A stretch of 64,000 nucleotides of DNA, taken from UHGV virus genome UHGV-0211740, one strand, 5' to 3'. The position numbers and the translations under genes are program-made. Below, piece after piece: positions 1 through 64,000 of the stretch; within the stretch, counting starts at the first letter, position 1, and every line of letters begins with the position of its first letter. Under the pieces are notes generated by a model. It was not told the DNA's origin. It was given only the letters and a program-made list of their open reading frames with translations, and did not search any database. This DNA is from a virus.

Positions 1-1810
1 ATGTAATTGTTTTATCTGCAACAATAAGGCAACTATGCAAACGAATGGCATGGCGCGACGGAGTCGCGACATAATATAAAAGCAGTAACCATCACCCCCG
101 TGATAGTTTGTCTGCAAACTATTAATCAGATCATAGTTGCCTTGTATTTAGTTAATCATGACATAACAAGCAAGGCAACTATAGATCTGCTAATAGTTGC
201 CCTGCTTTTATATTATGTCATATATTATTAACTTGTTAATTGTTTTCATGCAAACGAATGTCATGGCTGATTATTGGTGTGTAAATGGTCTATACGTGAA
301 CAGTGAGGCATGCAATAGTAACAGTCGTTATTGTGTCTAAAGTGTATAAGGTGTCAGACAAGTTTTTCTCCTCTTTGTCAAGTGCTGCATGAAAAATTTA
401 CAATCTGGTATGGTAGCATTTTTGCGGCCCTGTTTACATTCAGTAATGTATGTATAATCCTTGTTGTGTGGGCGTTTAGACGTCTAAATGGCTAGATGGC
501 TGCAGGTTAATATCTAATCTATTGGCTGCTAACTATATCCCCCACAAATAGTAAGAAATGCAATTGTTATATGCGTAAACAGTGTCACATGTTATCAATC
601 CTTGTATGTATCGCCAGTGGTGCGCATAATGGGTATTATGTTAAATTGCCAGTAGTGATAACAGTTCTCACAATGATAGGTATTCTCATTCACCCCCCAC
701 AAGATAGGTTGCAAATGTTGTGCCACTGTGTGAACGGCCTCACCTATTAATTTGCCTCACTGCCATGATATTTGAGAATCGTTATAAGAATGAGAAGTAT
801 TCCCATTCCGTCCGCCTGGCAGCACTCCTGTAGGACAAGCACAAAATCGTGGCATAACTGGACCCCCTTGGGATATTTCTGGCTGACTCTTCAGACTTGT
901 GTGGTAAAAGCCAACCCCCTCCGGCGGGGCAGGTGGTGTCTGCTGGAAAATTGCAGGTCAATTAAAAAATTTACGTGGTGTATGAAGCGCTCTTCAGGCA
1001 AGGAGTGTGTTATGGGATGAAACCCTCTTCAGGTGATGATATTTGTGGGTGTGATATTTGCTGGAAAGCCAGATATGACGGGACTCCCGGCGGGGGCAGG
1101 GGTAGTACAGGCAGGGAAAATGTGAGGATGTGGTGGGGTAATTTGATCAGACATGTAGAATATAGGATATGTTACAGGTATGTTAAATATGGAGGTTGAA
1201 TATCTGCAGGATTTGTGTGTAAAATCAAAGACTTAAGTGGTGTTGTGGTATTTTCTATAAATAATTCAGGTTTAATAGGTAATATTTGTCTCTATCCACT
1301 TTGTGTGGTAAACAGATTTAGATGAAATTGGTTTACAAGTGTATACATAATATACAAATTAAAGATACAAGAAACCCCCCTCCCCCTTCGGCTACCATTC
1401 ACCTTTTCCTCTGACTGGTACTTAAACACTTATTCAGACTCTTCAGGTTATCACCCATATACTATATGGCAGTGACTGGTGTCCTCCGGCCCCTCTTTCG
1501 TCACCCGTCCGCTTCGCCAAGCTAATGCCATAGCCAAAGGTTCGGTTGTTCACCCTGTTCACTCAGGTGTATCTCCATACCCCTTCAAACCGAAGAGAAC
1601 AGAAAACCCGAATTACTCGGTAAAAGAAAAGAGAAGAACTTAATTTTATCAGGATGGGCAAGAATGTCAAGGGATGACTGCTCACTAAACAAGCAAACAG
1701 TCATGTGTGGGAGGTAAGTGATTGTGGTGGTGGGAAATTTAGTTGGTGGGTATTATAGGTGCTTCCGGTACCTTATCTGAACAGTTAAACCTGCAAAGCA
1801 GGATTGTGTG

Positions 1811-2161
1811 TCAGTCCAGAGGTTCATCACCTATTTCACTGAAATCAATGTTCATAGTCTCTTCCCAACCATCAATTTCAGCACCTGAGTAGAGATCTTT
1901 AGGGTCTACATTAAGAGCTTCTGCAACAGCGTCCATGTTTAGCACATCTGGGAGGTAAGATTCATCAAATTCAAGGTAAATGAGGCCACGAGTGTTGTCA
2001 GCCCCACCAAATAGCTCTATCTTCATGAAATCTCCTCTGAAAATGAGAGTGTGAACAGGGTTTATACGTTCTGATATGCGTGGAATTATGCACGTTTGCC
2101 TCTTCAGGCCATGCTTTAGCATGAGAAACCTGTGTGGGCTCGGTGCTTCATAGTCTCCCAC
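1811..2161 (-). CDS. hypothetical protein
   Basis: 116-aa ORF at the distal end of the minus-strand block; no recognisable motif. Confidence 0.35.
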   Translation of the reverse strand: MGDYEAPSPHRFLMLKHGLKRQTCIIPRISERINPVHTLIFRGDFMKIELFGGADNTRGLIYLEFDESYLPDVLNMDAVAEALNVDPKDLYSGAEIDGWEETMNIDFSEIGDEPLD

Positions 2162-2534
2162 CTCTGAACCCTTCGTGATCAGGCATAACAGAGAACCGGA
2201 TATCTACGATGCCTTCCCACGTTAGGCCATCAGCCTCAGGATCACCCTGGGATTGCAGTAGGGTGGCTTCAGATATGCGTGTGTTGGTCATGCTCCGCCC
2301 GTGAGTATTCCGGCAACAGCCATTATGGACGTAATGATCATCAGGATCACCACTAAAACATCGGACAATGTTTTCATTGTGCACTCCATATTCTCCAGAC
2401 TATGTGTGGATACTATCACGGGAGGAGGAATGTGTCAACAGGAACGTCGCGAGGGTTTGGTTAAAATCCGAGCGTATGGTGATTTGGGTCAAAACGGACG
2501 TGCGTTCTCGCTACGCTCGAAATAAAAAGTATAC

Positions 2535-2756
2535 TTAAGGCTTTTTGCGGTCCAGTATCTGCTTACGCTGGATAAAGTGCATAAATGTCTCAGCCCATGA
2601 GCAATTCTGATACTCTCGGTACTTGTGCATTGCTTGACGACTCACACCGTACTCTGCAGCAAATGTAGAGACACGTAGAAAATCTGGCAGATCATCATCT
2701 TCAAAATATACCGTACTGAGAGCAATATCGTTATCGTCGTATAGAACAACTTTCAT
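2535..2756 (-). CDS. small protein, possible HTH DNA-binding
   Basis: 73-aa ORF; segment AAEYGVSRQAM resembles a helix-turn-helix recognition helix. Confidence 0.3.
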   Translation of the reverse strand: MKVVLYDDNDIALSTVYFEDDDLPDFLRVSTFAAEYGVSRQAMHKYREYQNCSWAETFMHFIQRKQILDRKKP

Positions 2757-3218
2757 AAATGATACCTCAAGATGTGGTGGTTTAGGGAAACAGTTAAATT
2801 CTTTCTAAAACGCTCTGTGATGAGATTAACTATCTAAGGTATGCAATCGTGCATCAGATAAAGAAAAGGACGCCACAGAGCGTCCTAGGTGCCTTAAATT
2901 CTATATTTTGCTATACCCATGAAGGTTTGTCCAGGTTAGAGTAGCTAAAAGGTGTCAAAAGGTGACTGTCAAAATCTTTCAAACTCTCCAGGTCTTTTTC
3001 CTCATCCTGACACCATCTGTGCCTACATTTATTGTTGTAGTGCATGGAATGCATGGCGTTCTGCAACTTAACAGGCACAAGTGATTCAGGAGCAGATAAT
3101 ACAGTAGGGTATGCCAGAACTACCTCAAACAGTGGAAACACATCAAAACTGAAGTCTATTTCTGCTGAGGTGGCTGGCATGTATGAGTATTTAGCTGTCT
3201 TTGTAGACATAATTCACC

Positions 3219-3545
3219 TCACACAGGTTTGATAATACCTTCACCGAATAGCTCTTCGTATCTAATCTTATCCGGATCCCACTCCTGGATAATTTCGAAG
3301 ACAATATCCAACCCAGGAATAATCACTTCTCCAGTGTCAAGCTTGGCAAGAACAAAACCAGAAGGCTGAATGGTTTCCCAGTTGCGACGATTGGAATAGA
3401 AGACCTCGAAAATATCACCGACCTTGATCTGTTGATCAAGATGTTCAAGATTCTCTTTCATATAGACACAGCGTATTTTTCGTGCAGGCCATAGACCACC
3501 TGCATCACGTTCATTCAATTCTTTTACAGTAATCGGCACACCCAT
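3219..3545 (-). CDS. hypothetical protein
   Basis: 108-aa ORF, tightly packed with neighbours on minus strand. Confidence 0.45.
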   Translation of the reverse strand: MGVPITVKELNERDAGGLWPARKIRCVYMKENLEHLDQQIKVGDIFEVFYSNRRNWETIQPSGFVLAKLDTGEVIIPGLDIVFEIIQEWDPDKIRYEELFGEGIIKPV

Positions 3546-3565
3546 CTCAAATCTCCTTCATAGAT

Positions 3566-3596
3566 AGTAAAAAAGAGGGGCCCAAGCCCCCCTCTT
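3566..3596 (-). terminator. putative rho-independent terminator
   Basis: GC hairpin AGAGGGG..CCCCTCT followed on the minus strand by a T-run; sits between two minus-strand genes. Confidence 0.4.
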
Positions 3597-3601
3597 TGTC
3601 A

Positions 3602-3907
3602 TTATTCTACAGAGCGTTTGAACAGAATGTCTGCCTCAGACATGTGTTCAACCTCTTCTTCGATTTTAGCTCGACGTTTTTCAGCCTCGTAGCGAATATC
3701 GAACTCGGTAGCCACCAGAGATTTGATGAATTTAGGAGAATACAGGTGATCCTGCTTCTCAACAAGGATGATATCCTTGATAGCATCTTTCAGATCTTTA
3801 ATCTGAAGCTGAAGTTCCACCAGCTCTTCAATTGTTTTACGGAGGCGATCACGCTCTGCGATGTCAGAAGGAAGAGAGGTGAACAGTTCAACTTTAGATT
3901 TAGCCAT
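3602..3907 (-). CDS. hypothetical protein (coiled-coil rich)
   Basis: 101-aa ORF, charged helical composition. Confidence 0.45.
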   Translation of the reverse strand: MAKSKVELFTSLPSDIAERDRLRKTIEELVELQLQIKDLKDAIKDIILVEKQDHLYSPKFIKSLVATEFDIRYEAEKRRAKIEEEVEHMSEADILFKRSVE

Positions 3908-3935
3908 AGTAAGGGTCTCCTTATATTGTTTTAAA

Positions 3936-4253
3936 TTAACGTTCTACAAAAATACCGTTCAGTTCGATGACCAGGAATTTCTGGTCTTCGCTATCGTCAC
4001 GTGCCAGAACCTCACAGACGTAGCGGTCATCCCCATCATCATCACAGTCAAATACAAGACTAAGGACTTTATCATGATAAATCTTCGCCACTACTGCCTC
4101 GTAAGTATTGCCGATTGTGAATCCAAGATAGTCCCCGATGCATTTGACAACAACATGGTCGCCAGCATTTAAGTCAATCTTCGTCATTACTGCGCTCCTT
4201 GGGTAATAATATGGTATGTAAAACTTTAACCAGAGATGTGAATAACGCCCCAA
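3936..4253 (-). CDS. hypothetical protein
   Basis: 105-aa ORF. Confidence 0.45.
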   Translation of the reverse strand: MGRYSHLWLKFYIPYYYPRSAVMTKIDLNAGDHVVVKCIGDYLGFTIGNTYEAVVAKIYHDKVLSLVFDCDDDGDDRYVCEVLARDDSEDQKFLVIELNGIFVER

Positions 4254-4342
4254 AACACACCGATAGCGCTAAAACAGACAAGGTCATCATTAAAGCTTCA
4301 GTAAAATCGGTCATTCCTCACCTCTTGTTAGTCACTATACTA

Positions 4343-4606
4343 TCATTTATCTTTGCCGTCAAGAACTTTTTTAAATCTTTCAGGGATATCCCCAGTTCTC
4401 AGGTAGTTCATGACCTCCCAAGGTTCCCACTTAAACTTCTTGCAGAGCAGGGCGGCTGAGATTGTTTCCTTGCGAAAAGAAAGGATATTGATATCCCACT
4501 CCGAGAACCCCAGCTTCCGAAGAGTAGCTATAGAAATCCTCACAGCAACCCAGCAAGAAAAACATGCAACAAACGCTACTGCTACAACCCACATCAGGAT
4601 GTTCAT
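4343..4606 (-). CDS. putative membrane protein
   Basis: 87-aa ORF with hydrophobic N-terminal segment WVVAVAFVACFSCWVAV. Confidence 0.4.
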   Translation of the reverse strand: MNILMWVVAVAFVACFSCWVAVRISIATLRKLGFSEWDINILSFRKETISAALLCKKFKWEPWEVMNYLRTGDIPERFKKVLDGKDK

Positions 4607-4695
4607 ACAAGCACCTTATTGAAATACGAGACACAGTGCCAAGGTTGCTGACCAGCAAATAATTAACAAGGCGGTTGCAACCTTGGCAAGATTTA

Positions 4696-4983
4696 TCATA
4701 GTGTCTCTAGGATTTCATATCCTTCTGGTCGGAAGACAAGCCACTCCGCTGATCCGTTAGGGCGATATGCTTTATACAGAACAACCTGATCTCGGCACAT
4801 GCACATGGCTACATAGTTTTCATCCACACCTGCAGCCTGCATTGCATCTTCTTCTCCGGCAACAGCTTTGCTTACAACTTCCTTGGTAGGCAGGTGTGCG
4901 ATCAGCTCGTCACCATCATTAATTCCAAAATGGCGAAGTTCTCCGTTTGTATCTTTGATCTTAATCTTAACCAGATCTTTCAT
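4696..4983 (-). CDS. hypothetical protein
   Basis: 95-aa ORF. Confidence 0.4.
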   Translation of the reverse strand: MKDLVKIKIKDTNGELRHFGINDGDELIAHLPTKEVVSKAVAGEEDAMQAAGVDENYVAMCMCRDQVVLYKAYRPNGSAEWLVFRPEGYEILETL

Positions 4984-5312
4984 TAATCTTTCTCCAAGTT
5001 CAAAGGCCCTAAGATCTCATAGCCCAGATTTGAAGTTACCAGAGGATCTTCCGCATCTTTTGTATTGTACCACCCGTGGATAACCAGAGTTCCACTACGT
5101 TTCATGTCTAACTGAAACTGTTCTGCCATTTCCTCATCCATCTCTAAGATCTCCATCAGGTATTTGATGTTAGGAAGGTAGGCAGCTGTTACAGTCCCCT
5201 CTACCAGGCCTTCGGGCCAACCTACATCTGGATGACAAGTAGGAACTAAAGAGGTCAGTTTAATGGTGTATGCTTTTTCTGCACGGGCTTTCAGTAACGG
5301 ATCAATCTTCAT
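4983..5312 (-). CDS. hypothetical protein
   Basis: 109-aa ORF, start overlaps upstream stop (translational coupling). Confidence 0.4.
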   Translation of the reverse strand: MKIDPLLKARAEKAYTIKLTSLVPTCHPDVGWPEGLVEGTVTAAYLPNIKYLMEILEMDEEMAEQFQLDMKRSGTLVIHGWYNTKDAEDPLVTSNLGYEILGPLNLEKD

Positions 5313-5662
5313 TATTCGTCCTCCTCTTCGGTGCCTGCTTCCAGGAGCAGGTTAAGAATATCTTCTGCACAAGGTTCATAGAAAGCTTGGCCTTCATAAT
5401 CTACGACTTGGTAGTCATCTCCACGAATAATCAGTGGATCACTCTCAAAATTATCAAGACCTTTAACAACTACAACACGGTCGATTGCCATCATCGTAAG
5501 AACTTTATCTACATTTTCCTCTGCCACACCATACTGCAGCAGGATGTCTTTGGTAGGAGGAACAGCATCAACCACAACACCGTTACCAAAACCTTCCGGC
5601 AATTTAGCTAAAATATCTTCCGGAACAGCATTCATATCAAAACCTGTGATTTCTACTTTCAT
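5312..5662 (-). CDS. hypothetical acidic small protein (paralog family B)
   Basis: 116-aa ORF; MKVEITG N-terminus and acidic C-terminus shared with 5663..5923 and 7087..7356. Confidence 0.45.
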   Translation of the reverse strand: MKVEITGFDMNAVPEDILAKLPEGFGNGVVVDAVPPTKDILLQYGVAEENVDKVLTMMAIDRVVVVKGLDNFESDPLIIRGDDYQVVDYEGQAFYEPCAEDILNLLLEAGTEEEDE

Positions 5663-5923
5663 TTACAGCACCTCTTCGTTAACTACTTCATAAAAATGGC
5701 TTGGGATTGCAATGGCGTTCTCGCCTTCACCTAAGAACACTGTCCCACTAACAATCAACATTAGAAGAACGTCTGCGATACCTTCCTCGGGGACGTTGCC
5801 AAAACCTTTAATCAGCTCGTAGGTTGGAATATTTACCTCTAAGATGTCGCCATCTTTAGAGCGGAAATCAACACCGTCCTGAATCTCTGCCGTTTCAAGG
5901 TTTTTCAATTTAATCTTCATCAA
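5663..5923 (-). CDS. hypothetical small protein (paralog family B)
   Basis: 86-aa ORF; MKIKL start and C-terminal YEVVNEE motif. Confidence 0.45.
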   Translation of the reverse strand: MMKIKLKNLETAEIQDGVDFRSKDGDILEVNIPTYELIKGFGNVPEEGIADVLLMLIVSGTVFLGEGENAIAIPSHFYEVVNEEVL

Positions 5924-5999
5924 TCAGTCTCCTATCTTGTTAAGATGAAGGTATTATTGCACACAGGGTTGGTGTTGTCAACACCTGTGTGGCATAAAA

Positions 6000-6395
6000 T
6001 TACTGAAACAGTGCAGATAAATTACCCTCTGGTGGGAACTTATCTGCCAAGAACGGTGTTAGAACAGTGGCCTTCTGAATATCTGGGGTCCACTCGTTGT
6101 TCAGAACATCCCAGTAGTACGCAATGTTGCTGTGTGGGTGCCGCATTACGAACTTTTTCCCCTCGTAGTCAGTTGAAACCTCTACAGAAGAAATAACAAC
6201 AGAATCTTCAAGGGTTTCTTCGTAGAAAGATCCTCCCTCAAATTTCCAACGAGATGCAAGAGATCCTGCCTTAAACGCTGCAGATAGTGGACTGTCGGCA
6301 AGAACATACATTTCTTGCACTCTGTCACTGCGATCTTTGCTTCTTACGTTGTATACAGTATCTGAGCTATACTCAACACGGTATAGACTTACCAT
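6000..6395 (-). CDS. hypothetical protein
   Basis: 131-aa ORF. Confidence 0.45.
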   Translation of the reverse strand: MVSLYRVEYSSDTVYNVRSKDRSDRVQEMYVLADSPLSAAFKAGSLASRWKFEGGSFYEETLEDSVVISSVEVSTDYEGKKFVMRHPHSNIAYYWDVLNNEWTPDIQKATVLTPFLADKFPPEGNLSALFQ

Positions 6396-6754
6396 TACCG
6401 CACCTCCTCGATAACTTCCACATCTGAGCCTACCACAAATGCAAAAGGGCAGGTTTCCTTAAAGATATCCGGATCACCGCCAAGTTTGCTAACTATCTCT
6501 CCACCATTAATAAATACAAGCTCACCGATATTCATCAGATTGCTGAAATAGTATCCATAATGGTTAAAGAATGCGGCGGGGTCAGGAAGACTGGTAGCCT
6601 CAAGCTCTACATCAGTTGAGGTTACTTTCTTATCATAACCTCTCGCCTTTTGAGATGCAAGATCTGCAGAATCTTCAGGAGACCGGAGATGTATAGGAAT
6701 TGTTTCACCAATAAAACGTACTTTCATATTCTCACCCAACAACCATAGCTTCAA
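6395..6754 (-). CDS. hypothetical small protein (paralog family A)
   Basis: 119-aa ORF; internal MKVRFIGE start and C-terminal GSDVEVIEE motif. Confidence 0.45.
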   Translation of the reverse strand: MKLWLLGENMKVRFIGETIPIHLRSPEDSADLASQKARGYDKKVTSTDVELEATSLPDPAAFFNHYGYYFSNLMNIGELVFINGGEIVSKLGGDPDIFKETCPFAFVVGSDVEVIEEVR

Positions 6755-7052
6755 AAGGTGTCATAAACGAATAAACGGCATCATCATCTGCTTCAGGGAA
6801 TGCTCCCAAAGACTTTATATCTGAGCCTTTGACAAACACAAGGTTCTGATCAAAAGCCTCTTGAGGATCAATCCGATACATATCTCGTAGGGTATCGCTT
6901 ACCTCCTCATCAAGAGGTGAGTATGCTGTGCACGTTTTTCCGATCAAGCTTTGAGAATCGGGGTATCCCCCTGAAGTTTTAAAATAGACAATCATATGGT
7001 ATAACCTCTGGTAAGGGATGGGGACTCCTTTCCCACAAATAATTACAAACAT
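6732..7052 (-). CDS. hypothetical protein
   Basis: 106-aa ORF. Confidence 0.4.
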   Translation of the reverse strand: MFVIICGKGVPIPYQRLYHMIVYFKTSGGYPDSQSLIGKTCTAYSPLDEEVSDTLRDMYRIDPQEAFDQNLVFVKGSDIKSLGAFPEADDDAVYSFMTPFEAMVVG

Positions 7053-7086
7053 TTCCTATAGAGGGAGTATGCTAACCCAAGTAGTA

Positions 7087-7356
7087 TTACTCTTCTACAA
7101 CCTCATACACATCCGGAGTTACAATCAGCTCTTCTCCGTTACCCGGCGCAACAAACACCACCAAACCTTCAGGAGTGTGCTTTTTAGCCATCTCGATAAC
7201 ATCTTCTCGTAAAGCTGGCTCCATCAGATCAAAACCCTCACCTAGGGCATCACGAACAACCTTCATGTAGTCCACTGGTTGTGCTTCAACGATCATGCCT
7301 TCAACCAGTCCACAGTTTTTGTCTGCCAGCTCAGTTTGGAATAATTTAATTTTCAT
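7087..7356 (-). CDS. hypothetical small protein (paralog family B)
   Basis: 89-aa ORF; MKIKLF start, C-terminal YEVVEE. Confidence 0.45.
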   Translation of the reverse strand: MKIKLFQTELADKNCGLVEGMIVEAQPVDYMKVVRDALGEGFDLMEPALREDVIEMAKKHTPEGLVVFVAPGNGEELIVTPDVYEVVEE

Positions 7357-7493
7357 TTAGAGGTCTCCTCAATTATTTGATATTAATAGCCGTAACCTAA
7401 CACATTAACTACAACTGCGATTGCAAACATAATTTCAAAGCATGCAATCTCTACACTTGGAACTAATTTCTTAATCACACCCATTGTAGCACC

Positions 7494-7811
7494 TCATTCT
7501 CCAAAGTCAATCTTTACTTTGCCTTTCCCCTTACCTTTCTTTCCACCACATTTAGCCAACTGACGTGCTGCAACATCTACCATACGATCAGTTGCCTCGT
7601 AAGCATCACTGCCTTTGGCTTTGGCAATAATCTCCTTCCCAGAAATGTCAAAGATGAATGCCCTCACTTCTTGGTGGTCATTTTCAACTTTTACACTTAC
7701 ACGTGCATGATTCACAGAAGGATGTAGACGCTCCAGTTTTGACATTTTGTGGGAAATGAAAGACACCATACCTTCAGTGATTTCTACGTTGCCAGTGATT
7801 TCAATTTGCAT
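7494..7811 (-). CDS. hpf: ribosome hibernation promoting factor (HPF/RaiA family) homolog
   Basis: 105 aa; N-terminus MQIEITGNVEITE and the overall pattern align with bacterial HPF/YfiA, including the RQLxK motif near the C-terminus. Confidence 0.75.
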   Translation of the reverse strand: MQIEITGNVEITEGMVSFISHKMSKLERLHPSVNHARVSVKVENDHQEVRAFIFDISGKEIIAKAKGSDAYEATDRMVDVAARQLAKCGGKKGKGKGKVKIDFGE

Positions 7812-7894
7812 AATGTGCTCCTTTTAAAGAAGGGGGAACCAACCCCCTCTTTGAAAACAATGATACTAAATCTGAAGCGTTGTGTCAACAGTTT

Positions 7895-8185
7895 TTACAA
7901 CTTGTTGTCGATAGTTTTTAAAATATCTACTGCAAGATCTGCCATTTTACGAACATACTCTGCAAACTCAACAGGATCCTTGATCAATGAGTTCACAGGG
8001 TCATACCCTAAAGCGTTTAAAATGGCTACAGCATCCACGACCTTCTCATCATTTGCGAAGATCTCACCGTCAAACTTGTAGGTCCATTTTGAGTCAATCT
8101 TGGCAGGGAAGGATTGGTCAATGCTTATTGCACCATCCTTTTTAAACGCTCCGGTGTTATCAGTGTCCAGAACTAAATCCATCAT
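7895..8185 (-). CDS. hypothetical protein
   Basis: 96-aa ORF. Confidence 0.45.
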   Translation of the reverse strand: MMDLVLDTDNTGAFKKDGAISIDQSFPAKIDSKWTYKFDGEIFANDEKVVDAVAILNALGYDPVNSLIKDPVEFAEYVRKMADLAVDILKTIDNKL

Positions 8186-8202
8186 GTTGGTACCTCACTA
8201 TT

Positions 8203-8616
8203 TCAGTTTAGCTTTTCTTCAACAACCCCGTAGCTTGGAGCAGAGTCAAGAGCTTTCTGGCTTAAAAGTGGTGTAGCAGAATCTGCAAACGGTGTCCAAG
8301 TTTTTGTTCTGGCATTCCAGTAATGCTTCACTCTAGAATCTGGATGCACTATAACAAAAACTTTTTCACTTGTCAACACATTAATTTCTTCCACACCCTT
8401 GCTAACAATTTCCCCATCATAGCCTCCAGTCTGGTAACCTTCGTACCAGGTCCTTGCATAAGCATATCCAGCCTGCCAGCATGCAGCCTCTTTAGAGGTG
8501 GAGACTACGTAGAAATCTTTCTCAAATTCAGGGATACGCCCTTGCTTTACGCTCCAGGCTCCGCGAATTTTCATGGTGACTTTGAAAAGTTTGTTCTTCA
8601 CACTACCGCTCCACAA
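8203..8616 (-). CDS. hypothetical protein
   Basis: 137-aa ORF. Confidence 0.45.
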   Translation of the reverse strand: MWSGSVKNKLFKVTMKIRGAWSVKQGRIPEFEKDFYVVSTSKEAACWQAGYAYARTWYEGYQTGGYDGEIVSKGVEEINVLTSEKVFVIVHPDSRVKHYWNARTKTWTPFADSATPLLSQKALDSAPSYGVVEEKLN

Positions 8617-8893
8617 TCTCTGCGTCTGTTCCTACACCAAAGGCATAGTAAGACTCTTCCCCAAAGTAATACTCTGGTGCACCTGCCTTAATTAAGTCTG
8701 AGCCGTAGATAAATACCACACTGTGGGATACAGTGGATTGCAGTGTGGAGTGCAGCTGACGAATAGGATCATCCTCAGGCAACTCTTCGAAGTATACAGC
8801 AGGTACTACCTTTCCCTTCAGAAAGGATTGCCCCAAGTAGAGGTTAGAGTCAAGAATTTTAACCTTCACAGTCGTCCTCCACGATCTCAACAT
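8603..8893 (-). CDS. hypothetical small protein (paralog family A)
   Basis: KVKILDSNLYLGQ N-terminus and GSDLIKAGA..AEIVE motifs shared with 8859..9083 and 12420..12683. Confidence 0.45.
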   Translation of the reverse strand: MLRSWRTTVKVKILDSNLYLGQSFLKGKVVPAVYFEELPEDDPIRQLHSTLQSTVSHSVVFIYGSDLIKAGAPEYYFGEESYYAFGVGTDAEIVER

Positions 8894-9083
8894 CTTCCCC
8901 TAAGGCAAAGTTGTAAGTCCACTGACTGTCAAAGCATTCCTGAGATGCGCCAGCGGCAATAAGATCTGACCCTTTTATTTTTAAAAGGTCAGGGTAATCT
9001 TCATTAGGAACAGCGGTAAACACTTTTCCAACTAAAGGCTCTTGACCAATATAGAAGTTTGAATCTAAAACTTTAACTTTCAT
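8859..9083 (-). CDS. hypothetical small protein (paralog family A)
   Basis: 74-aa ORF; MKVKVLDSNFYIGQ, GSDLIAAGA, VEIVED. Confidence 0.45.
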   Translation of the reverse strand: MKVKVLDSNFYIGQEPLVGKVFTAVPNEDYPDLLKIKGSDLIAAGASQECFDSQWTYNFALGEDVEIVEDDCEG

Positions 9084-9367
9084 CAGCGGTCTCCATCGGG
9101 CGGCTGTGGAACGTAAACACTGTTACGAATCTCGTCAGCAGTGTAGTAACAAGTTTTCCCCTCTCTGTCTCTGGCAGCAATGTATTCAGCTATACCAATA
9201 AGTGCCATAGACTTGGTGGCGTATCTTTTAAGCTCGTTAGCTCCCCAGCAAAATCTCTGCCAAAACGGTATGAAACCGAATAGGTACACTTTCTGTTTCA
9301 CTATCCAATAAGTGCCTTTACAGATCACTTTAAACTCTGCAGCACTGTTGCTAACACCATTGCTCAT
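9083..9367 (-). CDS. hypothetical protein
   Basis: 94-aa ORF. Confidence 0.4.
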   Translation of the reverse strand: MSNGVSNSAAEFKVICKGTYWIVKQKVYLFGFIPFWQRFCWGANELKRYATKSMALIGIAEYIAARDREGKTCYYTADEIRNSVYVPQPPDGDR

Positions 9368-9379
9368 TATTTTCTCCTT

Positions 9380-9664
9380 CTATTTTTCTGAATTTGGCAA
9401 GTATTGCACATTGGCAGGAGGAACACCGGATAGCTCCCAAACAACCAGAGTGCTGTACCCTGGCACACTTCTAACATTTAAAAGAGTAGGGGCACCAACA
9501 CATTTAAACTTCCTTTTCCCAAATCCGTTCTCCATCATAACCCAGTATCCGGTATCCTGATCACCGGGAATTTGTGTTCCATCATTGTCCACCCAGCGGA
9601 CGGTCCATTTCGACACAGCAACAGCTCTATACTTAAACTTTTTAAACCACTCAAAGAGTTTCAT
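9380..9664 (-). CDS. hypothetical protein
   Basis: 94-aa ORF. Confidence 0.4.
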   Translation of the reverse strand: MKLFEWFKKFKYRAVAVSKWTVRWVDNDGTQIPGDQDTGYWVMMENGFGKRKFKCVGAPTLLNVRSVPGYSTLVVWELSGVPPANVQYLPNSEK

Positions 9665-9849
9665 AATTCAGCCTCACTTGGCAACTCTTCCACCTTAACA
9701 TGCCGAAAAGTGTTACCGTAATGGTTGATCCATGCCATCAGCTCACTTTCTTGCTCTTCCTCTGGGATGAACTCTCGAATGCTGACAAGTTTTAAGAAAA
9801 CCCAATCACAATCTGCACCCATTCTACCGGACAGACAGTAGTGCTTCAT
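9661..9849 (-). CDS. hypothetical protein
   Basis: 62-aa ORF overlapping upstream stop. Confidence 0.35.
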   Translation of the reverse strand: MKHYCLSGRMGADCDWVFLKLVSIREFIPEEEQESELMAWINHYGNTFRHVKVEELPSEAEL

Positions 9850-9867
9850 AGAACCCTCCCCACCAGT

Positions 9868-10068
9868 TTAAAATACTGCCTCTTTTAGCGATCCAAGTAG
9901 CAGCAGGCGTGAAATCTGATCCACATTCATGTAAGATTCAATCTCCTCTCCTTTGAAAGGCTCTCGACAAAACAGTACTGCATTTGGGTTTTCGCTACGC
10001 ACTATATAATACAGATCGTTCAAATCATTCTCATAGTATGTATTAAATTTAAGAATTTTGTCACTCAT
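9868..10068 (-). CDS. hypothetical protein
   Basis: 66-aa ORF. Confidence 0.35.
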   Translation of the reverse strand: MSDKILKFNTYYENDLNDLYYIVRSENPNAVLFCREPFKGEEIESYMNVDQISRLLLLGSLKEAVF

Positions 10069-10352
10069 TTTCTGGTCCTCTTCTTGGATTTTTGTGGAGA
10101 AACGCTTTCTGCAATACGAGACAAACGTTCTTCCGAAGCCTTGCCTATTCCAGGTTTTTTGAGGGGATTATCTTTACGACCGCAATCCAATTGGATATCG
10201 GACACCTCTCCCGCTTTGTAAGTCAATTCTAACAAAAGGTTGTCGTCCTTGTCAAATGTTTTTACGGTAAATTTTTTATCGTCTTCCTTAACCTCATACC
10301 GTGTTCCTGCAGTGTATAGCATAGTTCCATCAGCATAGGATATCCAGATCAT
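10065..10352 (-). CDS. hypothetical protein
   Basis: 95-aa ORF. Confidence 0.4.
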   Translation of the reverse strand: MIWISYADGTMLYTAGTRYEVKEDDKKFTVKTFDKDDNLLLELTYKAGEVSDIQLDCGRKDNPLKKPGIGKASEERLSRIAESVSPQKSKKRTRK

Positions 10353-10696
10353 TGGGCCTTCTCCTGTTGCAACAGCATTAATTCCTTGTTGGATATTTTT
10401 ACTGCAGTTTTTATTGTACCATCTTCACGGAACCACGACCAGAACTCCACGGTGTCGCCACTATCAAGCAAAGCATGCCCGTGATAAAAGTCTTTGTCTT
10501 TCGATAGTTTCTTATCTATATCTGCATCAACACATTCGTGATCCATAGCATTCTGTCTGAATGCATCGGTTATGCCAACACATGCCTTGTTCTCAAGGCT
10601 GGTATATCCTACATCTTTTAATTCAGTTTCCCAAGTCCAGTAGCCTATAAAAGCTACAACAGCTACCCACATTAATAATGTTTTAATCTTTGGCAT
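10349..10696 (-). CDS. putative secreted or membrane-anchored protein
   Basis: 115-aa ORF with N-terminal hydrophobic segment LLMWVAVVAFIGYWTW. Confidence 0.4.
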   Translation of the reverse strand: MPKIKTLLMWVAVVAFIGYWTWETELKDVGYTSLENKACVGITDAFRQNAMDHECVDADIDKKLSKDKDFYHGHALLDSGDTVEFWSWFREDGTIKTAVKISNKELMLLQQEKAQ

Positions 10697-10758
10697 TCTC
10701 TCTACCTCTTTCTTAGTTTATTTCACTATGGCACATCCTTTGTGCCATATTTCACCCA

Positions 10759-11220
10759 CTACTTAAATAGTAGTTCAAAATAGTGCAAAATTAGCAGAAG
10801 TTGAACTACACCCAGTGCAACGGCGAGTATGTTAATCTTAGAATCGAAAAACTTCTTAACTTTTACTCTAAAGGGTTCCTTAATATCCTTTACGATTCTA
10901 TTTATAGATGATCTCACATCCCTGATTGCCATCCTAAACATGGGAGAAGGATCTTCCTTCTCTGTAACGGAATCGAAAACATACTCTCTTCGGTCATAAG
11001 GACCGCCAGCTCTGCGTATTAACCTCTCCACAGAGACCTCGAACGACACACCTGTAACGTAATCGTCTATAACAAGTAATGACGGGTCTTCACCATCAAG
11101 AGGTATCAAAGTTATCTTCCCAGATTTTGTTGAAATCTCTCCTTTTTCAAGCAAGGTGTACCAATGCTCTCTACCAAGACTGTTGAGGCACGTTTTTACA
11201 TATTTAACAAACATCGTCAC
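10759..11220 (-). CDS. hypothetical protein with C-terminal transmembrane segment
   Basis: 153-aa ORF ending ILAVALGVVQLLLILHYF. Confidence 0.4.
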   Translation of the reverse strand: MTMFVKYVKTCLNSLGREHWYTLLEKGEISTKSGKITLIPLDGEDPSLLVIDDYVTGVSFEVSVERLIRRAGGPYDRREYVFDSVTEKEDPSPMFRMAIRDVRSSINRIVKDIKEPFRVKVKKFFDSKINILAVALGVVQLLLILHYFELLFK

Positions 11221-11420
11221 CCCTCATCGCACGTCTGATATAACCATTCTATAAAATCTTGATACCACTCTCCCTCTGAGCGCTCCGTAGGCCAATAATC
11301 CTCACCTTCTCTTGCATTAAAATCTGAGTATTCAACTTTCCACTCTTTTACCAGCTTGTGGAGAAGGTTTTCAGCCTGTTCTAAAGATTTATTTTCTGTC
11401 ATTACTGTCCCCTTTTTCAA
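11217..11420 (-). CDS. hypothetical protein
   Basis: 67-aa ORF. Confidence 0.35.
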   Translation of the reverse strand: MKKGTVMTENKSLEQAENLLHKLVKEWKVEYSDFNAREGEDYWPTERSEGEWYQDFIEWLYQTCDEG

Positions 11421-11622
11421 GATAACTGTACATCAGCGCCGCGCCACCTAAAATGGCTACCAGCAGTAATACCCCCGAGAGCATTTCAATAAACATGGCT
11501 TGAAACACTAGAAGGCCTCCTCTAATTTAACGCACCATTTTAAATACATGTTCTTTTCCCACAAAGGTGCCTGGCTAAGATCTGCGTAGAATGCAATCTC
11601 TTTAAGAACAGTATAAACAGTT

Positions 11623-11859
11623 TTAGGTGAGGTCTCCATTCCTACTCTCCTTTTTCTCCTTACGGAGATTCTTGTAGTAGTCAACCAGGCACATTATCAC
11701 AATGAAGACAACAACAGGCCAAAAAGGTGCAGCAGTAATGATGGTGATAAAATCATCAAACTTCACCCTTCGTGTAGACACGACGCATATACCTGTCAAG
11801 ATTACTGCTGTTATAACGGCTATTACTAGGTAACCCATCAGTACAGCATCTATACTCAT
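11623..11859 (-). CDS. small two-TM membrane protein (holin-like topology)
   Basis: 78 aa; two hydrophobic helices followed by a charged C-terminal tail. Confidence 0.4.
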   Translation of the reverse strand: MSIDAVLMGYLVIAVITAVILTGICVVSTRRVKFDDFITIITAAPFWPVVVFIVIMCLVDYYKNLRKEKKESRNGDLT

Positions 11860-11889
11860 TGGATCCTCCTTTACAGGTTAAATTGTATA

Positions 11890-12423
11890 CTACAGATTGT
11901 TGCTGAGGGTGTCAAGAAAATTATCCCGTTCTTTCTCAGAGTTTTCATGGGTGTAGCTGAAAAACATATCGAGAATAACCTTATTGATATATTCCAGCTC
12001 CTCTGTATTCAGATACTTATCAGGATCTACAATGACTTCCCAAATATCGTACAGACCGCACTCATGATATCCCCAACGCCACTCAATTGTTAAACTGAGC
12101 GGCAAAGCTTTACCGTCACAAACAACCTTCCATCTACAGATGTTGGTATCTGGACGCACCTGTGCACGGTATACCTGTACAAAATCCAATTTGAATTTGA
12201 GGTACTCGTCATACAATTTAAGTACAAAGCTCTCGATTTGTGGAGACACTTTTGCAGCAAACTGTGCGTATTTGTACTTGCACTGGATGATCTTTCTGCG
12301 TTTTGCAGTTAAATTTTTTGCAGACAGTTGTTCTTCAGTGTACCTCCACCTACGGTCAACAAACGCAACAGGGTCTTTGTCCCCATAGAGGTCTTCCCAG
12401 TTAATCAGAAGCATACCTGTCAC
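11890..12423 (-). CDS. hypothetical protein
   Basis: 177-aa ORF. Confidence 0.45.
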   Translation of the reverse strand: MTGMLLINWEDLYGDKDPVAFVDRRWRYTEEQLSAKNLTAKRRKIIQCKYKYAQFAAKVSPQIESFVLKLYDEYLKFKLDFVQVYRAQVRPDTNICRWKVVCDGKALPLSLTIEWRWGYHECGLYDIWEVIVDPDKYLNTEELEYINKVILDMFFSYTHENSEKERDNFLDTLSNNL

Positions 12424-12683
12424 TCCTCCACAACTTCAAGGCCTTTACCGCCCCTCTCTGGAAGATTGCCGAGGGATAGGTAGTAAGTATAGTCTGGTGA
12501 GATTCTACCCGCTTGTGCCCCTGCAGCGATCAAATCTTTTCCAGTGATCATAACAACGTTTTTGTTTGCCGTCAACCGTTTTGCTACTACAATTTTACCG
12601 ACGCAATCGATCAGTGATGGATACCCTAAATCTGTAAGAAATTTAACTTTCATGCTACCTCCTACTTCTACCGTCCCTGGCAA
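12420..12683 (-). CDS. hypothetical small protein (paralog family A)
   Basis: Internal MKVKFL start and ITGKDLIAAGA..LEVVEE motifs. Confidence 0.45.
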   Translation of the reverse strand: MPGTVEVGGSMKVKFLTDLGYPSLIDCVGKIVVAKRLTANKNVVMITGKDLIAAGAQAGRISPDYTYYLSLGNLPERGGKGLEVVEE

Positions 12684-12692
12684 GATAAATTA

Positions 12693-13091
12693 TTACTGAA
12701 CAGAACGCGGAGCTGGGAAGGATAACTCTTCTAAAGAGAAGATTTCATTTCCTACCACCCAAGTTGCTGGATCATCTGGATCAACAGGTTGGATAATCAT
12801 TACCTCATCAACCTTGCACACACGTTTCCCACCTATGGTAGCGTCAGCCACTAACATACGCGGCTCTTCAGAAATGCACAGGTAGCCACCTCGGCCCACT
12901 GTTCCTTCTACAGGATCCTGCCCTTTGACAACGATGAATACCTTTTCTCCTGTGGCGATATTACTTTGCACACGGACAGTTTGACCAACTTTAGAGGTAC
13001 CTACCTTGGTGGCTTCAAACATTAAATCCCGAATTACTGTTGCATAGTTGCCGGAAACTTTCTTACCTTCTTTGGTGATCTCAATCTTCAT
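12693..13091 (-). CDS. hypothetical protein
   Basis: 132-aa ORF. Confidence 0.45.
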   Translation of the reverse strand: MKIEITKEGKKVSGNYATVIRDLMFEATKVGTSKVGQTVRVQSNIATGEKVFIVVKGQDPVEGTVGRGGYLCISEEPRMLVADATIGGKRVCKVDEVMIIQPVDPDDPATWVVGNEIFSLEELSFPAPRSVQ

Positions 13092-13360
13092 AATTTAGGC
13101 TCCTTAAATGAATCTATGTAGTCAATTAAATCCCAAGCATCGCGATGGGCTGTCAGAGGATATACTTCTCCGAGAGGGATCATAGCGGCAAGTCTATCAA
13201 AAACCCAGTCTGGACGCAACATTTTATGGTGATATTCCCACTCACCTTCTACAGACTTTTTCTGAGTGATCAGGATCTCTGTGTAGTGTTTAGCCTGTCT
13301 TGAGTAGATTGAAAATGACTTGTACATAAATGGCCCCTCTTGTTGAAAACAAGAATACAT
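13088..13360 (-). CDS. hypothetical protein
   Basis: 90-aa ORF. Confidence 0.4.
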   Translation of the reverse strand: MYSCFQQEGPFMYKSFSIYSRQAKHYTEILITQKKSVEGEWEYHHKMLRPDWVFDRLAAMIPLGEVYPLTAHRDAWDLIDYIDSFKEPKL

Positions 13361-13362
13361 AA

Positions 13363-13677
13363 CTACCAGGTCACTGTCAAGTAGGCAACTGTGTTATTTT
13401 TCTCTGGCGATATGCCAACAACATCCACTTGCAGACCCCCTGCCCTTAAATCTCCGACGATGTGTGGGAAGTAATCAGAGAGATGTGATGGAAGATTTAT
13501 CGAAAATCCGCACCCCAGAAAGCCTGCTAACGCTTTATTTTGTATCTCCCCTACAATCGCATCGTAAATAGCGTTAAGCTCGTCAGGAAGCGTCACAGGG
13601 CGTTTTAGCGCTAACCGGTGTAATTTGTCCTTAGCACTCATTTTCATTTCAGATCTACCTCTGGTGGTGCCAACCAC
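13363..13677 (-). CDS. hypothetical protein
   Basis: 104-aa ORF. Confidence 0.4.
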   Translation of the reverse strand: MVGTTRGRSEMKMSAKDKLHRLALKRPVTLPDELNAIYDAIVGEIQNKALAGFLGCGFSINLPSHLSDYFPHIVGDLRAGGLQVDVVGISPEKNNTVAYLTVTW

Positions 13678-14177
13678 ATAAATGGCGGCAAATCTAAGCG
13701 GTTTTTCTTATCCCACACAAAATATGCATATGCTTGCCCGTCAGTTCTGCCATTGGACTGGAATGATGGGCGCTTAGATATTGTAATCACTGTGGTAGGG
13801 GCATTTTCAAGCCACCACTCAAAACGTGCTTTACTTTCCAGGAAGTTGAGACGCAAAAGCATAATAACTACGTCAGCATCTTTCAACGCCTTTTCTACAA
13901 ACTCACGGGCCAGGCTGTAGGGAGGGTTGGTTATAATGCAGTCAACATGGTTGTATTCTGTATTCAAGTAGTCCACACCTTCTTGAATCTCTCCCCATGC
14001 AGATCCTAACGGCATACGGGAGTAGAATACCCCGTTAACACTGTTTCGGCACGGCTCCAGATAAGTCCAGTTCTCCGGGAAATCAATTAAGTTATATAGG
14101 CCTTCTGCACACCAATCTGGTGTAACATATTCATCATAAGCATTACGTTGTTCGTCAGGTTTTCTAGCGCAAGTCAT
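13644..14177 (-). CDS. phage-type DNA N6-adenine methyltransferase (small Dam-like)
   Basis: 177 aa with catalytic motif IV ITNPPY; size and motif fit the small phage Dam family. Confidence 0.65.
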   Translation of the reverse strand: MTCARKPDEQRNAYDEYVTPDWCAEGLYNLIDFPENWTYLEPCRNSVNGVFYSRMPLGSAWGEIQEGVDYLNTEYNHVDCIITNPPYSLAREFVEKALKDADVVIMLLRLNFLESKARFEWWLENAPTTVITISKRPSFQSNGRTDGQAYAYFVWDKKNRLDLPPFMWLAPPEVDLK

Positions 14178-14228
14178 GCAAATCTCCAGATCATAAAAGC
14201 CCTCCGAAGAGGGCTTTAAGATTAATAT

Positions 14229-15275
14229 TTAAGCTTCTTCGACAATTCCTGCACCCAGGATTTTTTCATTAAGCTCTTTTGCGGTTTTAATAATATTATC
14301 CACCAGACGCTTACGGGTCTTGTCTTTCACCTGAACCTCTTCGCCACCGTTCAGAGTAGTCTTCAATTGAGACAGAATATCCTGAAGTTCAACGACAGAG
14401 AATCGCTGCAGATCTTCTGAGGTAATCTCGCCGAGAGCGATCCGGACGGTCTCACCACTTTCCATCTGCAGATTCAGGAACACGGTGTGAACATCATCTT
14501 TCACACCATTTGCTTTTGCAGACTCGACAGCATGAACCAGTTCGTCCAGGGAGGTGCACTGGTGAATCTCTGGCAGACCTGCTTCACCTAGTACCCCTTC
14601 ATCACCTTTTGCCAGAAGCTTTTTCGGTTTCTGCCCGTTCTGGATACGCTGAATGTTTTCATCGTCCAGAATGATAGCTCCAGTTCTAGATGCCAGCTCC
14701 TCTCCGTCCAACCATACTTCTCCACCAGCTGTGATGGAGGCGATCTCATCTTCTGTCAGCACTCCACCGTAGTATTTTTCGATCAGACGTTCGAAACGTT
14801 TTTTCCAGTAGCTGACCTGAGTATTCATGTTCACACCGTTGCCATAAGTGCCACCTTGGTAGTAGTGGAACATAAATTCAGTATCTGGAGCCACAGTGCG
14901 TTCTTTGCAACCTAGCCATAAGATTGTTCCAGCAGAGCAGCACATCCCTTCAGCATGTACAACAACGCTTGCCTGAGACTCGCGGAATGCCTGCAGATAT
15001 GCCATTGCAATGTGCACGCAACCACCAGGGCTATTGATGATCACCCGAATGCTTTCTTCCGGCTGAGCCATACGGATCGTCTGCAGACGAGACATATGGT
15101 CTTGTAGGTCTTCCAAGTCGTCGATATAAAGAACGTGGTCAACAACAGGTGTTGGGTAGCTGTATGTTTCCATAATACCACCCGGCATACCAAACATTTT
15201 ATTACTCATCGGTTCGAAGCCGTTCTGTTTTTCTTTCATGCCGTGTACCATGGTGCTGCGAGGTGTTAAATTCAT
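14229..15275 (-). CDS. ClpP-like serine protease with C-terminal helical extension (possible prohead protease-scaffold fusion)
   Basis: INSPGG and MCCSAGT serine motif plus MFHYY histidine region match the ClpP/S14 fold; about 150 aa helical C-terminal tail. Confidence 0.7.
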   Translation of the reverse strand: MNLTPRSTMVHGMKEKQNGFEPMSNKMFGMPGGIMETYSYPTPVVDHVLYIDDLEDLQDHMSRLQTIRMAQPEESIRVIINSPGGCVHIAMAYLQAFRESQASVVVHAEGMCCSAGTILWLGCKERTVAPDTEFMFHYYQGGTYGNGVNMNTQVSYWKKRFERLIEKYYGGVLTEDEIASITAGGEVWLDGEELASRTGAIILDDENIQRIQNGQKPKKLLAKGDEGVLGEAGLPEIHQCTSLDELVHAVESAKANGVKDDVHTVFLNLQMESGETVRIALGEITSEDLQRFSVVELQDILSQLKTTLNGGEEVQVKDKTRKRLVDNIIKTAKELNEKILGAGIVEEA

Positions 15276-15336
15276 GTGAGGTCCTTAATGTTGGAAAATT
15301 AAAAGCGATTTATTTAAACCTGATTCTCATTTGCCT

Positions 15337-15648
15337 TTATTTGGCAATTACCATGGAATACTTGCAATTGTCAGAAGCATCACAGGTCAACGATTGCCAG
15401 TCTACCACATACCACGTGTCATTGTCAACAATTACTTTATCACCTGTTCTGTAAAAGGTGTTGCTTTCAATAACACGAGACTCAGTGAAGAATCGGTGTC
15501 TTCGCTCACGTAGTAGAGCCAAGTTGATTATATTACCACCGCTGTCCTTAATCCACACATTCTTGTATCCTTTATTTGCCAAAATTGTCTCGCCGTTATA
15601 GACAAACAGGCAGTAGATTTTATTCAATCTCTCTTGTATCGTAGCCAT
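15337..15648 (-). CDS. hypothetical protein
   Basis: 103-aa ORF. Confidence 0.4.
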   Translation of the reverse strand: MATIQERLNKIYCLFVYNGETILANKGYKNVWIKDSGGNIINLALLRERRHRFFTESRVIESNTFYRTGDKVIVDNDTWYVVDWQSLTCDASDNCKYSMVIAK

Positions 15649-15749
15649 ACTGTTCTTCTCCTCGTTTTGTCAGGCAATAATACCTAAAGCTTGTCTGTTT
15701 GTCAACAAGTGTTTTAGATATTCAAGGGTGGAATAACCACCCTTATATG

Positions 15750-16538
15750 TTACTCGGAAACAGGAGTCCAAATACGGTTTGCACGGTCCTCAATAAGATT
15801 GAGTGCAATCTGACGACCCAGCCCAGAACGAACAACATCGTCAGGACTATCAAAGCTAATCATCCCAACTTCAGGATCTGGATGGCGTGTAAAGAAATCT
15901 GTCACCCATGCAAGGCCAGATTTACCAGGGATGTCTCGTTGGCTATTGTCCCCCATAATTACAAGGGTGGCCTGATCGGAGATCCTTGTGATAATTGACA
16001 ACATTTCTTCAGGGTTAGTTTGCTGTGCCTCGTCAATTAGGACAAAGCATCGTTCATCGAAACTACGACCACGAATACTTTCAACTTCACAAATCTCTAT
16101 ACGGCTGTTCTGACCGTCTCCCAGCATTGCTGCAAAAGCACCTTTGCCAACACGACGACAAATCGTGTCCATCATACTCCGGAGATAGGGCCACAGTTTC
16201 TGCATTGCATTCCCGGGTTTAAATCCTGAAGTCTTTCCTGTCTGAACGTAAGGGCGTGCAACAATGATCTTATCAATCTCGTTTTTACGTAACAGATCTC
16301 CTGCATAGGCAGATGCCATAAATGTCTTACCAGACCCAAACACACCGTTTACGATAATAATCTTACGTGACCCTAAATAATCAAGATACTTTTGCTGCTT
16401 CTTATTCATCGGTCGGAGAGCTGGAGCTGTGTGCTCTCGTTCTTCAGAAAATTTCTCAGCAGCCTTACGCAAACGATCAGATTTACGAGCCTCTCTGGCT
16501 TCATCACGCATGCGTTTTGTTTCTTTAGCTCGACCCAT
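15750..16538 (-). CDS. phoH: PhoH-like ATPase
   Basis: Walker A GVFGSGKT and LIDEAQ motifs; 262 aa. Confidence 0.8.
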   Translation of the reverse strand: MGRAKETKRMRDEAREARKSDRLRKAAEKFSEEREHTAPALRPMNKKQQKYLDYLGSRKIIIVNGVFGSGKTFMASAYAGDLLRKNEIDKIIVARPYVQTGKTSGFKPGNAMQKLWPYLRSMMDTICRRVGKGAFAAMLGDGQNSRIEICEVESIRGRSFDERCFVLIDEAQQTNPEEMLSIITRISDQATLVIMGDNSQRDIPGKSGLAWVTDFFTRHPDPEVGMISFDSPDDVVRSGLGRQIALNLIEDRANRIWTPVSE

Positions 16539-16576
16539 GGTGGGACTCCTTTCAGATTGAGATGTGTCTGGAACTT

Positions 16577-16927
16577 TTATTGCAACAGTTTTTCGATAGC
16601 CGCTTCCATGCTGCTTGCAACAGCCTGAACTCGGATATTCATCTCTTCTTGGTGGATCAGTTCCTTAAGCTCTTTAACGGTAAATTCTTTAGAGAAACCT
16701 TCCACCATAATATTGTGTAAGGCTTCTTGCGTGTCTACTTGCAAGAACTTTTCCAGTTTGTTGGCAGAGGCTTCTAAATCGGCCCGAATACGAGGGTCAT
16801 CTGTGCGATTCAGCATTAGGCGTAAGCCATCGAGATTAGTAGAGATAGCGTCAGCATGTTGAGTAACTAACCGTGGCAAAATGAGATCTACAAACTTATT
16901 AGCCAAATCAATACGTTCTTGTGTCAC
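16577..16927 (-). CDS. hypothetical protein
   Basis: 116-aa ORF. Confidence 0.4.
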   Translation of the reverse strand: MTQERIDLANKFVDLILPRLVTQHADAISTNLDGLRLMLNRTDDPRIRADLEASANKLEKFLQVDTQEALHNIMVEGFSKEFTVKELKELIHQEEMNIRVQAVASSMEAAIEKLLQ

Positions 16928-17068
16928 TGTTGTACCCCCTCTTCATCCTCATGATGTTTCTTTTCACGCTTGTGTTTTTTCTTAAGCTCAAGCGCAATCT
17001 CTTTTTTGTACGCCTTCTTCAAGGCCTTTTTAGCCATTTGGCACCTCCTCTGCTTTCATTTTACGATA

Positions 17069-17098
17069 ATTATATCTGTCTAAACAAAGCTTTGTCAA
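17069..17098 (-). promoter_or_regulatory. putative sigma70-like promoter (minus strand)
   Basis: Minus-strand TTGACA (plus-strand TGTCAA) and TATAAT-like element separated by about 18 bp, upstream of 16577..16927. Confidence 0.35.
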
Positions 17099-17101
17099 CA
17101 A

Positions 17102-17593
17102 TTAATCTACCTGAACCCATCCGCCTGCTACCTTTTTAAACATTCTTTGGTTATCACTGCCTCGGAACGGTTTCTTGGTTGGCAAATCTTTTATATACTT
17201 ACCATCAATGATGATATCAGCCAGTTTAAGAACATCACTAGAGATATGGTCAAATGTGAACCCAGTATACACAAGAATAGTTTTCTTGTCACCGAATTTT
17301 TCCTTAATTTTCTCCATCAGGCTAATAATACCTGGCTCATTATAGTATGCCAAGGGTTCTCCACCCAGCAGAGAGATACCGCACACAGACGGGTTGTCCA
17401 AATCTGACAAGATTTTTTGCAAGTCTTCCTCGGTGAACTCTCTTCCCTTATCTTTTGACCAAAATGCCTGATTAAAGCAACTAGGGCAAGCGTGTGGGCA
17501 CCCAGATACCCACAAGGCAGTTCTAATACCTGGCCCTTCGGTGTAAGATATTTCTGTGTATCCGGCAATGTTCATAGATACTCCGCACCACAT
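17102..17593 (-). CDS. nrdG: anaerobic ribonucleotide reductase activating protein (radical SAM)
   Basis: CPHACPSC radical-SAM cysteine cluster; located immediately downstream of nrdD. Confidence 0.8.
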   Translation of the reverse strand: MWCGVSMNIAGYTEISYTEGPGIRTALWVSGCPHACPSCFNQAFWSKDKGREFTEEDLQKILSDLDNPSVCGISLLGGEPLAYYNEPGIISLMEKIKEKFGDKKTILVYTGFTFDHISSDVLKLADIIIDGKYIKDLPTKKPFRGSDNQRMFKKVAGGWVQVD

Positions 17594-17751
17594 TCAGGGC
17601 AATACCAAATAAAATCATCCAGCGCCTTGCACCAACGAAGATTACAATGGCAACCGCACTTGCAAATTTTATAAATACCTGTAGACATATTGCACCTCCT
17701 AGTTTACTGTGTACCAACAATATGCCACATCCTTGTGGCTTTTGTCAAGTA

Positions 17752-19875
17752 TCAGCAACCACAACTTCCGTAGTGCTTAACTCGCTCGATAACTTCAGCT
17801 TGCTTGCCTTTATTGTAAGGACGTGAGTTAGGACTGGAAAGGTATCCAGACACACGTCGAATTACACTGATCGTTCCCTCTTCGTGGTTTCCACAGTCTG
17901 GGCATACAAAGCCTTTAGCTGTTGCACTGAACTCACCAGAGAAACCGCACTTTAGACATTTATCCACTGGTTGGTTAATACCAAAATACATAATGTGTTT
18001 ATACCCGAAGTCAACAAGAGCCTCTAAAGCATCCAGGTTGTTTTTCAGGTTAGGTGTCTCTATGTATCCAATGTTGCCGCCAGAGGAGATCATAGCAAAA
18101 CCTTCTTCATACTTCCACTTATCAAAAGGTGAACTATTGATCCATACTGGTTGGTGGAAACTGTTGGTGATATATTCATGCTCGTGCTTCAATACCTCAG
18201 GATATTCACGATCCAGACAGGTTGCAGCTTTGTAGCATAAGCTTTCAGAAGGAGTGCCGTACAAGCTGAATGCCAGACCACTTTCCTTCTTATATCGCTC
18301 ACAAGCATCTTTCATGTGCTGAAGGATTCCAAGAGCTAAAGCCTTGTCTCCCTCTCTACCCAAAATCTGACAGGTTTCATACACACCAATATATCCAATA
18401 CTGATGGAAGCGTACCCGTCATAGAAGAGTTTATCAATACTCTCTTCAGGATCCAAGCGAGCAAGAGCGCCTTCACACCACATGATGGGGTTCTGACCTG
18501 CCTTAGTGCCTTTCAGACGGTTAACCCTTACAAGGTGAGCTTCATATGCCAAATCCAGATATTCGTCTAGAACTGTAAAGAAATCAACACCTTCTGTTTT
18601 AGCTTTTGCTGCAATCATTGGCAGGTTGAGGCTAACAACACCCAAGTTGAATCTGCCGAGGTATTTCTCCTCACCTGTTTCTAAGTCATTATATTTGCTA
18701 AGAAAACTCCGGCAACCCATGCTCGTTACTTTGCCATCTGTAGAACCTGTCACCTTACGATTTAGCGGAACAGAAACAAAGTCAGGATAAATTCGCTCTG
18801 CAGAGCATTCCAGAGCTAATCGTTTCAAATCATAGTTCGGATCCTCAGGGTTCATGTTGACACCCTCTTCTAAGAAGAACAGCACTTTAGGGAACACAGG
18901 TGTGATCCGTTCTTCACCAAGACCCATTTTGTGGACTTTCAGGTAGTTTTTGGTAATCATTCTACCAAATACCGAGGTATCAAGTCCTAAACTTAATGTT
19001 ATGAACGGAGTTTGCCCGTTGACAGAAGTTAACGTGTTGATTTGATAAAGCAACGTCTGCATACTGTCAAACACGTCTTTATCAGTCATCTGCATTGCAA
19101 CGCCTTCAGCATCCGGCAACCAATGCTCCTGACAAAATTTAAGGTTCTTCTCATAGGTAGCTTCAGCATACTGTGCCAGATAATGATCAATATGGCTCAT
19201 AGTCTGACCGCCGTATTGAGCACTAGCCACTGCACTAGAGATTTGGCTAAGGATTGTTGTTGCAACCCCTATTGACTTAGGCTTGCTGACATGGGCGTTA
19301 CCAATGTTGAATCCGTTTTCCAGCATATCTGGATAATTTACCAAACAACAGTTTGTTAGAGGGCTGATCAGATAGTCAAGATCATGCACATGGATGAAGC
19401 CTTTATTGTGCTCTTCGGAGACACGGTCTGGCAGGATCTGTGTTGATGCAAGGTGTTTGCTAAGGATGCCTGCAAGCAGGTCACGATGAGTGTGTACATG
19501 ATTGGTAGGCTTATTTGCATTTTCTTTTGTAAATTCATCACAAGTGCGATCCAAGAAGCCACTAATATCTGCAAGCAGTTTTCCACCTGCCTCTCTGTTA
19601 TTATCTCTTGTCTGCCTATACTGGATGTATTCTCTGGCTGCACATTTTAAACCCATATCCATGAGAGCGTCTTCAACAAGGATATGGATATTTTTTACAG
19701 AGATTGTGCACTGATTGGCTGGTAGATTGTTAGCAACAACTTCATTAACCGCGCAGGCGATCCGGTAAGCTTCTTCTTCAGTATGTCCAGACTCAAGTAA
19801 GGCGGACTCTGCCGCCTTGATCACCTTAATTCCGTTATAGACCTCTTCTCTACCGTCCCGTTTTACAACTTTCAC
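17752..19875 (-). CDS. nrdD: anaerobic ribonucleoside-triphosphate reductase
   Basis: 707 aa; N-terminal ATP-cone (KVVKRDGREE), C-terminal glycyl radical motif RRVSGYL with preceding Cys-rich Zn ribbon. Confidence 0.9.
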   Translation of the reverse strand: MKVVKRDGREEVYNGIKVIKAAESALLESGHTEEEAYRIACAVNEVVANNLPANQCTISVKNIHILVEDALMDMGLKCAAREYIQYRQTRDNNREAGGKLLADISGFLDRTCDEFTKENANKPTNHVHTHRDLLAGILSKHLASTQILPDRVSEEHNKGFIHVHDLDYLISPLTNCCLVNYPDMLENGFNIGNAHVSKPKSIGVATTILSQISSAVASAQYGGQTMSHIDHYLAQYAEATYEKNLKFCQEHWLPDAEGVAMQMTDKDVFDSMQTLLYQINTLTSVNGQTPFITLSLGLDTSVFGRMITKNYLKVHKMGLGEERITPVFPKVLFFLEEGVNMNPEDPNYDLKRLALECSAERIYPDFVSVPLNRKVTGSTDGKVTSMGCRSFLSKYNDLETGEEKYLGRFNLGVVSLNLPMIAAKAKTEGVDFFTVLDEYLDLAYEAHLVRVNRLKGTKAGQNPIMWCEGALARLDPEESIDKLFYDGYASISIGYIGVYETCQILGREGDKALALGILQHMKDACERYKKESGLAFSLYGTPSESLCYKAATCLDREYPEVLKHEHEYITNSFHQPVWINSSPFDKWKYEEGFAMISSGGNIGYIETPNLKNNLDALEALVDFGYKHIMYFGINQPVDKCLKCGFSGEFSATAKGFVCPDCGNHEEGTISVIRRVSGYLSSPNSRPYNKGKQAEVIERVKHYGSCGC

Positions 19876-20150
19876 TTTTTCTCTCCAAAACCATTCTTAA
19901 CAAAAGAAATGAAATCGTCGGCACCGCCTATATGGATACTTTCAAGATTGCCTTCTAAGAAGATCTGCGGCAACGTTCTGGGTACGATTGGACTGCACTT
20001 CTCGATAAGTTCTTCTTTTGTGTATCCCTCGCCAAGTGTCTTATATACAAAAGGCAGACCTTTACTGACTGCAAATTCTTTTGCTCTTACACAATGTGGG
20101 CAGTTATCTTTACCGTAAATGATAAAGAAAAAAGATTTTTCACAGCTCAT
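19872..20150 (-). CDS. glutaredoxin/thioredoxin-like redoxin
   Basis: 92 aa with CPHC active site; placed between nrdB and nrdD. Confidence 0.65.
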   Translation of the reverse strand: MSCEKSFFFIIYGKDNCPHCVRAKEFAVSKGLPFVYKTLGEGYTKEELIEKCSPIVPRTLPQIFLEGNLESIHIGGADDFISFVKNGFGEKK

Positions 20151-20153
20151 ATA

Positions 20154-21242
20154 TTAAAACTCCCAAATTTCTTCTTCAGCGTCGTTAACAGTTGTGTTGA
20201 CTCGGTAGTCAGTGTTCGACATTTCTTGGTTCGCCGTCTGTTGCAATGAAGGTTTCATCCACACCTGCATAAACGGTAGCGGGTCCTTTGTTGGCGGCAC
20301 AAAGTCTTTGTCGATGTCGTAGTAATCATAAATCGGTGAGCAGTTATAGTCAACCCATTCTTTAAGCAACGGTGAGTTAAGACCTATAATCGCTCTTCCT
20401 TCGCTGAAAATATAGTCACTCCAACCGTACTCCTTGGTTCGTACTTCATCAAGAATCTCTTTCAACTCCCCTTTTATCTCAAGGAAGCTTTTCTCCCACA
20501 CTGGATCATTGAGCAGGATATCAATGATGGCAAAATCACCTTTTGAATGCAGCATTTCGTCAAGCATGATTTTTTGAACAAGCTGCGCCACCTGAACAAA
20601 AATACCCTGTTCAGCTACTGCGAAAGTGCATGCAAAACTTGCAATAAACTCAATACTCTCCAGAGCTAAAAGTGCAAAAAGTGCTCTAAGAATGCATTTC
20701 CGTACAATATCTTCTTCAACACTGGAAGGATCCAGTCGGTATTTTGCACCAATAACCTCAAGCTCTTGCATATATTTGACAATAACCCCAGATCTGCTCA
20801 GCACGTTCTGGTTTTCCTGAATTTCTTCTATGATCTCGCGAGCATTAGGTAGGCACTGTCTAACAATCTCTGAGTAAGTAAGTGCGTGAAGAACTTCAAT
20901 CTCCGACTGCTTCATCAACAGAGCGAAAAGCTCACTATTAGTGATGAATGGTGAAAAGAGGCAGATGATTGATCTTGCCGCAACGCTATCAGCCTCCCAT
21001 TGCCACATCAAGGTCTGCACCATCACGTCATAAGTTGACTTTGAGCATGTTACAAAATCTGAAATAGATTGCGACAAATCCACTTCATCCTCTGCCCAAT
21101 CCTGTTCTTTTTGTTTTTTATACAGTTCAAACAGTTGTGGGTATTTTTTATTGATAGAGTCATACATCCCCATTTGCTGTCCTAGAAACAGCGGATAGTC
21201 ACCAGTTTTATGAGCGGTGTTCTCAGCATTAAATACAGCCAT
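20154..21242 (-). CDS. nrdB: ribonucleotide reductase class Ia beta subunit
   Basis: 362 aa; position downstream of nrdA, di-iron ferritin-like pattern. Confidence 0.85.
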   Translation of the reverse strand: MAVFNAENTAHKTGDYPLFLGQQMGMYDSINKKYPQLFELYKKQKEQDWAEDEVDLSQSISDFVTCSKSTYDVMVQTLMWQWEADSVAARSIICLFSPFITNSELFALLMKQSEIEVLHALTYSEIVRQCLPNAREIIEEIQENQNVLSRSGVIVKYMQELEVIGAKYRLDPSSVEEDIVRKCILRALFALLALESIEFIASFACTFAVAEQGIFVQVAQLVQKIMLDEMLHSKGDFAIIDILLNDPVWEKSFLEIKGELKEILDEVRTKEYGWSDYIFSEGRAIIGLNSPLLKEWVDYNCSPIYDYYDIDKDFVPPTKDPLPFMQVWMKPSLQQTANQEMSNTDYRVNTTVNDAEEEIWEF

Positions 21243-21281
21243 TAGTCTACCTCTAAAATGGGGCCGAAGCCCCTTTTAAAA

Positions 21282-23597
21282 TTACAGTGCACAACTTTCG
21301 CAATACGGATCTTCAACTGAACTATCTGCGATCAAAGGATAGTTCTTTCTGGTTTCATCTTCAGCATGTTTCTTGGCATGAAGTTCCTCTGCCAAGGAGT
21401 CACCAGCACCAACCCTAGAGTTTAAATAATACCATGTCTTCATCCCGAATTTAGTGGCACGGATAAGGTACCCTAGTTGCTCCTTCATTGAAATTTTACC
21501 ATCTTTCAACTTGGTGTAATCTATGTACAAATCCGCGCTGATTGCCTGACCTGTGAATTTTTGAATCACGGCATACATATCGATCATGTCGTTGGTATCA
21601 ACGTCCCAAGCCGAAGTGTAATACTCTTTCAACTCATCGTATTCAGGAACGATAAACAGCACCTGCCCTTGTGGCGACTTTTTAAAGATAATGTGCTCAC
21701 GGACAGGATAAACCCCGTTAGTGGTGTTTGTTGCCAGCGAAGAGCTTTCATTAGGCATATATGCTTCAAGAACGCTATTACGTATCCCACCATTTTCAAT
21801 GATTTGTTTACGTAACCCTTCCCAATCCTGTTTAAGAGAAGGATCTTTCACCACACTATCGACCTCTTTGTTATAGGTGTCGATTGGTAACCAACCTTCC
21901 GGGTATTTTGTTTTATGCATCCATTCGCAGACACCACGCTCTTTTGCCAATCGTAAACTTGCTTTGTGCAAGCTGTAGCTGTGAAGCTCTGCAAGATCAT
22001 GGACAAGCTGTTTACTTTCAGGAGATCCGTAAGTAACCTTGTGGCTGGCAATAAAATGTGCAACATTGGTAAGGCCAACCCCGATAGATCTGCGTTTTTT
22101 AACAGTGCTCTCCATATTTTCATACGGATATGTCATGATTTCCATAACATTGTCAATCATAAGCACCGTGTAGTATGCAACGTCCTCATACTCCTCTGTG
22201 GTAACCCTCCCAGCTACAAGAGATGATAGGAAGCACAATGCAACCTCACCATCATCAGCATCATACTTGAAGATATTACGCATATCTGAATAGCCTTTTG
22301 TCGGAAGGGCTATCTCTGCACACAGGTTGCTTGAATAGATTACATCTTTAAAAGGTGTATGTCTATTCATCTCATCTGTCCAGTATACGTACAGTCTTCC
22401 TACCTCAGTGCGCTGCGTGATAAGTTCAGCAGCAAGATCTCTAGCACGGATCCATGTTTTAGGAATACTGTCATCTTTAGCGATCCGATCAACCTCTGCA
22501 TCAAACTCTTCCATAGACATGGTGAAGATGCCTTCATGTAGCTGAGGTGCGTGCTTATAAGAAACAAGCATCCAATCTAAATTTTTAGCCACACGGTTGA
22601 TAAACGACCTATTAATACCTATGGAATAATCCATAGTGTTGATTCTTTTTGAAGCAACAGTCATAGGGTTTCTCAAACGGATTAGCTCATCAATCTGAGG
22701 ATCCAGTGCAAGGAATGACACTGTTGCCGAACCACCACGGGATTGTTGTCTATTCTCCTTAACCCCAGCATCAATACCACGATAATATGGGAGCTTGCCC
22801 ATATGCTTAATCGTGTTACCACGAACACCATCACCTGCAGATCTTGACGATAAATAGTAGCCAATGCCTGCTTGGTTAACCGTCATTGTGTACGCAACTT
22901 CACGTGCTACACCAATTGACTTTGCTGTATCGTCAGCTTTTATTACGCAACAAGATGCATACCCTGTCTTGCCTGTGCGTAGACCGTTTAAGTACGGTGT
23001 TGGGGCATTGATCTTTAAGTCTGACAGATAAGTGTATAATTTTACAACATCGTTAATACGGCGTTCTTTAGGCATATTCTTCATGACAGCCATTGCTATC
23101 CCCATAAACATCATCTGGGGAGATTCAAACAGGGTGTCTTTAAGAGTATCCTTGATCCCGTATTTGTCACGAAACTGTTTAAGGACTGCATAGCCATAAC
23201 CGAGATCTTTACTGTGATCAATAACAGTGTTTAAAGTATTTAACTCAGTAAAGCTATAACCCATATCCTCCCAATACCCTTTCTCAACCATGGTATTGTA
23301 GAATGAGGGTAAGGAAGGGATCTTTGTAAACCCTCCAAAAGCCTCTTTATAGATCTGACCAATAAGAACACGACCAGCCATACGGGAATGTGCTTCGTCT
23401 TTACGGCTAACACATGAATCTATAATAGCCTGGTTAACTTCTTTGGTTGTGCATCCATCATACAGACGTTTGTATGCATCCATTGCAATATGTGACCAAT
23501 TGCCGTTACCGTCGTCACCGAAAATAGCTGCCTTATTTAAACGTTCTGGATCGAATTCAACTTCACATCCGTTACTTTTAATTACTTTGGTGATCAA
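21282..23597 (-). CDS. nrdA: ribonucleotide reductase class Ia alpha subunit
   Basis: 771 aa; N-terminal ATP-cone, C-terminal CESC redox tail. Confidence 0.9.
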   Translation of the reverse strand: MITKVIKSNGCEVEFDPERLNKAAIFGDDGNGNWSHIAMDAYKRLYDGCTTKEVNQAIIDSCVSRKDEAHSRMAGRVLIGQIYKEAFGGFTKIPSLPSFYNTMVEKGYWEDMGYSFTELNTLNTVIDHSKDLGYGYAVLKQFRDKYGIKDTLKDTLFESPQMMFMGIAMAVMKNMPKERRINDVVKLYTYLSDLKINAPTPYLNGLRTGKTGYASCCVIKADDTAKSIGVAREVAYTMTVNQAGIGYYLSSRSAGDGVRGNTIKHMGKLPYYRGIDAGVKENRQQSRGGSATVSFLALDPQIDELIRLRNPMTVASKRINTMDYSIGINRSFINRVAKNLDWMLVSYKHAPQLHEGIFTMSMEEFDAEVDRIAKDDSIPKTWIRARDLAAELITQRTEVGRLYVYWTDEMNRHTPFKDVIYSSNLCAEIALPTKGYSDMRNIFKYDADDGEVALCFLSSLVAGRVTTEEYEDVAYYTVLMIDNVMEIMTYPYENMESTVKKRRSIGVGLTNVAHFIASHKVTYGSPESKQLVHDLAELHSYSLHKASLRLAKERGVCEWMHKTKYPEGWLPIDTYNKEVDSVVKDPSLKQDWEGLRKQIIENGGIRNSVLEAYMPNESSSLATNTTNGVYPVREHIIFKKSPQGQVLFIVPEYDELKEYYTSAWDVDTNDMIDMYAVIQKFTGQAISADLYIDYTKLKDGKISMKEQLGYLIRATKFGMKTWYYLNSRVGAGDSLAEELHAKKHAEDETRKNYPLIADSSVEDPYCESCAL

Positions 23598-23902
23598 TTT
23601 GCTTCCTCCACTTCATCAACGTATTTATCAAGGCAGGTATCAGTATCTTGCTGAGTAAAGGTATCCTCTTCTACAGAGATATTTATAATTTTACCTGTAT
23701 ACTCGTCATAATAAACATCATCATACATTTTAATATCGTTTGTCAGGCCGTTGAACCAAAGCCACCCAACATACTCTGTCCGACTTGCAAAACCAAGATC
23801 CTTCCACTTGGAATTATGACTCATCTTCACCACCTTAGCTTTCAATACCGAATAATTTTTCCAGGCGATGCAGATCTTCAAAATTGAAAGGTTCATCAAC
23901 AA
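23594..23902 (-). CDS. hypothetical protein
   Basis: 102-aa ORF. Confidence 0.4.
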   Translation of the reverse strand: MLMNLSILKICIAWKNYSVLKAKVVKMSHNSKWKDLGFASRTEYVGWLWFNGLTNDIKMYDDVYYDEYTGKIINISVEEDTFTQQDTDTCLDKYVDEVEEAN

Positions 23903-24296
23903 TATGAATATCTTCAGCCTTTTCAGATTGTTTTGTATACTTTCTTACATTAACACGATCCTCTACAGGGATATCGTATGGAAGATCTTGAACAAGCAGT
24001 GCCTCATCTGGCGTTTTATCCACATCTAAAATATCTACACCATTGTACATTTGTGGGTATCTAAAGTCAGCACGCATGACACCCGCAAATACATCTGCCT
24101 TTCGGTAATGGGTAGGCTTATTTTTGCATCTAACGTTTTTTCCACGAAGAACATCAATATTTTTTAAATCAAACCCCACAGCAAACAGTGCAGCTCGGAG
24201 ACCGTTTCGTGTACGAACGTTAAACCCAGGAACGGTAGATAGGAAATCTAAAGTAACTGAAATAAATGTCTTTTTAGGAATCATAACATCACTCAT
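23835..24296 (-). CDS. hypothetical protein
   Basis: 153-aa ORF. Confidence 0.4.
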   Translation of the reverse strand: MSDVMIPKKTFISVTLDFLSTVPGFNVRTRNGLRAALFAVGFDLKNIDVLRGKNVRCKNKPTHYRKADVFAGVMRADFRYPQMYNGVDILDVDKTPDEALLVQDLPYDIPVEDRVNVRKYTKQSEKAEDIHIVDEPFNFEDLHRLEKLFGIES

Positions 24297-24393
24297 ATCT
24301 GTCTCCTTTCTGGCTCACCAACAAAGTGAGCCATTATTATAGATCATCTGATACTGTTAGTCAACACAAAAGTTACCTATCGCTGTGATAGGA

Positions 24394-25377
24394 TTATCCT
24401 TTCATGAAGTGATTATTAAGAAGCTGTCGGTGCTGAACCCACCCACAAAAGTTGGCAGACCAGAATTTACCATCACGGTCTTGATGGGTCACACCTTCCT
24501 GCCAGACACAGCTGTCTTGTGTGATTTCACATGAAGACAGATAGTAGTTTAAACGTTCCATCACATTGTCGTGATCCATAGGAGTCGCCTGGTGCTCGTA
24601 AGGGCTTGCATGAATACGATCCCCACCAATCAATTTTTTAGCCACATTGTCTGCCTTTTCAAACGTGCTGTCAATATTGCGATAAGATACTTGTGCACAA
24701 CAGCTCGCGCTAATAGACAGAGCTTCTTCAGTATTGAGAACGCAGAGCTTTCCTTCTGCATCCCGTACAGCATAGTTAAACTCACCGTCCAAATAAATGT
24801 GCTCTACATATGGGGTGTGCCATTGACCAGGTTTAAGGATTTCAGGAGTACTATTAGCCATAGCCTCCCACATACAATTAGCCAACATCTGAATCGTAGG
24901 ATCCGCATCGTGCCAGCAACGGAGGTGGAAAAAATTATTCCACTCGGTGCTTGTTACAACTGTTTTCATGCGCTGAAACGGCTCTACTAAGCGGTTACAC
25001 ACCTGCTTATGGTATCCAGCAAGAGCAAACTTCTCAGCATGCCAGGCTGCATTTTTGGCAGCTTCTTTCCAGAACTCTTCAGGAGAGAACTCAAGATCAG
25101 TGTACTCGACACGGATCTTCTGATCGTGATCGCCACCATCCTCCATGCCTCGCTGGTTTACACCAAAACGAACTGGCATTGCAGGATTTTCCACAACCTG
25201 CTGCAGCATTTTGCTAACAGGTACTGCACGAGAGGACATTGCATTTCTGCTGAAAACTCGGTGTGTCATGAGTTCAGAGTGAATGATTCGAGGATACTCT
25301 AGCTCAAAAGTGGTGATACGCTTACCTTTCTCGGAAATGCTGTCAGCAATAATCTTTGCAGTGCACAGTTTTAGCAT
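24394..25377 (-). CDS. thyX: flavin-dependent thymidylate synthase-like protein (ThyX family)
   Basis: Segment THRVFSRNAMSSR matches the ThyX signature RHRx7-8S pattern in position and spacing. Confidence 0.6.
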   Translation of the reverse strand: MLKLCTAKIIADSISEKGKRITTFELEYPRIIHSELMTHRVFSRNAMSSRAVPVSKMLQQVVENPAMPVRFGVNQRGMEDGGDHDQKIRVEYTDLEFSPEEFWKEAAKNAAWHAEKFALAGYHKQVCNRLVEPFQRMKTVVTSTEWNNFFHLRCWHDADPTIQMLANCMWEAMANSTPEILKPGQWHTPYVEHIYLDGEFNYAVRDAEGKLCVLNTEEALSISASCCAQVSYRNIDSTFEKADNVAKKLIGGDRIHASPYEHQATPMDHDNVMERLNYYLSSCEITQDSCVWQEGVTHQDRDGKFWSANFCGWVQHRQLLNNHFMKG

Positions 25378-25577
25378 TATTTAGCTCTCCTTGTTTTAAT
25401 TTTGGAAATTTCGTCTGGGTTTATGTTGGCCTTAAATGCAAGGTACCTGTTAAACATATCAGAGCACATATCCTGGGTGATCCTGGAAGCATACACCAGC
25501 TTTCCATCCAGATTATATACCTCTAGCCAGTCTCCGTATCGGACTACAGGATCTCCCCCTTTAGAACATCTGCCCAT
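25377..25577 (-). CDS. hypothetical protein
   Basis: 66-aa ORF. Confidence 0.35.
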   Translation of the reverse strand: MGRCSKGGDPVVRYGDWLEVYNLDGKLVYASRITQDMCSDMFNRYLAFKANINPDEISKIKTRRAK

Positions 25578-25578
25578 T

Positions 25579-26172
25579 TCAAATACCTTCTAAAAACTTT
25601 CCTATTTTATACCAGCTATGAGTGGTATAGTCAACACTAACCTTTAACTCCTCGAATTGCTCATAAGGTGTGTCTTTTAAGATTTTAATAACTTCTGGTC
25701 GTGAAGCAAACTGGTTCAGGTACTCATGCCTGTCATCAATTATGACATCTACAGCCACATTCCCTTTGAAATGTGTGGCATAGAAGCCGTGTCCCTGAGA
25801 ATGATCGTCCAGATCCATAAAGTCGCTGGTCCAACGCTTTAAGAACCTTGATTTAGAAGCTAGGTGACCTTTCTTGCACACCGAGATAAATGCAAGCTTG
25901 TGACCACGGCCCACCAAGTCTTTCATAACCTCAATAGCACCCTCCTCAGGCTTAAGAAAGTCGTAAAGGAACGGGTCACTCCAGAAATCAAAAGGACCTA
26001 TGATGTTTTCTTTGGGACGGTCAGGCCAATACTTTGACAGATCGTAATACATCGTTCCGTTAGAAGGTTTATCTATTGTCTTGTTAGCTGGGCCATATAA
26101 ACGCTCTAGCCACTCCCACCATGCTGTTCCTGAGTCTACCAGTGTCAAATCTACATCAATTCCGATCAGCAT
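25579..26172 (-). CDS. HAD-superfamily phosphatase, probable 5-prime deoxyribonucleotidase
   Basis: N-terminal GIDVDLTLVD carries the HAD DxDxT motif. Confidence 0.5.
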   Translation of the reverse strand: MLIGIDVDLTLVDSGTAWWEWLERLYGPANKTIDKPSNGTMYYDLSKYWPDRPKENIIGPFDFWSDPFLYDFLKPEEGAIEVMKDLVGRGHKLAFISVCKKGHLASKSRFLKRWTSDFMDLDDHSQGHGFYATHFKGNVAVDVIIDDRHEYLNQFASRPEVIKILKDTPYEQFEELKVSVDYTTHSWYKIGKFLEGI

Positions 26173-26177
26173 TGCTC

Positions 26178-26780
26178 TCAGCCCTCTTTAGCATCAATAT
26201 ACTTGCACACAATCTCAGATGCACACTCCCAAGGTGCTCCCTCAGGGTTAACGACATCAAACTCGATACCTTTTATCCCGTTCTTCTCTAGGCTAAGGTA
26301 AGTTCTGGAATCATTTCCCCAATCATATCCTGCACGGTGTATACGGAACAATAGCAGATCTCCACCTGTGCGGTATGCGTACTCGCTAAGGCATGCCAGC
26401 TCCTCTTTGAAGCCACCATCAGAGTAAACAACAACCCCTTTACCTTCTGGGAAATCTTTCTCCAGAGAAGCAACACTGGCCTTTCCGAAAGCGTCGCTAC
26501 CGAATACAGGTTTAATAAGGGACTCGCTACAATGGATCATCCACTCGCGAGGAGAAACGTGCTTTCCATCGATCATCAAGAACGGGCACGGCTCTTCTTT
26601 GTAGCGGCGATCATAAAATGCATTCCACAACTGTGGTGAAATACCTGCTGCCTTAATTGCCACGCTGAATAGCATTTCCTTTACCTCGCGGTGATGCGAG
26701 TTTGGAATAGCTTCCAACAAAAGATCTGCGATATGGTCTTTTCCAGAGCTTGGTGGTGCATTAAGAACAATAATATCCAT
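26178..26780 (-). CDS. P-loop nucleotide kinase, probable dNMP kinase
   Basis: NAPPSSGKD P-loop resembles the T4 gp1 dNMP kinase motif. Confidence 0.45.
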   Translation of the reverse strand: MDIIVLNAPPSSGKDHIADLLLEAIPNSHHREVKEMLFSVAIKAAGISPQLWNAFYDRRYKEEPCPFLMIDGKHVSPREWMIHCSESLIKPVFGSDAFGKASVASLEKDFPEGKGVVVYSDGGFKEELACLSEYAYRTGGDLLLFRIHRAGYDWGNDSRTYLSLEKNGIKGIEFDVVNPEGAPWECASEIVCKYIDAKEG

Positions 26781-26983
26781 TAAAAACCTCCGTGATATTC
26801 TCCAACTGCATCAATAATACTTTTACACTTATCTACCAACTCGTTAGCTACTACAGCATCGTCCTCCCAAACAGCCTCCTCGATTTGATCAAGCAGTGAT
26901 CGCATCTTCTGCATCATTTCTGGGATAAAGTCTTCTGAAAAGCTATCTGGAATTATTAACTCTGGTGTCATTGCGGTCTCCAA
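26780..26983 (-). CDS. hypothetical protein
   Basis: 67-aa acidic ORF. Confidence 0.35.
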   Translation of the reverse strand: METAMTPELIIPDSFSEDFIPEMMQKMRSLLDQIEEAVWEDDAVVANELVDKCKSIIDAVGEYHGGF

Positions 26984-26998
26984 TCATACTGTGCGTTA

Positions 26999-27457
26999 TT
27001 AGAAGTTTGTTTTTACACGTCCCTTTTCATCGACTTCGTTGTTAGCTAGGAGCGTTACAAAGTCTGTAAAACGAACATGAAGAACTCTTTTCTTACCCAG
27101 GTACCCTAAAGCCACCCCTGAGAAATTTAGCATCAAAGGGGCTAAAGAAGCTCTGGCACTGAAATGCTGTTGTTCCACCCTTCCAACACCTTTAGTATAG
27201 GATGGGTTGAGATTATAAGTTCTGAATCCAAGTTTTGTTGGAGCTTTAGAGTTAAAAACAACTTTATAGCGTTTCTTACTCAGTTTATGCTCCAGGATAA
27301 GCATCCCCTTATCACCTTTGATAAGTTGAAAATCTGTAAAGTGCTCTTTTAAGACGAAAGGTAGTGCCAGCCCCATGGCCTGCCCCCTTTGAACCGCAGT
27401 CTCACCAAAAGCTTTTGCGTCAGTAAGTTCTTTAGTTAAGTCTATACTTTTGATCAT
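26999..27457 (-). CDS. hypothetical protein
   Basis: 152-aa ORF. Confidence 0.4.
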   Translation of the reverse strand: MIKSIDLTKELTDAKAFGETAVQRGQAMGLALPFVLKEHFTDFQLIKGDKGMLILEHKLSKKRYKVVFNSKAPTKLGFRTYNLNPSYTKGVGRVEQQHFSARASLAPLMLNFSGVALGYLGKKRVLHVRFTDFVTLLANNEVDEKGRVKTNF

Positions 27458-28268
27458 ACTGGGCCTCCAGAATGTATTGTAGTTCTTTCTTACCTATACT
27501 CTTCATTCCTGCGGTCTTACCCGCTTCTTCTTGAAAAGAAGAATAGCACTCGATAAACACTCTGTCAACACCATCAACCAAAGATTTTATGAAATATGTT
27601 GATTCTTTAGATTTTGGGTCATCCTCACCTAATACTTTTCCGGCATTATACCCAACACGCCTCACACAGAAGTCGTAGTCATCTGGTGTACTAAAAGAAA
27701 ATAGCTTATTCTCTCCAATCTCTACAGGACTTCTATTGCAGTCCTTTTTCTCCCAGATCTGGAAAACGCATGGCACGTCATAAGGTTTGCCACTGAGTAA
27801 AAAAGAATTCTTGGGGCACCTTTCGCTGTAAACAAGGTGCATCGACATATCCAGCTTGTTTGCAAAAAATATTTTTTCAAATGTTCGTGGTAAGATGAAG
27901 GCTATAGCCCCACCAAGCTCCAATAACGACGCACAGTGGTTAAAGAACTTGCAAGCTAAAGATGAATTCTTGCCAAATGGAGGGTTACCTATGAATACAT
28001 CTGCCTTGGGATACACCTCCAAAAAGTTTGCCTGAATGCACGGTGTTGGGCCTTCAAATTCAGGATCTGGGACCAAATCGTACGACAATATCTCTGAGAA
28101 CAGTTTTGAAAAAGAACCCTTTCCAGCAGAAGGCTCAACGTATGCACAATTTCCATACTTACCTTTTACTTTGCCAACAAGATATTTGGCATACTCGGGA
28201 TCTGTGTAATATTTGTCGTTGGACTCTTTCTTGCTCAAAGTGCCTCCAAAAAGGAAAGGGAGGCGCAA
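27432..28268 (-). CDS. DNA methyltransferase (NPPF motif, probably N6-adenine)
   Basis: Motif I-like EPSAGKGSF and motif IV FIGNPPFGK. Confidence 0.65.
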   Translation of the reverse strand: MRLPFLFGGTLSKKESNDKYYTDPEYAKYLVGKVKGKYGNCAYVEPSAGKGSFSKLFSEILSYDLVPDPEFEGPTPCIQANFLEVYPKADVFIGNPPFGKNSSLACKFFNHCASLLELGGAIAFILPRTFEKIFFANKLDMSMHLVYSERCPKNSFLLSGKPYDVPCVFQIWEKKDCNRSPVEIGENKLFSFSTPDDYDFCVRRVGYNAGKVLGEDDPKSKESTYFIKSLVDGVDRVFIECYSSFQEEAGKTAGMKSIGKKELQYILEAQYDQKYRLN

Positions 28269-28283
28269 GCCTCCCTCTAAGTG

Positions 28284-29267
28284 TTAGATTATCTGGATCA
28301 GGGTGTTTTTCATTTCTTCTCTGGTCCGGATGTTGTTACGATCACGAACAACAGACCCACAACCTTCGCAACGGTATGTTTTAAATGCACTCAGCTGAGT
28401 ATACGCCAAAGCTTCCTCTTCGTGAAGGTGTTCTCCACCGCAGCGTGGGCAACGAACTTTCGACTCCTCGTCCTGGTAGTACAGCGACATGTTGGGGTGC
28501 TGCTTAGCAAACGGGCGAGCCAGCAAGTACAGACCTTCCAGAGACAGAATATCCCCAACATTATACTCACGCATTTGTTTAAACGCCTCAAGATCACCAT
28601 GGACACACTTGATCCACATTTCAAATGTATGGTCAATCAGCTTCTGTCGGGCCAGTTGGAAGTATTTGCATGCATATTCCAAGGTGTTTGCATTCAAACG
28701 GAATGCCTTCTTAATCATCTTAAGGGTGTCAACCTCTTTGTAGGGACTTGTTGGCGGCAACCCGTGAAATGCAAATCGTTGGTTGGCCCACCCACAGTCA
28801 AAACCTGAATTGTGAGCTACTGCAACATCACATTTGTCCAGATAATACCACAGATCCTGAATCAACTCAAGATCGTTGTGAATATCCTCACCCCACATTT
28901 TGTAATCAGGAAGAGCACAGTCAACCACGCTAGGACTGTCTAACCACTTACCTGCAAAAGTTAGCATATAGGGCATAATTTCAATACCGCAGGTTTGAAT
29001 GTTGGTTTTATAGTGCCCAAAGAACCAGCCGTTTGTTGGAGATGTCTCTGTATCATACACCCAAACTTTGGCACCCTTGTGTTCCTCAAGGAAGCGCTCA
29101 GTTGCCTCTCCTACAATCTCTGACATATTTTCCTGTGCACGTTTAAGCTGTAGTCGGATCCAGCTCTCTCGTGACTCACGTCCTAAAAATTCACGAGCAA
29201 TTTGTCTATTAGTGTATCCCTGCTGCTTTAGTGTTAAAATTTGCTCAAGAGTTAACTTTGTCATCAT
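28284..29267 (-). CDS. DEDD-family 3-prime to 5-prime exonuclease with HTH and C-terminal Zn ribbon
   Basis: VYDTETS (Exo I) and AHNSGFD (Exo II) motifs; C-terminal CPRCGGEH..CEGCG; N-terminal GYTNRQIAREF. Confidence 0.6.
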   Translation of the reverse strand: MMTKLTLEQILTLKQQGYTNRQIAREFLGRESRESWIRLQLKRAQENMSEIVGEATERFLEEHKGAKVWVYDTETSPTNGWFFGHYKTNIQTCGIEIMPYMLTFAGKWLDSPSVVDCALPDYKMWGEDIHNDLELIQDLWYYLDKCDVAVAHNSGFDCGWANQRFAFHGLPPTSPYKEVDTLKMIKKAFRLNANTLEYACKYFQLARQKLIDHTFEMWIKCVHGDLEAFKQMREYNVGDILSLEGLYLLARPFAKQHPNMSLYYQDEESKVRCPRCGGEHLHEEEALAYTQLSAFKTYRCEGCGSVVRDRNNIRTREEMKNTLIQII

Positions 29268-29279
29268 CGTTAAGATTCC

Positions 29280-29501
29280 TTAGTAAAACTGAAGAATGTC
29301 TTTTAAAGCGAAGTCACGATATTCGCCCTTGTCTACATCAAAGGCATGCATCAACCACTGCTCTTCTTTATGATACTCTGTAGAACCAAACCATAAATTA
29401 GGTTCAGTAACGCAGCGATCTGCAACAACACCTTTCCAGTTACGGTATTTCATCCTGATCAGAACTGAATCGCAAGGATTGAATACCTTTTTCATCCCCA
29501 T
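29280..29501 (-). CDS. hypothetical protein
   Basis: 73-aa ORF. Confidence 0.35.
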   Translation of the reverse strand: MGMKKVFNPCDSVLIRMKYRNWKGVVADRCVTEPNLWFGSTEYHKEEQWLMHAFDVDKGEYRDFALKDILQFY

Positions 29502-30045
29502 AGAAGTCTCTCTCCTCAGTTTTCTTTATGAACTCCTGCATGTAGGCTTCAATAGCCTCATGCTTAGTGTGCTCTGGATTAATGACAAGATCGAGATCCG
29601 ATTCTGCTCGTGCAATAATTGTGGCTTTAGAGCATCTCCTCAAGAACTTTGTCATATCGTCTCTGTAGTTTTTGTGGAGCGGGAAGTCGCTGTAGTCTTT
29701 CTCCAGATAGTCAGCCATCCGGCGCAACGCCTCTGATAAACTGCAATCTGTATACTCGTTACAGTATTTCATCCAGTACTTAAGCACATACCCTTCAAAG
29801 GTATTAGTGAATTGGGACAAAACACCCCTGCAACGACCAGTCAGATGATCATGATCTAAACAAGGCTTACGAAGTGGCTCGCACAAGATCGGATCAAGGC
29901 CATCCTGCTCTTCTGACAATTCTTTCCGAAAGTTGGCTATGTCCTTAGAATCTTTTAGCCACCCGCTATGAACGGGGGCTTTGACAGCTTTCTTTCTTAT
30001 TTTACGCTTTGCGATAATCCCTCCAGATGTGCCCTGCCTATCCAA
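29440..30045 (-). CDS. Endonuclease VII-family (HNH-like) nuclease
   Basis: CLDHDHLTGRCRGVL matches the Endo VII Zn/HNH core. Confidence 0.6.
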   Translation of the reverse strand: MDRQGTSGGIIAKRKIRKKAVKAPVHSGWLKDSKDIANFRKELSEEQDGLDPILCEPLRKPCLDHDHLTGRCRGVLSQFTNTFEGYVLKYWMKYCNEYTDCSLSEALRRMADYLEKDYSDFPLHKNYRDDMTKFLRRCSKATIIARAESDLDLVINPEHTKHEAIEAYMQEFIKKTEERDFYGDEKGIQSLRFSSDQDEIP

Positions 30046-30626
30046 TAGGCATCTGCGAGATCGGCCTTACCTTGTACCAAATTGATCCCATCCAGAAACC
30101 CTGGTTCAGATACTTCACAGGCCTTAACCATTAACTTTTTATCCATCGTAACAGGTTTCTTCACAGTATGCTCTTTACCTGTCTTTTTGTCAAGCTTTTT
30201 CTTCTCCTCAAAAGCAAGTTCTTCAGGAAGATGACTACGAGCAAACTTTTTGGCGGTTGTCGGTGTTACTGTGTGGACCTTAAACAGGCCGTCATTTTCA
30301 CAATCTGCTAAAGCATCCCAAAGCATAACTTCGAGACCGTAAAACAGCCCAGCTAGTTCACGTGTGGCATCCCCGCGCGATCCAAATGAAAGACCTTCCA
30401 TAACCACCGTGTCGATGCCGTGTGTGTGGATATAATATCTGACCTGTTTGCAAATCCAGTCAATACGCTCAGCAGCTGTCGCAAAAGAAACCGTCCCTGG
30501 TTTCTTCTCTTTTGCAGATGAGCTTTGAGTGCGTAACACAACTTTATGAACAGGCTTTCCATCGTCCCATACAACGCAAGCTGTGTGTGTCAACGACTGG
30601 TCTATGGATAATAGACGCTCTCTCAT
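29997..30626 (-). CDS. RuvC-like Holliday junction resolvase
   Basis: N-terminal SIDQSLTHTACVVWDDG catalytic Asp region, MEG and ADAYWIG acidic positions typical of the RNase H-like RuvC fold. Confidence 0.6.
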   Translation of the reverse strand: MRERLLSIDQSLTHTACVVWDDGKPVHKVVLRTQSSSAKEKKPGTVSFATAAERIDWICKQVRYYIHTHGIDTVVMEGLSFGSRGDATRELAGLFYGLEVMLWDALADCENDGLFKVHTVTPTTAKKFARSHLPEELAFEEKKKLDKKTGKEHTVKKPVTMDKKLMVKACEVSEPGFLDGINLVQGKADLADAYWIGRAHLEGLSQSVK

Positions 30627-30955
30627 GCTTCCTCACCCTCCTCTCCTTCATCAGGAGCATAGGCCTTATCTTTGAACAGGACAAGAGAGCAAAGCTTGAC
30701 ATCTGTTTCCACACTGGTGAACATGCATAACCGCTCGCCCTCAATAAGCTCACAATCCTCTTTTAAAACAGCAGACCATACACGGTCATCTGCGTAATCA
30801 TCAGTATATAAGATGTATGAAATGGTGTCATCTTCATACAACCGCCACATACCTGTGGCAACAATAAATGTATTTTTTGTTTTAAGTGTCCCTGTTGTAT
30901 GATCATCCTCAAAAACAGCTTCCATAATTGCGTTATCTACAGCATTTTTAGTCAT
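30623..30955 (-). CDS. hypothetical protein
   Basis: 110-aa ORF. Confidence 0.4.
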   Translation of the reverse strand: MTKNAVDNAIMEAVFEDDHTTGTLKTKNTFIVATGMWRLYEDDTISYILYTDDYADDRVWSAVLKEDCELIEGERLCMFTSVETDVKLCSLVLFKDKAYAPDEGEEGEEA

Positions 30956-32094
30956 CAGATTGCTCCAACATTTCTAAGAACGTTAACAAGTTTTGTTTGA
31001 TCATTAAATGTCCGCTTCATATACAGACAGTCAAAAATTATACTCATCCATTGACCTACGGAAATTCTACGATCAATACCATTGAAGTCGGTATACTTAA
31101 CAACACCTTTCGGGAACCATTTCTTGTACTGATCGATAATAGCCACCCACATCTCCTTTGGAGTGTTGCACTGAGATAGCAGGTAGAATGCTGAGGCATC
31201 CCCGAATTTTCCTTTACCGATAAGTCCTTGATACGGCTTGATGTTATCAGCAGAGTCACCACACAGCATTTGGTATCCGAAGAACAGCATTCCGTAACCA
31301 CCAACTTCTCCATTAGGCTTCATGAAGATGTTCCCCATACCGTTATCGATCAGCATAGGAGTCTCTCTTACAAAATCTCCTTTATCGTTTCGCATGGGAT
31401 CGAACACAAGCCCAGGTAGTGTTCTTTGGTCCTTATCGATAGAGATAATAAACTTGTTGAACTTACCTGTTTTTTGGTAGTGGTTCCAACCTTCAAATTG
31501 CTGGATAGCTAACCAGTCGTCAGCCTCGATACCGTTGATCACTTGAGCATTATACTGCTTTTGGAGATACTGTCTTGCATCTCCAAGCAGCAGTGGTCGA
31601 AGAGTATTGTTACGGTTGGCTTTGTATCTTTCCGGCATTGGGAGATCTAGTCTGAAGTTACCTGTGCCTCCCAACACCCCGACACATCGATCTTCCGGAA
31701 TACCCAGGTAGTTAAGAACTGCATTTGCCTTACATTTGATTGTGTGCAAGCAGTTCTCTACAGGATCAGGCGTTTGGATATCCAAGACATCGAAATCTTC
31801 ACGTGTCCACGGAATAAACTCCTTACCAGACTTTTTACATGCGGCTTCACGGTTGGTATTCTCAGCTTTTAACCAACCACCAACGGTGTTCTTCTGCCGC
31901 CCCCAGAACTCTGTTCGTGTTTTAAACATCTTCTTACGTCCGGAGGCTTTGTGTGTTACCTCAATTGTCCTTTTTTCACAACTTGCCGCAGCTTGATATG
32001 CAACCTGGTCGAAGTCATAATAGACTATAGCGTCAGGTTCGAGAAGATCAGCAAGACAATCTACAGATTCAATAAGTGGATATTCTCTACTCAA
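30955..32094 (-). CDS. 5-prime to 3-prime exonuclease / flap endonuclease
   Basis: GIEADDW and GDSADNI motifs characteristic of the FEN / T5 D15 / T4 RNase H family. Confidence 0.7.
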   Translation of the reverse strand: MSREYPLIESVDCLADLLEPDAIVYYDFDQVAYQAAASCEKRTIEVTHKASGRKKMFKTRTEFWGRQKNTVGGWLKAENTNREAACKKSGKEFIPWTREDFDVLDIQTPDPVENCLHTIKCKANAVLNYLGIPEDRCVGVLGGTGNFRLDLPMPERYKANRNNTLRPLLLGDARQYLQKQYNAQVINGIEADDWLAIQQFEGWNHYQKTGKFNKFIISIDKDQRTLPGLVFDPMRNDKGDFVRETPMLIDNGMGNIFMKPNGEVGGYGMLFFGYQMLCGDSADNIKPYQGLIGKGKFGDASAFYLLSQCNTPKEMWVAIIDQYKKWFPKGVVKYTDFNGIDRRISVGQWMSIIFDCLYMKRTFNDQTKLVNVLRNVGAI

Positions 32095-32395
32095 AGCCCC
32101 TCCTGTTAGTTATTCTGCAAGATGGTTGGATGCTATAATGAAATGCATCATCACTCTCTGCGATAAGTGACTCAACATCCCAATACTTTTCAAAAAGGAA
32201 CGGATTAGAACCCCAGTGGTGTGTTATTTTCATCAGAGAGTCTGGTATAAGGTAGCCACAGATCTTAACTACATCACCAGGTTGAATTGTGTTTTCATGA
32301 AGGTTGTTTGCCTTCTTCAGAATCATACCTTTGTGATTCTCATTTGCATACAACTGGACAATATCTTTATCTTCAACAATAAAAATTTTAAGCAT
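32087..32395 (-). CDS. hypothetical protein
   Basis: 102-aa ORF. Confidence 0.4.
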   Translation of the reverse strand: MLKIFIVEDKDIVQLYANENHKGMILKKANNLHENTIQPGDVVKICGYLIPDSLMKITHHWGSNPFLFEKYWDVESLIAESDDAFHYSIQPSCRITNRRGFE

Positions 32396-32454
32396 ACCTG
32401 GTTCTCCTAGTTAATAAATAGTTAATTGATAATATCAGATTAGAGGCTCATTTG

Positions 32455-32748
32455 TCAAGACTTTTTGGTCTTTCTTGGAGAGCTTTTTGTTGATCTTTTC
32501 CTCTTGTGGTAAATTCCAAGTGCAGCATTTTCTTGGGCACACGTTTTAACAGTTTTTAGATCAGAGCTTTCAGCTCTGGACAGATTAAGCTCCCACCAAC
32601 CCAGCCAGTAAAGTTCTGATTCCGACAACTGCTCAGATTCAGCCTTCCGGTACAAGGCTTGCATCCCTCTGATGATATCGTCAAGAGGTGTATCGAATAC
32701 AAAAGCTGTCTTATCAAATTTCTCTTTTACAGGTTTCTTAGCCATCAA
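32455..32748 (-). CDS. hypothetical protein with basic C-terminus
   Basis: 97-aa ORF. Confidence 0.35.
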   Translation of the reverse strand: MMAKKPVKEKFDKTAFVFDTPLDDIIRGMQALYRKAESEQLSESELYWLGWWELNLSRAESSDLKTVKTCAQENAALGIYHKRKRSTKSSPRKTKKS

Positions 32749-33241
32749 GGTAACCCTCTATCCACGAAAAGTCAGTCTTCCATTCTGGAACTTTACTAAG
32801 CTCGCGCCACTCTGCAAAGCAGTCTCGGTAATAAGCTTCTGCCATACCCTTAGTGATTTTATTCACCTTAGCCAACTGATTAACTGCCTGAGCATACTTT
32901 CCACGAATATTTGCTAACCCTGGATGCACCGATGTGTGACAATCTGGGCACAACGCTATCAGCCCGACAAGCCGGATCACTCCATCTTCGAAAGTGTAAA
33001 GTTCATGACACTCAACTGGGTGTTTGCTGCCTTTACCGCCGCACACCTCACAAGTATAGTTGGCTTCTCTGTAGCACTTCTTACGGATCTTATCCCACTC
33101 ACTCTTCTTCACAGCGTTTCTGAGGTTATTATACCAAGCTGTTTCCGGGATCAGTTGCACAATAAGCCTGCGTTCAGACTTCATTAAACGTCCGTCTTCC
33201 ATCAGCCCTCCAATTTGACCATACAATGACCATCTTTCCAC
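32738..33241 (-). CDS. HNH endonuclease
   Basis: CEVCGGKGSKHPVECHE and CPDCH Zn/HNH motifs. Confidence 0.55.
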   Translation of the reverse strand: MERWSLYGQIGGLMEDGRLMKSERRLIVQLIPETAWYNNLRNAVKKSEWDKIRKKCYREANYTCEVCGGKGSKHPVECHELYTFEDGVIRLVGLIALCPDCHTSVHPGLANIRGKYAQAVNQLAKVNKITKGMAEAYYRDCFAEWRELSKVPEWKTDFSWIEGYLDG

Positions 33242-33420
33242 TTAGAAATCGATCTTTCGCCATTAGAGTAATAAACTTCAAGCTTAGCACGGTCATTCTT
33301 GATCTGTATGACCTTCGCTGTTTCTAGGGAACCATAACCGTAGTATACTGCAACAGTATCTCCCACATACACTGCACTCCCACGATAATCGTGAATATAA
33401 TCAGTGCCTTCTAAAGCCAT
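33202..33420 (-). CDS. hypothetical protein
   Basis: 72-aa ORF. Confidence 0.35.
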   Translation of the reverse strand: MALEGTDYIHDYRGSAVYVGDTVAVYYGYGSLETAKVIQIKNDRAKLEVYYSNGERSISKWKDGHCMVKLEG

Positions 33421-33430
33421 ATTACCACCC

Positions 33431-33637
33431 TTATTCGAAGAAGTGAGTCCGAGGACAAGATCCAGCCTCGCCTTGTTTCACAAGCTCGTAGAGCTCACCT
33501 TGGCTTGTTTCATAAAGGCAAATACGTTTACCATTGTCCCGATATACATCTACAAGATACGCTGTTTCACCTGCAAACACGACACCACAGGCAAAGCATG
33601 CTGCCATGAATAAAATTGCCAACAGAAAATCTTTCAT
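33431..33637 (-). CDS. small secreted protein or lipoprotein
   Basis: N-terminal signal-like AILFMAACFACG. Confidence 0.35.
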   Translation of the reverse strand: MKDFLLAILFMAACFACGVVFAGETAYLVDVYRDNGKRICLYETSQGELYELVKQGEAGSCPRTHFFE

Positions 33638-33700
33638 GGTTAAACTCTCCTTAACATTTTACTGGGTAACAATACCACATCCGTGTGGTCATGTCAATGA

Positions 33701-34171
33701 TTAATCCAGGACAACACCGCCTGACTTTTTAAACACCTCGATCAACTTTTCGATCTTCTGTTCGTGCTGACCATACCCTGCACCAGGAAGGCTTGCCCAT
33801 CGGGATCTGCAAAGATGGATGGCCTGATGAATACGACCTTCATCGATATCATCGAGCGCCTTGCACTCACGGATCAATTGTAGTGCGATCTTATCCTGAC
33901 TGGCAGGGCCAAAATCTGGTAATCCTAACTGTTTCATATAGTGTTTAGCAAACTTCTCCAAAACTTGGTAGCGCCCCGCAGCAGAGGAGGTAAGTTTAGC
34001 ATTTAGCTTAACGTACACACCTGGATGCTTACTGTAATCGCTAAACAGCTTGCCACCGACTATGACATCATAGCCCCGATCCTTGGTAGGTTGTCTACCA
34101 TTATCTGTACCTTCTGAATATGCGATCATATCTAAGAAAGCTTTTCGTTGAACATTTTTATCAAGTTTCAT
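33701..34171 (-). CDS. endolysin, lambda R-like lytic transglycosylase
   Basis: 156 aa near-collinear with lambda R: QRKAFLDM..SEGTDNGRQ..GYDVIVGG..WASLPGAGYGQ. Confidence 0.85.
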   Translation of the reverse strand: MKLDKNVQRKAFLDMIAYSEGTDNGRQPTKDRGYDVIVGGKLFSDYSKHPGVYVKLNAKLTSSAAGRYQVLEKFAKHYMKQLGLPDFGPASQDKIALQLIRECKALDDIDEGRIHQAIHLCRSRWASLPGAGYGQHEQKIEKLIEVFKKSGGVVLD

Positions 34172-34295
34172 TTTTCATACTCTCCAATTTACTCATAACT
34201 AACCCGATCAACAACACTGCATAATGTGGTTATGTAGGTGCCAATTGAAAAACCATCATTCAATTGGCTACCGTTACCTACTAAACCTTCCTACA

Positions 34296-35579
34296 TCATT
34301 CCAGAACCTCCCAAGTGTCAGGGTTAACATTTCGGACGCAGATGCCGACAGGGAATTGGTAGTTGTTGTCTTCTGTCCTTGCTTGATATTTGAAGGTGAC
34401 AAACTTGCCGATCATTTCCTGCATCCTGTCATAGCTACGCTCCTCGTGCGTGCCTTTCATCTTCATTTTAACAACGATACCTTCCTTGTCAACGCAGATA
34501 AGAACACCTTCATCATTCTTATCTTTCTCAACGTCAATAACTTTCACCTCAGCATCGTTGAACTTTTTCCATTTCAATGCTTCAGATGTTCGCTGACCAT
34601 ATTCATATTTACCGCAGAAGTTACGCATGATAGTACCTTCATATCCTTCTGACATGAATACACCAACAGATTCTTCGCAATGATCAACTGTGTACGCAAG
34701 CTCTGCGTCAACAACCTTGATATGGTCAAGCATCAGAGTGGTAATGGTATCTTCTGCATCCATAAGGTCCTTGCATCTTCCAGATTCTGTTTCCGGATCC
34801 CACCATACCTTGTCACTAGGGATGTCGAAAATATGATACTCTAAGTCATAGCTACAGTACCCTCCGTAACGCAAATCATCACGAACAGGCTCAACATCAA
34901 CAGGAATATCTACCTTATTGAAGTTTTTGTATGTTGATAAGCCTGCCTTAATTGCGGCATGACGGCGTTTTTTATCTGCCTCGTAGTCTTTATCTATCTC
35001 GGCCTGAATCTCTTCCTGTGTGCGCCACCGTTTAGCAAGAGACACTATTTTCTGCAGAGGCAGACCATGAATATAGATCTCTCCGTCGAGCTGTTTAATC
35101 CCGGTGGTGAAGTGGAAAGAACGAAGTTGCTCCAGAAGCTTTCCTTGAATAGGGTAGGACTTATTACCACGGGAAATAAATTTAGGCTCACCGTTTTGGA
35201 AAACAACCAGTAGACGAAGGCCATCTAACTTACGCAAGATCCAGCAAGGTAATTTAAGTGCCTTTCCACGCTTCAGGTAGTCATGCATCAGCATGGGTAA
35301 AAGGTCAACCCCCTGCTCGCAATCTTCCATATTTTCAACATACCCCAGACGGACTTGTTTTTCCCACTTACTGATCGCTTCCAGCTCAGCCTGTTGCTCA
35401 GCTGTAGTTTCATTGGCACGGCCCACGTTCTTAGGTGTGCAGATCGTCTCTTTGTATTGCAGTTTACCATCAAGCTTGCCAAACTCTACGATAACCTTAT
35501 CACCATCCGTGAATACTTTCCACTGTTGGTAGCTGCCATCTTTGTTCAGTGCGTACAGTGTTGTTTTGATCTGATGCAT
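34296..35579 (-). CDS. ATP-dependent DNA ligase
   Basis: Nucleotidyltransferase motif I KLDGLR, motif IV EGYEGTIM, motif V LKWKKF. Confidence 0.75.
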   Translation of the reverse strand: MHQIKTTLYALNKDGSYQQWKVFTDGDKVIVEFGKLDGKLQYKETICTPKNVGRANETTAEQQAELEAISKWEKQVRLGYVENMEDCEQGVDLLPMLMHDYLKRGKALKLPCWILRKLDGLRLLVVFQNGEPKFISRGNKSYPIQGKLLEQLRSFHFTTGIKQLDGEIYIHGLPLQKIVSLAKRWRTQEEIQAEIDKDYEADKKRRHAAIKAGLSTYKNFNKVDIPVDVEPVRDDLRYGGYCSYDLEYHIFDIPSDKVWWDPETESGRCKDLMDAEDTITTLMLDHIKVVDAELAYTVDHCEESVGVFMSEGYEGTIMRNFCGKYEYGQRTSEALKWKKFNDAEVKVIDVEKDKNDEGVLICVDKEGIVVKMKMKGTHEERSYDRMQEMIGKFVTFKYQARTEDNNYQFPVGICVRNVNPDTWEVLE

Positions 35580-35848
35580 TACTCAGCCTCTTCCTTAAAA
35601 ATTTTAAACATCTCTTCTTTGCTCATTACCAACCAGTCTCCCATAAAGTCAACTAACCAATCCCCTTGGTACAAGACCAGGTTACCAAACGGCTCGACAA
35701 GCTCACACATGCGAAGAATATCTCTGGTCCGAACAGGTGACGGTGTAAACACACCTGTATCAATCCACCGTTGCAGATCAGATACTGATGAAGAGCTTCC
35801 GTCAAACTGGTGTGCTTCTACAGGTTTAGCAAGATTAAATAACGGCAT
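35579..35848 (-). CDS. hypothetical protein
   Basis: 89-aa ORF. Confidence 0.4.
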   Translation of the reverse strand: MPLFNLAKPVEAHQFDGSSSSVSDLQRWIDTGVFTPSPVRTRDILRMCELVEPFGNLVLYQGDWLVDFMGDWLVMSKEEMFKIFKEEAE

Positions 35849-36143
35849 TGCAGTCCTCCTTCTCTAATAGGTCTTTTATCGGGTAAACAAGTAGGTGTGG
35901 ATCGTAATAATTTATAGTTTTATTCTGCCACACTATGAACTTAATTACAACTAAATTTACCACATCTTTATCTCCATGTAGTCCAACACACAGATTTGTC
36001 CATATTTTGTGGTTGAAGACCTTACTGTCGATGTAGATCTTAGTGTCAAACTTATCCTCTATCCTGCCTATAAGTTTAACCAATTCTTTCATCTGATCCC
36101 CAAACACAGCATCGTTTTCAAGATACCTAGAGTGCTTGTACAT
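35835..36143 (-). CDS. hypothetical protein
   Basis: 102-aa ORF. Confidence 0.4.
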   Translation of the reverse strand: MYKHSRYLENDAVFGDQMKELVKLIGRIEDKFDTKIYIDSKVFNHKIWTNLCVGLHGDKDVVNLVVIKFIVWQNKTINYYDPHLLVYPIKDLLEKEDCNAVI

Positions 36144-36206
36144 AACTAACTACCTCACTTTCCTACTTTCCACAACAGATAAAGCCGGGTGACCCCGGCT
36201 ATGTTG

Positions 36207-36920
36207 TTAAATATACTCTGTTACATCCTTGAAGCTTGAAGGCTTCATAATCTTACCTTTGCTGTCAAGGAAGATGATAACCTTATTACCGTTGTAGAAT
36301 TCTTCTTTAGCAACAAAACCTTCATATCTACCATCGAAGCGTCGCTCAAGATCTTTAATCTCTAACTCTACAAGTTGTTCAACAGGCATATCTGCACTGG
36401 CACCGTGTGAATACCGTAGATGGTTGACCCGTGCAAACTTGCTGTCATTAGATTTGAGAACCTTCCGCATCATCCCGCACACATCACCGCGAAGCTGGAA
36501 TAGCAAAGCTGTTGACAACTCCGCCAGGCGGTAAGCAGAAGCTTTTTGCTTGGAGGTGTTTTTTGCAGCGATCAGTGTGTCATAGAACTCACCGATCTTA
36601 AACTTAAGACCTCGCGGATTATCAAACAGGTTTGACCACTTTTCATGATTATCATTAACAAGATAAGCGGCATAGCTTGTAACAACATGAAGATCGCAGG
36701 CCTCTTTTAGCAGATGATCTCCACCATCACCTTTCTCCAGCTCTTCCAAAACCTCATTAAACTCTTCCTCAATGAAGCTAAGTTGTAATTCGAATGGTGT
36801 GTATGATTTTTTCACTTTAGCTGCCACACGGTTCCAGTTTTCCACCCAGTTGGCAGACCAAAGGTAGTTTTCAGGTTGGGACAGTTTTTCCAGATTGTCA
36901 ATTAACTTAGTATTCAGCAT
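36207..36920 (-). CDS. hypothetical protein, possible MazG-like nucleotide pyrophosphohydrolase
   Basis: 237 aa; acidic helix FIEEEFNEVLEELEK resembles the metal-binding EExxE motif of all-alpha NTP pyrophosphatases; weak. Confidence 0.3.
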   Translation of the reverse strand: MLNTKLIDNLEKLSQPENYLWSANWVENWNRVAAKVKKSYTPFELQLSFIEEEFNEVLEELEKGDGGDHLLKEACDLHVVTSYAAYLVNDNHEKWSNLFDNPRGLKFKIGEFYDTLIAAKNTSKQKASAYRLAELSTALLFQLRGDVCGMMRKVLKSNDSKFARVNHLRYSHGASADMPVEQLVELEIKDLERRFDGRYEGFVAKEEFYNGNKVIIFLDSKGKIMKPSSFKDVTEYI

Positions 36921-36933
36921 TAAAGGTCTCCTT

Positions 36934-37695
36934 TTAAAGTTCCATGAAGTTTTCTACAGTTTCAATCAATGTTTTATCAGAGAAAGCGTCAACCGCACCG
37001 TTAAACCAAACAGGAATGCCGCGATCCTCATACTGGTAAATGTCACTACGTGAAATGCCATTCTCCTCCAAATGCTGTGAGTCATATTTGTTAACAATCA
37101 ACAGCTTAGTTCCCTTGTTACAGGCAGGGAACAGCTCCCAGTTAAAATTGATAACTGTGTTTGAGCACCCTACAAGGATAACCATATCATTGCTTGTCAG
37201 AGAAGTCAACAGATCATACATGTCTGTATACTTTGGAGCAACTTCTCCGAAGAACACCACATTAGGCTTAACCCAAATATACTCGCCTGCATCTACCTCC
37301 GAATACCCAATGTCTTTAATGACATTGCTTCCTTCATCGTCCTCATAGACTATTTCTGGCAAATACCCGTGGACATGTAAAATATCTTCATGTTTTACAC
37401 CAGCACGCTCTAGCAAATCATCTACATTGGTGGTCAGGTTGATCACACGACCAGACCAACGAGAATACCACTCTGCGATCCGGAGATGTGCAAGATTAGG
37501 CTCAACACTGCCCAAAGCTATACGCCGTGCATTGTAAAAGTCATGCACCTTATAATAGTTCTTGGCAAAGGTGTGGATGTTACACACCTCATCGATGCTG
37601 AAATTCTCCCACATTGCAGTGCTACCAGATCGAAAGGTGGGGATACCGGATTCAGCACTCAAGCCAGCACCAGAGATAACAATCAGTCGTCGCAT
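36934..37695 (-). CDS. Sir2-family NAD-dependent protein (sirtuin-like)
   Basis: N-terminal GAGLSAESGIPTFR Rossmann motif and downstream HG catalytic dyad; no Zn-binding Cys pairs. Confidence 0.75.
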   Translation of the reverse strand: MRRLIVISGAGLSAESGIPTFRSGSTAMWENFSIDEVCNIHTFAKNYYKVHDFYNARRIALGSVEPNLAHLRIAEWYSRWSGRVINLTTNVDDLLERAGVKHEDILHVHGYLPEIVYEDDEGSNVIKDIGYSEVDAGEYIWVKPNVVFFGEVAPKYTDMYDLLTSLTSNDMVILVGCSNTVINFNWELFPACNKGTKLLIVNKYDSQHLEENGISRSDIYQYEDRGIPVWFNGAVDAFSDKTLIETVENFMEL

Positions 37696-37703
37696 AGGTG
37701 TCC

Positions 37704-38051
37704 TCAGTAAATGTTCTGTTTAATCTCTATTCCAAACTTTTTGAACGAATCTGCAGCAAGCATAAATTTACGAGCTGCCGATGGGTTAGAAGTATGCACG
37801 AAAATCTTCACGTTGTCAACCACAGGTGGCTTGCCAAATACAAATAGCTCTTCCAGTCTCAATAAAACAGCATATCCGTCTTGATCAGAGTCTTCACCCA
37901 AATCGTGGTCAAAGAACCACTCTGTCACTCTTCGATACATTTTAGCAGAATTATTAAGAAACTCCATAGCCTCTTGTGAGGTTTTAAACCAAATTGCATC
38001 TGCCTGTCCGTAGTCAGCTGGGTTACGCAAATCATCTATCCAAACTTTCAT
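37704..38051 (-). CDS. hypothetical protein
   Basis: 115-aa ORF immediately upstream of the Sir2 gene. Confidence 0.4.
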   Translation of the reverse strand: MKVWIDDLRNPADYGQADAIWFKTSQEAMEFLNNSAKMYRRVTEWFFDHDLGEDSDQDGYAVLLRLEELFVFGKPPVVDNVKIFVHTSNPSAARKFMLAADSFKKFGIEIKQNIY

Positions 38052-38059
38052 ACATACCT

Positions 38060-38668
38060 CTAAAAATTTTCTATCGGTGTTTTTGAAGATAAAGCTAAAA
38101 CTATCTTATTCTCAATTCTTCGTAATCCTAATAGCAACCTACTATCATCTACAGTTTTAATCAAGTCTCTAAGAAGTTGCAGTTTACATTCTAAGTATCT
38201 CATGTGTGCCTCAATCTGCGTGGGGAAGGTTCCAAGATAAACCTGCGTGTCCTTAACCCCATCTTTGCAATAGGCAGCAAAAGATGGGCCTTTTCTTCTT
38301 ACTCCCATCAAACACTCCCCTCTTTGCGGCATCCTTGCTACAAAGAAGTTGTTTATTTCCCGGGGAACAAAAATACACGCTTCTGGGCAGTATATAAGAT
38401 TATTCTCGAAGAGAATATCTTTATCTAAAAATTTATCCCGCCAATCTTGTTTTTCCATCCAACGCTTGAAGTTGCTGAAGATTTTCCATTCTTCACAAAC
38501 TTCTACCATAGCATAAGCTTCAAATTTCTTGTTTTTAAGGTAGCACCTCCCTAGCATATTTGACCACGTCATATAAAAAGGACACATTATTCTCTTTCCA
38601 GTATCCTTGTCCAAAACCCTGACAGGATAGTCTGCATCATTAACACCAACACCATGTACAAGTTTCAT
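38060..38668 (-). CDS. putative homing-endonuclease-like protein with AP2-type DNA-binding segment
   Basis: YLGTFPTQIEAHMRY resembles the AP2 domain found in phage HNH homing endonucleases; weak. Confidence 0.35.
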   Translation of the reverse strand: MKLVHGVGVNDADYPVRVLDKDTGKRIMCPFYMTWSNMLGRCYLKNKKFEAYAMVEVCEEWKIFSNFKRWMEKQDWRDKFLDKDILFENNLIYCPEACIFVPREINNFFVARMPQRGECLMGVRRKGPSFAAYCKDGVKDTQVYLGTFPTQIEAHMRYLECKLQLLRDLIKTVDDSRLLLGLRRIENKIVLALSSKTPIENF

Positions 38669-38712
38669 ACAGACCTCTTAAGCTGAAATGATTAAAAAGA
38701 ACTTCCCCTTCT

Positions 38713-39669
38713 TCATTGCATATAGTCCTCGTTGTGGAAATAGTAGTCAAGTATCTCACGACGTTCCTGCTCAAGGAGGCAGTTCCACACATCCTCTGTG
38801 TAGTTGTTACGAATGAAGTTTACCATGCCATAAAACTCTTCGTCAATACGTTTAAAGATATCCTCATCCCAAATCTTCCAAGCTCTCCCTCTCATTACGG
38901 CCTTCCGTGCCAGGTAGTATGGAGATTTGATCTTCAACTGCAGGTCATAAGGGTAGTAAGGATTACGGATCATGTACCCTTCGCCCCTTGTTTCTGCAGC
39001 TAATTCTTTTGCATAGCTGAACGGAATTTCACGCACAGTGTGAGGACGTTTTGCACCAAGATACTTGGCAATACCGTCTAAAGCCGCTTCTGGTAGCATT
39101 ATTCCAGAATCATTGTATCTACAACCTATCAAATACGCACCATGATCCTCATGAACAATATGCGGGTCTGAAGGGTGACAAATTTCAAACATAAATGTCA
39201 TGTTTTCATGGCCCATAACCTTCTTGATAAGATCTAAATTGCCACATTGCTCCTGAATGGTTTCCTTTGCAAGGTTACAATATGGAGAATCAAGAGACCC
39301 AGTCGTTGAGAATAATAGTTCACCTTTATGAGAGGATACCACGCCAAGGAACCCGTTCTTTTTCTCTACAGCCGTCACAAGCTTATTGTCAGGTAGGTTG
39401 GTTGAGTTTTCTCCCAAGTTAAACACTTTTGTGAAGGGCCATGCCACAACATTCCCCTCGTTACCGACAACAATGCCTCGGCACTCCAGTAGACGCGGAG
39501 AAAAATGCCATAAATTGTTGTAGAATACTTTTCTGGCATATTTGTAGATCTTTAATCCGAGATCTGGATAATACCGACTGGTTACAAGACCTTTATCCAC
39601 TAAATCATCTGCATTAAAATACTTCATCATGCGTTCCTCATTTGTCATTTTGTTCCACAATCTTCCCAC
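38713..39669 (-). CDS. RNA ligase, Rnl1 (T4 RnlA) family
   Basis: LLECRGIVV, KVFNLGEN, motif I VEKKNGF, motif IV EGYMIR and motif V LKIKS line up with T4 Rnl1. Confidence 0.75.
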   Translation of the reverse strand: MGRLWNKMTNEERMMKYFNADDLVDKGLVTSRYYPDLGLKIYKYARKVFYNNLWHFSPRLLECRGIVVGNEGNVVAWPFTKVFNLGENSTNLPDNKLVTAVEKKNGFLGVVSSHKGELLFSTTGSLDSPYCNLAKETIQEQCGNLDLIKKVMGHENMTFMFEICHPSDPHIVHEDHGAYLIGCRYNDSGIMLPEAALDGIAKYLGAKRPHTVREIPFSYAKELAAETRGEGYMIRNPYYPYDLQLKIKSPYYLARKAVMRGRAWKIWDEDIFKRIDEEFYGMVNFIRNNYTEDVWNCLLEQERREILDYYFHNEDYMQ

Positions 39670-39748
39670 ACAAACAGTATCATGTCAACACTTGAAATGC
39701 TCAAAAGAACACGGTATACTGTCGTTAAAATTAAAACGGAGGGTCGCT

Positions 39749-40159
39749 ATGTCTAAAATGCTATATATCGTGCGTGGTCTACCAGGGTCTGGCAAATCAA
39801 CACTGGCAAATGCGTTATCTTTAGAAGGTCTGTATCCACATTTTGAGAACGACATGTTCTGGTACGACGATGATGGAAATTACAACTGGGATGCAAGTAA
39901 AGTGACACTTGCTGCAAAATGGTGCAAAGATAATATAGAAGATATGATGCGTATGGGGTACGACCGTGTCGTGGTAAGCAACACATTCACAAAAGAAAAG
40001 CATGTGCAAGAGTATATTGACATGGCGATCCGTAATGGGTATAATTACACAGTAATCGTGGTGGAGAATCGCCACGGTAACAAAAGTATCCACAATGTTC
40101 CAGAAAAGGTTGTGGATCGTATGGAACGTGAACTGAAAAACTGTATTAAACTTAAATGA
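39749..40159 (+). CDS. P-loop kinase, putative polynucleotide 5-prime kinase
   Basis: Start refined to the ATG after a GGAGGG RBS; Walker A VRGLPGSGKST like the T4 Pnk kinase domain. Confidence 0.55.
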   Translation: MSKMLYIVRGLPGSGKSTLANALSLEGLYPHFENDMFWYDDDGNYNWDASKVTLAAKWCKDNIEDMMRMGYDRVVVSNTFTKEKHVQEYIDMAIRNGYNYTVIVVENRHGNKSIHNVPEKVVDRMERELKNCIKLK

Positions 40160-40166
40160 GGATAGT

Positions 40167-40721
40167 ATGAAATATTTTATAACAAGTGACACACACTTTC
40201 TCCACCAGCGTGTTATGGAGTTCGATTCTTGTCAAAAGCACAGATCGCAGTATAACCACGATCTTGATAGCATGAATGCAGGGATCATAGACAAGTGGAA
40301 CTCAATTGTGTCACCATGGGACACTGTGTTCCACTTGGGAGACATTGCATGCACTAAGGATAAGAATATCAACAACTTACTGCCTGAAATTCTAAATATG
40401 CTGAACGGACATATTATTCTTGTTCGTGGTAACCATGACACAAGGACGACTGTCAGAATTATGAAAGAGTTCTGTCATGAGGTTGTAGATTATTACGAGC
40501 TTCGCCACAACAAGAATCTGATCTGTATGAGCCATTACCAGTTTGCAACGTGGAACAGAAAGCCCCACGGATCAGTTCAACTGTTTGGTCATGCTCACGG
40601 AACCACACAACAGTTATTTGGCAGGCAGTTGGATGTTGGTTGGGATGTATGGGGTAGACTGTTACCACTAGAAGAGGCATACAGCCTTGCAATGAGTTTT
40701 GATATTGACAGCAGGGAGTAA
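40167..40721 (+). CDS. calcineurin-like metallophosphoesterase
   Basis: Motifs SDTHF, LGDIA, RGNHD and GHAHG of the binuclear metallophosphoesterase fold. Confidence 0.7.
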   Translation: MKYFITSDTHFLHQRVMEFDSCQKHRSQYNHDLDSMNAGIIDKWNSIVSPWDTVFHLGDIACTKDKNINNLLPEILNMLNGHIILVRGNHDTRTTVRIMKEFCHEVVDYYELRHNKNLICMSHYQFATWNRKPHGSVQLFGHAHGTTQQLFGRQLDVGWDVWGRLLPLEEAYSLAMSFDIDSRE

Positions 40722-40768
40722 TCCCTGCTATATTAAAGAAAATAGCCACACAAGGAGAATCAGGAGAT

Positions 40769-41119
40769 ATGAAAGATGAGGATAAGCTGCCCTATCTTAA
40801 AGTCCCACTTGGGATACTTTCTCTGTCGAAAGTTTTGAATACTACAACTGGAGAGGTGGTTATTCTTGATCTGTATGACAAGGTAGTATACTGCTACCTG
40901 CACAACTGGTATAAGCTTGGAGGAAATTCACGATTCACACCGAGCACAAGGAAAATTGCAGCTGATACAGGGATTAAGAAAACAAAAGCAGCAGAATGCG
41001 TTAGAACTTTAGAGTGTGCGGGGATAGTTGAAACTTCCACACAAGGGAGAGGGAAAAGATGCACATTTTCTAAAGTTTTACCACCAGAAGAAGTGATTCG
41101 CATGTCAACAACTGGTTAG
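40769..41119 (+). CDS. hypothetical protein, possible winged-helix DNA-binding protein
   Basis: 116 aa; STRKIAADTGIKKTKAAECVRTLECAGIV resembles a wHTH; lies just upstream of the palindrome array. Confidence 0.35.
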   Translation: MKDEDKLPYLKVPLGILSLSKVLNTTTGEVVILDLYDKVVYCYLHNWYKLGGNSRFTPSTRKIAADTGIKKTKAAECVRTLECAGIVETSTQGRGKRCTFSKVLPPEEVIRMSTTG

Positions 41120-41195
41120 ACCAGTAAAAACTTAAATATTTGTATTATAAAGGTATGTATGTTTTATGTCCACACCAGCACAAAGATTACAAACT

Positions 41196-41274
41196 GTCCG
41201 TGAGACGGACACTACTGTCCGCCACGCGGACACATCTGCCCGTAATACGGACACTAACTGTCCGTGATACGGAC
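41196..41274. promoter_or_regulatory. array of four 15-bp palindromic operator-like sites
   Basis: GTCCGTGAGACGGAC, GTCCGCCACGCGGAC, GCCCGTAATACGGAC and GTCCGTGATACGGAC at 41196, 41217, 41238 and 41260; 21-22 bp periodicity. Confidence 0.55.
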
Positions 41275-41779
41275 ACATAAAGAATATAACTAAAATAACT
41301 AAAGAATAAAAATAAAAAGATCTAGTACTTATTGTACTAAAGTGCATATACTTAACTTATGTAGAATATACTAGATCTAAAGTACTATGTTTTAAATTTA
41401 TTACTTACTGGTATAGTGTCGGCCCTTCATTGGCACTCGCCTATGAGGGGCGAGATGCCGGGCCTCCATAGTGCACACAATAACAGGCGTGCATACGTGC
41501 ATGGCTGTTCACATGTGTGGGAGCGAAGCTATAGCGCAGGCCAAAGGCCGAGCACTAATGTGGACCGCCGACGAAAGCTTGCCAGCGCAGTAAGGAGTCG
41601 GTTGGGAGTCTCCCGCGCGAGTTTGTTTAAAGTTTATGTGTGGAAACTGGCAAGAAGGCCTCTAAATCGCTCTACAGCTGTGTGAACTACACTGGGTAAG
41701 GCAATCACACCAGTTTGATAGAAAAGCTCGTTACAAAGCGATACAGTGAGTTTTTCTATAACCTGAAGAGGAGTCAGCT

Positions 41780-42358
41780 ATGAGCTCACGCAAACATGAC
41801 CGAGAAAAGATTGCAAAACGTTATCAGGATGAAGAACAGATGGAGAAAACTTTCAAGTGGAGGCCAGGTTTCCAGCGCAATCATTCGGACGCTCGTGATC
41901 GTAAGCATCCAGATAAGTGGTTAACACCGCCAAACGATGACATGCAAGTCGGTGATGAGAAGGAGTTGTCACCGGGGAAAGATGGCAACTACATTCGCAC
42001 TAAGGAAGCTGGTCCAAAGGATGACAGCTATCTTGTAGATAAGGTTCTTGCTAGTATTGATGTAGATGTTGATACTGTACGAGACACTTTCCTTGGTTGG
42101 TATCGCACAGGGTTTTTCGACATCAAGGCTATTCGTCGTGTTTGCGATATTAAAAAGTCTGCCTACGATGACGACTCTCTACATCGCACTCTAAGACAAT
42201 ATTCAGAGAGATACGGTCATCCAGTTATCACTCTTGACGATATTAACGAAGTGATGTATCATGTAGAGGTTGTTGCAGGTAGGTTCGGTGATGCATATCT
42301 CGGTATTCTTTCTGCAAAGGATGAGGTAATGTTAAATAAAATTTACTATGAACGCTGA
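41780..42358 (+). CDS. hypothetical protein
   Basis: 192-aa ORF, first long plus-strand ORF after the control region. Confidence 0.5.
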   Translation: MSSRKHDREKIAKRYQDEEQMEKTFKWRPGFQRNHSDARDRKHPDKWLTPPNDDMQVGDEKELSPGKDGNYIRTKEAGPKDDSYLVDKVLASIDVDVDTVRDTFLGWYRTGFFDIKAIRRVCDIKKSAYDDDSLHRTLRQYSERYGHPVITLDDINEVMYHVEVVAGRFGDAYLGILSAKDEVMLNKIYYER

Positions 42359-42557
42359 GGAGCGCTTAATGAACAACCCGGTAGCAAAGAACTGCAATAA
42401 GTTCAACAAGCCTGCAATTCACACTGACAGGAAAAAGAGCTGGTCTCCGGATATTGACGAGGAGCTTGAGGATTACTTCGAAGGCTTGGCCCTTAATGCA
42501 GATGAGATTGCGATTAAAGAGTACGCAGACAGGAAGGATAAGGCCGGAATCTGTTGA
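42348..42557 (+). CDS. hypothetical protein
   Basis: 69-aa ORF overlapping upstream stop. Confidence 0.35.
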   Translation: MNAEERLMNNPVAKNCNKFNKPAIHTDRKKSWSPDIDEELEDYFEGLALNADEIAIKEYADRKDKAGIC

Positions 42558-42582
42558 CAAAAACAGTGTTACCTGATAAGAT
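42554..42582 (+). promoter_or_regulatory. sigma70 consensus-like promoter
   Basis: TTGACA, 17-bp spacer, TAAGAT; upstream of 42634. Confidence 0.45.
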
Positions 42583-42633
42583 CTGCAATATGATGTGATG
42601 CAATTTTAACTTACGAGGTCTACAGGTAATGCT

Positions 42634-42876
42634 ATGTTTAAGGTTAAGCTCGTTTTTCGTTCCATGAATGAGGATTATTTAGAAGATGAAGGTGAATTTC
42701 GTGCGCTAGATGATGCAATAGATTTTGCCAACGACTTAGCTTGTATGAATACTGGATACGGGTTATGTTGTTGGGATGGCGGTGTTCAGATCGGTGACAG
42801 CAAGATTTTCTACTTCTACCCTGAGCCAGATAACAAACAAATTAAGTATGTTTTATTTATTTGCGCTTTACAATGA
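42634..42876 (+). CDS. hypothetical protein
   Basis: 80-aa ORF. Confidence 0.45.
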   Translation: MFKVKLVFRSMNEDYLEDEGEFRALDDAIDFANDLACMNTGYGLCCWDGGVQIGDSKIFYFYPEPDNKQIKYVLFICALQ

Positions 42877-43164
42877 GGTTGTTTTCATGTATGATGATGA
42901 ATATCCAATTTAAAGACGAATTTGATGGCTTTATCTCCGGATGCTTTGAAACAGGATTCGGAGAAGGCTGAGTTCCCCCTAGAGGGCTTGATAGTGCACC
43001 ACACTTAAAATGGTAGGGGCAGCCAGCACATGACGATGTGACCCCAGCCAACCTGTAATAAGGTCGAGCCCAAGCGCGGTAATGGGTCTCTGGTAACCCA
43101 CTTGTTGGGTCTTGCTGGTCCAGGACGCTGGACAAGTCGCAGGGAACACCACCCTGCGGCGAAC

Positions 43165-43193
43165 TTGACAATTAGTATCTGCCGTGATAAAAT
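43165..43193 (+). promoter_or_regulatory. sigma70 consensus-like promoter
   Basis: TTGACA, 17-bp spacer, TAAAAT; upstream of 43222. Confidence 0.45.
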
Positions 43194-43221
43194 CCACCTA
43201 TCACGTGATAATGGAGGAAAC

Positions 43222-43563
43222 ATGGCGGATACAACTAAAAAGCGTCGCCGTAGAGGCAGACCTCTGAAAGAGGAGTCCAACGCCATTCAGCTAGAGAAGA
43301 ACATTCTTGATATGAAGGAATCTTTTATAGCGATGGTTCCAGAAGCTCATAAAGTTCTAAGAGAGCTGATGTTGGATCCGAAAACCAAACAAAATATTCG
43401 TCAAAGCATTGCAGAGTATGTCCTTGACAAGGCAGACAGAATGCAGGAAGAATATGATGAGATGTTTGGTGAAGAGGAAGAAGAGGTGGTAGTAGAAGAG
43501 GCTGAAAAACCAGCACCTTTTATGCCGTTTACCACCGAAATACAGCCTGTTAGTAACAGTTAA
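43222..43563 (+). CDS. small DNA-binding protein with AT-hook-like motif
   Basis: Start refined to MADTTKK after a GGAGG RBS; KRRRRGRPLK AT-hook-like segment and acidic C-terminus. Confidence 0.45.
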   Translation: MADTTKKRRRRGRPLKEESNAIQLEKNILDMKESFIAMVPEAHKVLRELMLDPKTKQNIRQSIAEYVLDKADRMQEEYDEMFGEEEEEVVVEEAEKPAPFMPFTTEIQPVSNS

Positions 43564-43572
43564 AATATTTTC

Positions 43573-43601
43573 TTGACAAACTTTGCTTAACAGTGTAATA
43601 T
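43573..43601 (+). promoter_or_regulatory. sigma70 consensus promoter for the tRNA cluster
   Basis: TTGACA at 43573, 17-bp spacer, TAATAT at 43596. Confidence 0.5.
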
Positions 43602-43659
43602 TATAAATATGGTCTCCCACCTTTTCTGGCGGCTCAGGTGTAAAAGAAAGCCACCCAGT

Positions 43660-43734
43660 GCCCTGTTAGCTTAGTGGATAAAGCAGCGGCCTTCTAAGCC
43701 GTTGACACTGGTTCGAGTCCAGTACGGGGTGCCA
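43660..43734 (+). tRNA. tRNA-Arg (anticodon TCT)
   Basis: 7-bp acceptor stem, T-arm CTGGTTCGAGTCCAG, anticodon loop CTTCTAA, 3-prime CCA encoded. Confidence 0.75.
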
Positions 43735-43738
43735 AATC

Positions 43739-43825
43739 GGGGAGTTATACCGTAGAGGTAGCGGTGTAGACTGTAAATCTATTGTCATTGCGACTCGGGT
43801 GGTTCGACTCCATCACTCCCCACCA
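43739..43825 (+). tRNA. tRNA-Tyr (anticodon GTA)
   Basis: Acceptor GGGGAGT/ACTCCCC, anticodon loop CTGTAAA, long variable arm, T-loop GGTTCGACTCC, CCA encoded. Confidence 0.75.
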
Positions 43826-43936
43826 AAATCCCATATTTGTGATAAATAATATAGATAATGACATTGATGTTTATCGTCGTTTATACTAGTCCCTAACTGT
43901 TCGAAAATCAGTGTCATTATCAGTGTTGTTTATAAA

Positions 43937-44026
43937 AGAGAGTAGGGAGCATGGTGCTCAAGCGGTCTTGAAAACCGTCCCGTTGAGATATCCTCGATGA
44001 TGGTTCGATTCCATTACTCTCTGCCA
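43937..44026 (+). tRNA. tRNA-Ser (anticodon TGA)
   Basis: Perfect 7-bp acceptor AGAGAGT/ACTCTCT, anticodon loop CTTGAAA, long variable arm, T-loop TTCGATT, CCA encoded. Confidence 0.75.
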
Positions 44027-44124
44027 GATCGTGGATCATGAAATTAAGCGAGCGCCGGAAGCAGAACCGGATTAACAAATGTTACAGTCGTCATCGCCGA
44101 CTAGCAGCATGATCCACATAATAT

Positions 44125-44221
44125 GCTAGGTAAGCCCTTTGGCAAGGGCGAGGATTTTTAATCCTGAAAATAGACGAAGCAGTCGTTGAATACATAGGTG
44201 GTTCGATTCCATCGCCTAGCA
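44125..44221 (+). tRNA. atypical 97-nt tRNA-like gene (possible pseudo-tRNA or non-canonical tRNA)
   Basis: Perfect acceptor stem GCTAGGT/GCCTAGC and canonical T-arm GGTGGTTCGATTCCATC, but no clean 5-bp anticodon stem with 7-nt loop (closest is AGGA/TCCT with loop TTTTTAA) plus about 30 nt of extra internal sequence; no encoded CCA. Confidence 0.35.
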
Positions 44222-44228
44222 CCTTTTT

Positions 44229-44304
44229 GCTGATGTAGCACAATTGGTAGTGCAATTGATTTGTAATCAATAGGTTGCAGGTTCAAGTCCTGCCATCAGC
44301 ACCA
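44229..44304 (+). tRNA. tRNA-Thr (anticodon TGT)
   Basis: Acceptor GCTGATG/CATCAGC, anticodon stem-loop ATTGA-TTTGTAA-TCAAT, T-loop GGTTCAAGTCC, CCA encoded. Confidence 0.8.
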
Positions 44305-44305
44305 T

Positions 44306-44380
44306 GTCCCTGTAGCTGGAAGGTTCAAGCAAGCGACTCATAATCGCCAGACGGTGGTTCAATTCCACCCAGGGCCACCA
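44306..44380 (+). tRNA. tRNA-Met or Ile2 (anticodon CAT)
   Basis: Acceptor GTCCCTG/CAGGGCC with one mismatch, anticodon loop CTCATAA, T-arm GGTGGTTCAATTCCACC, CCA encoded. Confidence 0.7.
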
Positions 44381-44391
44381 AATTATAAATA

Positions 44392-44468
44392 CTCCGCGTA
44401 GCTCAGCTTGGTAGAGCGCCTGATTTGGGATCAGGAGGTCGAGTGTTCGAATCACTCCGTGGAGACCA
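44392..44468 (+). tRNA. tRNA-Pro (anticodon TGG)
   Basis: C1-G72 acceptor CTCCGCG/CGTGGAG, D-arm AGCTCAGCTTGGTAGAGC, anticodon loop TTTGGGA, T-loop GTTCGAATC, CCA encoded. Confidence 0.8.
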
Positions 44469-44511
44469 ATTTCACTATACCTTAAACATATATACAAAAG
44501 GAATCCTAAAA

Positions 44512-44781
44512 ATGTATACACTTAAAATTGTAGAACGTGTAAATCCAACCCATACTGTAGATTTTCGTGACGATTTCAACCCTCTTGCTGTAAATCTTCG
44601 AGAGTCGTATCATGAACTAAGCTGCGATGCAGTAGTGGTCTTCTTTGAAGACAACTCTGAAGGGGCAGTAGCTTGTGTTGTCGATAGCGAGCAGAAGTTT
44701 TATATTTACAGAGATGTGGATGCTTACTTGATGAATGAGAATGCAGTTACTGTTAGAATCATCCACCGAGTGCCTCGATAA
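44512..44781 (+). CDS. hypothetical protein
   Basis: Start refined to the internal ATG (MYTLKIV) immediately after tRNA-Pro; 89 aa. Confidence 0.45.
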   Translation: MYTLKIVERVNPTHTVDFRDDFNPLAVNLRESYHELSCDAVVVFFEDNSEGAVACVVDSEQKFYIYRDVDAYLMNENAVTVRIIHRVPR

Positions 44782-44886
44782 GTATTAGTCTCCTTTTAGT
44801 TAGTTTAGATCTATTTAGGTTACTCAATTTTAACCCGCCCCGTTAGCTGTATGGCTGCGGGGTTTTTTCGTTTCTGGAGCCGTAAA

Positions 44887-45285
44887 ATGATTTCAGTTTT
44901 AACATGGCTGGGCAGGTATAAAGGGGTCATAAAAGGTTTAGTTTTTGCAGCAACTCTTGGTATAGCCTATCTTGGTGCCGTATATTGGTTTAATTCTAAG
45001 CTTGACACTGCTTACCAGGAGGGTGTGACAGCAACAGAGTTGAAGTGGGAACGGATCCTTGATCAGCAACAAAAGCAAGCTGACAGGATTAAAATGGGCC
45101 ATGCAGAGGAGGTTAAAAACCTTGAAAAATCCCTTTCTGACCTGCAGGATAAATTAAGTATAGCTGAGAAGGCAGGTAAAGAAAAGCAGATTATTTACCT
45201 CCAATCGCCTGAAGGTAAGAAGTCAACACTTCCTGATCAGCTTATAGAGATTTATAATGAGAGTATCAATCAGGAGGGTCGATGA
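44887..45285 (+). CDS. putative i-spanin (Rz-like)
   Basis: Start refined downstream of a terminator-like hairpin; N-terminal TM VIKGLVFAATLGIAYLGAVYWF followed by a coiled-coil periplasmic domain. Confidence 0.5.
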   Translation: MISVLTWLGRYKGVIKGLVFAATLGIAYLGAVYWFNSKLDTAYQEGVTATELKWERILDQQQKQADRIKMGHAEEVKNLEKSLSDLQDKLSIAEKAGKEKQIIYLQSPEGKKSTLPDQLIEIYNESINQEGR

Positions 45286-45569
45286 GAGTTGCTGCACTAC
45301 TTATTATGTGCTTGTTATTATGTGGGTGTACAACCAGCGTTGAGAGAGAATACAAGATTGACCCTCCGGATGTAGGGAGGTTGATTGTTAAACCACCAGA
45401 GGGTGCCATGAAACCACCTGCTAAAGCCGTGCCTTTGAAGAAGGGTGCCCCGGATGCGGTGAATTCTGGCATTATGAGGGATAATAACCTATCTTGCAGT
45501 AATGATAGAGCTAAATTAATCATTTTGCAAGACTATATTAGAACACTGTTTCCAAAGGAGAGAGGTTAA
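45282..45569 (+). CDS. putative o-spanin (Rz1-like lipoprotein)
   Basis: Lipobox LLLCGC near the N-terminus, proline-rich mature region, overlaps i-spanin stop. Confidence 0.55.
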   Translation: MRVAALLIMCLLLCGCTTSVEREYKIDPPDVGRLIVKPPEGAMKPPAKAVPLKKGAPDAVNSGIMRDNNLSCSNDRAKLIILQDYIRTLFPKERG

Positions 45570-45994
45570 TGTCTAAGATTTACGGACCGTGTTCTGAAAA
45601 GCAGAAGATGATCCTGGAAAATGATGCAGATATTTTGGTAATTGGCGGGGCTGCAGGATCTGGCAAGTCATTCCTCTTGCAGCTAATGCCGCTTAAAATT
45701 ATTGATGACCCGCACAGCTCTGTGGTTATGTTCCGAAGAACAACCCCACAGTTGGAAGGTGAGGGGGGACTATGGCCTAAAGCAGTAGCTATTTATAGTG
45801 ATCTGCCAGAAAACATTAAGCCAAAGTTTAGAGAGAAGGATCATAAGTTCATTTTTCCACGGTTTGATCCGAGCACTGGCAAGTGGGACAGGAGCAAAAA
45901 GGGAGCTGTTGTAAAATACTGCCACATGGAATATGTCCAAGATAAGCTTAACCATCAGGGTTTGGAATACACCATGGTTTGCTTCGATGAGGGT
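45569..45994 (+). CDS. terL: terminase large subunit, exon 1 (ATPase N-terminal part)
   Basis: Walker A GGAAGSGKS and Walker B MVCFDE; reading frame terminates at a TAA that begins the intron. Confidence 0.75.
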
Positions 45995-46877
45995 TAATTT
46001 GTAGCTCTCGTAAAACCTCCCTAATTGCGGGGAAATCTTTATTATTGACACCACCAATCTGTCATGGTAACATGATAGAGGCTTCGAAGAGAGATCGAAG
46101 GTATGGTAACAGTGTGTTAATTTAGATAATCCGCAGCGAAGCATCCGAGAGGATGAACGTTCAACGACTAGTCGAAAGACGTAGAATCAAGCGATTCGAA
46201 ACGGGAGGGTGCATGTGTAATACTAAAAAATGTATGGATTGCCAAAGAGTTCTACCTATTGATGATTTCTTTTTATCATCTAAGAGCAAGGATGGATACT
46301 CAGGTACATGCAAGGAATGCTATATGTACTACAGGAAGGGTGGATCTCGTAAAAACAAAAATATGGTTAAGAGAGATGACGCAGCATTGTTTATTCAAGA
46401 CTTGCTGAAGAAAGGTGAACTTTTTGAATGCAAATCTTGTCATAAAAGTATGCTCGCTGATAGTTTTTACACAAAACGTGACTATGGCAAAGTATATCTG
46501 GTTACGAACAGGTGTAAGATGTGTGAAAAGTTTTATCAGATTGAGAAGAAATTTCACATAACAAAAGATGAATACTATCGTCTACTCTCAGATCAAGATC
46601 ATAAGTGTGCCATTTGTAGAATATCTCTTGATGAGTATAGGACGCAAGGGTACAGAGATTTCTTTTGTGTTGATCATGACCATAAAACTGGTGCTGTAAG
46701 AGGGTTGCTTTGTGATAAATGCAACAGAGCTTTAGGCTTCTTCCAAGAAGATGAGGAAACTATTCTTAAAGCGGCAGAATATTTACACATTCATAAGATA
46801 TAGTCTGGTCTGCATGGAGACATGCAGCTGCCTGAAAATGGCGGGGCAAGACTAGCGACCTTGCCCGAACATAAACG
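45995..46877 (+). mobile_element. group I self-splicing intron carrying a homing endonuclease ORF (3-prime boundary approximate)
   Basis: Core elements in canonical order: P AATTGCGGGGAAA (~46030), Q AATCCGCAGC (46128), R GTTCAACGACTAGTC (46159), S AAGATATAGTCTGG (46795); internal guide GCTCTC pairs with exon end GAGGGT. Confidence 0.65.
46153..46803 (+). CDS. intron-encoded homing endonuclease, Endonuclease VII/HNH-like
   Basis: Cys-rich N-terminus and CVDHDHKTGAVRGLLCDKCN Endo VII core; ORF lies between intron R and S elements; true start may be an internal ATG. Confidence 0.65.
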   Translation: MNVQRLVERRRIKRFETGGCMCNTKKCMDCQRVLPIDDFFLSSKSKDGYSGTCKECYMYYRKGGSRKNKNMVKRDDAALFIQDLLKKGELFECKSCHKSMLADSFYTKRDYGKVYLVTNRCKMCEKFYQIEKKFHITKDEYYRLLSDQDHKCAICRISLDEYRTQGYRDFFCVDHDHKTGAVRGLLCDKCNRALGFFQEDEETILKAAEYLHIHKI

Positions 46878-47999
46878 ACACAATTCGAATGGGAGCAGAT
46901 AGACTATCTGATGTCTCGTTTGCGATCTCAGTCAAAGTATCCATCAAGAATGGTTATCAGCTGTAACCCCGACTCAGAGCATATGCTTGCCAAACTGGTT
47001 AGATGGTGGCTGGACGATGAAGGGTATCCAGATCCGGAGAAATGTGGCAAGAAAAGATATTTTATCCGGCGTGACGGTGAATTTATTTGGGGAGACTCTA
47101 AAGAGGAGTTGATAGAGAAATACACCACAGTTAATGGACTGGGTGTGGAGATCAAGCCAAGACCGTTGTCATTCTCGTTTATAGGCGCAACAATATTCGA
47201 TAATCCTGTCTGCTTGAGAGACAACCCAGAATACCTTGCTTTCCTTGAAGGTCTGCCAGAACTGGAAAAAGCTCAGCTTCTTCATGGTAACTGGTTTGCC
47301 AAACCTGAGGGTGCGAACTACTTTCAAAGATCTTTCCTTCGTGATGCCGACAGCGTACCTTTAGGGTCTGTGTCTTGCAGGGCATGGGATAAAGCTGGAA
47401 CTGAAAGAACTTCAGGTAATAAATTCCCTGACTTTACTGCCAGTGTCAAGGTAAGTAAAGATAGTGATGGATTCTACTACCTGTCAGGAGATTATTGTCC
47501 GGAGAACGTGGATGACGGGAGATATTCCACAGGTCTGGAAGGCAAGTTCTGTAAAAAGGCTGGCGAACGAGATGTGATCATCAGGAAACAGGCGCAGTTT
47601 GATGGTGATGATTGTATAATCGTATTCTCTGTGGACCCCGGTCAGGCAGGTAAGAGTGAGTTCTTAACCTCATCCAGATCCTTGCTCGCCGAAGGTTTCA
47701 GGGTTGAAGAAGACCCAATGCCTTCCAACAAATCTAAACTGACAAGGTTCTCACCTTTTGCCAATCTTGCCCAACAAGGGATGGTGAGGATTGTAAAATC
47801 CAGTTTCCATCCTGATACTTTGGAAGCATTTCTGACTGAACTTGAAAAGTTCAACGGGGAAAGATCAACATTTAACAGAAAAGACGACTGGGCCGACTGT
47901 GTAGCATCTGCGATTAATTTCCTGGAGAAAGAGGAGGTAGCACTGCCTTGTGTGATCCCATCAATATCATCACCTTCTATGTTTAAGCGTTTTATCTAA
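46878..47999 (+). CDS. terL: terminase large subunit, exon 2 (ATPase C-motif and nuclease domain); exon start approximate
   Basis: In-frame continuation with no stops from 46875; contains VISCNP coupling-motif-like segment and C-terminal nuclease-like acidic residues; possible splice acceptors after G at 46877, 46892, 46895 or 46898. Confidence 0.65.
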   Translation, partial: TQFEWEQIDYLMSRLRSQSKYPSRMVISCNPDSEHMLAKLVRWWLDDEGYPDPEKCGKKRYFIRRDGEFIWGDSKEELIEKYTTVNGLGVEIKPRPLSFSFIGATIFDNPVCLRDNPEYLAFLEGLPELEKAQLLHGNWFAKPEGANYFQRSFLRDADSVPLGSVSCRAWDKAGTERTSGNKFPDFTASVKVSKDSDGFYYLSGDYCPENVDDGRYSTGLEGKFCKKAGERDVIIRKQAQFDGDDCIIVFSVDPGQAGKSEFLTSSRSLLAEGFRVEEDPMPSNKSKLTRFSPFANLAQQGMVRIVKSSFHPDTLEAFLTELEKFNGERSTFNRKDDWADCVASAINFLEKEEVALPCVIPSISSPSMFKRFI

Positions 48000-48099
48000 G
48001 TGTTGCCAATCTTGATCAGATGTGGTACAATAGAGTAATTGGAGATACTAGCCCTCTGACGAGGGCTATTTTGTTATACTGTTTTGAGGGGTAAAGCTT

Positions 48100-49656
48100 G
48101 TGTCCAAAAAGAACCGCAGGAAACACAACGCCACAGCCAAAACTGTGAATAAATCTGGGAACGCAGGCGCACCAACTCATAATGTTCGTATGAGTGAGAT
48201 CGGTTCTGGCGCACTTTCCCAAATTATGGCAGAATCGCAATCTATGATGGTTGAGGAATTGCGTTGGCCTCAGCTGATTGCCACAGTGGAGACTATGAAA
48301 TGTGATTCCACAGTTGCTACTGCCTTAGATACAAAATATGTTTTCATCACGAAAGCATTTAATGATTTTAAGATCCTTTATAATGTTAAAAGTGAAGACT
48401 CTAAGAAAGCTGCCGAGCTTATAGAGTATTCTTTGCATAATTTGGCAAACCAACAAACTCTTCGAGATATTGCAAGAAGCGCAGCTACCTTTAACGAGTA
48501 TGGTTTTTCACTGTTTGAGAAAGTATACCGCAGAGAGAAAGAAGGTAAATACGCCGGGATGCTTCTTATTGATAAAATTGCATTCCGACCTCAGGCCAGT
48601 CTGTCCAGATCAGAGCCGTTTGTCTTTGACAAGAACAGTAGAACACTGACAGGTATTTATCAGTCACCTAATGCATTTCTAAACAATCAGAATGCACGCT
48701 GGGCTGGACCTCTTGCTGCAATGCCTTCAAAAGGCTTTAATGAGCCTGAAATTTTCATTCCTGCTAAAAAGCTTATGCTCATGACCCTGTCAGGAACAGA
48801 ATCTAATCCTGCAGGTGTGTCACCGATGATAGGTTGCTACAGATCTTTCCGTGAGAAAGTTCTGATTGAAAACCTTGAGGTTGTTGGCTGCTCCAAAGAC
48901 CTTGGTGGTGTGCTTGAGCTGAAAATTCCTTCCAATATTTTGAATAAGGCCAGTATTGACCCGAATTCGATGGAAGGGAGAATGGTTGCAGATCTGATGC
49001 TTGACGCAGCAAACGCCCACAGTGGTGAGCAAAGTTTCTTTATACTTCCGTCTGATAGGGATAAATCTGGTAAAGAGCTTTACTCTATGACCCTGAAGGG
49101 GGTTGATGGTATTGGTAAGCAGTATTCCACTAAAGATCTGATTGATGCCCGTAAGAAGGCGATTCTTGACCGTTTCGGTGCTGGCTTTATTAACCTCGGT
49201 AACGATAACGTTGGATCCTTCTCTCTGTCTGAGTCAAAACAATCTATCCATGGTCATTTTGTTCAGCGTGATATAGATATTATCACCGAGGCCTTCAATA
49301 AAGATCTTATTCCACAGCTTCTGGCATTGAATGGTATCATCCTTGAAGATGATGATATGCCTAAACTGAAACCCGGTCTGATTGAAGAAGTGGACATGGA
49401 GAGCTTCTCCAAGTTTGTCCAGAGGATCGGTGCTGTAGGTTACTTGCCAAAAACTCCTGCAGTAATTAATAAGATTCTTGAAGTAGGCGGGTTTGATGAA
49501 AGATTTGACGAGGACATGGATCAGGAAGAGCTGATGAAGCTCTTGGGCCAGGATATCAGCAGGGCTGGTGATGGAATGGCTGCAGGATCCACTGGAAACG
49601 GCACTTCTAAGATGTCATCAACCAGAGATAATTCCGTATCCAACATGGAAAATTAA
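48100..49656 (+). CDS. portal protein
   Basis: 518-aa ORF (GTG start) immediately downstream of terminase; size and position typical of portal. Confidence 0.65.
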   Translation: MSKKNRRKHNATAKTVNKSGNAGAPTHNVRMSEIGSGALSQIMAESQSMMVEELRWPQLIATVETMKCDSTVATALDTKYVFITKAFNDFKILYNVKSEDSKKAAELIEYSLHNLANQQTLRDIARSAATFNEYGFSLFEKVYRREKEGKYAGMLLIDKIAFRPQASLSRSEPFVFDKNSRTLTGIYQSPNAFLNNQNARWAGPLAAMPSKGFNEPEIFIPAKKLMLMTLSGTESNPAGVSPMIGCYRSFREKVLIENLEVVGCSKDLGGVLELKIPSNILNKASIDPNSMEGRMVADLMLDAANAHSGEQSFFILPSDRDKSGKELYSMTLKGVDGIGKQYSTKDLIDARKKAILDRFGAGFINLGNDNVGSFSLSESKQSIHGHFVQRDIDIITEAFNKDLIPQLLALNGIILEDDDMPKLKPGLIEEVDMESFSKFVQRIGAVGYLPKTPAVINKILEVGGFDERFDEDMDQEELMKLLGQDISRAGDGMAAGSTGNGTSKMSSTRDNSVSNMEN

Positions 49657-49724
49657 AAAATTATCAACACAGGGGGTTGCAAAACCTCCTTTGGCGTGAT
49701 AAAATAATCCACATGGGGAATAAG

Positions 49725-50144
49725 ATGCCACAGGAAGAAATGATTTCCTACGAAATCATCTACGAACCTGACACTAAAGATGCTCACGGTGAGTGGATGA
49801 GTAAAGACACCATCAAAAAGGCTAAAGACAACTGGGACGCAGCATACGCCGCAGGACTGGTTTCTGAAAACCTCTTTCACTTGACTTCTACAGATGCTTT
49901 CACTATTGAAAAAACGTGGATTCAAGAAGAGTTTGATGTTGTAGTAATTGGCACTGAGCAGGTCATCAAGGCTGGCTCTTGGGTTGCTAAAGTTAAATAC
50001 AATAATCCTGAGTTATGGGAAGCTAAGAAGGCTGGCATTGTTGGTGGCCTAAGTATTCAGGCAACTGGTAATGTTGATGAAGAAACTGGAGAGATCACCA
50101 ACGTAAATTTCGGGATCAGTGTTGTAGAAGAGGGCAATGAGTAA
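49725..50144 (+). CDS. head-module protein of unknown function
   Basis: Start refined to MPQEEM after a GGGG RBS; located between portal and scaffold. Confidence 0.4.
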   Translation: MPQEEMISYEIIYEPDTKDAHGEWMSKDTIKKAKDNWDAAYAAGLVSENLFHLTSTDAFTIEKTWIQEEFDVVVIGTEQVIKAGSWVAKVKYNNPELWEAKKAGIVGGLSIQATGNVDEETGEITNVNFGISVVEEGNE

Positions 50145-51124
50145 TGTCTGAAAAAACAATCACTATTAAAGAGAAAGGGATTGCCCTGTGCCATAAGGCG
50201 CAAGGCTATAGCGCTAACAATCGACCTGTATCTCTTTTAATGAAGAGCGATCTTCAGCCTGAGCAGTTGACAGAGGATATTGTTAAGGCTCTTCGCCAAG
50301 TCACTGTGGAGCTTAGTTTTGAAGAATACCTGCGTCGTTTCTTCGATATGTGGTATGACGATGCTAAGGCACTGGCTCACCTGCTCGGGTTCGAGATTGA
50401 GGAAGAAGCTTGGGCAAAAGAACACCCAGATTGGGAGTGGGCGCAGGCTGATGCAGAGGCTTGTGTGCAGTGGTTAGAAGAACGTTGTGACAACGTAACC
50501 ATTCACAAAGCTGCTAAAGAAGGTAAAGATTTAAGTATTGTTGACCAATACACTCTGTTAAAAACCCAACAAGTTTTTGAGCAGATGACCGCTGATCTCT
50601 TCGATGAAGAAGGGAAACTTATTAAAGCGGCACAGGAAACCACAGAAGAGGTTGTTACTGATGCTGTGGACAATGTTGATAAATCCGCAAATACCGAGGA
50701 GAATCCGGTGGAAGACGTAACCAAGTCTCAAGAGTACCTGGACCTGCTGAAACAGTTCGAAGAACTGAAGGCTACCAATGAAAAAGCTGAAGAAATCATC
50801 AAGGCTCAGGTAGAAGTTGAAAAAGCTAAAATGCTGGAAAAAGCTCAAGCGTTAAGCTTCGCTACTGAAGAAGATCACACAACTCTGGTCGAATTCATGC
50901 TGGACAAAGCTAATGCTTCTGTTGTTGCATTGCTGGAAAAAGCCCAAGCTCGTATTGCTGAACTGGAAGCTGAAGTTGAAAAAGCTAAAGATGAGTTCGC
51001 AACTACCGAGCAAGGCAAAGATGGTGATGTCGTAGTAGATGACATTGCTAAATCTGCTGAAGATATTATTGCTGAAAACGTCGCTAAAGCTCTGGCTCGT
51101 GCACGTAAAGAATCTAATAAATAA
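50144..51124 (+). CDS. putative scaffolding protein
   Basis: 326 aa, highly acidic, long coiled-coil stretch (AELEAEVEKAKDEF); position between portal and capsid genes. Confidence 0.5.
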   Translation: MSEKTITIKEKGIALCHKAQGYSANNRPVSLLMKSDLQPEQLTEDIVKALRQVTVELSFEEYLRRFFDMWYDDAKALAHLLGFEIEEEAWAKEHPDWEWAQADAEACVQWLEERCDNVTIHKAAKEGKDLSIVDQYTLLKTQQVFEQMTADLFDEEGKLIKAAQETTEEVVTDAVDNVDKSANTEENPVEDVTKSQEYLDLLKQFEELKATNEKAEEIIKAQVEVEKAKMLEKAQALSFATEEDHTTLVEFMLDKANASVVALLEKAQARIAELEAEVEKAKDEFATTEQGKDGDVVVDDIAKSAEDIIAENVAKALARARKESNK

Positions 51125-51142
51125 TTTGCGTAATAGGGGAAA

Positions 51143-51520
51143 ATGATGATCACCACTCAATATTCTGATATCGTGCTCGGCAAAGTAGATGCAAGCGATG
51201 CAGGTTTCAACTTTAAAGAGATTGAAATTACCCTTACTGCTGATCACGTTGCTGGCGCAGTAGTTACCAAAACTGGCACTCTGGCTAATCAAGATGGCAC
51301 AGATACCTTTGGTGTACTGGTTGACCGCGCTCTTCTGCCTGACGATTCTGGTAAAGTTAATCTGGCAGAGCCTCTGAAAGTTGGCGAGAAGTATAAACTG
51401 GTTGTTGCTGTTCGTGGCGTTACTTTCGCTAAAAAACATCTGAAAGTGGCTGGCGGTACGGCTGCACCTGCTGCAGTTCTGGAAGCTCTCGAAGCCAAAG
51501 GCAACAAAGTTCAGGAATAA
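51143..51520 (+). CDS. putative head decoration protein
   Basis: 125 aa directly upstream of the major capsid gene, as for lambda gpD; host-optimised codon usage. Confidence 0.45.
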   Translation: MMITTQYSDIVLGKVDASDAGFNFKEIEITLTADHVAGAVVTKTGTLANQDGTDTFGVLVDRALLPDDSGKVNLAEPLKVGEKYKLVVAVRGVTFAKKHLKVAGGTAAPAAVLEALEAKGNKVQE

Positions 51521-51555
51521 TCCTAGATCTTTGGGAAACAAAATTTTAAAGTTAT

Positions 51556-52569
51556 TTGGAGAAAATAATGCGTAAAGATGATTTTGGTATTGTTGATTTA
51601 GGTGCTACTCTTGAACTGGTTCCGCGCCAATATCGCCTGATTACTGGTATGGATCTGTTTGAAACCCATCTCGGCACCTCAACAATTGCACAGATCGAAC
51701 GTGTTGATGAGGTGGTTGGTGATATTGCCGCTCGTCGTCGTGGTGGTGAACGTAACTACGTTGATAGCGAACGTTCACAGATCAAAAACCTGAACATCCC
51801 GTTCTTCCCACTGGATAAGGGAATCACTGCTGCGGACGTTCAGAACTTCCGTCGCTACTTCACTCCGGATGCACCGAAAACTGTGCAAGACGTGGTTACT
51901 CGTGTAGTTCGTCGTATTCGTCTGAGCCACGAAACCTTGCGTGAAAAAGCTCTTTTTGCTGCAGTTCTGGGTAAATCCTATGCACCTGGTGATGCAACCT
52001 GTCAGTATGACTATTACAAACTGTGGGGCGTTTCCCAGAAATCTATCGAAATCGATCCTAAAAATGCAGCACAGGACCCGATGGAAGTAATCGAAGATGC
52101 ACGTCTGCACATTGCTCTGCAGGCTGGTGACAACGCTGGTGCTTACAACATCATCGCGCTGTGCTCTCCGAAATTCTTCTCTGCACTGGTTCATCATCCG
52201 CTGGTAGAGCTGGCTTACACCTACTACAGCTCTTCTCAGGAACCGCTGCGTCGTCGTCTGGGTGCAGGTGGCGAACAGAGCATTTACCGTGTGTTTGAAC
52301 ACAAAGGCATGACCTTCATCGAAGACATCTCTGGCAACATTCCGGACGGTGAGGCTCGCCTGATGCCTATGGGTATTGACCAGATGTTCCAGCTGCACTT
52401 TGCTCCTGCTGACACTGTGGAAGATGCAAATACCCCAGCTCAAGAACTGTATATGTGGTATAAACACTCTGCCTACCTGAGAGAACAGAAAATCGAATCT
52501 GAAACCTCTATGCTGGCAGTTAACACCCGTCCAGAGCTGGTTGTTAAAGCAACTCTGAAAAGTGAATAA
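51556..52569 (+). CDS. major capsid protein
   Basis: 337 aa, highest GC and strongest codon bias in the window, followed by a strong terminator; position in head module. Confidence 0.6.
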   Translation: MEKIMRKDDFGIVDLGATLELVPRQYRLITGMDLFETHLGTSTIAQIERVDEVVGDIAARRRGGERNYVDSERSQIKNLNIPFFPLDKGITAADVQNFRRYFTPDAPKTVQDVVTRVVRRIRLSHETLREKALFAAVLGKSYAPGDATCQYDYYKLWGVSQKSIEIDPKNAAQDPMEVIEDARLHIALQAGDNAGAYNIIALCSPKFFSALVHHPLVELAYTYYSSSQEPLRRRLGAGGEQSIYRVFEHKGMTFIEDISGNIPDGEARLMPMGIDQMFQLHFAPADTVEDANTPAQELYMWYKHSAYLREQKIESETSMLAVNTRPELVVKATLKSE

Positions 52570-52593
52570 TCACTAAGGTGATTCATCCCATAT

Positions 52594-52624
52594 GGGGAGG
52601 GGGTTCTCCCCTCCCCTTTTTATT
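52594..52624 (+). terminator. rho-independent terminator
   Basis: GGGGAGGGGG-TTCT-CCCCTCCCC hairpin followed by TTTTTATTT. Confidence 0.6.
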
Positions 52625-52649
52625 TATTAGGGTTTAACAGGAGTGTCCC

Positions 52650-53492
52650 GTGAAGAGAGCCGTATATCCAGTCGAGTATGATCCTCTATTAAGAGTTTTC
52701 AATAACCAGTTAAGTTTTTATCAATTTTTAGCACAATATAACCCAGAAATCAATGTTGGTTTATCAGCCCTGCTGCCACCAACAGAATTCGTTATTGGCA
52801 GTGTTCATTACCCGTGCAGAACAATTGTAGACTTCTTCAAGAAGATTGCAAAACATACGGGCCTGCCAATCGATACTGGTATTTCAACTATCCGTATGGG
52901 TGTTATTCTTCTGTTCTTCACAGAGAACCTTGATGAAAGCACTTTAACACTGCAAAGCGGTGATGTCAATATCACACTCACCCCGTCAGTCTTTAAAGAA
53001 GTAGATGCTGCTTTCAAGGTTTCCGTGGCAGAAGGTTATCTGTGGGATCCTGAAGGGATGCCTAAAAAAGTGACCATAAACGATGAGCAATGCGATGTTG
53101 TTTATGCAGCTGATACCCAAACTTTCACCATTGAGTGGCCTAAGAAACGTTCTCAGGTTGTAAATCTTGGTTTGACCTCTACAGTGGCACCGGAACCAGC
53201 TCCACCTGTGCCGCCTGTAGGTCCTACTGAACCTGGTGGTGGTGAAGAATCCCAAGGTCCGACTGTACCGGAGGAAGGCACTGAGCAGGATCCTGAACAG
53301 GCACAAGAATCAAGATCTTCTCGTAGTGATGTTGATGCCGTGCTACAGCAGGCCGCAGCTCTTAACAACGAAGATGACAAAAGTGGTTCAAAAGATGCAC
53401 TCCAAACCTTCGCCAAAGAGCACGGTGTTACCTTAAGTAAGGCAAAAACTTTCCAAAATATGATGAAAGATTTTGAGGCTGCACTGGCATAA
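52650..53492 (+). CDS. hypothetical structural protein
   Basis: 280 aa with Pro/Glu-rich linker; head-tail joining region. Confidence 0.4.
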   Translation: MKRAVYPVEYDPLLRVFNNQLSFYQFLAQYNPEINVGLSALLPPTEFVIGSVHYPCRTIVDFFKKIAKHTGLPIDTGISTIRMGVILLFFTENLDESTLTLQSGDVNITLTPSVFKEVDAAFKVSVAEGYLWDPEGMPKKVTINDEQCDVVYAADTQTFTIEWPKKRSQVVNLGLTSTVAPEPAPPVPPVGPTEPGGGEESQGPTVPEEGTEQDPEQAQESRSSRSDVDAVLQQAAALNNEDDKSGSKDALQTFAKEHGVTLSKAKTFQNMMKDFEAALA

Positions 53493-53551
53493 TTTTGTTA
53501 AGGCCCCTTCCAAATCAGGAATGGGGCTTTATTTTTATGAGGTATTTTCAA

Positions 53552-54172
53552 ATGGCATGGTATGAAGATGAAGAGATTATCCCGTCCCCTCCTAACCATG
53601 ATGGTGTAGTCGATACCCCAGAAGATCCACCAAAAGAAGATCCTGTGCCTCCAGAACCTGATCCGGACCAACCTCTTATTGATATTATGAGGTTATTGCT
53701 TGGCAATGTTGATGAGGAAACACTACCCGATGAGGTAATTAAAACATTCCTCGACATGGAGAAGCTGAAACTAAATTACCCGGCAAACCCTGATAAGCTA
53801 CCTCTGCTTAAGTACAATGTGCTTGTGCAGCTTGTGCGGTGGCTGATGATGCAAGAAGTGTCCAGCGGTAATGCAAGTATAACTTCCCGTCTGGAAAAAA
53901 TAGGTGATGAGACCATAGAGATTCGTGGTGGATCTTCCTACGCCCAGTGGAAAGATTTCCTTGATTGGCTGCTGGCACACCCCGACTATGTAGATTCTGA
54001 TCTGGATGCTTATAGCAGAATGATCATTATCGGTGGTGTTCGTGTAGACGAAGGAGTTCGGGTTAAATTTAATGAAAACAGTAACGGCCCGTTCGATGTT
54101 CAGGGGATTACACCTATTAGTGGTCTAAATAATCAACCTCCTCGCCACCCAAGACGCAAACGCAGTTTTTAA
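53552..54172 (+). CDS. hypothetical structural protein
   Basis: Start refined to the internal ATG (MAWYEDEE) downstream of a hairpin. Confidence 0.4.
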   Translation: MAWYEDEEIIPSPPNHDGVVDTPEDPPKEDPVPPEPDPDQPLIDIMRLLLGNVDEETLPDEVIKTFLDMEKLKLNYPANPDKLPLLKYNVLVQLVRWLMMQEVSSGNASITSRLEKIGDETIEIRGGSSYAQWKDFLDWLLAHPDYVDSDLDAYSRMIIIGGVRVDEGVRVKFNENSNGPFDVQGITPISGLNNQPPRHPRRKRSF

Positions 54173-54226
54173 AAATTGTTGCTTTTGATGCATCTTTGTG
54201 GTAAAATACATTAGTGAGGAATAATA

Positions 54227-54691
54227 ATGCTAAAGGTTAAATGTCAAACAAGGTTCAACCTAAAGCGTTTAGATCGCTTTTACAAAGAACTTGTGAAACT
54301 TGAGAGCAAAACAATAACCTACGGCTTTTATGACGAACCTCACCCTTCGGGCTTAAATATGGCGACATTGGCAGCTATTCACAACTTCGGTTGGAACGGG
54401 CTGCCTGTTCGCAATTTTATGGAGACAGCCTTTGCATTTCACAGCACTCAGCTGCAGACCTTAACAGAAAAATTGTTGAGAGCTATGGCTAGAGGGTCAA
54501 ATGCAGAGGCCATTCTTAGGCAGATGGGGGATACAGGGGCCAAAGCTATCCAGTTTGTTATTGAGGCTGGGCAGTTTAGTAATCCTACGGTTAGTGAGCA
54601 GTGGGCACAAGAGAAGGGCTTCAACGAAGCTATGCGGCATTATGATGTGCTGCTTGAATCTGCAACCTTTAAAATTGGACAGCAAAAATAA
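54227..54691 (+). CDS. putative head-tail connector/neck protein
   Basis: 154-aa ORF in neck region. Confidence 0.4.
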   Translation: MLKVKCQTRFNLKRLDRFYKELVKLESKTITYGFYDEPHPSGLNMATLAAIHNFGWNGLPVRNFMETAFAFHSTQLQTLTEKLLRAMARGSNAEAILRQMGDTGAKAIQFVIEAGQFSNPTVSEQWAQEKGFNEAMRHYDVLLESATFKIGQQK

Positions 54692-54700
54692 GGGGGTTGA

Positions 54701-55126
54701 GTGGCAGCAGGTTATAGGCTGATAGGAAAGAACAGGCTAATACCTCGTAAAACATTCAAAGGTCGCCACAGAGTGTATAACAAAACAATTGGTGGGCCTT
54801 TTGTCAACGAGGGGTTAGAACTTGAATATGAAGAGTTTGATGTCTTAGAGTGTGTTGTGCAGCCGTTGACAGGAAGGGCAGCTAAAGATTACTCCTCTCA
54901 AATAAACCCTGAGGGTGACAGACAGTATGAGGCTTTTACAGTTTACTCATCAACCAAGTTGTATAGTCCGGATGAAGGAACGTATGCAATGGCTGATCAA
55001 ATTCAACTGCCTGACATACGTGGTGACTTGAAATGGTTTACCGTTTTAAAGTGTGATGCATATGTCACGTCTGGTGGGGGAAGATATAGATTTTTTGTGG
55101 TAGAAGAGCCTGAAGGAGAAAACTAA
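54701..55126 (+). CDS. putative neck or tail completion protein
   Basis: 141-aa ORF. Confidence 0.4.
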   Translation: MAAGYRLIGKNRLIPRKTFKGRHRVYNKTIGGPFVNEGLELEYEEFDVLECVVQPLTGRAAKDYSSQINPEGDRQYEAFTVYSSTKLYSPDEGTYAMADQIQLPDIRGDLKWFTVLKCDAYVTSGGGRYRFFVVEEPEGEN

Positions 55127-55677
55127 TGGAAGCTTTCGAAAAAGTTTTTTCTGATCTTGAAACCACTATTGCTAAACTCGTCAAGGTTGCTACAGGAAGA
55201 ACTGTGGTTCTGGCAGAAAGTTCTACCATACCGAAGCCGGAAGGTGAGTTTGTACTTTTACAAACATTGGCGATCAATCCTACCACTTGGGAAGACAATG
55301 AGTTTCAAGATGCGGAGGGTAATGCTTACGTCACCCACAGTTACACTGTTACTTATCTGTTAACAGCTTATCGTGGCAGGGCATATGCTGCACTGAGTAG
55401 AGTACTGCAAGCAATCAATCTCCCAATGTTTTATGACAAGTATTTCCCTCTGGGATCGTGCTTTGCCTACTCTAACAATTCAACAATCTCACCTCAAAGG
55501 GTGCCGTTGAATAAGCAGACGTATGAAAATAGAGCCACTGTAATGTTGACATTTAACGTAAGGTTTGTTGAGACAGACATTGGGGCTTTTGAAGATCTCC
55601 AGGGAATCAAGGCTGAAGTAACCACACATTTCCCTTCACCCGATGCTGGTCAAGCGGTTACAGACAGCGGTCAGTAA
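55126..55677 (+). CDS. putative tail terminator or completion protein
   Basis: 183-aa ORF immediately upstream of the major tail gene. Confidence 0.4.
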   Translation: MEAFEKVFSDLETTIAKLVKVATGRTVVLAESSTIPKPEGEFVLLQTLAINPTTWEDNEFQDAEGNAYVTHSYTVTYLLTAYRGRAYAALSRVLQAINLPMFYDKYFPLGSCFAYSNNSTISPQRVPLNKQTYENRATVMLTFNVRFVETDIGAFEDLQGIKAEVTTHFPSPDAGQAVTDSGQ

Positions 55678-55749
55678 TCGTTATAATTGTGTAGTGTAAT
55701 GATTACACTGCGTGTTTGATATCCGTGCACAGATATTAAGAGGAAACAA

Positions 55750-57126
55750 ATGCCATATTTAGATAAAGTGGTAGATGTTACAGTTAACCTCGGAACCCAG
55801 CCTATTGACACTGTAGGTTTCGAAACTCCCCTGTTCATCGCTATCCACAATAACTTTACTGAGCGAGCTCGCGTATATGCTGAGCTGGACCAGATGGTGG
55901 AAGATGGTTTCGCACAAGGCTCTGCAGCATATGAGTTTGCAGCAAAAGCTTTTGGTGGTGTATTCCCTCCACAATATGTTATGATCGGCAGACAAGCCAA
56001 AGAAAAAACCACTGTAGATTTTAAAGGTATTGCTGCCGCAGCCGATACCGATGTCGTAATGACTATTGCAAAAGGTGACTACAATACTGCCTTGATAGTC
56101 CCTGTTTCTGGTGGAACAGCTGCAACTCAGATTGCAGAATCAATGAAGACCAAAATTGAAGCAGATGATAGCTTGAACGATATCACTGTAGTGGCTTCTG
56201 AAGGTGTTCTCACCATCACTGGTGACTGCACTGTTGGTTATCATACTGGTAACTATACCATTAAGAATGTCCCTAATGCTGAAAAACCTTCTACAGTAAT
56301 TGACAAGATCAATGCTGAGCGAGACAATTGGTACTTCCTGTGCCATGAAGACCACACTGACATTGAAGCGTGTGCTAAGTGGGCTCAGGCTAACTACAAG
56401 TTGCATGTCTACTCTACTTCAGAAGATGTAACTGGTAAAGACAGCAACATCGCCGCTAAACTGAAAGCTGCAAAATATGACAGTGTTGGTATGTACGACC
56501 CTCGCGCCGACAAAGACTTCCCAGAGGGCGGTATTATCGGTGCTATGGCATCCAACGACCCATCTTACGGCGACAGCTTACACTTAAAACAGATGCCTGG
56601 TGTGCTTGCACCATCACTGACATTGACCCAGCGCATGGCGATTTGGGAGAACAACATTAACTTCTACAGAACAATCAACGGTGTTGGTGCTTTCTGGGAA
56701 GGTAAATGTGCCTCTGGTCAGTATGCAGATGCTATCCGCTTCGCTCACTGGATTAAGTTTAGATCTGAAGAGTCCATGTTCGGATATATGCACCGCCGCT
56801 CTAATATGGGCCTGAGCATGAAGATGTCTGATGATGATCTGCCAGTTATCAAGTCTGTTCTGATGAACAACCCGATCAATACGGGCATTAAGAACGGTGC
56901 GATCCTGACAGGTTTTGACGAAGACAATAATGTATTCTACGACCCGATCATTACAGTTCCAAAACGTGCAGAAATCCCGACCAACCAGTTGGCTGCTCGT
57001 GTTCTGGAAGGTGTGAAAGTAGAACTGGTGTATAACAACGCTCTGCACTTCGTTCGTATCCGGATCAACGTTCTTCTGGACAAAGTTGGTTCTAAATCCA
57101 CCAATGCTGTTGCAATGACTGAATAA
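55750..57126 (+). CDS. major tail protein (tail sheath likely; sipho-type tube not excluded)
   Basis: 458 aa, followed by a 157-aa tube-like protein, a frameshifted chaperone pair and the tape measure gene. Confidence 0.5.
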   Translation: MPYLDKVVDVTVNLGTQPIDTVGFETPLFIAIHNNFTERARVYAELDQMVEDGFAQGSAAYEFAAKAFGGVFPPQYVMIGRQAKEKTTVDFKGIAAAADTDVVMTIAKGDYNTALIVPVSGGTAATQIAESMKTKIEADDSLNDITVVASEGVLTITGDCTVGYHTGNYTIKNVPNAEKPSTVIDKINAERDNWYFLCHEDHTDIEACAKWAQANYKLHVYSTSEDVTGKDSNIAAKLKAAKYDSVGMYDPRADKDFPEGGIIGAMASNDPSYGDSLHLKQMPGVLAPSLTLTQRMAIWENNINFYRTINGVGAFWEGKCASGQYADAIRFAHWIKFRSEESMFGYMHRRSNMGLSMKMSDDDLPVIKSVLMNNPINTGIKNGAILTGFDEDNNVFYDPIITVPKRAEIPTNQLAARVLEGVKVELVYNNALHFVRIRINVLLDKVGSKSTNAVAMTE

Positions 57127-57136
57127 GGAATACTAG

Positions 57137-57610
57137 ATGGAAACTCAAATTTTAACTCCTTATGCGTATGACCCTAAAAAGGTCAAACTGTATCTGATGC
57201 AGCAGCGTGTCACTGGCTTCGCTGCTGACACCAAGATCGTTGTTTCAAGAAATGAAGACAACATCTACCCTCACGTCGGTGTGGATGGCGAAATGTCTGC
57301 GGCTCTGTCTCGTAACCAATCCGGTGTTATGACTGTATCTTTGCAGAACACTTCTGTATGGAACGCCTACCTTTCTGACTGGCAGAAACAGGCATCAATC
57401 ACTGGTCTGGTATTCTTCCCGGTTCTGTTGGAAGGTAGCCAGGGTCCTGGTATTGCCACAATCGGTTGGATCCAGAAACAGCCCGACCTGACTTATGGAA
57501 CCGAAGTAGGTCAGCTGGACTGGGATATCGGTATCCTGGATGCATGGCTCAACCGTGACAACATCACTGGTGCTCTCACTGGCCTCGCAGGTCTTGCAGG
57601 TATTATCTAA
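57137..57610 (+). CDS. putative tail tube protein
   Basis: 157-aa ORF between the major tail gene and the chaperone genes. Confidence 0.45.
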   Translation: METQILTPYAYDPKKVKLYLMQQRVTGFAADTKIVVSRNEDNIYPHVGVDGEMSAALSRNQSGVMTVSLQNTSVWNAYLSDWQKQASITGLVFFPVLLEGSQGPGIATIGWIQKQPDLTYGTEVGQLDWDIGILDAWLNRDNITGALTGLAGLAGII

Positions 57611-57627
57611 GAGCACACTTCAGCATA

Positions 57628-57658
57628 AGCCTCACCTTCAGGTGGGGCTTTTTGCTTT
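57628..57658 (+). terminator. rho-independent terminator
   Basis: AGCCTCACC-TTCA-GGTGGGGCT hairpin then TTTTTGCTTTT. Confidence 0.5.
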
Positions 57659-57700
57659 TATGGTTCTGACACACGTTCTTGAATTGCTTGAAAGGTTAAA

Positions 57701-57729
57701 TTGACAATGCACCATAATCATGGTAAAAT
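57701..57729 (+). promoter_or_regulatory. sigma70 consensus-like promoter
   Basis: TTGACA, 17-bp spacer, TAAAAT upstream of the tail chaperone gene. Confidence 0.45.
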
Positions 57730-57772
57730 ACACAAATATGGTGCACAACATGACTAATAAGGATGCTATAAA

Positions 57773-58246
57773 ATGGCTATAAACTTTAGACCTACAACAG
57801 AGATTGACTTAGCAGGGCACAACTTCGTGATCACCCACTGGGGGCCGATGAAGGCAATGAAAAACATGCCTAAGATTGGCAAGATTGTGGCTGTCCCGTT
57901 GGGTGCTATCGGTGGATCTATTATCTCAGGCGGTCAGAATATGGCAGAGGTCCTTCCTACTGCTCTGGCCTACCTGTTCCAGGAACTTGATGATAACTCT
58001 ATTGAAGAGTTATTTAAAATCTTGTTCGAAGATATTACTGTAGACGGTGTGGATAGGCTTAATCCCGATGTCGTGTTTGCAGGGCATCTGCTGGAAATGA
58101 TTAAACTGGCAGGTAAGGTTCTGGAGGTTAACTACGGCTGTTTTTTCACACAAGACGGTTTAGGAAGCCTTCTGGAGATGTTACAGCAGATGGGTATGAT
58201 TCAGCAGGTGAACAATCTGGATCAGACTCCGGAAGAGCAGGAATAA
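57773..58246 (+). CDS. tail assembly chaperone (upstream frame)
   Basis: 157-aa acidic protein immediately upstream of the tape measure gene; contains slippery TTTTTTC near its 3-prime end. Confidence 0.5.
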   Translation: MAINFRPTTEIDLAGHNFVITHWGPMKAMKNMPKIGKIVAVPLGAIGGSIISGGQNMAEVLPTALAYLFQELDDNSIEELFKILFEDITVDGVDRLNPDVVFAGHLLEMIKLAGKVLEVNYGCFFTQDGLGSLLEMLQQMGMIQQVNNLDQTPEEQE

Positions 58247-58506
58247 GCAAAGTTGTTGTGAGAGCCAGTGAGTGGGCAGCTAAGAATAGCTCACTTAACT
58301 GGTTCGACTTTCTTTGGTGTAGGGTGCTCAAGAACTTTAAAGGGGAAAATTTTGAATCGCTTAATCTTGCAGATATGGCGTATTTCCTCAAGCTCTGTGA
58401 GTATCTTGATATCGAAGAATTCCTAGATACCGTCCAAAACAGGGAAATGGAGCGGGAGCAGAAGGCTGCCGCAGCTGCTGCGAAAGCTAAGCGCAGGAGA
58501 GGATAA
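58141..58506 (+). CDS. tail assembly chaperone -1 frameshift extension
   Basis: The -1 frame is open from the slippery heptamer at 58141 through the annotated 58258..58506 ORF. Confidence 0.45.
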   Translation, partial: FFHTRRFRKPSGDVTADGYDSAGEQSGSDSGRAGISKVVVRASEWAAKNSSLNWFDFLWCRVLKNFKGENFESLNLADMAYFLKLCEYLDIEEFLDTVQNREMEREQKAAAAAAKAKRRRG

Positions 58507-58511
58507 TCTAA

Positions 58512-58547
58512 GGGCCGGATTCCTTTTCTGGGATCTGGCCCTTTTTA
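58512..58547 (+). terminator. putative terminator or attenuator hairpin
   Basis: GGGCCGGAT..ATCTGGCCC hairpin followed by TTTTTATT. Confidence 0.4.
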
Positions 58548-58560
58548 TTATGAGGAAAAC

Positions 58561-60900
58561 ATGGCTACAAATAAGATAGTTGCCACAACAGTCAACAAGA
58601 TTGGCTTTGAGATAGAGAACTCCTCCTACAAAAAAGCTGTAGAGAAAATTCGCAGTATCGGGAAGGAGTTCAGGAAACTGGGCGAGGATTTTAACTCAGC
58701 CAACCCCATGAGCAGATGGCAGGCAGTGGCTGTTAAAACTCAGCAGACAATGCAACGTGTTGCCAGACAGCAATCCCAAGCAAATGCTAAACTACACAGG
58801 GAGAGCGTTGCTCAGGCCAAGAAAGAGGCTGCAGTAAAGGCTGCAATAGAGCGCAGGGAGAATGCAAGACGTAAGCAAGCTGTAGGCAATCTTACCGCCA
58901 AAAACCCAGAGATGGCTAGGATGCGTAAGTTCTACCAGCAGCAAGCTAAAGAGGCCAAAAAAGCTGCCAAATCTGCACCAGTATCCTATGGTGGTTATAA
59001 GGCACCTAAGGCAAGAGTTCTTGCTAACGCCAAGTCTTTCAGATATATTCCCGGCAACCCTAACATGGGTGGGGTGGCTTCAGATCCTAATCTTGTGAAA
59101 GCCCAGACTGCTGCCATGAACCGTTATCACAGACAGCTAAGAAGGGACAGCAAGGCTGGGATGGATAATAGGCTTATGGCAGATCGTGAGGCAAGGAGAA
59201 CCCACCTCTACAACTCTGCGATAAGACTTTCTGCTAAATATGGTGCCGGATTCCGTGGCAGATTGTCTGGGTATTCGGAGTTAGAGTCCCGATTTGCTCG
59301 CGGGGAAATGAGTAAGTCAACCTTTAACGCCCACCTGTCTGCGTTGCAGTCTGGATTCAAAAGTGCCACCAGCCAAACTCTGACCCTCGGTGATGCTATG
59401 AGGGATTTGCGTAGATCTGTGATCAACGCTACAGCTGCGTATACAGCTTTTTCTGGATTTGCTGCAGTTAACAGATCCGGTCATATGATGGAGGGGGCAA
59501 GTGCTGCTCTTACTGCTGTTACTGGAGATCCAAACAAAGCCAACAGTGAAGTTGCGTTTGTCCAGCAGGAGGCTATGCGTCTTGGTTTTGACCTCAAGTC
59601 TGGTCTTCAGGGTTATTCTCAGATGGCGGTAAACGCCAAAAATCAGATGACAAACCAAGAGGTGCATGAGCTATTCTCTGCATACTCCCAATATGCTGCT
59701 GCTTACGGTGCCGATGAGGTAAAATACCAGCGCGGTATTATGGCAATCCAGCAAATGCTCGGTAAAGGGCAAGTAATGTCCGAAGAACTGAAGCAACAAC
59801 TTGCTGAAGCATTACCTGGTGCATACGAACCTTTTATCAAAGCTACCCAAGAGGCTTTTGGTCTTGCTGAGCTCTCCATGGATCAGTTCATGGACATGAT
59901 GAAAAAAGGTGAAGTTAAAACAGCCAAGATAATGAAGTATGTGGCTAAGTACATGAATGAGGCATCTGCAGCTGGTTATGAAAGAATGCAGAAGTCTAAC
60001 GTACTGGCAGAAAACAGACTGAAAACCTTCATCGAACTGTCCCGTCAGAAACTGTTCACACGTTGGGCAGATGAACTGACAGAGTTCTACTACACCCTGA
60101 TCCGCACAGGGGAAACTTTCCAGTTCCTATGGGACGCTTCTGGTGACTTTGTCAGCGGATTTGTGAGAGGTTTGAACTGGGTTGTTGGTGAACTAAACAA
60201 CACTATAGTTAAGATCCGTTTGTTTTTCCTTGAATGGGGAATTAAATGGGGGCTCATAACCGCCAAGACGAAGGAATATTCTGAAGAGATACATGACACC
60301 TTTAGCATGGCTAAATGGGCAGGGTATGCTGCTGCAATCATGCTGGTAGTGAACGCCCTTACAAAAGGGTTTGTTATGGCATCCATGCTTGTAAAAACAT
60401 TTAAGTTCCTCAGCAACCTGAGAGGTGCAGCTGGAGCTGCAGGTGCTGGTGCAGTAACCGCAGACGGCTCTGGAGGAGGAGCAGCCGGAAAAGGTGGTGG
60501 TGGCCTCAAGACACCTGGTGGCAAAGTTGGTCTGCTCGGTAAGCTGGGCATTATCGGTACAATACTAAGCGCCGGGGAATTATTTAATGACCGTTTCAAC
60601 CCGCTGAGTGAAAGAAATCAACAGCTGGATACCATCGGCGATATGATTCGTAAAGACATCATATCTGGAGGTAACGGGTTTGTTGATCCTCTAAGCACCT
60701 TGCCGGGAGGTACTCTTCCGTTACCAGGTGGCCCTGGTTTTGCTTCTCAGTTAAGAACTATGGAAATGCTACCTTTAGAGATCAGTGATGGTAAAATCAC
60801 GATTTCAATAGATGAGGGCGAGTTTAGCAAAATATTTGATGCAAAACTTGAGTGGGAGAACAGTAAAGATATCAACTTTATGTCCACAGATCTTTGGTAA
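58561..60900 (+). CDS. tail tape measure protein
   Basis: 779 aa, helical with Gly/Ala-rich segment (AAGAAGAGAVTADGSGGGAAGKGGGG), downstream of the chaperone pair. Confidence 0.75.
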   Translation: MATNKIVATTVNKIGFEIENSSYKKAVEKIRSIGKEFRKLGEDFNSANPMSRWQAVAVKTQQTMQRVARQQSQANAKLHRESVAQAKKEAAVKAAIERRENARRKQAVGNLTAKNPEMARMRKFYQQQAKEAKKAAKSAPVSYGGYKAPKARVLANAKSFRYIPGNPNMGGVASDPNLVKAQTAAMNRYHRQLRRDSKAGMDNRLMADREARRTHLYNSAIRLSAKYGAGFRGRLSGYSELESRFARGEMSKSTFNAHLSALQSGFKSATSQTLTLGDAMRDLRRSVINATAAYTAFSGFAAVNRSGHMMEGASAALTAVTGDPNKANSEVAFVQQEAMRLGFDLKSGLQGYSQMAVNAKNQMTNQEVHELFSAYSQYAAAYGADEVKYQRGIMAIQQMLGKGQVMSEELKQQLAEALPGAYEPFIKATQEAFGLAELSMDQFMDMMKKGEVKTAKIMKYVAKYMNEASAAGYERMQKSNVLAENRLKTFIELSRQKLFTRWADELTEFYYTLIRTGETFQFLWDASGDFVSGFVRGLNWVVGELNNTIVKIRLFFLEWGIKWGLITAKTKEYSEEIHDTFSMAKWAGYAAAIMLVVNALTKGFVMASMLVKTFKFLSNLRGAAGAAGAGAVTADGSGGGAAGKGGGGLKTPGGKVGLLGKLGIIGTILSAGELFNDRFNPLSERNQQLDTIGDMIRKDIISGGNGFVDPLSTLPGGTLPLPGGPGFASQLRTMEMLPLEISDGKITISIDEGEFSKIFDAKLEWENSKDINFMSTDLW

Positions 60901-60979
60901 TTAAACTATGTGGGGGGGCTCTGGCCCCCTTTATTTTATCAGTGTTGTAAAAACGGCTATTTTATGATACAATATCTAA

Positions 60980-61891
60980 ATGGTATCGGAGTGTCCTGGA
61001 GAGGTTATGCCAAGTAATATAGTTGATGAAAAAGACCTGTACAAGCCTCAAGAGGTTAAATCTCCAAAGGCTGAAAAGGCAGAGCAGCAAACTGAAAGTG
61101 ATGTAAAGTATACTATGTTTGTCAGCGGTCTTAACTACGGCGGTCGCAATATAGAGATGAAGGGTAAAAACTTCACTAACGACCTTGCCATTATCTTCGA
61201 TCAGGTTGAGAATTATTCTTTTAAACAAACGGTCGATAAGTCAGATTTTGCAGTAGAAGATAAGTCTACCCTGTCAGATCATGCAGTGGTTAAGGATGGG
61301 GTATTTTCTTTCACTGGTCGGGTAAATACATCCCCTCATATAATTTATGAGCAAAACTACATTGATAGAAACACTGACTCCAAAAACCCTGCAGCGTCTA
61401 TGCGACCTGGTGCGGCATTAGAAGCTTTGACAGAGATCATTAATAAGCGACAGTTGGTTTCTTTAGTTACCGAGGAGAGACTCCTTGAAAACTACATTAT
61501 AACCAGTCTTTCTGCCAACAAGTCTGTTGGTGAAGGTGCTGCAATGGTGTTTGATGTGGAACTTACAGAATTCCGCACATTCTACTTGAACAAGGTTGTT
61601 AATGCAACTGTATACAGCAATCCTAAGAAGGTCGGCAAGACTCAGCAAAAAGGTGCTGTCAACGATTGCAAGAATGGTAGTAACGTAGGTAACAAGAGAG
61701 ACACAGGGGCATTTGCAGACACCGCGTCCACAAATGCTGCAGAAGAGTGGCAGCCATACAAATCTATGATGTGGACAGATGAAAACGGTGTTACCCAATC
61801 GGCTGCAGATTGGTACTATCAGGAATATGGAAGACCTTCCACCATAGTCCCATCTGAGCAGGGAAACTACAACAAAGTTAACGGAAAATAA
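60980..61891 (+). CDS. putative tail/baseplate protein
   Basis: 303-aa ORF after the tape measure gene. Confidence 0.4.
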   Translation: MVSECPGEVMPSNIVDEKDLYKPQEVKSPKAEKAEQQTESDVKYTMFVSGLNYGGRNIEMKGKNFTNDLAIIFDQVENYSFKQTVDKSDFAVEDKSTLSDHAVVKDGVFSFTGRVNTSPHIIYEQNYIDRNTDSKNPAASMRPGAALEALTEIINKRQLVSLVTEERLLENYIITSLSANKSVGEGAAMVFDVELTEFRTFYLNKVVNATVYSNPKKVGKTQQKGAVNDCKNGSNVGNKRDTGAFADTASTNAAEEWQPYKSMMWTDENGVTQSAADWYYQEYGRPSTIVPSEQGNYNKVNGK

Positions 61892-61903
61892 GGGGAGCGT
61901 GTA

Positions 61904-62284
61904 ATGGAGCTTAAAGATTGGTGCGTAATCACCTTTGTGTGGGACATTGACGGCTTTCCTGATCAGACTATGCGTGTGGTTTTAGATAATGAAACCTATG
62001 AAATGCGTATGCAATGGAACGAGAGGGATGAGTCCTGGTGGTTATCTCTTGGTCCAGTAGGCGACAGTCCTTTAGTAACCAGAAAAGTAACAGCTTGTCA
62101 AGACATTTTAGACGGGCTGCATTACAGAGACGATTTACCGAAGGGTAGGCTAATGGCTCTGTCGTTTAAAGACGATCAATATTGGGGCAGGGTTGGAAGA
62201 TACAACCTTGGGGCCAGATCTGAGCTACAACTTGTATACGGCACCCCGGTTGATCTTTACAAGGAACAGCAAGGGTTAGACTAA
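61904..62284 (+). CDS. putative tail/baseplate protein
   Basis: 126-aa ORF. Confidence 0.4.
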   Translation: MELKDWCVITFVWDIDGFPDQTMRVVLDNETYEMRMQWNERDESWWLSLGPVGDSPLVTRKVTACQDILDGLHYRDDLPKGRLMALSFKDDQYWGRVGRYNLGARSELQLVYGTPVDLYKEQQGLD

Positions 62285-63288
62285 TGGCAGAGTATAGACG
62301 TAGAACATGGCGATTGTTGTTTGGTCGCCCTGTAGAACATGGCGGAAAATCAAAAACCAATATCCCAAAATCTGTTGAAAAGAAAGGAGAAAGTGATTCT
62401 GGAGTTTATGAGGTTAGCTCAGACACAGGTGCTGCCAATATAGAGTTCGACATACAAAAGGATAACACCAAAGAGCCAAACAAAGGCTATGTGATAGTTT
62501 ACAACCTGTCTGACGATACGGTTAACTATCTGGACATGCACCAAGCTGATGCTCTTGCAGTGATGTTTGAGGCTGGCTATGATAATGAGAACCAGTTGAT
62601 ATTCTCAGGAACTGTAGAGTTTGTTGAAGATAGGTGGGAAGGCCCGACTAGGAAAACTAAGTTCATCTTCGGAGACGGCACTGAGAATATCATTAAGTGC
62701 CAAAGCACCAGATCTTATCAGAAAGGCACACCTCTGGACTCTGTGCTTAATGACCTCCTGAAGGATATGAACTTACCAAAAGGTAGGGTTGTTGGTTTTG
62801 GAAACCAAACTTTGCAATACTCTATGGCTTTCTCTGGGAACACTGCAGAGAACCTCCGCAGATTTGCAAGACTGACCAACTCAACATTTAGCGTTCAGGA
62901 TGGGGCTTTGTATTGGACCAAGGTTGGGAAAAGGTTCAAGGACTCTGTATTTGAAATCAGTGCAGAGTCTGGGATGCACGGATCGCCCACCCCTAAAAAC
63001 CCAGAGCCTGCGAGAAAACGAAAAGCTAAAGCTGCTGCAAAAGGCGGTTCAACATCTAAAAAGAAAAAGAAAAACCCGAAAGAGGACGTTGGTCTTACCG
63101 TGACAACATGTCTTAACGGGGCTATCCTCCCAGAGTCAACCATCTATCTTAAGAGCAGGCAATATACAGGCTTCTACAAGGTGATCACAGTGCACCACAA
63201 GGGCACCATCGAAGGAGGTGATTACATTACAGAGCTTGGACTTGGGGAAGCTGTTGGTGGGGTTGTTGACAAAACTGAGGAGGTATAA
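62284..63288 (+). CDS. putative baseplate hub or tail protein
   Basis: 334-aa ORF, translationally coupled to neighbours. Confidence 0.4.
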   Translation: MAEYRRRTWRLLFGRPVEHGGKSKTNIPKSVEKKGESDSGVYEVSSDTGAANIEFDIQKDNTKEPNKGYVIVYNLSDDTVNYLDMHQADALAVMFEAGYDNENQLIFSGTVEFVEDRWEGPTRKTKFIFGDGTENIIKCQSTRSYQKGTPLDSVLNDLLKDMNLPKGRVVGFGNQTLQYSMAFSGNTAENLRRFARLTNSTFSVQDGALYWTKVGKRFKDSVFEISAESGMHGSPTPKNPEPARKRKAKAAAKGGSTSKKKKKNPKEDVGLTVTTCLNGAILPESTIYLKSRQYTGFYKVITVHHKGTIEGGDYITELGLGEAVGGVVDKTEEV

Positions 63289-63965
63289 TGGCAATAAACA
63301 GGAAAGATGCTGCTGTAAGATCCTTTATAGAAAAGATAATGAGGGACTACCACACCAGTATTAGAGCCAGAGTTGTCAGTGTAGATTACAGTATCCCCTC
63401 TGCAGCCGTGCAGCCAATAGCCGAAACCATGTTTGACGATGGGGATGTAGAAAGGTACCCTCTTATCTATGATGTCCCAATTCAGGTGATGTCTGCAAAT
63501 GGTGGTAAGGCAAGGTTAACACTTCCTATTAAAGCTGGTGATGTTGTAGGGCTGCAATTTTCAGAGAGAAATGAAAACAATAACGATGACCAGCAAACCC
63601 ACGGCCTGTTTCCAGGATGGGCTATCACCTCTGTTCATTCTGACTCTAATGCCTTGCAGATCGACCCTGATAATGTAGAGTTATGGAACGACAGGGTTTA
63701 TTTTAAACTAACACCTTCTGGTGATTTTGAGCTTCAAACACCGGGCGGAACATTACGGTGCGACAGTAGCGGGGAGTTTTCTTTTACTAACGGAGCTGCC
63801 AATTTACGCGCTGCCGTAGATGGGAATATTAGAATGAATGGTGCCACAATAGATCCGTCAGGTAGAATCATAACGGCTGCTGGTGTGGATTTGGATTCAT
63901 TCTATGCAGAATATAAAGGTCATACTCACTCTTGCCCTGATGGCGAGACCAGTGGACCGCACTAA
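63288..63965 (+). CDS. putative baseplate/spike assembly protein
   Basis: 225-aa ORF, translationally coupled. Confidence 0.4.
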   Translation: MAINRKDAAVRSFIEKIMRDYHTSIRARVVSVDYSIPSAAVQPIAETMFDDGDVERYPLIYDVPIQVMSANGGKARLTLPIKAGDVVGLQFSERNENNNDDQQTHGLFPGWAITSVHSDSNALQIDPDNVELWNDRVYFKLTPSGDFELQTPGGTLRCDSSGEFSFTNGAANLRAAVDGNIRMNGATIDPSGRIITAAGVDLDSFYAEYKGHTHSCPDGETSGPH

Positions 63966-64000
63966 TAGAGGGCTTGCATGGCTACGCTTTATAGTGATAT

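Follow-up and report, generated by a model that had tools for sequence, protein, structure and literature searches.

The window, the whole 64,000-nt stretch of viral DNA analysed here (UHGV virus genome UHGV-0211740), derives from a Vequintavirus (rV5-like) that has 98.6% DNA identity with a known member across the aligned 71% of a queried 3-kb segment. It contains an operon with the gene order Rnl1-type RNA ligase, an HNH insertion, cREC (cyclic-phosphate-processing receiver), Sir2, MazG-like, terminator (Table 1). The genes are closely packed and each has its own Shine-Dalgarno sequence: GAGGA of the sirtuin gene overlaps the stop codon of cREC, which lies 8 nt ahead of the sirtuin ATG, and AAGGAG is found 7 nt ahead of the MazG-like ATG. 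A GC-rich hairpin 7 nt past the MazG-like stop codon is probably the terminator of the ligase-cREC-Sir2-MazG-like operon.

Table 1. Genes and sequence features around the sirtuin gene, in window coordinates
Feature	Position	Strand	Evidence
ATP-dependent DNA ligase	34296..35579	-	Pfam DNA_ligase_A_M and OB_2
GC-rich hairpin (7 pairs, 6 G-C), then T-rich tail	36183..36200	-	Consensus scan, terminator-like site
MazG-like nucleotide pyrophosphohydrolase candidate, 237 aa, last gene of the operon	36207..36920	-	PHROG 671, E 6e-22
Sir2-family protein, 253 aa, ATG start	36934..37695	-	Pfam SIR2, PHROG 2162, AF2 model, family alignment
Sir2 His109-Gly110, inside ILHVHGY	37366..37371		Invariant across 20 family members
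Sir2 residues 9-22, GAGLSAESGIPTFR	37630..37671		
cREC protein, 115 aa	37704..38051	-	PF20274, invariant residues
Free-standing HNH homing endonuclease, between RNA ligase and cREC	38060..38668	-	PHROG 953, E 4e-69
T4 Rnl1-family RNA ligase, first gene of the operon	38713..39669	-	Pfam RNA_lig_T4_1, E 1.5e-14; PHROG 562, E 3e-66
P-loop polynucleotide 5'-kinase, 138 aa	39743..40159	+	PHROG 2071, E 7e-58; PHROG 505, E 5e-10
Calcineurin-like metallophosphoesterase, 184 aa	40167..40721	+	PHROG 547, E 1e-50; PDB 1xm7, E 1e-9

The ligase counterpart is annotated as RNA ligase in the records of relatives, and the kinase counterpart as polynucleotide kinase in RudolfGeigy; a PDB sequence search with the ligase and the kinase gave no match. 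The kinase and metallophosphoesterase genes diverge in transcription from the ligase operon. Matches of the metallophosphoesterase to NCBIfam phosphoesterase models were weak, and the protein is a candidate RNA 3'-end healing enzyme. The MazG-like protein had no match in Pfam or among PDB sequences; the corresponding gene of the V5 neighbourhood has been assigned to the MazG superfamily (PMC9503650). The HNH gene was missing from this junction in 124 related records and in RudolfGeigy, and the sole similar copy was found in phage SKA64, there too directly upstream of cREC; it is a passenger with no functional part in the module. A phage tRNA cluster was also observed near the RNA-repair genes.

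The sequence-only reading of this DNA had pointed out a 115-aa ORF abutting the sirtuin gene upstream. The abutment was confirmed, and the ORF, whose identity had been missed, matched cREC_REC (PF20274) with E 1.4e-16 and 61.4 bits (cutoff 27). It has a receiver fold with invariant residues D6, D7, D48, D50, T87/S88 and K95, so that the predicted aspartyl-phosphate catalytic set (Asp pair, phospho-acceptor Asp, Thr/Ser and Lys) is complete. No solved structure in the PDB showed sequence similarity to cREC. The allele is chimeric, with Phapecoctavirus-like 5' two thirds and a V5-like 3' third. Cyclic-phosphate phosphoesterase activity of cREC is a published prediction (PMC7824862). In this rV5-like phage, Sir2 and cREC both belong to the RNA-repair operon. 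The earlier suggestion that the sirtuin is part of NAD metabolism was loosely right. The sequence-only reading missed the decisive context, namely this operon with cREC, ligase and MazG-like genes and the divergent kinase and metallophosphoesterase genes next to it.

The zinc-less sirtuin of rV5-like E. coli phages and its gene neighbourhood had already been described, and the genomic observation is not new. The phage V5 neighbourhood with the same genes was published in 2022 on computational grounds (Iyer et al., Viruses 14:1977, PMC9503650), as a 'type 2' sirtuin-cREC-RNA ligase neighbourhood with Escherichia phage V5 and Proteus phage Mydo as prototypes (Iyer, Burroughs, Anantharaman, Aravind 2022, PMC9503650). 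Searches of the literature yielded no experimental study of a phage sirtuin or of cREC.

The sirtuin and its missing zinc ribbon

The sirtuin motif and HG dyad announced by the sequence-only reading were borne out by GAGLSAESGIPTFR, by His109-Gly110, and by a match to Pfam SIR2 (PF02146) with E 4.2e-27 and 95.7 bits (cutoff 24) that covered model positions 1-178 of 180; PHROG 2162 matched with E 5e-109. Motifs GAGxS..SGxxFR, TTNVDD, H109-G110, FFGE and GCSN are kept, as are N202 and the Y54/R57 anion dyad. Among 20 clade members, residues G9, A10, G11, S16, G17, F21, R22, N90, D92, H109, G110, F149 and E151 were invariant, and likewise G176, S178 and N202; in an alignment, the invariant NAD+-binding and catalytic residues were common to E. 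coli CobB. The AF2 model (pLDDT 89) displayed the sirtuin fold, with a Rossmann domain and a small domain, and its nearest structures in fold searches were CobB, Sir2Af1 and SIRT5.

The claimed absence of a Cys4 zinc ribbon also held. The protein contains only three cysteines (C38, C177 and C192), no CxxC, and no cysteine between HG and FGE, the usual site of the zinc ribbon in sirtuins. In the model, this segment is a confident beta-hairpin with strands 110-118 and 124-128 (block pLDDT >90). CxxC was found in none of the 120 nearest homologues; among the 113 of these in which the segment could be delimited, it contained 0-1 Cys in 112 and 2 Cys in one. CxxC...CxxC was kept only in the most distant jumbo-phage member, L061. 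Zinc loss in phage sirtuins was already remarked in 2016 for Vibrio phages, with salt bridges in place of the zinc ligands (Skliros et al. 2016, PMC5107563). A genome scan showed that 11 of 80 bacterial CobB-like proteins lack cysteines in the segment; because such zinc-less proteins occur in bacteria, zinc loss by itself is not special. The same scan, aimed at cellular members of the zinc-less clade in RNA-repair contexts, brought up for the most part ordinary CobB-like genes, with 30-40% identity across residues 1-181, and a single full-length zinc-less relative, 42% identical, in a Marinobacterium MAG; none of the cellular loci had cREC, Rnl1 or kinase genes as neighbours. The sequence places the phage protein in the CobB/SIRT5 (class III) lineage, as an NAD+-binding sirtuin that is intact, has lost the zinc ribbon and has kept the catalytic His.

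The Tyr-x-x-Arg dyad Y54/R57 is invariant in the clade and aligns with CobB Y92/R95 (numbering verified against PDB mutant names A76G and Y92A), FYNARR being the same in both. In class III enzymes the Tyr-x-x-Arg pocket binds an anionic group and recognises acidic acyl groups; the alignment predicts an anion pocket beside C1' in the phage protein. Motifs that face the substrate are derived throughout the core clade, in which TQN of CobB is TTN and GTSxxVYP is GCSNxVINF, the Pro being gone. As a crude proxy for charge, the pI is 4.8 (clade, 4.6-6.1), compared with 5.4 for the CobB core and 9.4 for the RNA-binding KptA.

These properties bear on the possibility that the protein is a conventional NAD+-dependent lysine deacylase (desuccinylase, demalonylase or deacetylase, CobB-like), with a metal-free hairpin in place of the zinc ribbon, that remodels host or phage acylation, for example by activating acetyl-CoA synthetase or by keeping lysines of the neighbouring ligases free. 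Such an activity, which the sequence-only reading had listed as regulation of host acetylation, is a live rival, although we consider it a doubtful one. In its favour, the nearest proteins in sequence and structure are CobB, SIRT5 and Sir2Af1, every residue for deacylation is kept, including His109, F21/R22, N90/D92 and the class III succinyl-recognition dyad Y54/R57, and the pI is acidic, as in the CobB core; the same proposal was made for Vibrio phage sirtuins (Skliros et al. 2016, PMC5107563). It is countered by the loss of the Pro of the acyl-lysine channel (VYP in CobB) together with the change of TQN to TTN across the core clade, and by the fact that the host already supplies a CobB.

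The leading idea of the sequence-only reading was a defence-type NAD-depleting effector. A phage-borne NADase of this kind, depleting NAD+ against competitors or to abort infection, would fit membership of the SIR2 superfamily, whose effectors are common in defence systems. However, a PADLOC scan gave no significant match, and the comparison of a predicted structure with defence-type SIR2 domains, which had also been suggested, placed these far below the canonical sirtuins, so that a defence-type SIR2 was rejected. In addition, the protein is a single domain of 253 aa, and no sensor or partner (SLOG, HerA, pAgo/APAZ, STAND, TIR) was found fused to it or encoded next to it, its neighbours being RNA ligase, HNH, cREC and MazG-like. 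We regard NAD+ depletion as very improbable.

Linkage and distribution among phages

The six genes of the type 2 set (sirtuin, RNA ligase, cREC, kinase, MazG-like and, as an optional member, calcineurin-like phosphoesterase) all lie within 36207..40721 of the window. The set was also found in RudolfGeigy and, rearranged, in Mydo-type loci, where the kinase gene stands between cREC and Sir2. Linkage of Sir2 to Rnl1, kinase, metallophosphoesterase, DNA ligase and MazG-like genes was observed in V5-type, Mydo-type, L037/L051/L054-type and L041 loci; the V5, Mydo and L037-type linkages may reflect common descent and hence are not independent evidence. The DNA ligase gene, 1.4 kb downstream of Sir2 in the window, immediately follows Sir2 in Mydo-type and L037-type phages, and the order Sir2-DNA ligase recurred at loci L023, L037, L054 and others. 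This adjacency to an ATP-dependent DNA ligase in several clades is a further point for lysine deacylation.

cREC was beside or near Sir2 in only 3 of 25 clusters (V5, Mydo and L041), as well as in phage BF, which rules it out as a universal partner. In its place, L037-type loci have ORFs of 162 and 75 aa with no Pfam match. In phages ZCKP1 and tuntematon, about 30 kb separate Sir2 from cREC (in ZCKP1, from Rnl1 as well), and Phapecoctavirus SKA64 has a cREC-phosphoesterase-ligase-kinase module devoid of Sir2. Sir2 carriers amount to about 2% of sequenced phage genomes, T5 and rV5 relatives among them, and the bulk are Escherichia and Salmonella phages. For Salmonella phages, the counts were 287 for Sir2, 14 for Rnl1 and 14 for cREC, and neither Rnl1 nor cREC gave a match within the first 63 kb of T5. 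Judging by the organism counts, an Rnl1-type ligase and cREC go undetected in many Sir2 carriers, probably the T5-like siphoviruses. Presence of the sirtuin in T5-like phages, apparently without RNA ligase and cREC, is likewise in line with deacylation.

In T5, Sir2 belongs to the same gene cluster as an 'RNA repair' phosphatase, HAD_SAK_2. Asp-type phosphoesterases recur next to Sir2 in phages that are not related to one another, namely V5 and BF (cREC) and T5 (HAD_SAK_2). This recurrence fits a phosphorylated substrate or product and not O-acyl-ADP-ribose. The usual partner for O-acyl-ADP-ribose is a macrodomain; neither a macrodomain nor any other partner that processes this compound was found at the locus. 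That the recurrent partners are instead phosphoesterases (cREC, HAD_SAK_2 and 2H) argues against deacylation, which would also leave the operon tie to RNA-repair enzymes unexplained.

Serratia jumbo phage BF showed a different arrangement, with a Nudix-cREC fusion (cREC E 1e-24) directly after Sir2 and a 2H/Acb1-like esterase before it, in a context of NAD+ salvage (NAMPT, NadM-Nudix) and not of RNA ligation. NAPRTase/NAMPT neighbours were found in 2 of 12 other Sir2 clusters, and DUF4326 in one. One could imagine that Sir2 and cREC, with Nudix or MazG, serve in counter-defence by making or destroying a small molecule derived from ADP-ribose, for example degrading or mimicking an immune signal, and not on RNA or proteins. 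The NAD+-rebuilding genes and the Acb1-like esterase of BF, and the two clusters with NAPRTase/NAMPT and the one with DUF4326, would agree with this reading, which was raised for cREC and phage SIR2 by Iyer et al. 2021 (PMC7824862). It is unlikely: in the window the neighbours are RNA-end-healing and sealing enzymes and not NAD+ salvage genes, no target signal is known, and canonical sirtuins of class III have little activity as free NADases.

A KptA gene could be detected in 98 phage records. The organism names listed (three names were not displayed) included neither Escherichia nor Salmonella phages; most belonged to phages of Erwinia, Dickeya, Klebsiella and Serratia, which were jumbo phages in the rows listed, and some to Clostridioides phages. 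The KptA loci of Erwinia RAY, Klebsiella FBKp24 and Erwinia SNUABM_32 were viewed to ask whether KptA fills the operon slot of Sir2; their neighbours were unannotated and mostly without Pfam match, the sole match being a radical SAM protein.

A possible role in phosphate-centred NAD+ chemistry

Sir2 is most likely to spend NAD+ on the phosphate chemistry of RNA or ADP-ribose, and not to destroy it in the manner of defence-type enzymes. The best explanation overall, to which we assign a probability of roughly 0.4, is that the sirtuin and cREC take part in a repair of RNA that depends on NAD+. It follows Iyer et al. 2022, who predicted that the sirtuin strips RNA 2'-phosphates like KptA/Tpt1 (PMC9503650). 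The sirtuin would put ADP-ribose from NAD+ onto a phosphate instead of an acyl-lysine, its preferred substrate being the RNA 2'-phosphate from the opened 2',3'-cyclic end left by an anticodon nuclease cut. Nicotinamide would depart first and the 2''-OH of ADP-ribose would then attack the phosphate, to give 2'-OH RNA and ADP-ribose 1'',2''-cyclic phosphate; a sirtuin scaffold would thereby carry out the reaction of Tpt1/KptA. For cREC there are two candidate steps, conversion of the RNA 2',3'-cyclic phosphate to the 2'-phosphate ahead of ligation, or hydrolysis of the cyclic phosphate formed from ADP-ribose. Degradation of what remains of the ADP-ribose would fall to the MazG-like enzyme, or to Nudix in other phages, and healing and sealing of the RNA to the kinase and ligase.

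Operon anatomy, a linkage that withstands rearrangement, the phosphoesterase partners, the invariant residues and the derived motifs support this role, as do the absence of Escherichia and Salmonella from the listed KptA phages and the published V5 prediction (PMC9503650, PMC7824862). Against it stand the identity of the nearest relatives by sequence and fold, which are true protein deacylases; the acidic pI of the clade, like that of the CobB core and unlike that of KptA; and the T5-like carriers that appear to lack RNA ligase and cREC. The distance of Sir2 from cREC in ZCKP1 and tuntematon, the SKA64 module without Sir2 and the NAD+ salvage context in BF also count against it. Sirtuin and Tpt1 mechanisms proceed, by established enzymology, through parallel steps, which speaks for the role; against it, we know of no sirtuin that acts on phosphate or RNA. 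The T4-type pathway of kinase, phosphoesterase and Rnl1 alone leaves no 2'-phosphate. In its most specific form, the proposal is tentative: the sirtuin may be a non-orthologous replacement of Tpt1/KptA, the first with an RNA phosphate (2' or terminal) as nucleophile, which would work with cREC or a HAD-type enzyme on the cyclic phosphate and give lytic phages an NAD+-dependent branch of tRNA repair against anticodon nucleases of the host.

Were the predicted chemistry true, the substrates of sirtuins would extend to a class of nucleic acids or phosphates, and receiver domains would have a catalytic function beyond two-component signalling. An NAD+-dependent counter to host RNA-targeting immunity would then have gone unrecognised in about 2% of sequenced phage genomes, among them those of T5 and rV5 relatives used in phage therapy collections. 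Were the enzyme an ordinary deacylase, it would be a tractable example of how a virus can rewrite the protein acylation of its host. The gene is common, conserved and present in model coliphages (T5, BASEL collection).

Comparison with known systems

Compared with CobB, SIRT5 and Sir2Af1, the phage protein lacks the zinc-binding cysteines and has TTNVD for TQNID and GCSNxVINF for GTSxxVYP. Its identity to CobB is about 29%, NCBIfam CobB models scored it far under their cutoff (122 versus 243 bits), and it is encoded by a phage, in an RNA-repair operon. With the defence SIR2 NADases (ThsA, DSR2, SIR2-HerA, KomC, Avs5 and SIR2-APAZ) it shares the SIR2 superfamily and the NAD+-binding Rossmann core. 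SirTM, the macrodomain-linked ADP-ribosylating sirtuins, provide a precedent for a sirtuin as ADP-ribosyltransferase and not deacylase. T4, which to our knowledge has no sirtuin and no cREC, resembles the window in combining, in a lytic coliphage with a tRNA cluster nearby, an Rnl1-family ligase with 5'-kinase and phosphoesterase (Pnkp-Rnl1 tRNA repair), whereas here kinase and phosphoesterase are separate and of other families (P-loop only; calcineurin-like, not HAD).

Likeness to Tpt1/KptA would lie in the use of NAD+ with release of nicotinamide, expected of the phage protein by family analogy, in the predicted RNA-repair role and in the proposed two-step chemistry to ADP-ribose 1'',2''-cyclic phosphate. 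The folds are unrelated, KptA belonging to the ADP-ribosyltransferase superfamily and Sir2 being a sirtuin by sequence and fold, so that a functional analogy alone is proposed; KptA is basic and Sir2 acidic, and their carriers did not overlap among the phage organisms listed. The type 2 neighbourhood of V5 has the same gene set as the window, which adds to it the HNH gene between ligase and cREC and the chimeric cREC allele.

Identity and fold of the sirtuin

The 253-aa Sir2 product matched Pfam SIR2 (E 4.2e-27) and PHROG 2162 ('Sir2', E 5e-109), and carries the sirtuin motif GAGLSAESGIPTFR at residues 9-22, the His-Gly dyad H109-G110 and three cysteines, none of them in a CxxC arrangement. 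The sequence-only reading, which had described a sirtuin motif with a catalytic HG dyad, no Cys4 zinc ribbon and a 115-aa ORF abutting upstream, was therefore confirmed in every detail, the stop of the partner lying 8 nt before the Sir2 start.

By sequence, the nearest solved structures were E. coli CobB (E 4e-21), SIRT5 and Sir2Af. An AlphaFold model (pLDDT 89, pTM 0.88) was searched with Foldseek, and the best 50 matches were canonical deacylases without exception (CobB, E 3e-18). In fold searches, Sir2Af1 scored 22.4, PfSir2A 19.9, Hst2, SIRT1, SIRT2 and SIRT4 about 18 and SirTM 15.3, whereas PsSIR2, HerA-Sir2, KomC, ThsA and Avs5 reached only 9.8-13.4; a PADLOC scan gave no significant defence-system match for Sir2. 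Sir2 is therefore descended from class III sirtuins and is not a defence-type SIR2: the family assignment of the earlier interpretation held, its suggestion of a defence-type domain did not, and a role as a defence-type NADase, despite the shared family, is highly improbable. Ordinary protein deacylation, the activity of its closest structural matches, is the main alternative role, somewhat less likely than the phosphate-directed chemistry discussed below.

NAD+ and catalytic residues showed no variation across the Sir2 clade. As in CobB, the class III anion dyad is retained, Y54/R57 aligning with CobB Y92/R95 within an identical FYNARR. The core clade, found in V5-, T5-, Mydo- and phi92-like phages, is marked by three derived features: loss of the zinc cysteines, TQNID changed to TTNVD, and GTSxxVYP changed to GCSNxVINF. 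CxxC was absent from all 120 nearest homologues, and of the 113 that could be scored, 112 had no more than one Cys in the segment from HG to FGE. A distant jumbo-phage member (locus L061) retains all three ancestral features, and locus L058 is intermediate. Zinc loss is not confined to phages, 11 of the 80 best cellular matches having no Cys in this segment, and had already been reported for Vibrio phage sirtuins (Skliros et al. 2016, PMC5107563).

The operon and its cREC gene

The window is from an rV5-like myophage of E. coli, a Vequintavirus. A 3-kb query around Sir2 matched 124 phage records, the best being OX460980 (98.6% identity over the aligning 71% of the query). Three records named Campylobacter phage C2, C7 and C11 (MG065655, MG065652, MG065658; host Campylobacter jejuni) are ca. 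93% identical in DNA to the Vequintavirus region; this probably reflects mislabelled hosts or contaminated lysates.

Features of the Sir2 region in the window
Feature	Coordinates	Strand	Remark
RNA ligase, Rnl1 family	38713..39669	-	first in operon order
HNH homing endonuclease, free-standing	38060..38668	-	between RNA ligase and cREC
cREC	37704..38051	-	third in operon order
Sir2	36934..37695	-	after cREC
MazG-like protein, 237 aa	36207..36920	-	after Sir2
Probable terminator, GC-rich hairpin	36183..36200	-	end of operon
Polynucleotide kinase	39743..40159	+	divergent from ligase operon
Calcineurin-like phosphoesterase	40167..40721	+	divergent from ligase operon
Perfect sigma-70 consensus, TTGACA-17 nt-TATAAT (12/12)	40017..40045	+	in 3' part of kinase gene, ca. 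120 nt 5' of metallophosphoesterase start
Six tRNA genes (Arg-TCT, Tyr-GTA, Ser-TGA, Thr-TGT, Met-CAT, Pro-TGG)	43660..44468	+	ca. 3 kb downstream of kinase and phosphoesterase genes

Shine-Dalgarno sequences lie a few nucleotides 5' of the cREC, Sir2 and MazG-like genes, the GAGGA site for Sir2 overlapping the cREC stop codon, and an ATP-dependent DNA ligase gene lies 1.4 kb downstream. Apart from the HNH gene, which it lacks, phage RudolfGeigy shows this arrangement too. The sigma-70 site may serve as an internal promoter, and the phage tRNAs could act as substrates for host nucleases that target tRNA, or as bypass copies.

The receiver catalytic set of cREC (D6, D7, D48, D50, T87/S88, K95) is invariant in homologues. 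Iyer et al. 2021 (PMC7824862) defined cREC as a receiver domain that never occurs with histidine kinases and has NAD+/ADP-ribose enzymes and RNA ligases as partners; its predicted function is the opening of cyclic phosphates.

The HNH gene has been inserted precisely where the RNA ligase gene stops and cREC starts (junctions 38051 and 38713); in relatives the two overlap (ATGA), and no insertion at this site was found in the 124 related records. The single similar HNH copy in the phage collection, in Phapecoctavirus SKA64 (86.7% nucleotide identity), is directly upstream of cREC. In a three-way DNA alignment, cREC codons 1 to ~65 were SKA64-like and ~66-115 V5-like, with a crossover near 37850. 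The chimera accounts for the low protein identity of cREC to that of the closest relative, 73.5% against 99.2% for Sir2 and 98.4% for the ligase on either side, and the pattern fits co-conversion during invasion by the homing endonuclease. All catalytic residues were kept.

Sir2 neighbourhoods across phages

By tblastn, Sir2 was found in 978 of 50,697 phage records; 60 IMG/VR loci formed 25 clusters at 75% identity. V5-type loci have the same context as the window. Six Mydo-type loci encode, on one strand, phosphoesterase, ligase, cREC, kinase, Sir2, DNA ligase and a MazG-like protein, and three others (L037, L051, L054) keep this order minus cREC. Between kinase and Sir2 the latter have 162-aa and 75-aa ORFs (L037:7302-7787 and L037:7774-7998, likewise in the other two) with no Pfam match; these may have taken the place of cREC without being homologous to it; in Mydo-type loci, cREC lies upstream of the slot they fill. 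In L041, cREC is 5.7 kb upstream of Sir2.

In T5 and 22 similar loci, Sir2 (T5.102) is accompanied by a HAD_SAK_2 'Swiss-army-knife RNA repair' phosphatase and two DUF7415 genes. In T5 (NC_005859 56447-58927), T5.105 is annotated 'Sir2 (NAD-dependent deacetylase)' and is actually the HAD_SAK_2 phosphatase (E 4e-20); T5.106 and T5.107 are the paired DUF7415 proteins, and T5.102 is the true sirtuin. Twelve other clusters were mixed: DUF7275/7277 (four), NAPRTase/NAMPT (two), and one each with RlaP, RNA ligase, Thg1, HAD_SAK_2 and DUF4326. In one Sir2 cluster, on four contigs of 148-153 kb (L032, L033, L034, L039), DUF7275 and DUF7277 flank Sir2 in place of RNA-repair genes.

In Serratia jumbo phage BF (KY630187 53447-63067), NadM-Nudix, NAMPT and an Acb1-like 2H esterase precede Sir2, which is followed directly by a Nudt16-like Nudix-cREC fusion and PIN-PhoH. 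Here Sir2 and cREC are again paired, with no RNA ligase among the genes, and the set resembles a counter-defence island centred on NAD+; for the Sir2 of the window, whose operon includes an RNA ligase, counter-defence acting on small-molecule ADP-ribose is improbable. Across these contexts, the recurring neighbour in unrelated phages is therefore a phosphoesterase of the aspartate or 2H type, not a macrodomain.

The link to RNA repair has limits. Organism counts (Salmonella phage records: Sir2 287, Rnl1 14, cREC 14) suggest that T5-like siphoviruses, which seem to make up a large part of the Sir2 carriers, have no detectable Rnl1-type ligase or cREC; T5 gave no match to either within its first 63 kb. 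In ZCKP1, tuntematon and similar phages cREC is ca. 30 kb from Sir2, with Rnl1 equally far in ZCKP1, and Sir2 is absent from the cREC-phosphoesterase-ligase-kinase module of SKA64. The gene order of V5-, Mydo- and L037-type myoviruses may be shared by common descent, so linkages there are not independent evidence.

Proposed chemistry and comparison with known systems

The intact Sir2 active site with its anion pocket, the intact receiver-type phosphoryl-transfer site of cREC, their co-transcription with RNA end-healing and sealing enzymes, and the phosphoesterase partners recurring across unrelated phages leave RNA- or phosphate-directed NAD+ chemistry as our tentative reading (probability about 0.40). 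Sir2 would transfer ADP-ribosyl from NAD+ onto a phosphate, for which the 2'-phosphate of RNA is the most plausible candidate; the ADP-ribose 2''-OH would then attack, yielding 2'-OH RNA and ADP-ribose 1'',2''-cyclic phosphate. These putative steps parallel the established alkylamidate mechanism of sirtuins and that of Tpt1.

KptA, the NAD+-dependent RNA 2'-phosphotransferase, occurs in 98 phage records, with no Escherichia or Salmonella phages among the organism names listed (three not shown); judged on those names, this is consistent with distributions complementary to Sir2. Members of the Sir2 clade have acidic pI values of 4.6-6.1, comparable to the 5.4 of the CobB core, whereas KptA has a pI of 9.4.

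The same neighbourhood was described by Iyer et al. 2022 (PMC9503650, section 3.7.3), with Escherichia phage V5 and Proteus phage Mydo as prototypes and a gene set of sirtuin, T4-like tRNA ligase, cREC, nucleotide kinase, MazG pyrophosphatase and, in some cases, a calcineurin-like phosphoesterase. There, the sirtuin was proposed to be KptA-like, stripping 2'-phosphates derived from 2',3'-cyclic ends, and the associated esterases either to open such ends or to act on ADP-ribose cyclic phosphate. A literature search found no experimental follow-up, so what is known of the neighbourhood is a genomic pattern and a hypothesis; Sir2 is an already-described member of this phage sirtuin-cREC RNA-repair module, with a predicted role.

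Follow-up and report, generated by a model that had tools for sequence, protein, structure and literature searches.

Does this phage carry, as separate proteins, a set of enzymes that heal and seal broken RNA? The question arises from a 64-kb window (the whole stretch of DNA analysed) of an rV5-like coliphage (Vequintavirinae), in which genes for an RNA ligase, a small kinase and a metallophosphoesterase (MPE) lie side by side near a tRNA array. To our knowledge, T4 Pnkp and Rnl1 acting against PrrC are still the only worked-out phage repair of tRNA cut by a defence system, and many newly found defence systems cut tRNA. An earlier note on this DNA had read the locus as a split, three-gene healing-and-sealing set; the separate kinase, MPE and Rnl1-type ligase and their tight linkage were borne out, whereas the three-gene extent was too narrow, the operon being larger.

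The same genes are present in more than 100 GenBank relatives, under labels that vary among RNA ligase, polynucleotide kinase or ATPase, phosphoesterase and hypothetical protein. Furthermore, Iyer, Burroughs, Anantharaman and Aravind (2022, section 3.7.3; PMC9503650) explicitly treated this neighbourhood, in "Escherichia phage V5", and predicted that it repairs RNA with the use of NAD+. Their description of this type 2 sirtuin-centred RNA-repair neighbourhood, for which Escherichia phage V5 and Proteus phage Mydo are named, is purely computational. All six of its components (sirtuin, T4-like tRNA ligase, cREC, nucleotide kinase, MazG and calcineurin-like phosphoesterase) were found within 36207..40721. 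The phage group and gene set are identical and nothing essential differs, the one extra here being an HNH endonuclease gene between the ligase and cREC. The predicted RNA-repair module of the rV5 group was therefore already annotated and in print (PMC9503650), and because it carries repair-type labels both there and in many GenBank relatives, this window adds little. Literature searches found no direct experiment on the rV5 module and gave no direct test of Vequintavirinae against tRNA-targeting defence.

Gene content and transcriptional layout

The three open reading frames of the earlier note (318, 136 and 184 aa) were recovered exactly, and their divergent layout is real, with the ligase on the minus strand and the kinase and MPE on the plus strand, the latter two separated by 7 nt. 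The family assignments also held: Pfam RNA_lig_T4_1, AAA_33 and Metallophos were each matched above cut-off, and PHROG matches supported all three. For the ligase, the frame 38713..39669 is open as described, reaching a GTG at 39669 (318 aa), but the start is probably ATG 39630, giving 305 aa, because a Shine-Dalgarno-like GAGGAA lies just upstream and the ligase of the relative Bas53 is annotated with 305 aa. The positions of all features are given in Table 1.

Table 1. Features of the putative RNA-repair locus and its surroundings in the window
Feature	Coordinates	Strand	Remarks
GC-rich hairpin, terminator-like	36183..36200	.	T-runs on both strands; closes the ligase-cREC-sirtuin-MazG operon
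MazG-like nucleotide pyrophosphohydrolase	36207..36920	-	phrog_671, E 6e-22; final gene of the minus-strand operon
CobB/Sirt5-like sirtuin (NAD+-dependent, by family)	36934..37695	-	Pfam SIR2, E 4e-27; phrog_2162, E 5e-109
cREC protein, receiver-like domain	37704..38051	-	Pfam PF20274, E 1.4e-16, 61.4 bits (cut-off 27)
HNH homing-endonuclease gene	38060..38668	-	phrog_953 'HNH endonuclease', E 4e-69
Rnl1-family ATP-dependent RNA ligase (predicted)	38713..39630	-	305 aa from ATG 39630; Pfam, PHROG and motifs
Divergent intergenic region	39631..39748	.	promoter-like site and GGAGG
Minimal stand-alone P-loop kinase, polynucleotide-kinase type	39749..40159	+	136 aa; predicted RNA 5'-OH kinase
Binuclear metallophosphoesterase, aq_1665 family	40167..40721	+	184 aa; predicted 3'-end healing enzyme
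tRNA array	43660..44468	+	Arg(UCU), Tyr(GUA), Ser(UGA), Lys(UUU)-like, Thr(UGU), Met/Ile(CAU), Pro(UGG)

Pfam and PHROG searches identified the cREC, the CobB-like sirtuin and the MazG-like protein as further members of the ligase operon, with the HNH endonuclease gene inserted. The operon structure follows from gene spacings of 8-13 nt, from a 4-nt overlap of the cREC start with the ligase stop in Bas53, and from the hairpin after the MazG-like gene. This hairpin has a 7-bp stem with 6 G-C pairs, was detected on both strands and lies 7 nt past the MazG-like stop codon. On the divergent side, a promoter-like site at 39692..39720 (plus strand; TTGAAA-17-TATACT, 10/12 matches) is a consensus match only. 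GGAGG stands 5 nt ahead of the kinase ATG, and GAGGA overlaps the kinase stop codon before the MPE.

The HNH insert of about 660 nt is missing from Bas53 and from a 98%-identical relative, and the sole match to its gene in the phage collection was in phage SKA64 (87% identity). By these comparisons, the gene is a mobile element that has come in between those for the ligase and cREC, and it takes no working part in the putative repair set.

For the cREC (cyclic-phosphate processing receiver), published work predicts an action on cyclic phosphates. Its conserved DD-x-R-x-P, DHDLG and VH[ST]xN motifs are all present, and D6-D7, R9, P11, D48-H49-D50, H86 and N89 agree with the residues that 80% or more of 27 sequences share; at position 87, where Ser is the commonest residue, this protein has Thr. 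The best PDB match of the sirtuin was E. coli CobB (1s5p, E 4e-21), with which GAGxSxxSGIPxFR, TxNxD and the HxHG histidine are aligned; cysteines are missing at the positions of the CobB zinc module. The MazG-like protein had no match in the Pfam search; a MazG-superfamily pyrophosphatase is among the neighbourhood components listed in PMC9503650.

The tRNA array begins 2.9 kb past the MPE, in line with the distance of about 3 kb given earlier. ARAGORN detected six tRNAs, five of which Rfam confirmed at gathering score. A seventh tRNA-like gene (44125..44221) scored 29.4 bits against a cut-off of 29, and the Lys(UUU)-like gene has a long insertion. The module may be tied to the array and to anticodon nucleases.

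The RNA ligase retains the Rnl1 catalytic residues

The ligase scored 54.8 bits against RNA_lig_T4_1 (PF09511; cut-off 28.3) and matched phrog_562 at E 3e-66. PDB sequence searches with the single ligase or kinase sequence gave nothing useful; family profiles were used instead. The ligase family profile matched T4 Rnl1 (2c5u) at E 5.5e-31 over T4 residues 46-367, with weaker matches to Rnl3 (2e-5) and Trl1 (0.01). Among 15 ligase sequences, R51, K68, F70, K90/G93 (motif I, KxxG), E149, E217-G218, K233 and K235 were invariant and aligned to T4 KEDG, EGYV, KIK, LECRG and EKFFN. Motif I, the motif III Glu, motif IV EG, motif V KxK and the equivalents of the Rnl1-specific Arg54, Lys75 and Phe77 are all present, so the protein belongs to the Rnl1 family, as first proposed, and shares its catalytic residues with the T4 enzyme.

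Compared with T4, the C-terminal domain is shortened and the full-length Rnl1 form of it is absent (305 aa against 374). In the alignment of the 15 sequences, the rV5-type ligases have a 63-column C-terminal gap relative to a 355-aa clade that aligns with T4 up to residue 367. In the T4 RnlA equivalog test (NCBIfam TIGR02308), the ligase reached 38.4 bits, far under the cut-off of 242.25. The C-terminal domain of T4 Rnl1 confers tRNA specificity, and since about 60 C-terminal residues are lacking here, tRNA targeting is not assured.

The name of phrog_562, 'RNA ligase and tail fiber protein attachment catalyst', has been copied in many relatives and raises the alternative that the ligase mainly serves to attach tail fibres, a second role of T4 gp63, with its adjacency to the kinase and MPE being functionally meaningless. 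This is extremely improbable: the gene lies among nucleotide and nucleic-acid metabolism genes instead of structural genes, its catalytic residues are invariant, and it lies close to the kinase and MPE much more often than chance predicts, as described below.

The kinase and metallophosphoesterase

The kinase scored 41.9 bits against AAA_33 (cut-off 27) and matched phrog_2071 (E 1e-57) and phrog_505 'polynucleotide kinase' (E 5e-10). It carries the P-loop G10-x-P-G-S-G15-K16-S17-T18 (GxxGxGK[ST]) and D35; in 37 kinase sequences, G10, G15, K16, T18 and D35 were invariant, and D35 aligned with T4 D35, the catalytic general base. By fold it stands nearest to polynucleotide and tRNA kinases and not to NMP or small-molecule kinases, in agreement with the polynucleotide-type assignment, and the kinase domain of T4 Pnk is its closest structural relative. 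Unlike T4 Pnk, it stands alone: its 136 aa hold the kinase domain only, and a fused C-terminal HAD (DxDxT) 3'-phosphatase is absent. Homologues are 127-143 aa long. The kinase occurs in 622 records of cultured phages (of Escherichia, Pseudomonas, Vibrio, Klebsiella and Acinetobacter) and among thousands of metagenomic proteins. The family may resemble the eukaryotic N4BP2/N4BP2L kinases.

Of the other essential T4 kinase residues, Arg38, Asp85 and Arg126, the first two are replaced. The Arg38 position is Trp here and Trp or Phe in the 37 sequences, and Asp85 aligns with N78, which is invariant; the lack of these equivalents speaks against the RNA-repair reading preferred below. The invariant R108, within an ENRHG motif, lies at the place of the T4 lid Arg122-126, in a stretch that HMMER did not align.

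The MPE scored 23.4 bits against Metallophos (cut-off 21.5), 26.9 against Metallophos_2 (cut-off 27), and matched phrog_547 at E 1e-50. D8, H10, G58-D59, G88-N89-H90(-D91), H123, G141-H142 and H144 were invariant in 36 sequences, which gives a complete binuclear metal site (DxH, GD, GNH[DE], H, GH, GHxH), and the predicted model was confident. The phosphoesterase had been described as binuclear and of the bacterial Pnkp type; the first part stood, whereas the protein belongs to the aq_1665 family. Placement in the Pnkp/lambda-phosphatase clade was rejected, the nearest relatives being neither the CthPnkp phosphatase domain nor lambda phosphatase. Aquifex aeolicus aq_1665 (PDB 1XM7), a structural-genomics metallophosphoesterase, is 25% identical to the MPE, and a literature search on its function found nothing. 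The predicted role of the MPE is 3'-end healing, as a 2',3'-cyclic phosphodiesterase and/or phosphatase.

Gene linkage across phages

Linkage was assessed in 84 phage loci with a kinase homologue, with uniform placement as the expectation. Of the 59 loci with an MPE homologue, 56 had it no more than 2 kb from the kinase (expected 17.5, p 3e-26). An Rnl1-like ligase was equally close in 21/24 (expected 5.7, p 6e-11), although only 24 of the 84 loci had such a ligase within 10 kb. A census of same-strand ORFs no more than 1.3 kb from the kinase covered 150 ORFs from 48 non-redundant phage loci. Metallophos (23), RNA_lig_T4_1 (15) and Rnl2-type RNA_ligase (11) led the Pfam families; cREC occurred four times. 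The cassette of kinase, MPE and ligase is widespread. In locus L003, the MPE, ligase and kinase are contiguous, and in one Erwinia Henunavirus and one Pseudomonas Pakpunavirus the ligase adjoins the kinase, while the MPE, on the same strand, precedes them by as much as about 1 kb. Several loci have overlapping ligase and kinase genes. cREC homologues lay within 10 kb of the kinase in 26/84 loci, and none was found in the Erwinia and Pseudomonas phage cassettes, so cREC is a frequent but non-obligatory partner. In metagenomic loci, unannotated ORFs of 326 and 410 aa recur beside the kinase and MPE; considered as candidate hidden ligases, they gave no Pfam and no informative PHROG match. One profile, phrog_8238 (737 positions), is matched at its N-terminus by the kinase and at its C-terminus by the ligase, a hint of fusion.

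These neighbourhoods bear on two further explanations. The kinase and MPE might heal DNA ends (nicks with 5'-OH and 3'-phosphate) for the phage ATP-dependent DNA ligase, like mammalian PNKP. That ligase (34296..35579) follows the end of the minus-strand operon at a distance of 0.6 kb, DNA ligase genes are also found near the cassette in L003 and the Erwinia phage, and T4 Pnk works on DNA as well as RNA. We consider this very unlikely, because the DNA ligase stands beyond the terminator-like site, the adjacent divergent gene encodes an RNA ligase, and the 25 families listed for close kinase neighbours include two RNA ligase families and no DNA ligase domain.

Alternatively, the locus might be a counter-defence island acting on nucleotide signals or NAD+/ADP-ribose. 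Signalling nucleotides, cyclic or linear, would then be broken down by the MPE, and free nucleotides would be the substrate of the kinase. Molecules derived from NAD+/ADPr would be handled by cREC, the sirtuin and MazG, and the ligase would only happen to lie next to them. In PMC9503650 the kinase is only a 'nucleotide kinase', and cREC and sirtuin are placed in an NAD+-ADPr network. In addition, NAD+ salvage genes and a Macro domain adjoin the cassette in the Pakpunavirus locus and L003, and the MPE family has no assigned substrate. However, the commonest kinase neighbours are the MPE and RNA ligases of two families, the ligase and kinase genes overlap as noted, both proteins match the same PHROG profile, and in fold the kinase most resembles polynucleotide and tRNA kinases, so this explanation also appears unlikely.

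Proposed function in RNA repair

The homology and the strong gene-neighbourhood signal across unrelated phages suggest that the locus is likely a phage RNA end-healing and sealing cluster of separate small proteins in two divergent transcription units. The split healing and sealing reading is favoured because the ligase motifs are complete and many unrelated phages keep the three gene families close together. The cluster would most likely mend RNA cut by host defence nucleases, and this RNA is probably tRNA. The scheme that follows is inferred as to its substrates, the sequence of its steps, the choice of tRNA as target and any role against anticodon nucleases. First, tRNA or some other RNA would be cut by a host ribotoxin or defence nuclease into ends bearing a 2',3'-cyclic phosphate and a 5'-OH. 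The T4-Pnk-like kinase would phosphorylate the 5'-OH, and the aq_1665-type MPE and/or cREC would open and remove the cyclic phosphate. The ligase would then adenylate itself on Lys90, transfer AMP to the 5'-phosphate and seal the break. The co-transcribed sirtuin and MazG-like protein would probably act in the same pathway; in the published proposal, the sirtuin uses NAD+ against a leftover 2'-phosphate in the manner of KptA/Tpt1 (PMC9503650).

Compared with T4, the 3'-end healing candidate here is thus the MPE and/or cREC, and a sirtuin and a MazG-like protein are added. In Clostridium thermocellum Pnkp (Pnkp-Hen1 RNA repair), the kinase, metallophosphoesterase and ligase form one polypeptide. 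In its candidate functions, the locus is like fungal and plant Trl1 with Tpt1, which combine a healing kinase, a cyclic phosphodiesterase and an Rnl1-superfamily ligase with a subsequent NAD+-dependent step, the analogy proposed for the sirtuin in PMC9503650. A fully Trl1/Tpt1-like route in place of that of T4, as raised computationally by Iyer et al. 2022 (PMC9503650), is possible though doubtful. In that route, cREC or the MPE would open the 2',3'-cyclic phosphate so as to leave a 2'-phosphate, the shortened Rnl1 ligase would seal, and the sirtuin would remove the junction 2'-phosphate with NAD+. It would mean a new catalytic role for a sirtuin and first functions for cREC and the aq_1665 family.

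The only related result from the literature searches is that retron Eco2, which nicks tRNA, still restricts Vequintavirinae (PMC12916289), indicating that the module does not make these phages generally immune when tRNA is attacked. If the repair role is true, functions would follow for the minimal Pnk-like kinase, the aq_1665-type MPE and cREC, all of them orphan families, and a new sirtuin activity might also emerge. Because E. coli K-12 is a host for the rV5-like phages in the BASEL collection, the prediction is directly testable.

Identity of the phage and standing of the cluster

Region 36000-42500 of the window was matched by 126 phage records; the top match was a Vequintavirinae phage (98.4% identity). 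Some 100 rV5-like phages of E. coli matched at 90-95% identity. These matches assign the window to an rV5-type myovirus. The ligase, kinase, and metallophosphoesterase (MPE) ORFs of the three-gene module proposed in the earlier note were all found in place, but the minus-strand gene set given there was incomplete, as the cREC, sirtuin, and MazG-like genes had been missed. The feature is genuine and forms a coherent whole, and the idea of RNA healing and sealing was correct in outline. It was not new, since the cluster has already been described as a prediction (PMC9503650); we class it as a predicted phage RNA repair system that had been described before. In relatives, the three genes are variously named "RNA ligase," "polynucleotide kinase," "3'-phosphatase, 5'-polynucleotide kinase," "AAA family ATPase," "phosphoesterase," and "hypothetical protein." Three GenBank records, "Campylobacter phage" C11, C2, and D# (MG065652, MG065655, and MG065647; stated host Campylobacter jejuni), showed about 91% identity to E. 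coli rV5-like phages across the region, and their host label looks doubtful.

Features of the cluster and of the nearby tRNA genes
Feature	Position	Strand	Details
MazG-like gene		minus	phrog_671
CobB-like sirtuin gene		minus	Pfam E 4e-27; CobB 1s5p E 4e-21
cREC gene		minus	PF20274, E 1.4e-16
HNH endonuclease gene	38060..38668	minus	free-standing, homing type; insertion 38052..38712
RNA ligase gene	38713..39630	minus	probable start 39630; above Pfam RNA_lig_T4_1 cut-off (54.8 vs 28.3 bits); phrog_562, E 3e-66
Kinase gene	39749..40159	plus	136 aa
Sigma-70 consensus	40017..40045	plus	TTGACA-17-TATAAT, perfect
MPE gene	40167..40721	plus	begins 7 nt after kinase gene
ARAGORN tRNA-Ser(UGA)	43937..44026	plus	below Rfam tRNA gathering score; best match tRNA-Sec model, 43.6 bits (under cut-off 47)
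Seventh tRNA-like gene	44125..44221	plus	missed by ARAGORN; Rfam tRNA 29.4 bits (cut-off 29)

RNA ligase, kinase, and phosphoesterase

A profile built from 15 ligases of this and other phage loci matched T4 Rnl1 (2c5u) best (E 5.5e-31), ahead of Rnl3 (2e-5) and fungal Trl1 (0.01). The catalytic positions R51, K68, F70, K90-x-x-G93, E149, E217-G218, K233, and K235 were invariant, numbered from ATG 39630, which is likely the start codon rather than GTG 39669 given the upstream GAGGAA and the 305-aa annotation in Bas53, an rV5-like phage of the BASEL collection. Whereas T4 Rnl1 and a 355-aa clade carry a 63-column C-terminal block, the rV5-type ligases lack it, and with this shortened C-terminal domain tRNA specificity is not assured; the ligase also fell well short of the NCBIfam cut-off for T4 RnlA equivalogs. 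Two metagenomic phage loci have the Rnl1-like ligase as separate N- and C-terminal ORFs with about 1 kb between them (L017, 8790..9245 and 10251..10856; L069, 11438..11890 and 12996..13658), suggesting that a mobile element, whether an intron, an intein, or an endonuclease gene, separates the halves.

The kinase is one of a very large family of free-standing proteins about 130 aa long (7,985 of 7,985 scored candidates significant; typical identity 50%) and was present in 622 cultured phage records. Family invariants include P-loop Lys16/Thr18, Asp35, Ser77-Asn78, and Glu106-Asn107-Arg108. Full-length matches to the family profile were Pnkp1 (1.6e-5), T4 Pnk (2.4e-5), the tRNA kinase PSTK, and CthPnk, with the remaining kinases aligning at the P-loop only. 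Asp35 was aligned with the general base Asp35 of T4 Pnk; unlike T4 Pnk, the kinase has no fused phosphatase and carries Trp for Arg38 and Asn for Asp85. The N-terminus of phrog_8238 (737 positions) was matched by the kinase and its C-terminus by the ligase, suggesting that fused kinase-ligase forms exist. A promoter-like site and GGAGG precede the kinase gene.

The MPE model was very confident (pLDDT 96), and all six metallophosphoesterase motifs were invariant among 36 homologues. The likening of this enzyme to bacterial Pnkp thus held at the superfamily level, where the motifs are complete, but not for the clade. The sigma-70 site within the kinase ORF, 120 nt 5' of the MPE start, is one of two perfect consensus sites in the window, against a chance expectation of 0.09 for its 64 kb, and keeps 11 of 12 positions in Bas53; it could be an internal MPE promoter or a by-product of the coding sequence.

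Linkage in other phages

ORFs of 84 loci (80 from viral metagenomes, each encoding a kinase homologue, three metagenomic contigs, and Bas53) were searched using the window proteins as seeds for the profiles. An MPE homologue was found in 59 loci, always on the kinase strand, and lay ≤2 kb from the kinase in 56 of them (17.5 expected under random in-locus placement; p 3e-26). The Rnl1-like ligase was found in 24 loci, 21 times within the same distance (5.7 expected; p 6e-11). Both linkages also stood in 48 non-redundant loci, where a Pfam scan of 150 same-strand ORFs ≤1.3 kb from the kinase returned Metallophos (23), RNA_lig_T4_1 (15), and Rnl2-type RNA_ligase (11) as top families, followed by cREC (4) and NUDIX (3). 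cREC homologues retaining the DD, DHD, and [ST] residues lay ≤10 kb from the kinase in 26 of the 84 loci.

Gene order varied: the MPE, ligase, and kinase genes were contiguous and overlapping in locus L003; an Erwinia Henunavirus had MPE, one small ORF, ligase, and kinase, with a Sir2 gene downstream; and in a Pseudomonas Pakpunavirus the ligase and kinase genes were adjacent, with the MPE about 1 kb upstream and Nampt, a PRPP-synthetase-like gene, and a Macro domain as neighbors. In Pseudomonas phage PsIn (L086, 4418..7929) and in L003 (7099..10935), the direct neighbors of the ligase-kinase cassette include NAD+ salvage genes, encoding nicotinamide phosphoribosyltransferase and a PRPP-synthetase-like protein, as well as a gene for a Macro domain protein; this matches the NAD+ theme of the sirtuin in the rV5-type cluster. 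In about 20 loci, kinase-MPE cassettes without an Rnl1-like ligase ≤10 kb away repeatedly contained one gene encoding about 326 aa, placed between the kinase and MPE genes, and another encoding about 410 aa, past the MPE gene (L004, 6402..7379 and 8070..9302; L002, 7082..8326); these had no Pfam match and solely unknown-function PHROG matches, and may be further cassette components.

Minus-strand operon and proposed pathway

Four minus-strand genes follow the ligase with spacers of 8-44 nt, and a GC-rich hairpin with T-runs 7 nt past the MazG-like gene closes the unit. Alignment with CobB matched the NAD-binding motifs and the catalytic His of the sirtuin. A mobile insertion, the HNH gene lies precisely in the gap between the stop of the ligase gene and the start of cREC. 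It is missing in Bas53 and in about 125 relatives, one of them 98% identical, and the phage collection has just one match to it, in coliphage SKA64 (87% identity), which is unrelated. In Bas53, the cREC start and ligase stop overlap by 4 nt; beside the insertion, the cREC gene start has diverged.

These findings support a heal-and-seal pathway acting on broken RNA with 2',3'-cyclic phosphate and 5'-OH ends: the 5' end would be processed by the kinase and the 3' end by the MPE, cREC, or both, and sealing would fall to the Rnl1-type ligase. The sirtuin has been proposed to work like KptA, removing 2'-phosphates (PMC9503650), and the study defining cREC pointed out its operonic linkage to RNA ligases (PMC7824862). 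Vequintavirinae are still hit by the defense of retron Eco2, which nicks tRNA acceptor stems (PMC12916289). A literature search for experimental studies of the cluster proteins found none.

Neighboring tRNA genes

The tRNA array noted near the module was confirmed at a distance of 2.9 kb; a functional link between the two is an inference. The Rfam result for the tRNA-Ser(UGA) gene fits a class II tRNA whose variable arm is long. The seventh tRNA-like gene has the anticodon loop UUUUUAA, giving anticodon UUU (Lys), and its variable region carries an insertion of 26 nt. The gene is conserved in Bas53, annotated there as tRNA-Lys by GenBank and as undetermined by ARAGORN. PrrC and PARIS target tRNA-Lys(UUU), so this unusual phage copy may be relevant.

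Follow-up and report, generated by a model that had tools for sequence, protein, structure and literature searches.

A palindrome array beside a small winged-helix protein gene as a candidate replication origin of Vequintavirus phages

The locus and its surroundings

We analyzed a 64,000-nucleotide stretch of a virus genome (UHGV-0211740), which we will call the window. It contains an array of four palindromes, downstream of a gene for a 116-amino-acid winged-helix protein and just before an AT-rich tract (Table 1). The region from 40700 to 41800 matches 119 phage records at 80–98% identity (blastn against phage records), and every matching record that we examined is from the genus Vequintavirus (rV5-like myoviruses with genomes of about 136 kb). 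The nearest relative is OX460980.1, a complete genome of 136,399 bp, which is 97.9% identical over this region. Among phage records, both the intergenic DNA (blastn, 119 records) and the 116-amino-acid protein (tblastn) were found in Vequintavirus only. Nearly all of the matching records are Escherichia phages, except for 18 GenBank records that are titled "Campylobacter phage" (such as MG065674.1 and MG065690.1; several are marked UNVERIFIED). These are about 90% identical to the E. coli Vequintaviruses at this locus and, judging by that similarity, look like mislabelled or contaminating coliphage genomes.

Gene order around the locus is fixed in the annotated relatives. Minus-strand genes for DNA ligase, Sir2, and RNA ligase are followed by a strand switch. 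The plus strand then encodes a P-loop kinase-like protein, a phosphoesterase, and the 116-amino-acid protein; after a 660-bp non-coding gap come small genes, tRNAs, lysis genes, and the terminase. An earlier note on this DNA had placed the array at the boundary between divergent gene blocks. This was incorrect: the strand switch, along with the change in skew, is at about 39,650, and the array lies within the plus-strand block, 1.5 kb downstream.

We also noticed that the strand switch is flanked by genes for an AAA_33 kinase-like protein and a calcineurin-type phosphoesterase (39629–40721) and for RNA ligase 1 (38713–39669). This set is near a tRNA cluster (43.6–44.5 kb) and resembles a T4-style tRNA repair kit (polynucleotide kinase/phosphatase and ligase).

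Table 1. Features of the locus, and the share of variable columns for each segment in an alignment of 12 phages.
Feature	Coordinates in the window	Strand	Basis	Variable columns
Sigma-70-like promoter, predicted; upstream of the 116-aa gene	40705..40734	+	TTGACA-18-TATATT with TG extension, 11/12 consensus matches	
116-aa winged-helix protein, candidate iteron-binding origin protein; RepA_N/DnaD-N-terminal-domain-like fold, without a C-terminal recruitment domain	40769..41119	+	Profile and fold searches	
24 bp directly before the array				67%
Array of four 19-bp palindromes, candidate iterons	41193..41275	strandless	Sequence read, repeat finder, pattern search	8%
AT tract, 88% A+T, candidate DNA-unwinding element	41276..41317	strandless	A+T and stacking-stability ranking	7%
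AT-rich inverted repeat, 61 bp; perfect 10-bp ends AGATCTAGTA / TACTAGATCT, which supply two AGATCT (GATC) sites	41318..41378	strandless	Sequence read, repeat finder	6.6%
Second AT-rich stretch, which completes a 140-bp low-stability region	41379..41415	strandless	Stability ranking	32%
Conserved non-coding segment, 60% GC, possibly structured RNA or DNA; origin membership uncertain	41416..41620	strandless	Broken ORF, fold z-scores	12%
Leader of the next gene				20%
Flanking coding ends				15–24%

The four near-identical palindromes that the earlier note had described (starting at 41196, 41217, 41238, and 41260, with a 21–22 bp periodicity) were all recovered by reading the sequence, with a repeat finder, and by pattern search. 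The 15-bp cores are GTCCGTGAGACGGAC (41196–41210), GTCCGCCACGCGGAC (41217–41231), GCCCGTAATACGGAC (41238–41252, with one mismatch), and GTCCGTGATACGGAC (41260–41274). From start to start, the cores are 21, 21, and 22 bp apart, and their flanks are of the ACT/ACA type. The symmetric element is longer than the 15-mer: when we pooled 49 units from 13 genomes, we obtained a 19-bp element, cTGTCCG-N5-CGGACAc, whose dyad centre is an invariant A. The note was also right about the neighbors. The winged-helix gene, which it put about 80 bp upstream, ends 74–77 bp before the array (at 41119), and the AT-rich inverted repeat and the GC-rich segment do lie downstream.

If up to one mismatch is allowed, then GTCCG-N5-CGGAC has five matches in the window, versus 0.52 expected by chance, and none of 100 shuffles reached five matches of the 15-mer. 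Four of the five matches are the array, and the fifth is a solitary site at 9587 with one mismatch. Across all 136,399 bp of OX460980.1, the array's four units are the only sites with up to one mismatch. The motif is not common genome-wide, which was a concern raised in the earlier note. Scans of IMG/VR with the extended palindrome gave unrelated single matches only. None of 5,426 E. coli genomes contains a copy of the array region, and we thus have no indication of a satellite that borrows these iterons. A few phage records annotate the repeats as "repeat_region".

A 33-codon micro-ORF overlaps the array (41166–41267; also at 547–648 of both L006 and L007) and is annotated in the phages MaxTheCat and typing phage 5. 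We rejected it as a gene: no other DNA of the region varies as much as its N-terminal third, and the remainder is the repeat read in frame; the "hypothetical protein" is probably a spurious gene call. Also, two independent assemblies break here. MG065672.1 begins at the first unit (its position 2 corresponds to about 41192), and the Logan contig L139 stops about 10 bp past the last unit (at about 41285). These breaks are probably an effect of the repeats or of the AT tract on assembly.

The DNA that adjoins the array is 80% A+T from 41276 to 41415. Within the window, the tract at 41277–41416 ranks first both for A+T content and for lowest nearest-neighbour stability, whether measured over 40, 60, 100, or 140 bp, and the orthologous tract likewise ranks first for A+T and for instability in the entire 136.4-kb genome of OX460980.1. 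On the minus strand, the 88% A+T tract (41276–41317) ends in GATCTTTTTATTT (41322–41310). The AGATCT sequence at the ends of the inverted repeat is over-represented throughout these genomes, with 52 sites in the window and 85 in OX460980.1, or 2–2.7 times the expectation from base composition (AAGATCT is about 3-fold enriched). We considered and rejected AGATCT as a promoter motif: the enrichment is genome-wide, and the sites are mostly intragenic and lack a shared flanking context, so it is probably a codon or dinucleotide effect and not a signal.

Beyond the second AT-rich stretch, GC content rises to 60%, as compared to 42–43% for the genome. Fold z-scores for this GC-rich segment are −2.5 (plus strand) and −3.1 (minus strand). 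In three phages, an 18-nt indel shortens the tip of a predicted hairpin, while its base (CACACA/UGUGUG) is kept. The consensus fold varies too little for covariation to be informative (1 of 65 pairs is compensatory), and a search of the intergenic region against Rfam found no family; in the window, tRNAs are found only elsewhere. We do not regard an open reading frame of 89 codons (41416–41685) as coding, since 10 of 12 relatives have a stop codon within it. A structured RNA is one possible identity of the GC-rich segment, and a primer or leader element is another.

Constraint on the repeats

The share of variable columns falls from 67% just before the array to 6.6–8% in the array, the AT tract, and the inverted repeat (Table 1). 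Across 13 phages, hardly any change is seen in the half-sites, the AT tract, or the inverted repeat. Changes within the units are confined to the central spacer, the outer flanks, and one mirror-symmetric pair (T/C at position 2 and A/G at position 14). This is the pattern that would be expected, from sequence, if a symmetric dimer reads two half-sites that are one helical turn apart.

Three of the phages have three units instead of four. Each of them has lost one exact period (21, 22, and 21 bp), at different registers, which left hybrid units in two of the three phages and kept the phasing in all three. As estimated from the lengths of blastn matches, about one-fifth of the records have three units, and none have fewer. 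The low variability and the clean losses of units imply that constraint acts on the repeats and their phasing as well as on the AT tract and the inverted repeat, and that three units suffice.

We also considered that the palindromes might act as hairpins in RNA or DNA (a REP-like 3' stabiliser, or an array of terminators after the 116-amino-acid gene), or that they are a coincidental simple repeat, with no protein involved. Each unit can form a stem of 5–7 bp with a loop of 5 nt, a stop codon lies directly before the array, and there is one weak terminator-like call on the minus strand. The concentration of variation in the "loop" is predicted by hairpins as well. However, hairpins do not require that the stem sequence and the flanks be common to all units. 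Furthermore, unit 3 carries a stem-breaking GCCCG in every phage, as does unit 1 of L139, and no runs of T follow the stems on the plus strand. Hairpins also do not explain why the two-turn phasing was kept after the deletions of units, or why an initiator-like gene and the AT tract are linked to the repeats. We consider this explanation to be very improbable.

Another possibility is that the array serves for packaging, as a pac site, or is centromere-like, with a small terminase subunit or a partition protein as its binder. Vequintaviruses use headful packaging and their genomes are circularly permuted, so a pac site may exist; we did not find one described for Vequintavirus in the papers that we consulted. 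Phased repeats are typical of pac and centromere-like sites, and the two assemblies that break at this locus could be taken as a hint of packaging, although assemblies commonly break at repeats or in AT-rich DNA as an artefact. But the terminase ORFs begin at about 45.3 kb, about 4.1 kb downstream of the array, and do not adjoin it as expected for a pac site; in the more distantly related phage BIS47 (see below), about 14 kb separate the homologous module from the terminase gene. A centromere was one of three options in the earlier note, and we see no support for it, because these are lytic, headful-packaging phages with no partition ATPase nearby: by Pfam and PHROGs, the only P-loop protein near the array is the AAA_33 kinase-like protein. 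And the adjacent protein has an initiator-type fold, not that of a small terminase subunit or a partition protein. A packaging or centromere-like role seems improbable.

The winged-helix protein and its relatives

The 116-amino-acid protein matches PHROG 12838 ("replication initiation protein") with E = 3.5e-72. Its Pfam matches are both near threshold: 26.8 bits for DUF6945 (cut-off 28) and 25.1 bits for HTH_36 (cut-off 25), which is the DNA-binding module of the hybrid initiator from plasmid pPR9. There is also a faint profile match to an "O-like" PHROG (E = 0.004). Among proteins in the PDB, the best match by sequence is 4RO3 (E = 3.9e-5, or E = 1.4e-5 with a profile of 14 family members), which is about 100-fold better than the matches to MarR/SlyA or CodY. 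4RO3 is the N-terminal domain of RepA from PLE, a phage satellite of Vibrio cholerae (PMC7145576). In the databases, the protein is labelled as a "putative transcriptional regulator" in many records and as a "replication initiation protein" in several.

The predicted structure points the same way. An AlphaFold2 model (pLDDT 79.7, pTM 0.76) was built from a shallow alignment, because two large protein searches yielded just 15 family members. When we compared the model to known structures with Foldseek, 4ro3 was the first match, and RepA_N entries occupied ranks 3–6, including the N-terminal domains 4pql and 4pt7 and the Rep-DNA complex 5kbj. Matches among viral structures include proteins named as replication initiators and ORF88 of phage ICP1, which is the nuclease Odn; the N-terminus of Odn mimics RepA.

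The earlier note had suggested the adjacent small protein as a binder of the array. The RepA_N/DnaD-type fold of the model and the similarity to 4RO3 favor this suggestion and would make the protein a plausible iteron-binding protein. The note's second candidate, the protein encoded at 43222–43563, has no DNA-binding signature in Pfam or PHROGs, and we set it aside. Another protein, of 192 amino acids, is encoded downstream and had no match in the PDB, in Pfam, or in the sister genera.

For the 116-amino-acid protein, scans of IMG/VR proteins found no relatives. A search of plasmids gave a single match (88.8% identity), at 102,789–103,136 of CP057073.1, a non-mobilizable 137,565-bp E. coli "plasmid" from cattle faeces. 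By its sequence, CP057073.1 is evidently a complete Vequintavirus genome that was assembled along with its host.

A shorter homologue, of 105 amino acids, is present in Mydovirus (Klebsiella phage BIS47), in Seunavirus (Cronobacter phage EspYZU08), and in one metagenomic relative. It belongs to the same Pfam family and is 24–28% identical to the 116-amino-acid protein across the alignment. Beside it are two different 20-bp semi-palindromic repeats (AGCCTATGCTCAAATTGAGCA-like) with a period of 23 bp. The order of elements in the sister genera is the same as in the window: repeats, then an AT tract of about 75–95 bp, and then palindromes that contain AGATCT. (The GC-rich segment is missing from the sister genera.) So, between genera, the sequence of the repeats changes along with the protein, while the AT/AGATCT core is constant.

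In the 147-kb genome of BIS47 (NC_048656.1), the module's AT tract ranks first for A+T and instability at every scale, the global minimum of cumulative GC skew (at 54,874) lies inside this tract, and the repeat motif is found nowhere else in the genome. In Vequintavirus the gene is oriented toward the repeats, whereas the Mydovirus gene faces the other way. That the module was kept despite the opposite orientation of the gene indicates that the linkage of protein and repeats survived rearrangement.

The main alternative to an origin is that the array is purely a transcriptional operator: the 116-amino-acid protein would be a repressor or roadblock that binds cooperatively and controls read-through or initiation into the downstream block (the GC-rich RNA, small genes, tRNAs, lysis genes, and terminase), with no role in replication. 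Besides the "putative transcriptional regulator" labels and the weaker similarity to MarR/SlyA and CodY, seven of the homologues match the Pfam family "wHTH-PRTase associated", and Pfam places those of Mydovirus and Seunavirus in it. Furthermore, in BIS47, the repeats lie between a predicted leftward promoter and the start codon of the homologue, in the leader of its own operon, which would suit autoregulation. (The Seunavirus repeats are also in the leader of the homologue's operon, and the predicted promoter of BIS47 also transcribes through both the AT tract and the repeats.) Iteron-binding Rep proteins commonly autoregulate too, so the protein may act both as a regulator and at an origin.

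Several observations do not fit with an operator alone. The closest relatives by sequence and fold are the DNA-binding domains of initiators, and they score about two orders of magnitude better than MarR-type proteins. In Vequintavirus, the array is downstream of the protein's gene instead of at its promoter (40705–40734). A scan limited to sigma-70 consensus promoters found none on the plus strand that overlaps or follows the array. (One sigma-70-like site on the minus strand, at 41172–41144, lies just upstream of the array; its −35 hexamer is in the variable 24 bp.) The lack of a second site in OX460980.1 also argues against a pure operator. MarR/SlyA repressors are winged-helix dimers that bind palindromes with half-sites one helical turn apart, as proposed here, and the phage protein has weak similarity to them in sequence and fold, but their operators normally have one or two sites and overlap promoters, whereas this locus has four phased sites, no such promoter, and an adjoining tract of the unwinding type. 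Finally, an operator does not explain why the repeats adjoin the least stable DNA of the genome in two genera whose loci cannot be aligned. We think it unlikely that the array is only an operator.

A proposed origin of replication

Of the three options in the earlier note (an operator, a centromere, or an origin-binding site), the origin is favored by the initiator-like protein and by the least stable DNA next to the array. Iteron-type origins are recognized by at least three direct repeats of about 17–22 bp in helical phase, by an adjacent AT-rich element of the unwinding type, and by linkage to an initiator-like gene. The locus has four such units (three or four in the relatives). The AT-rich element is evident from the sequence of the window, of OX460980.1, and of BIS47, and the linkage to the gene is kept in the sister genera. 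Iterons that adjoin the weakest duplex of the genome are the classical layout of an initiator-dependent origin, which supports this interpretation.

We propose that the array is the iteron block of an iteron-type replication origin in Vequintavirus. Dimers of the 116-amino-acid protein would bind the four 19-bp palindromes, with each subunit reading one cTGTCCG half-site and the two half-sites one helical turn apart. Because the sites recur every two helical turns, the bound dimers would lie on one face of the DNA. The phased dimers would bend or wrap the DNA, and the stress would be relieved by opening the adjoining AT tract of 42–140 bp. The phage's T7-like replisome (a primase-helicase and a family-A polymerase) would then load at the opened tract. 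Transcription from the predicted promoter upstream of the protein's gene, which would cross both the array and the AT tract, might assist with opening or loading. Against the proposal, T7-type replisomes can initiate at promoters without an initiator protein.

We have moderate confidence in this proposal because the protein lacks a recruitment domain, its Pfam matches are near threshold, the evidence from GC skew is confounded, the layout in Mydovirus resembles autoregulation, and sites for host factors are lacking. With regard to the last point, there are no DnaA boxes (TTATNCACA, up to one mismatch) and no exact IHF consensus in 41100–41800; such sites are found in many iteron-type origins, but not in all of them. 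With regard to skew, the global minimum of GC skew in OX460980.1 is 1.5 kb away from the array, and the rV5 genome paper reported that GC skew in these phages follows the direction of transcription, so the minimum is weak evidence. The authors of that paper sought the origin by skew analysis and did not find it.

The closest known system is PLE, whose RepA is the nearest relative of the phage protein both by sequence and by fold. PLE RepA is a RepA_N-type initiator that is required for the replication of PLE; through its N-terminal domain it binds a short run of semi-palindromic direct repeats, which lie in an origin that is non-coding, the iterons vary in concert with the DNA-binding domain as one module, and replication depends on the replisome of phage ICP1 (PMC7145576, PMC8263062). 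An ICP1 isolate has one of the closest homologues of the rV5 polymerase, according to the rV5 genome paper. There are also differences: PLE has three iterons of about 30 bp, instead of four 19-bp palindromes at 21–22 bp intervals, and PLE is a satellite, while here the module lies within the lytic phage itself. And PLE RepA has a conserved C-terminal domain that is hypothesized to recruit the replisome, whereas the phage protein corresponds to the N-terminal domain alone.

The RepA_N plasmids offer a second comparison. In RepA of pSK41 and pTZ2162 (PDB 4PQL, 4PT7, 5KBJ), an N-terminal winged helix of about 120 residues oligomerises, binds four "Rep boxes", and bends the DNA by about 30 degrees, and the C-terminal domain of pSK41 RepA is essential for replication and binds the primase DnaG (PMC5703833). 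The phage protein shares the N-terminal winged helix with a RepA_N/DnaD-type fold, according to the predicted model, and the 19-bp dyad-symmetric units resemble the semi-palindromic iterons of RepA_N origins. However, we do not consider it to be a full member of the RepA_N family because it has no match to the RepA_N profile of Pfam (PF06970), at E values of up to 1, and because it ends at the winged helix, without a C-terminal domain that could recruit a replisome or primase. (We did not find a partner protein that supplies such a domain.) Also, RepA_N plasmids have Firmicutes as hosts and their origin lies inside the rep gene, while the phage array is outside of the gene.

In the origin of phage lambda, dimers formed by the N-terminal domain of O bind four phased, dyad-symmetric iterons; next come about 40 bp of AT-rich DNA and, after these, a palindrome. 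The elements of our locus are in the same order. But lambda's origin is inside the O gene, and the C-terminal domain of O, which recruits P and DnaB, has no counterpart in the 116-amino-acid protein.

We also compared the locus to oriC of E. coli, which has 13-mers (GATCTnTTnTTTT) and AGATCT boxes. The minus-strand GATCTTTTTATTT matches the oriC 13-mer GATCTATTTATTT, whose sequence we verified in E. coli genomes, at 12 of 13 bases, which is not statistically significant. Motifs of the GATCTTTT type, as in oriC, recur in the loci of the sister genera, where AGATCT keeps its relative position. Unlike oriC, the phage locus has no DnaA boxes, and AGATCT is over-represented genome-wide. We view the similarity to oriC, which is a matter of sequence and is not significant, only as a lead.

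The rV5-like phages are among the most commonly isolated coliphages; the BASEL collection includes some of them, and they find use in biocontrol. In the literature, we found no competing assignment of an origin for Vequintavirus, and no paper that links Vequintavirus with iterons, with a replication origin, or with DUF6945. We conclude that the origin site of rV5-like phages had not been identified before, although the "replication initiation" label for the protein was already in the databases. With a candidate of about 230 bp and a named binder, the location of the origin can be put directly to the test, and the site would be useful for engineering phages and for building plasmids whose replication is confined to infection. 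If our proposal is correct, then the RepA_N/DnaD-type origin-binding fold, known so far from plasmids of Firmicutes and from one Vibrio satellite, extends to large lytic myoviruses of enterobacteria, here without the recruitment domain. How such a form would load the replisome is then a question in itself. The less usual features of this proposal are an initiator with a single domain and the possibility that BIS47 has two modules.

More speculatively, the Vequintavirinae might use a stand-alone RepA_N-type DNA-binding domain, of about 105–116 amino acids and with no recruitment domain, as an initiator that opens the weakest duplex by phased wrapping of two to four palindromic iterons. Pairs of initiators and iterons would be exchangeable cassettes on a shared core (the AT tract and (A)AGATCTTTT motifs), and some phages, such as BIS47, would have two orthogonal cassettes and hence two origins. 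The core, with its AGATCT and 13-mer-like motifs, might be read by a common factor from the phage or the host. This broader scheme is tentative, and we would not be surprised to see it fail.

BIS47 encodes a second small winged-helix "replication initiation protein", BIS47_214 (92 amino acids), which has no homologue in Vequintavirus. Right behind its gene, a pair of TGCAAAATTTGCA palindromes spaced by about 23 bp precedes the second most AT-rich tract of the genome and three AAGATCT motifs. From its sequence, this locus (NC_048656.1, 117,200–117,701) is a possible second origin cassette.

We also looked at the equivalent divergent intergenic region of the phAPEC8-like phage ESCO37 (Phapecoctavirus; positions 390–600 of L013, from OM386659.1). 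We saw no RepA_N-like gene beside the repeats of ESCO37. The region has long AT tracts, GATCTATAGATC and AGATCT palindromes, and AGTACNG-type repeats (AGTACGGAGTACAGTACTTGAGTACAGAGTACTAC), and it may be an analogous origin with different repeats.
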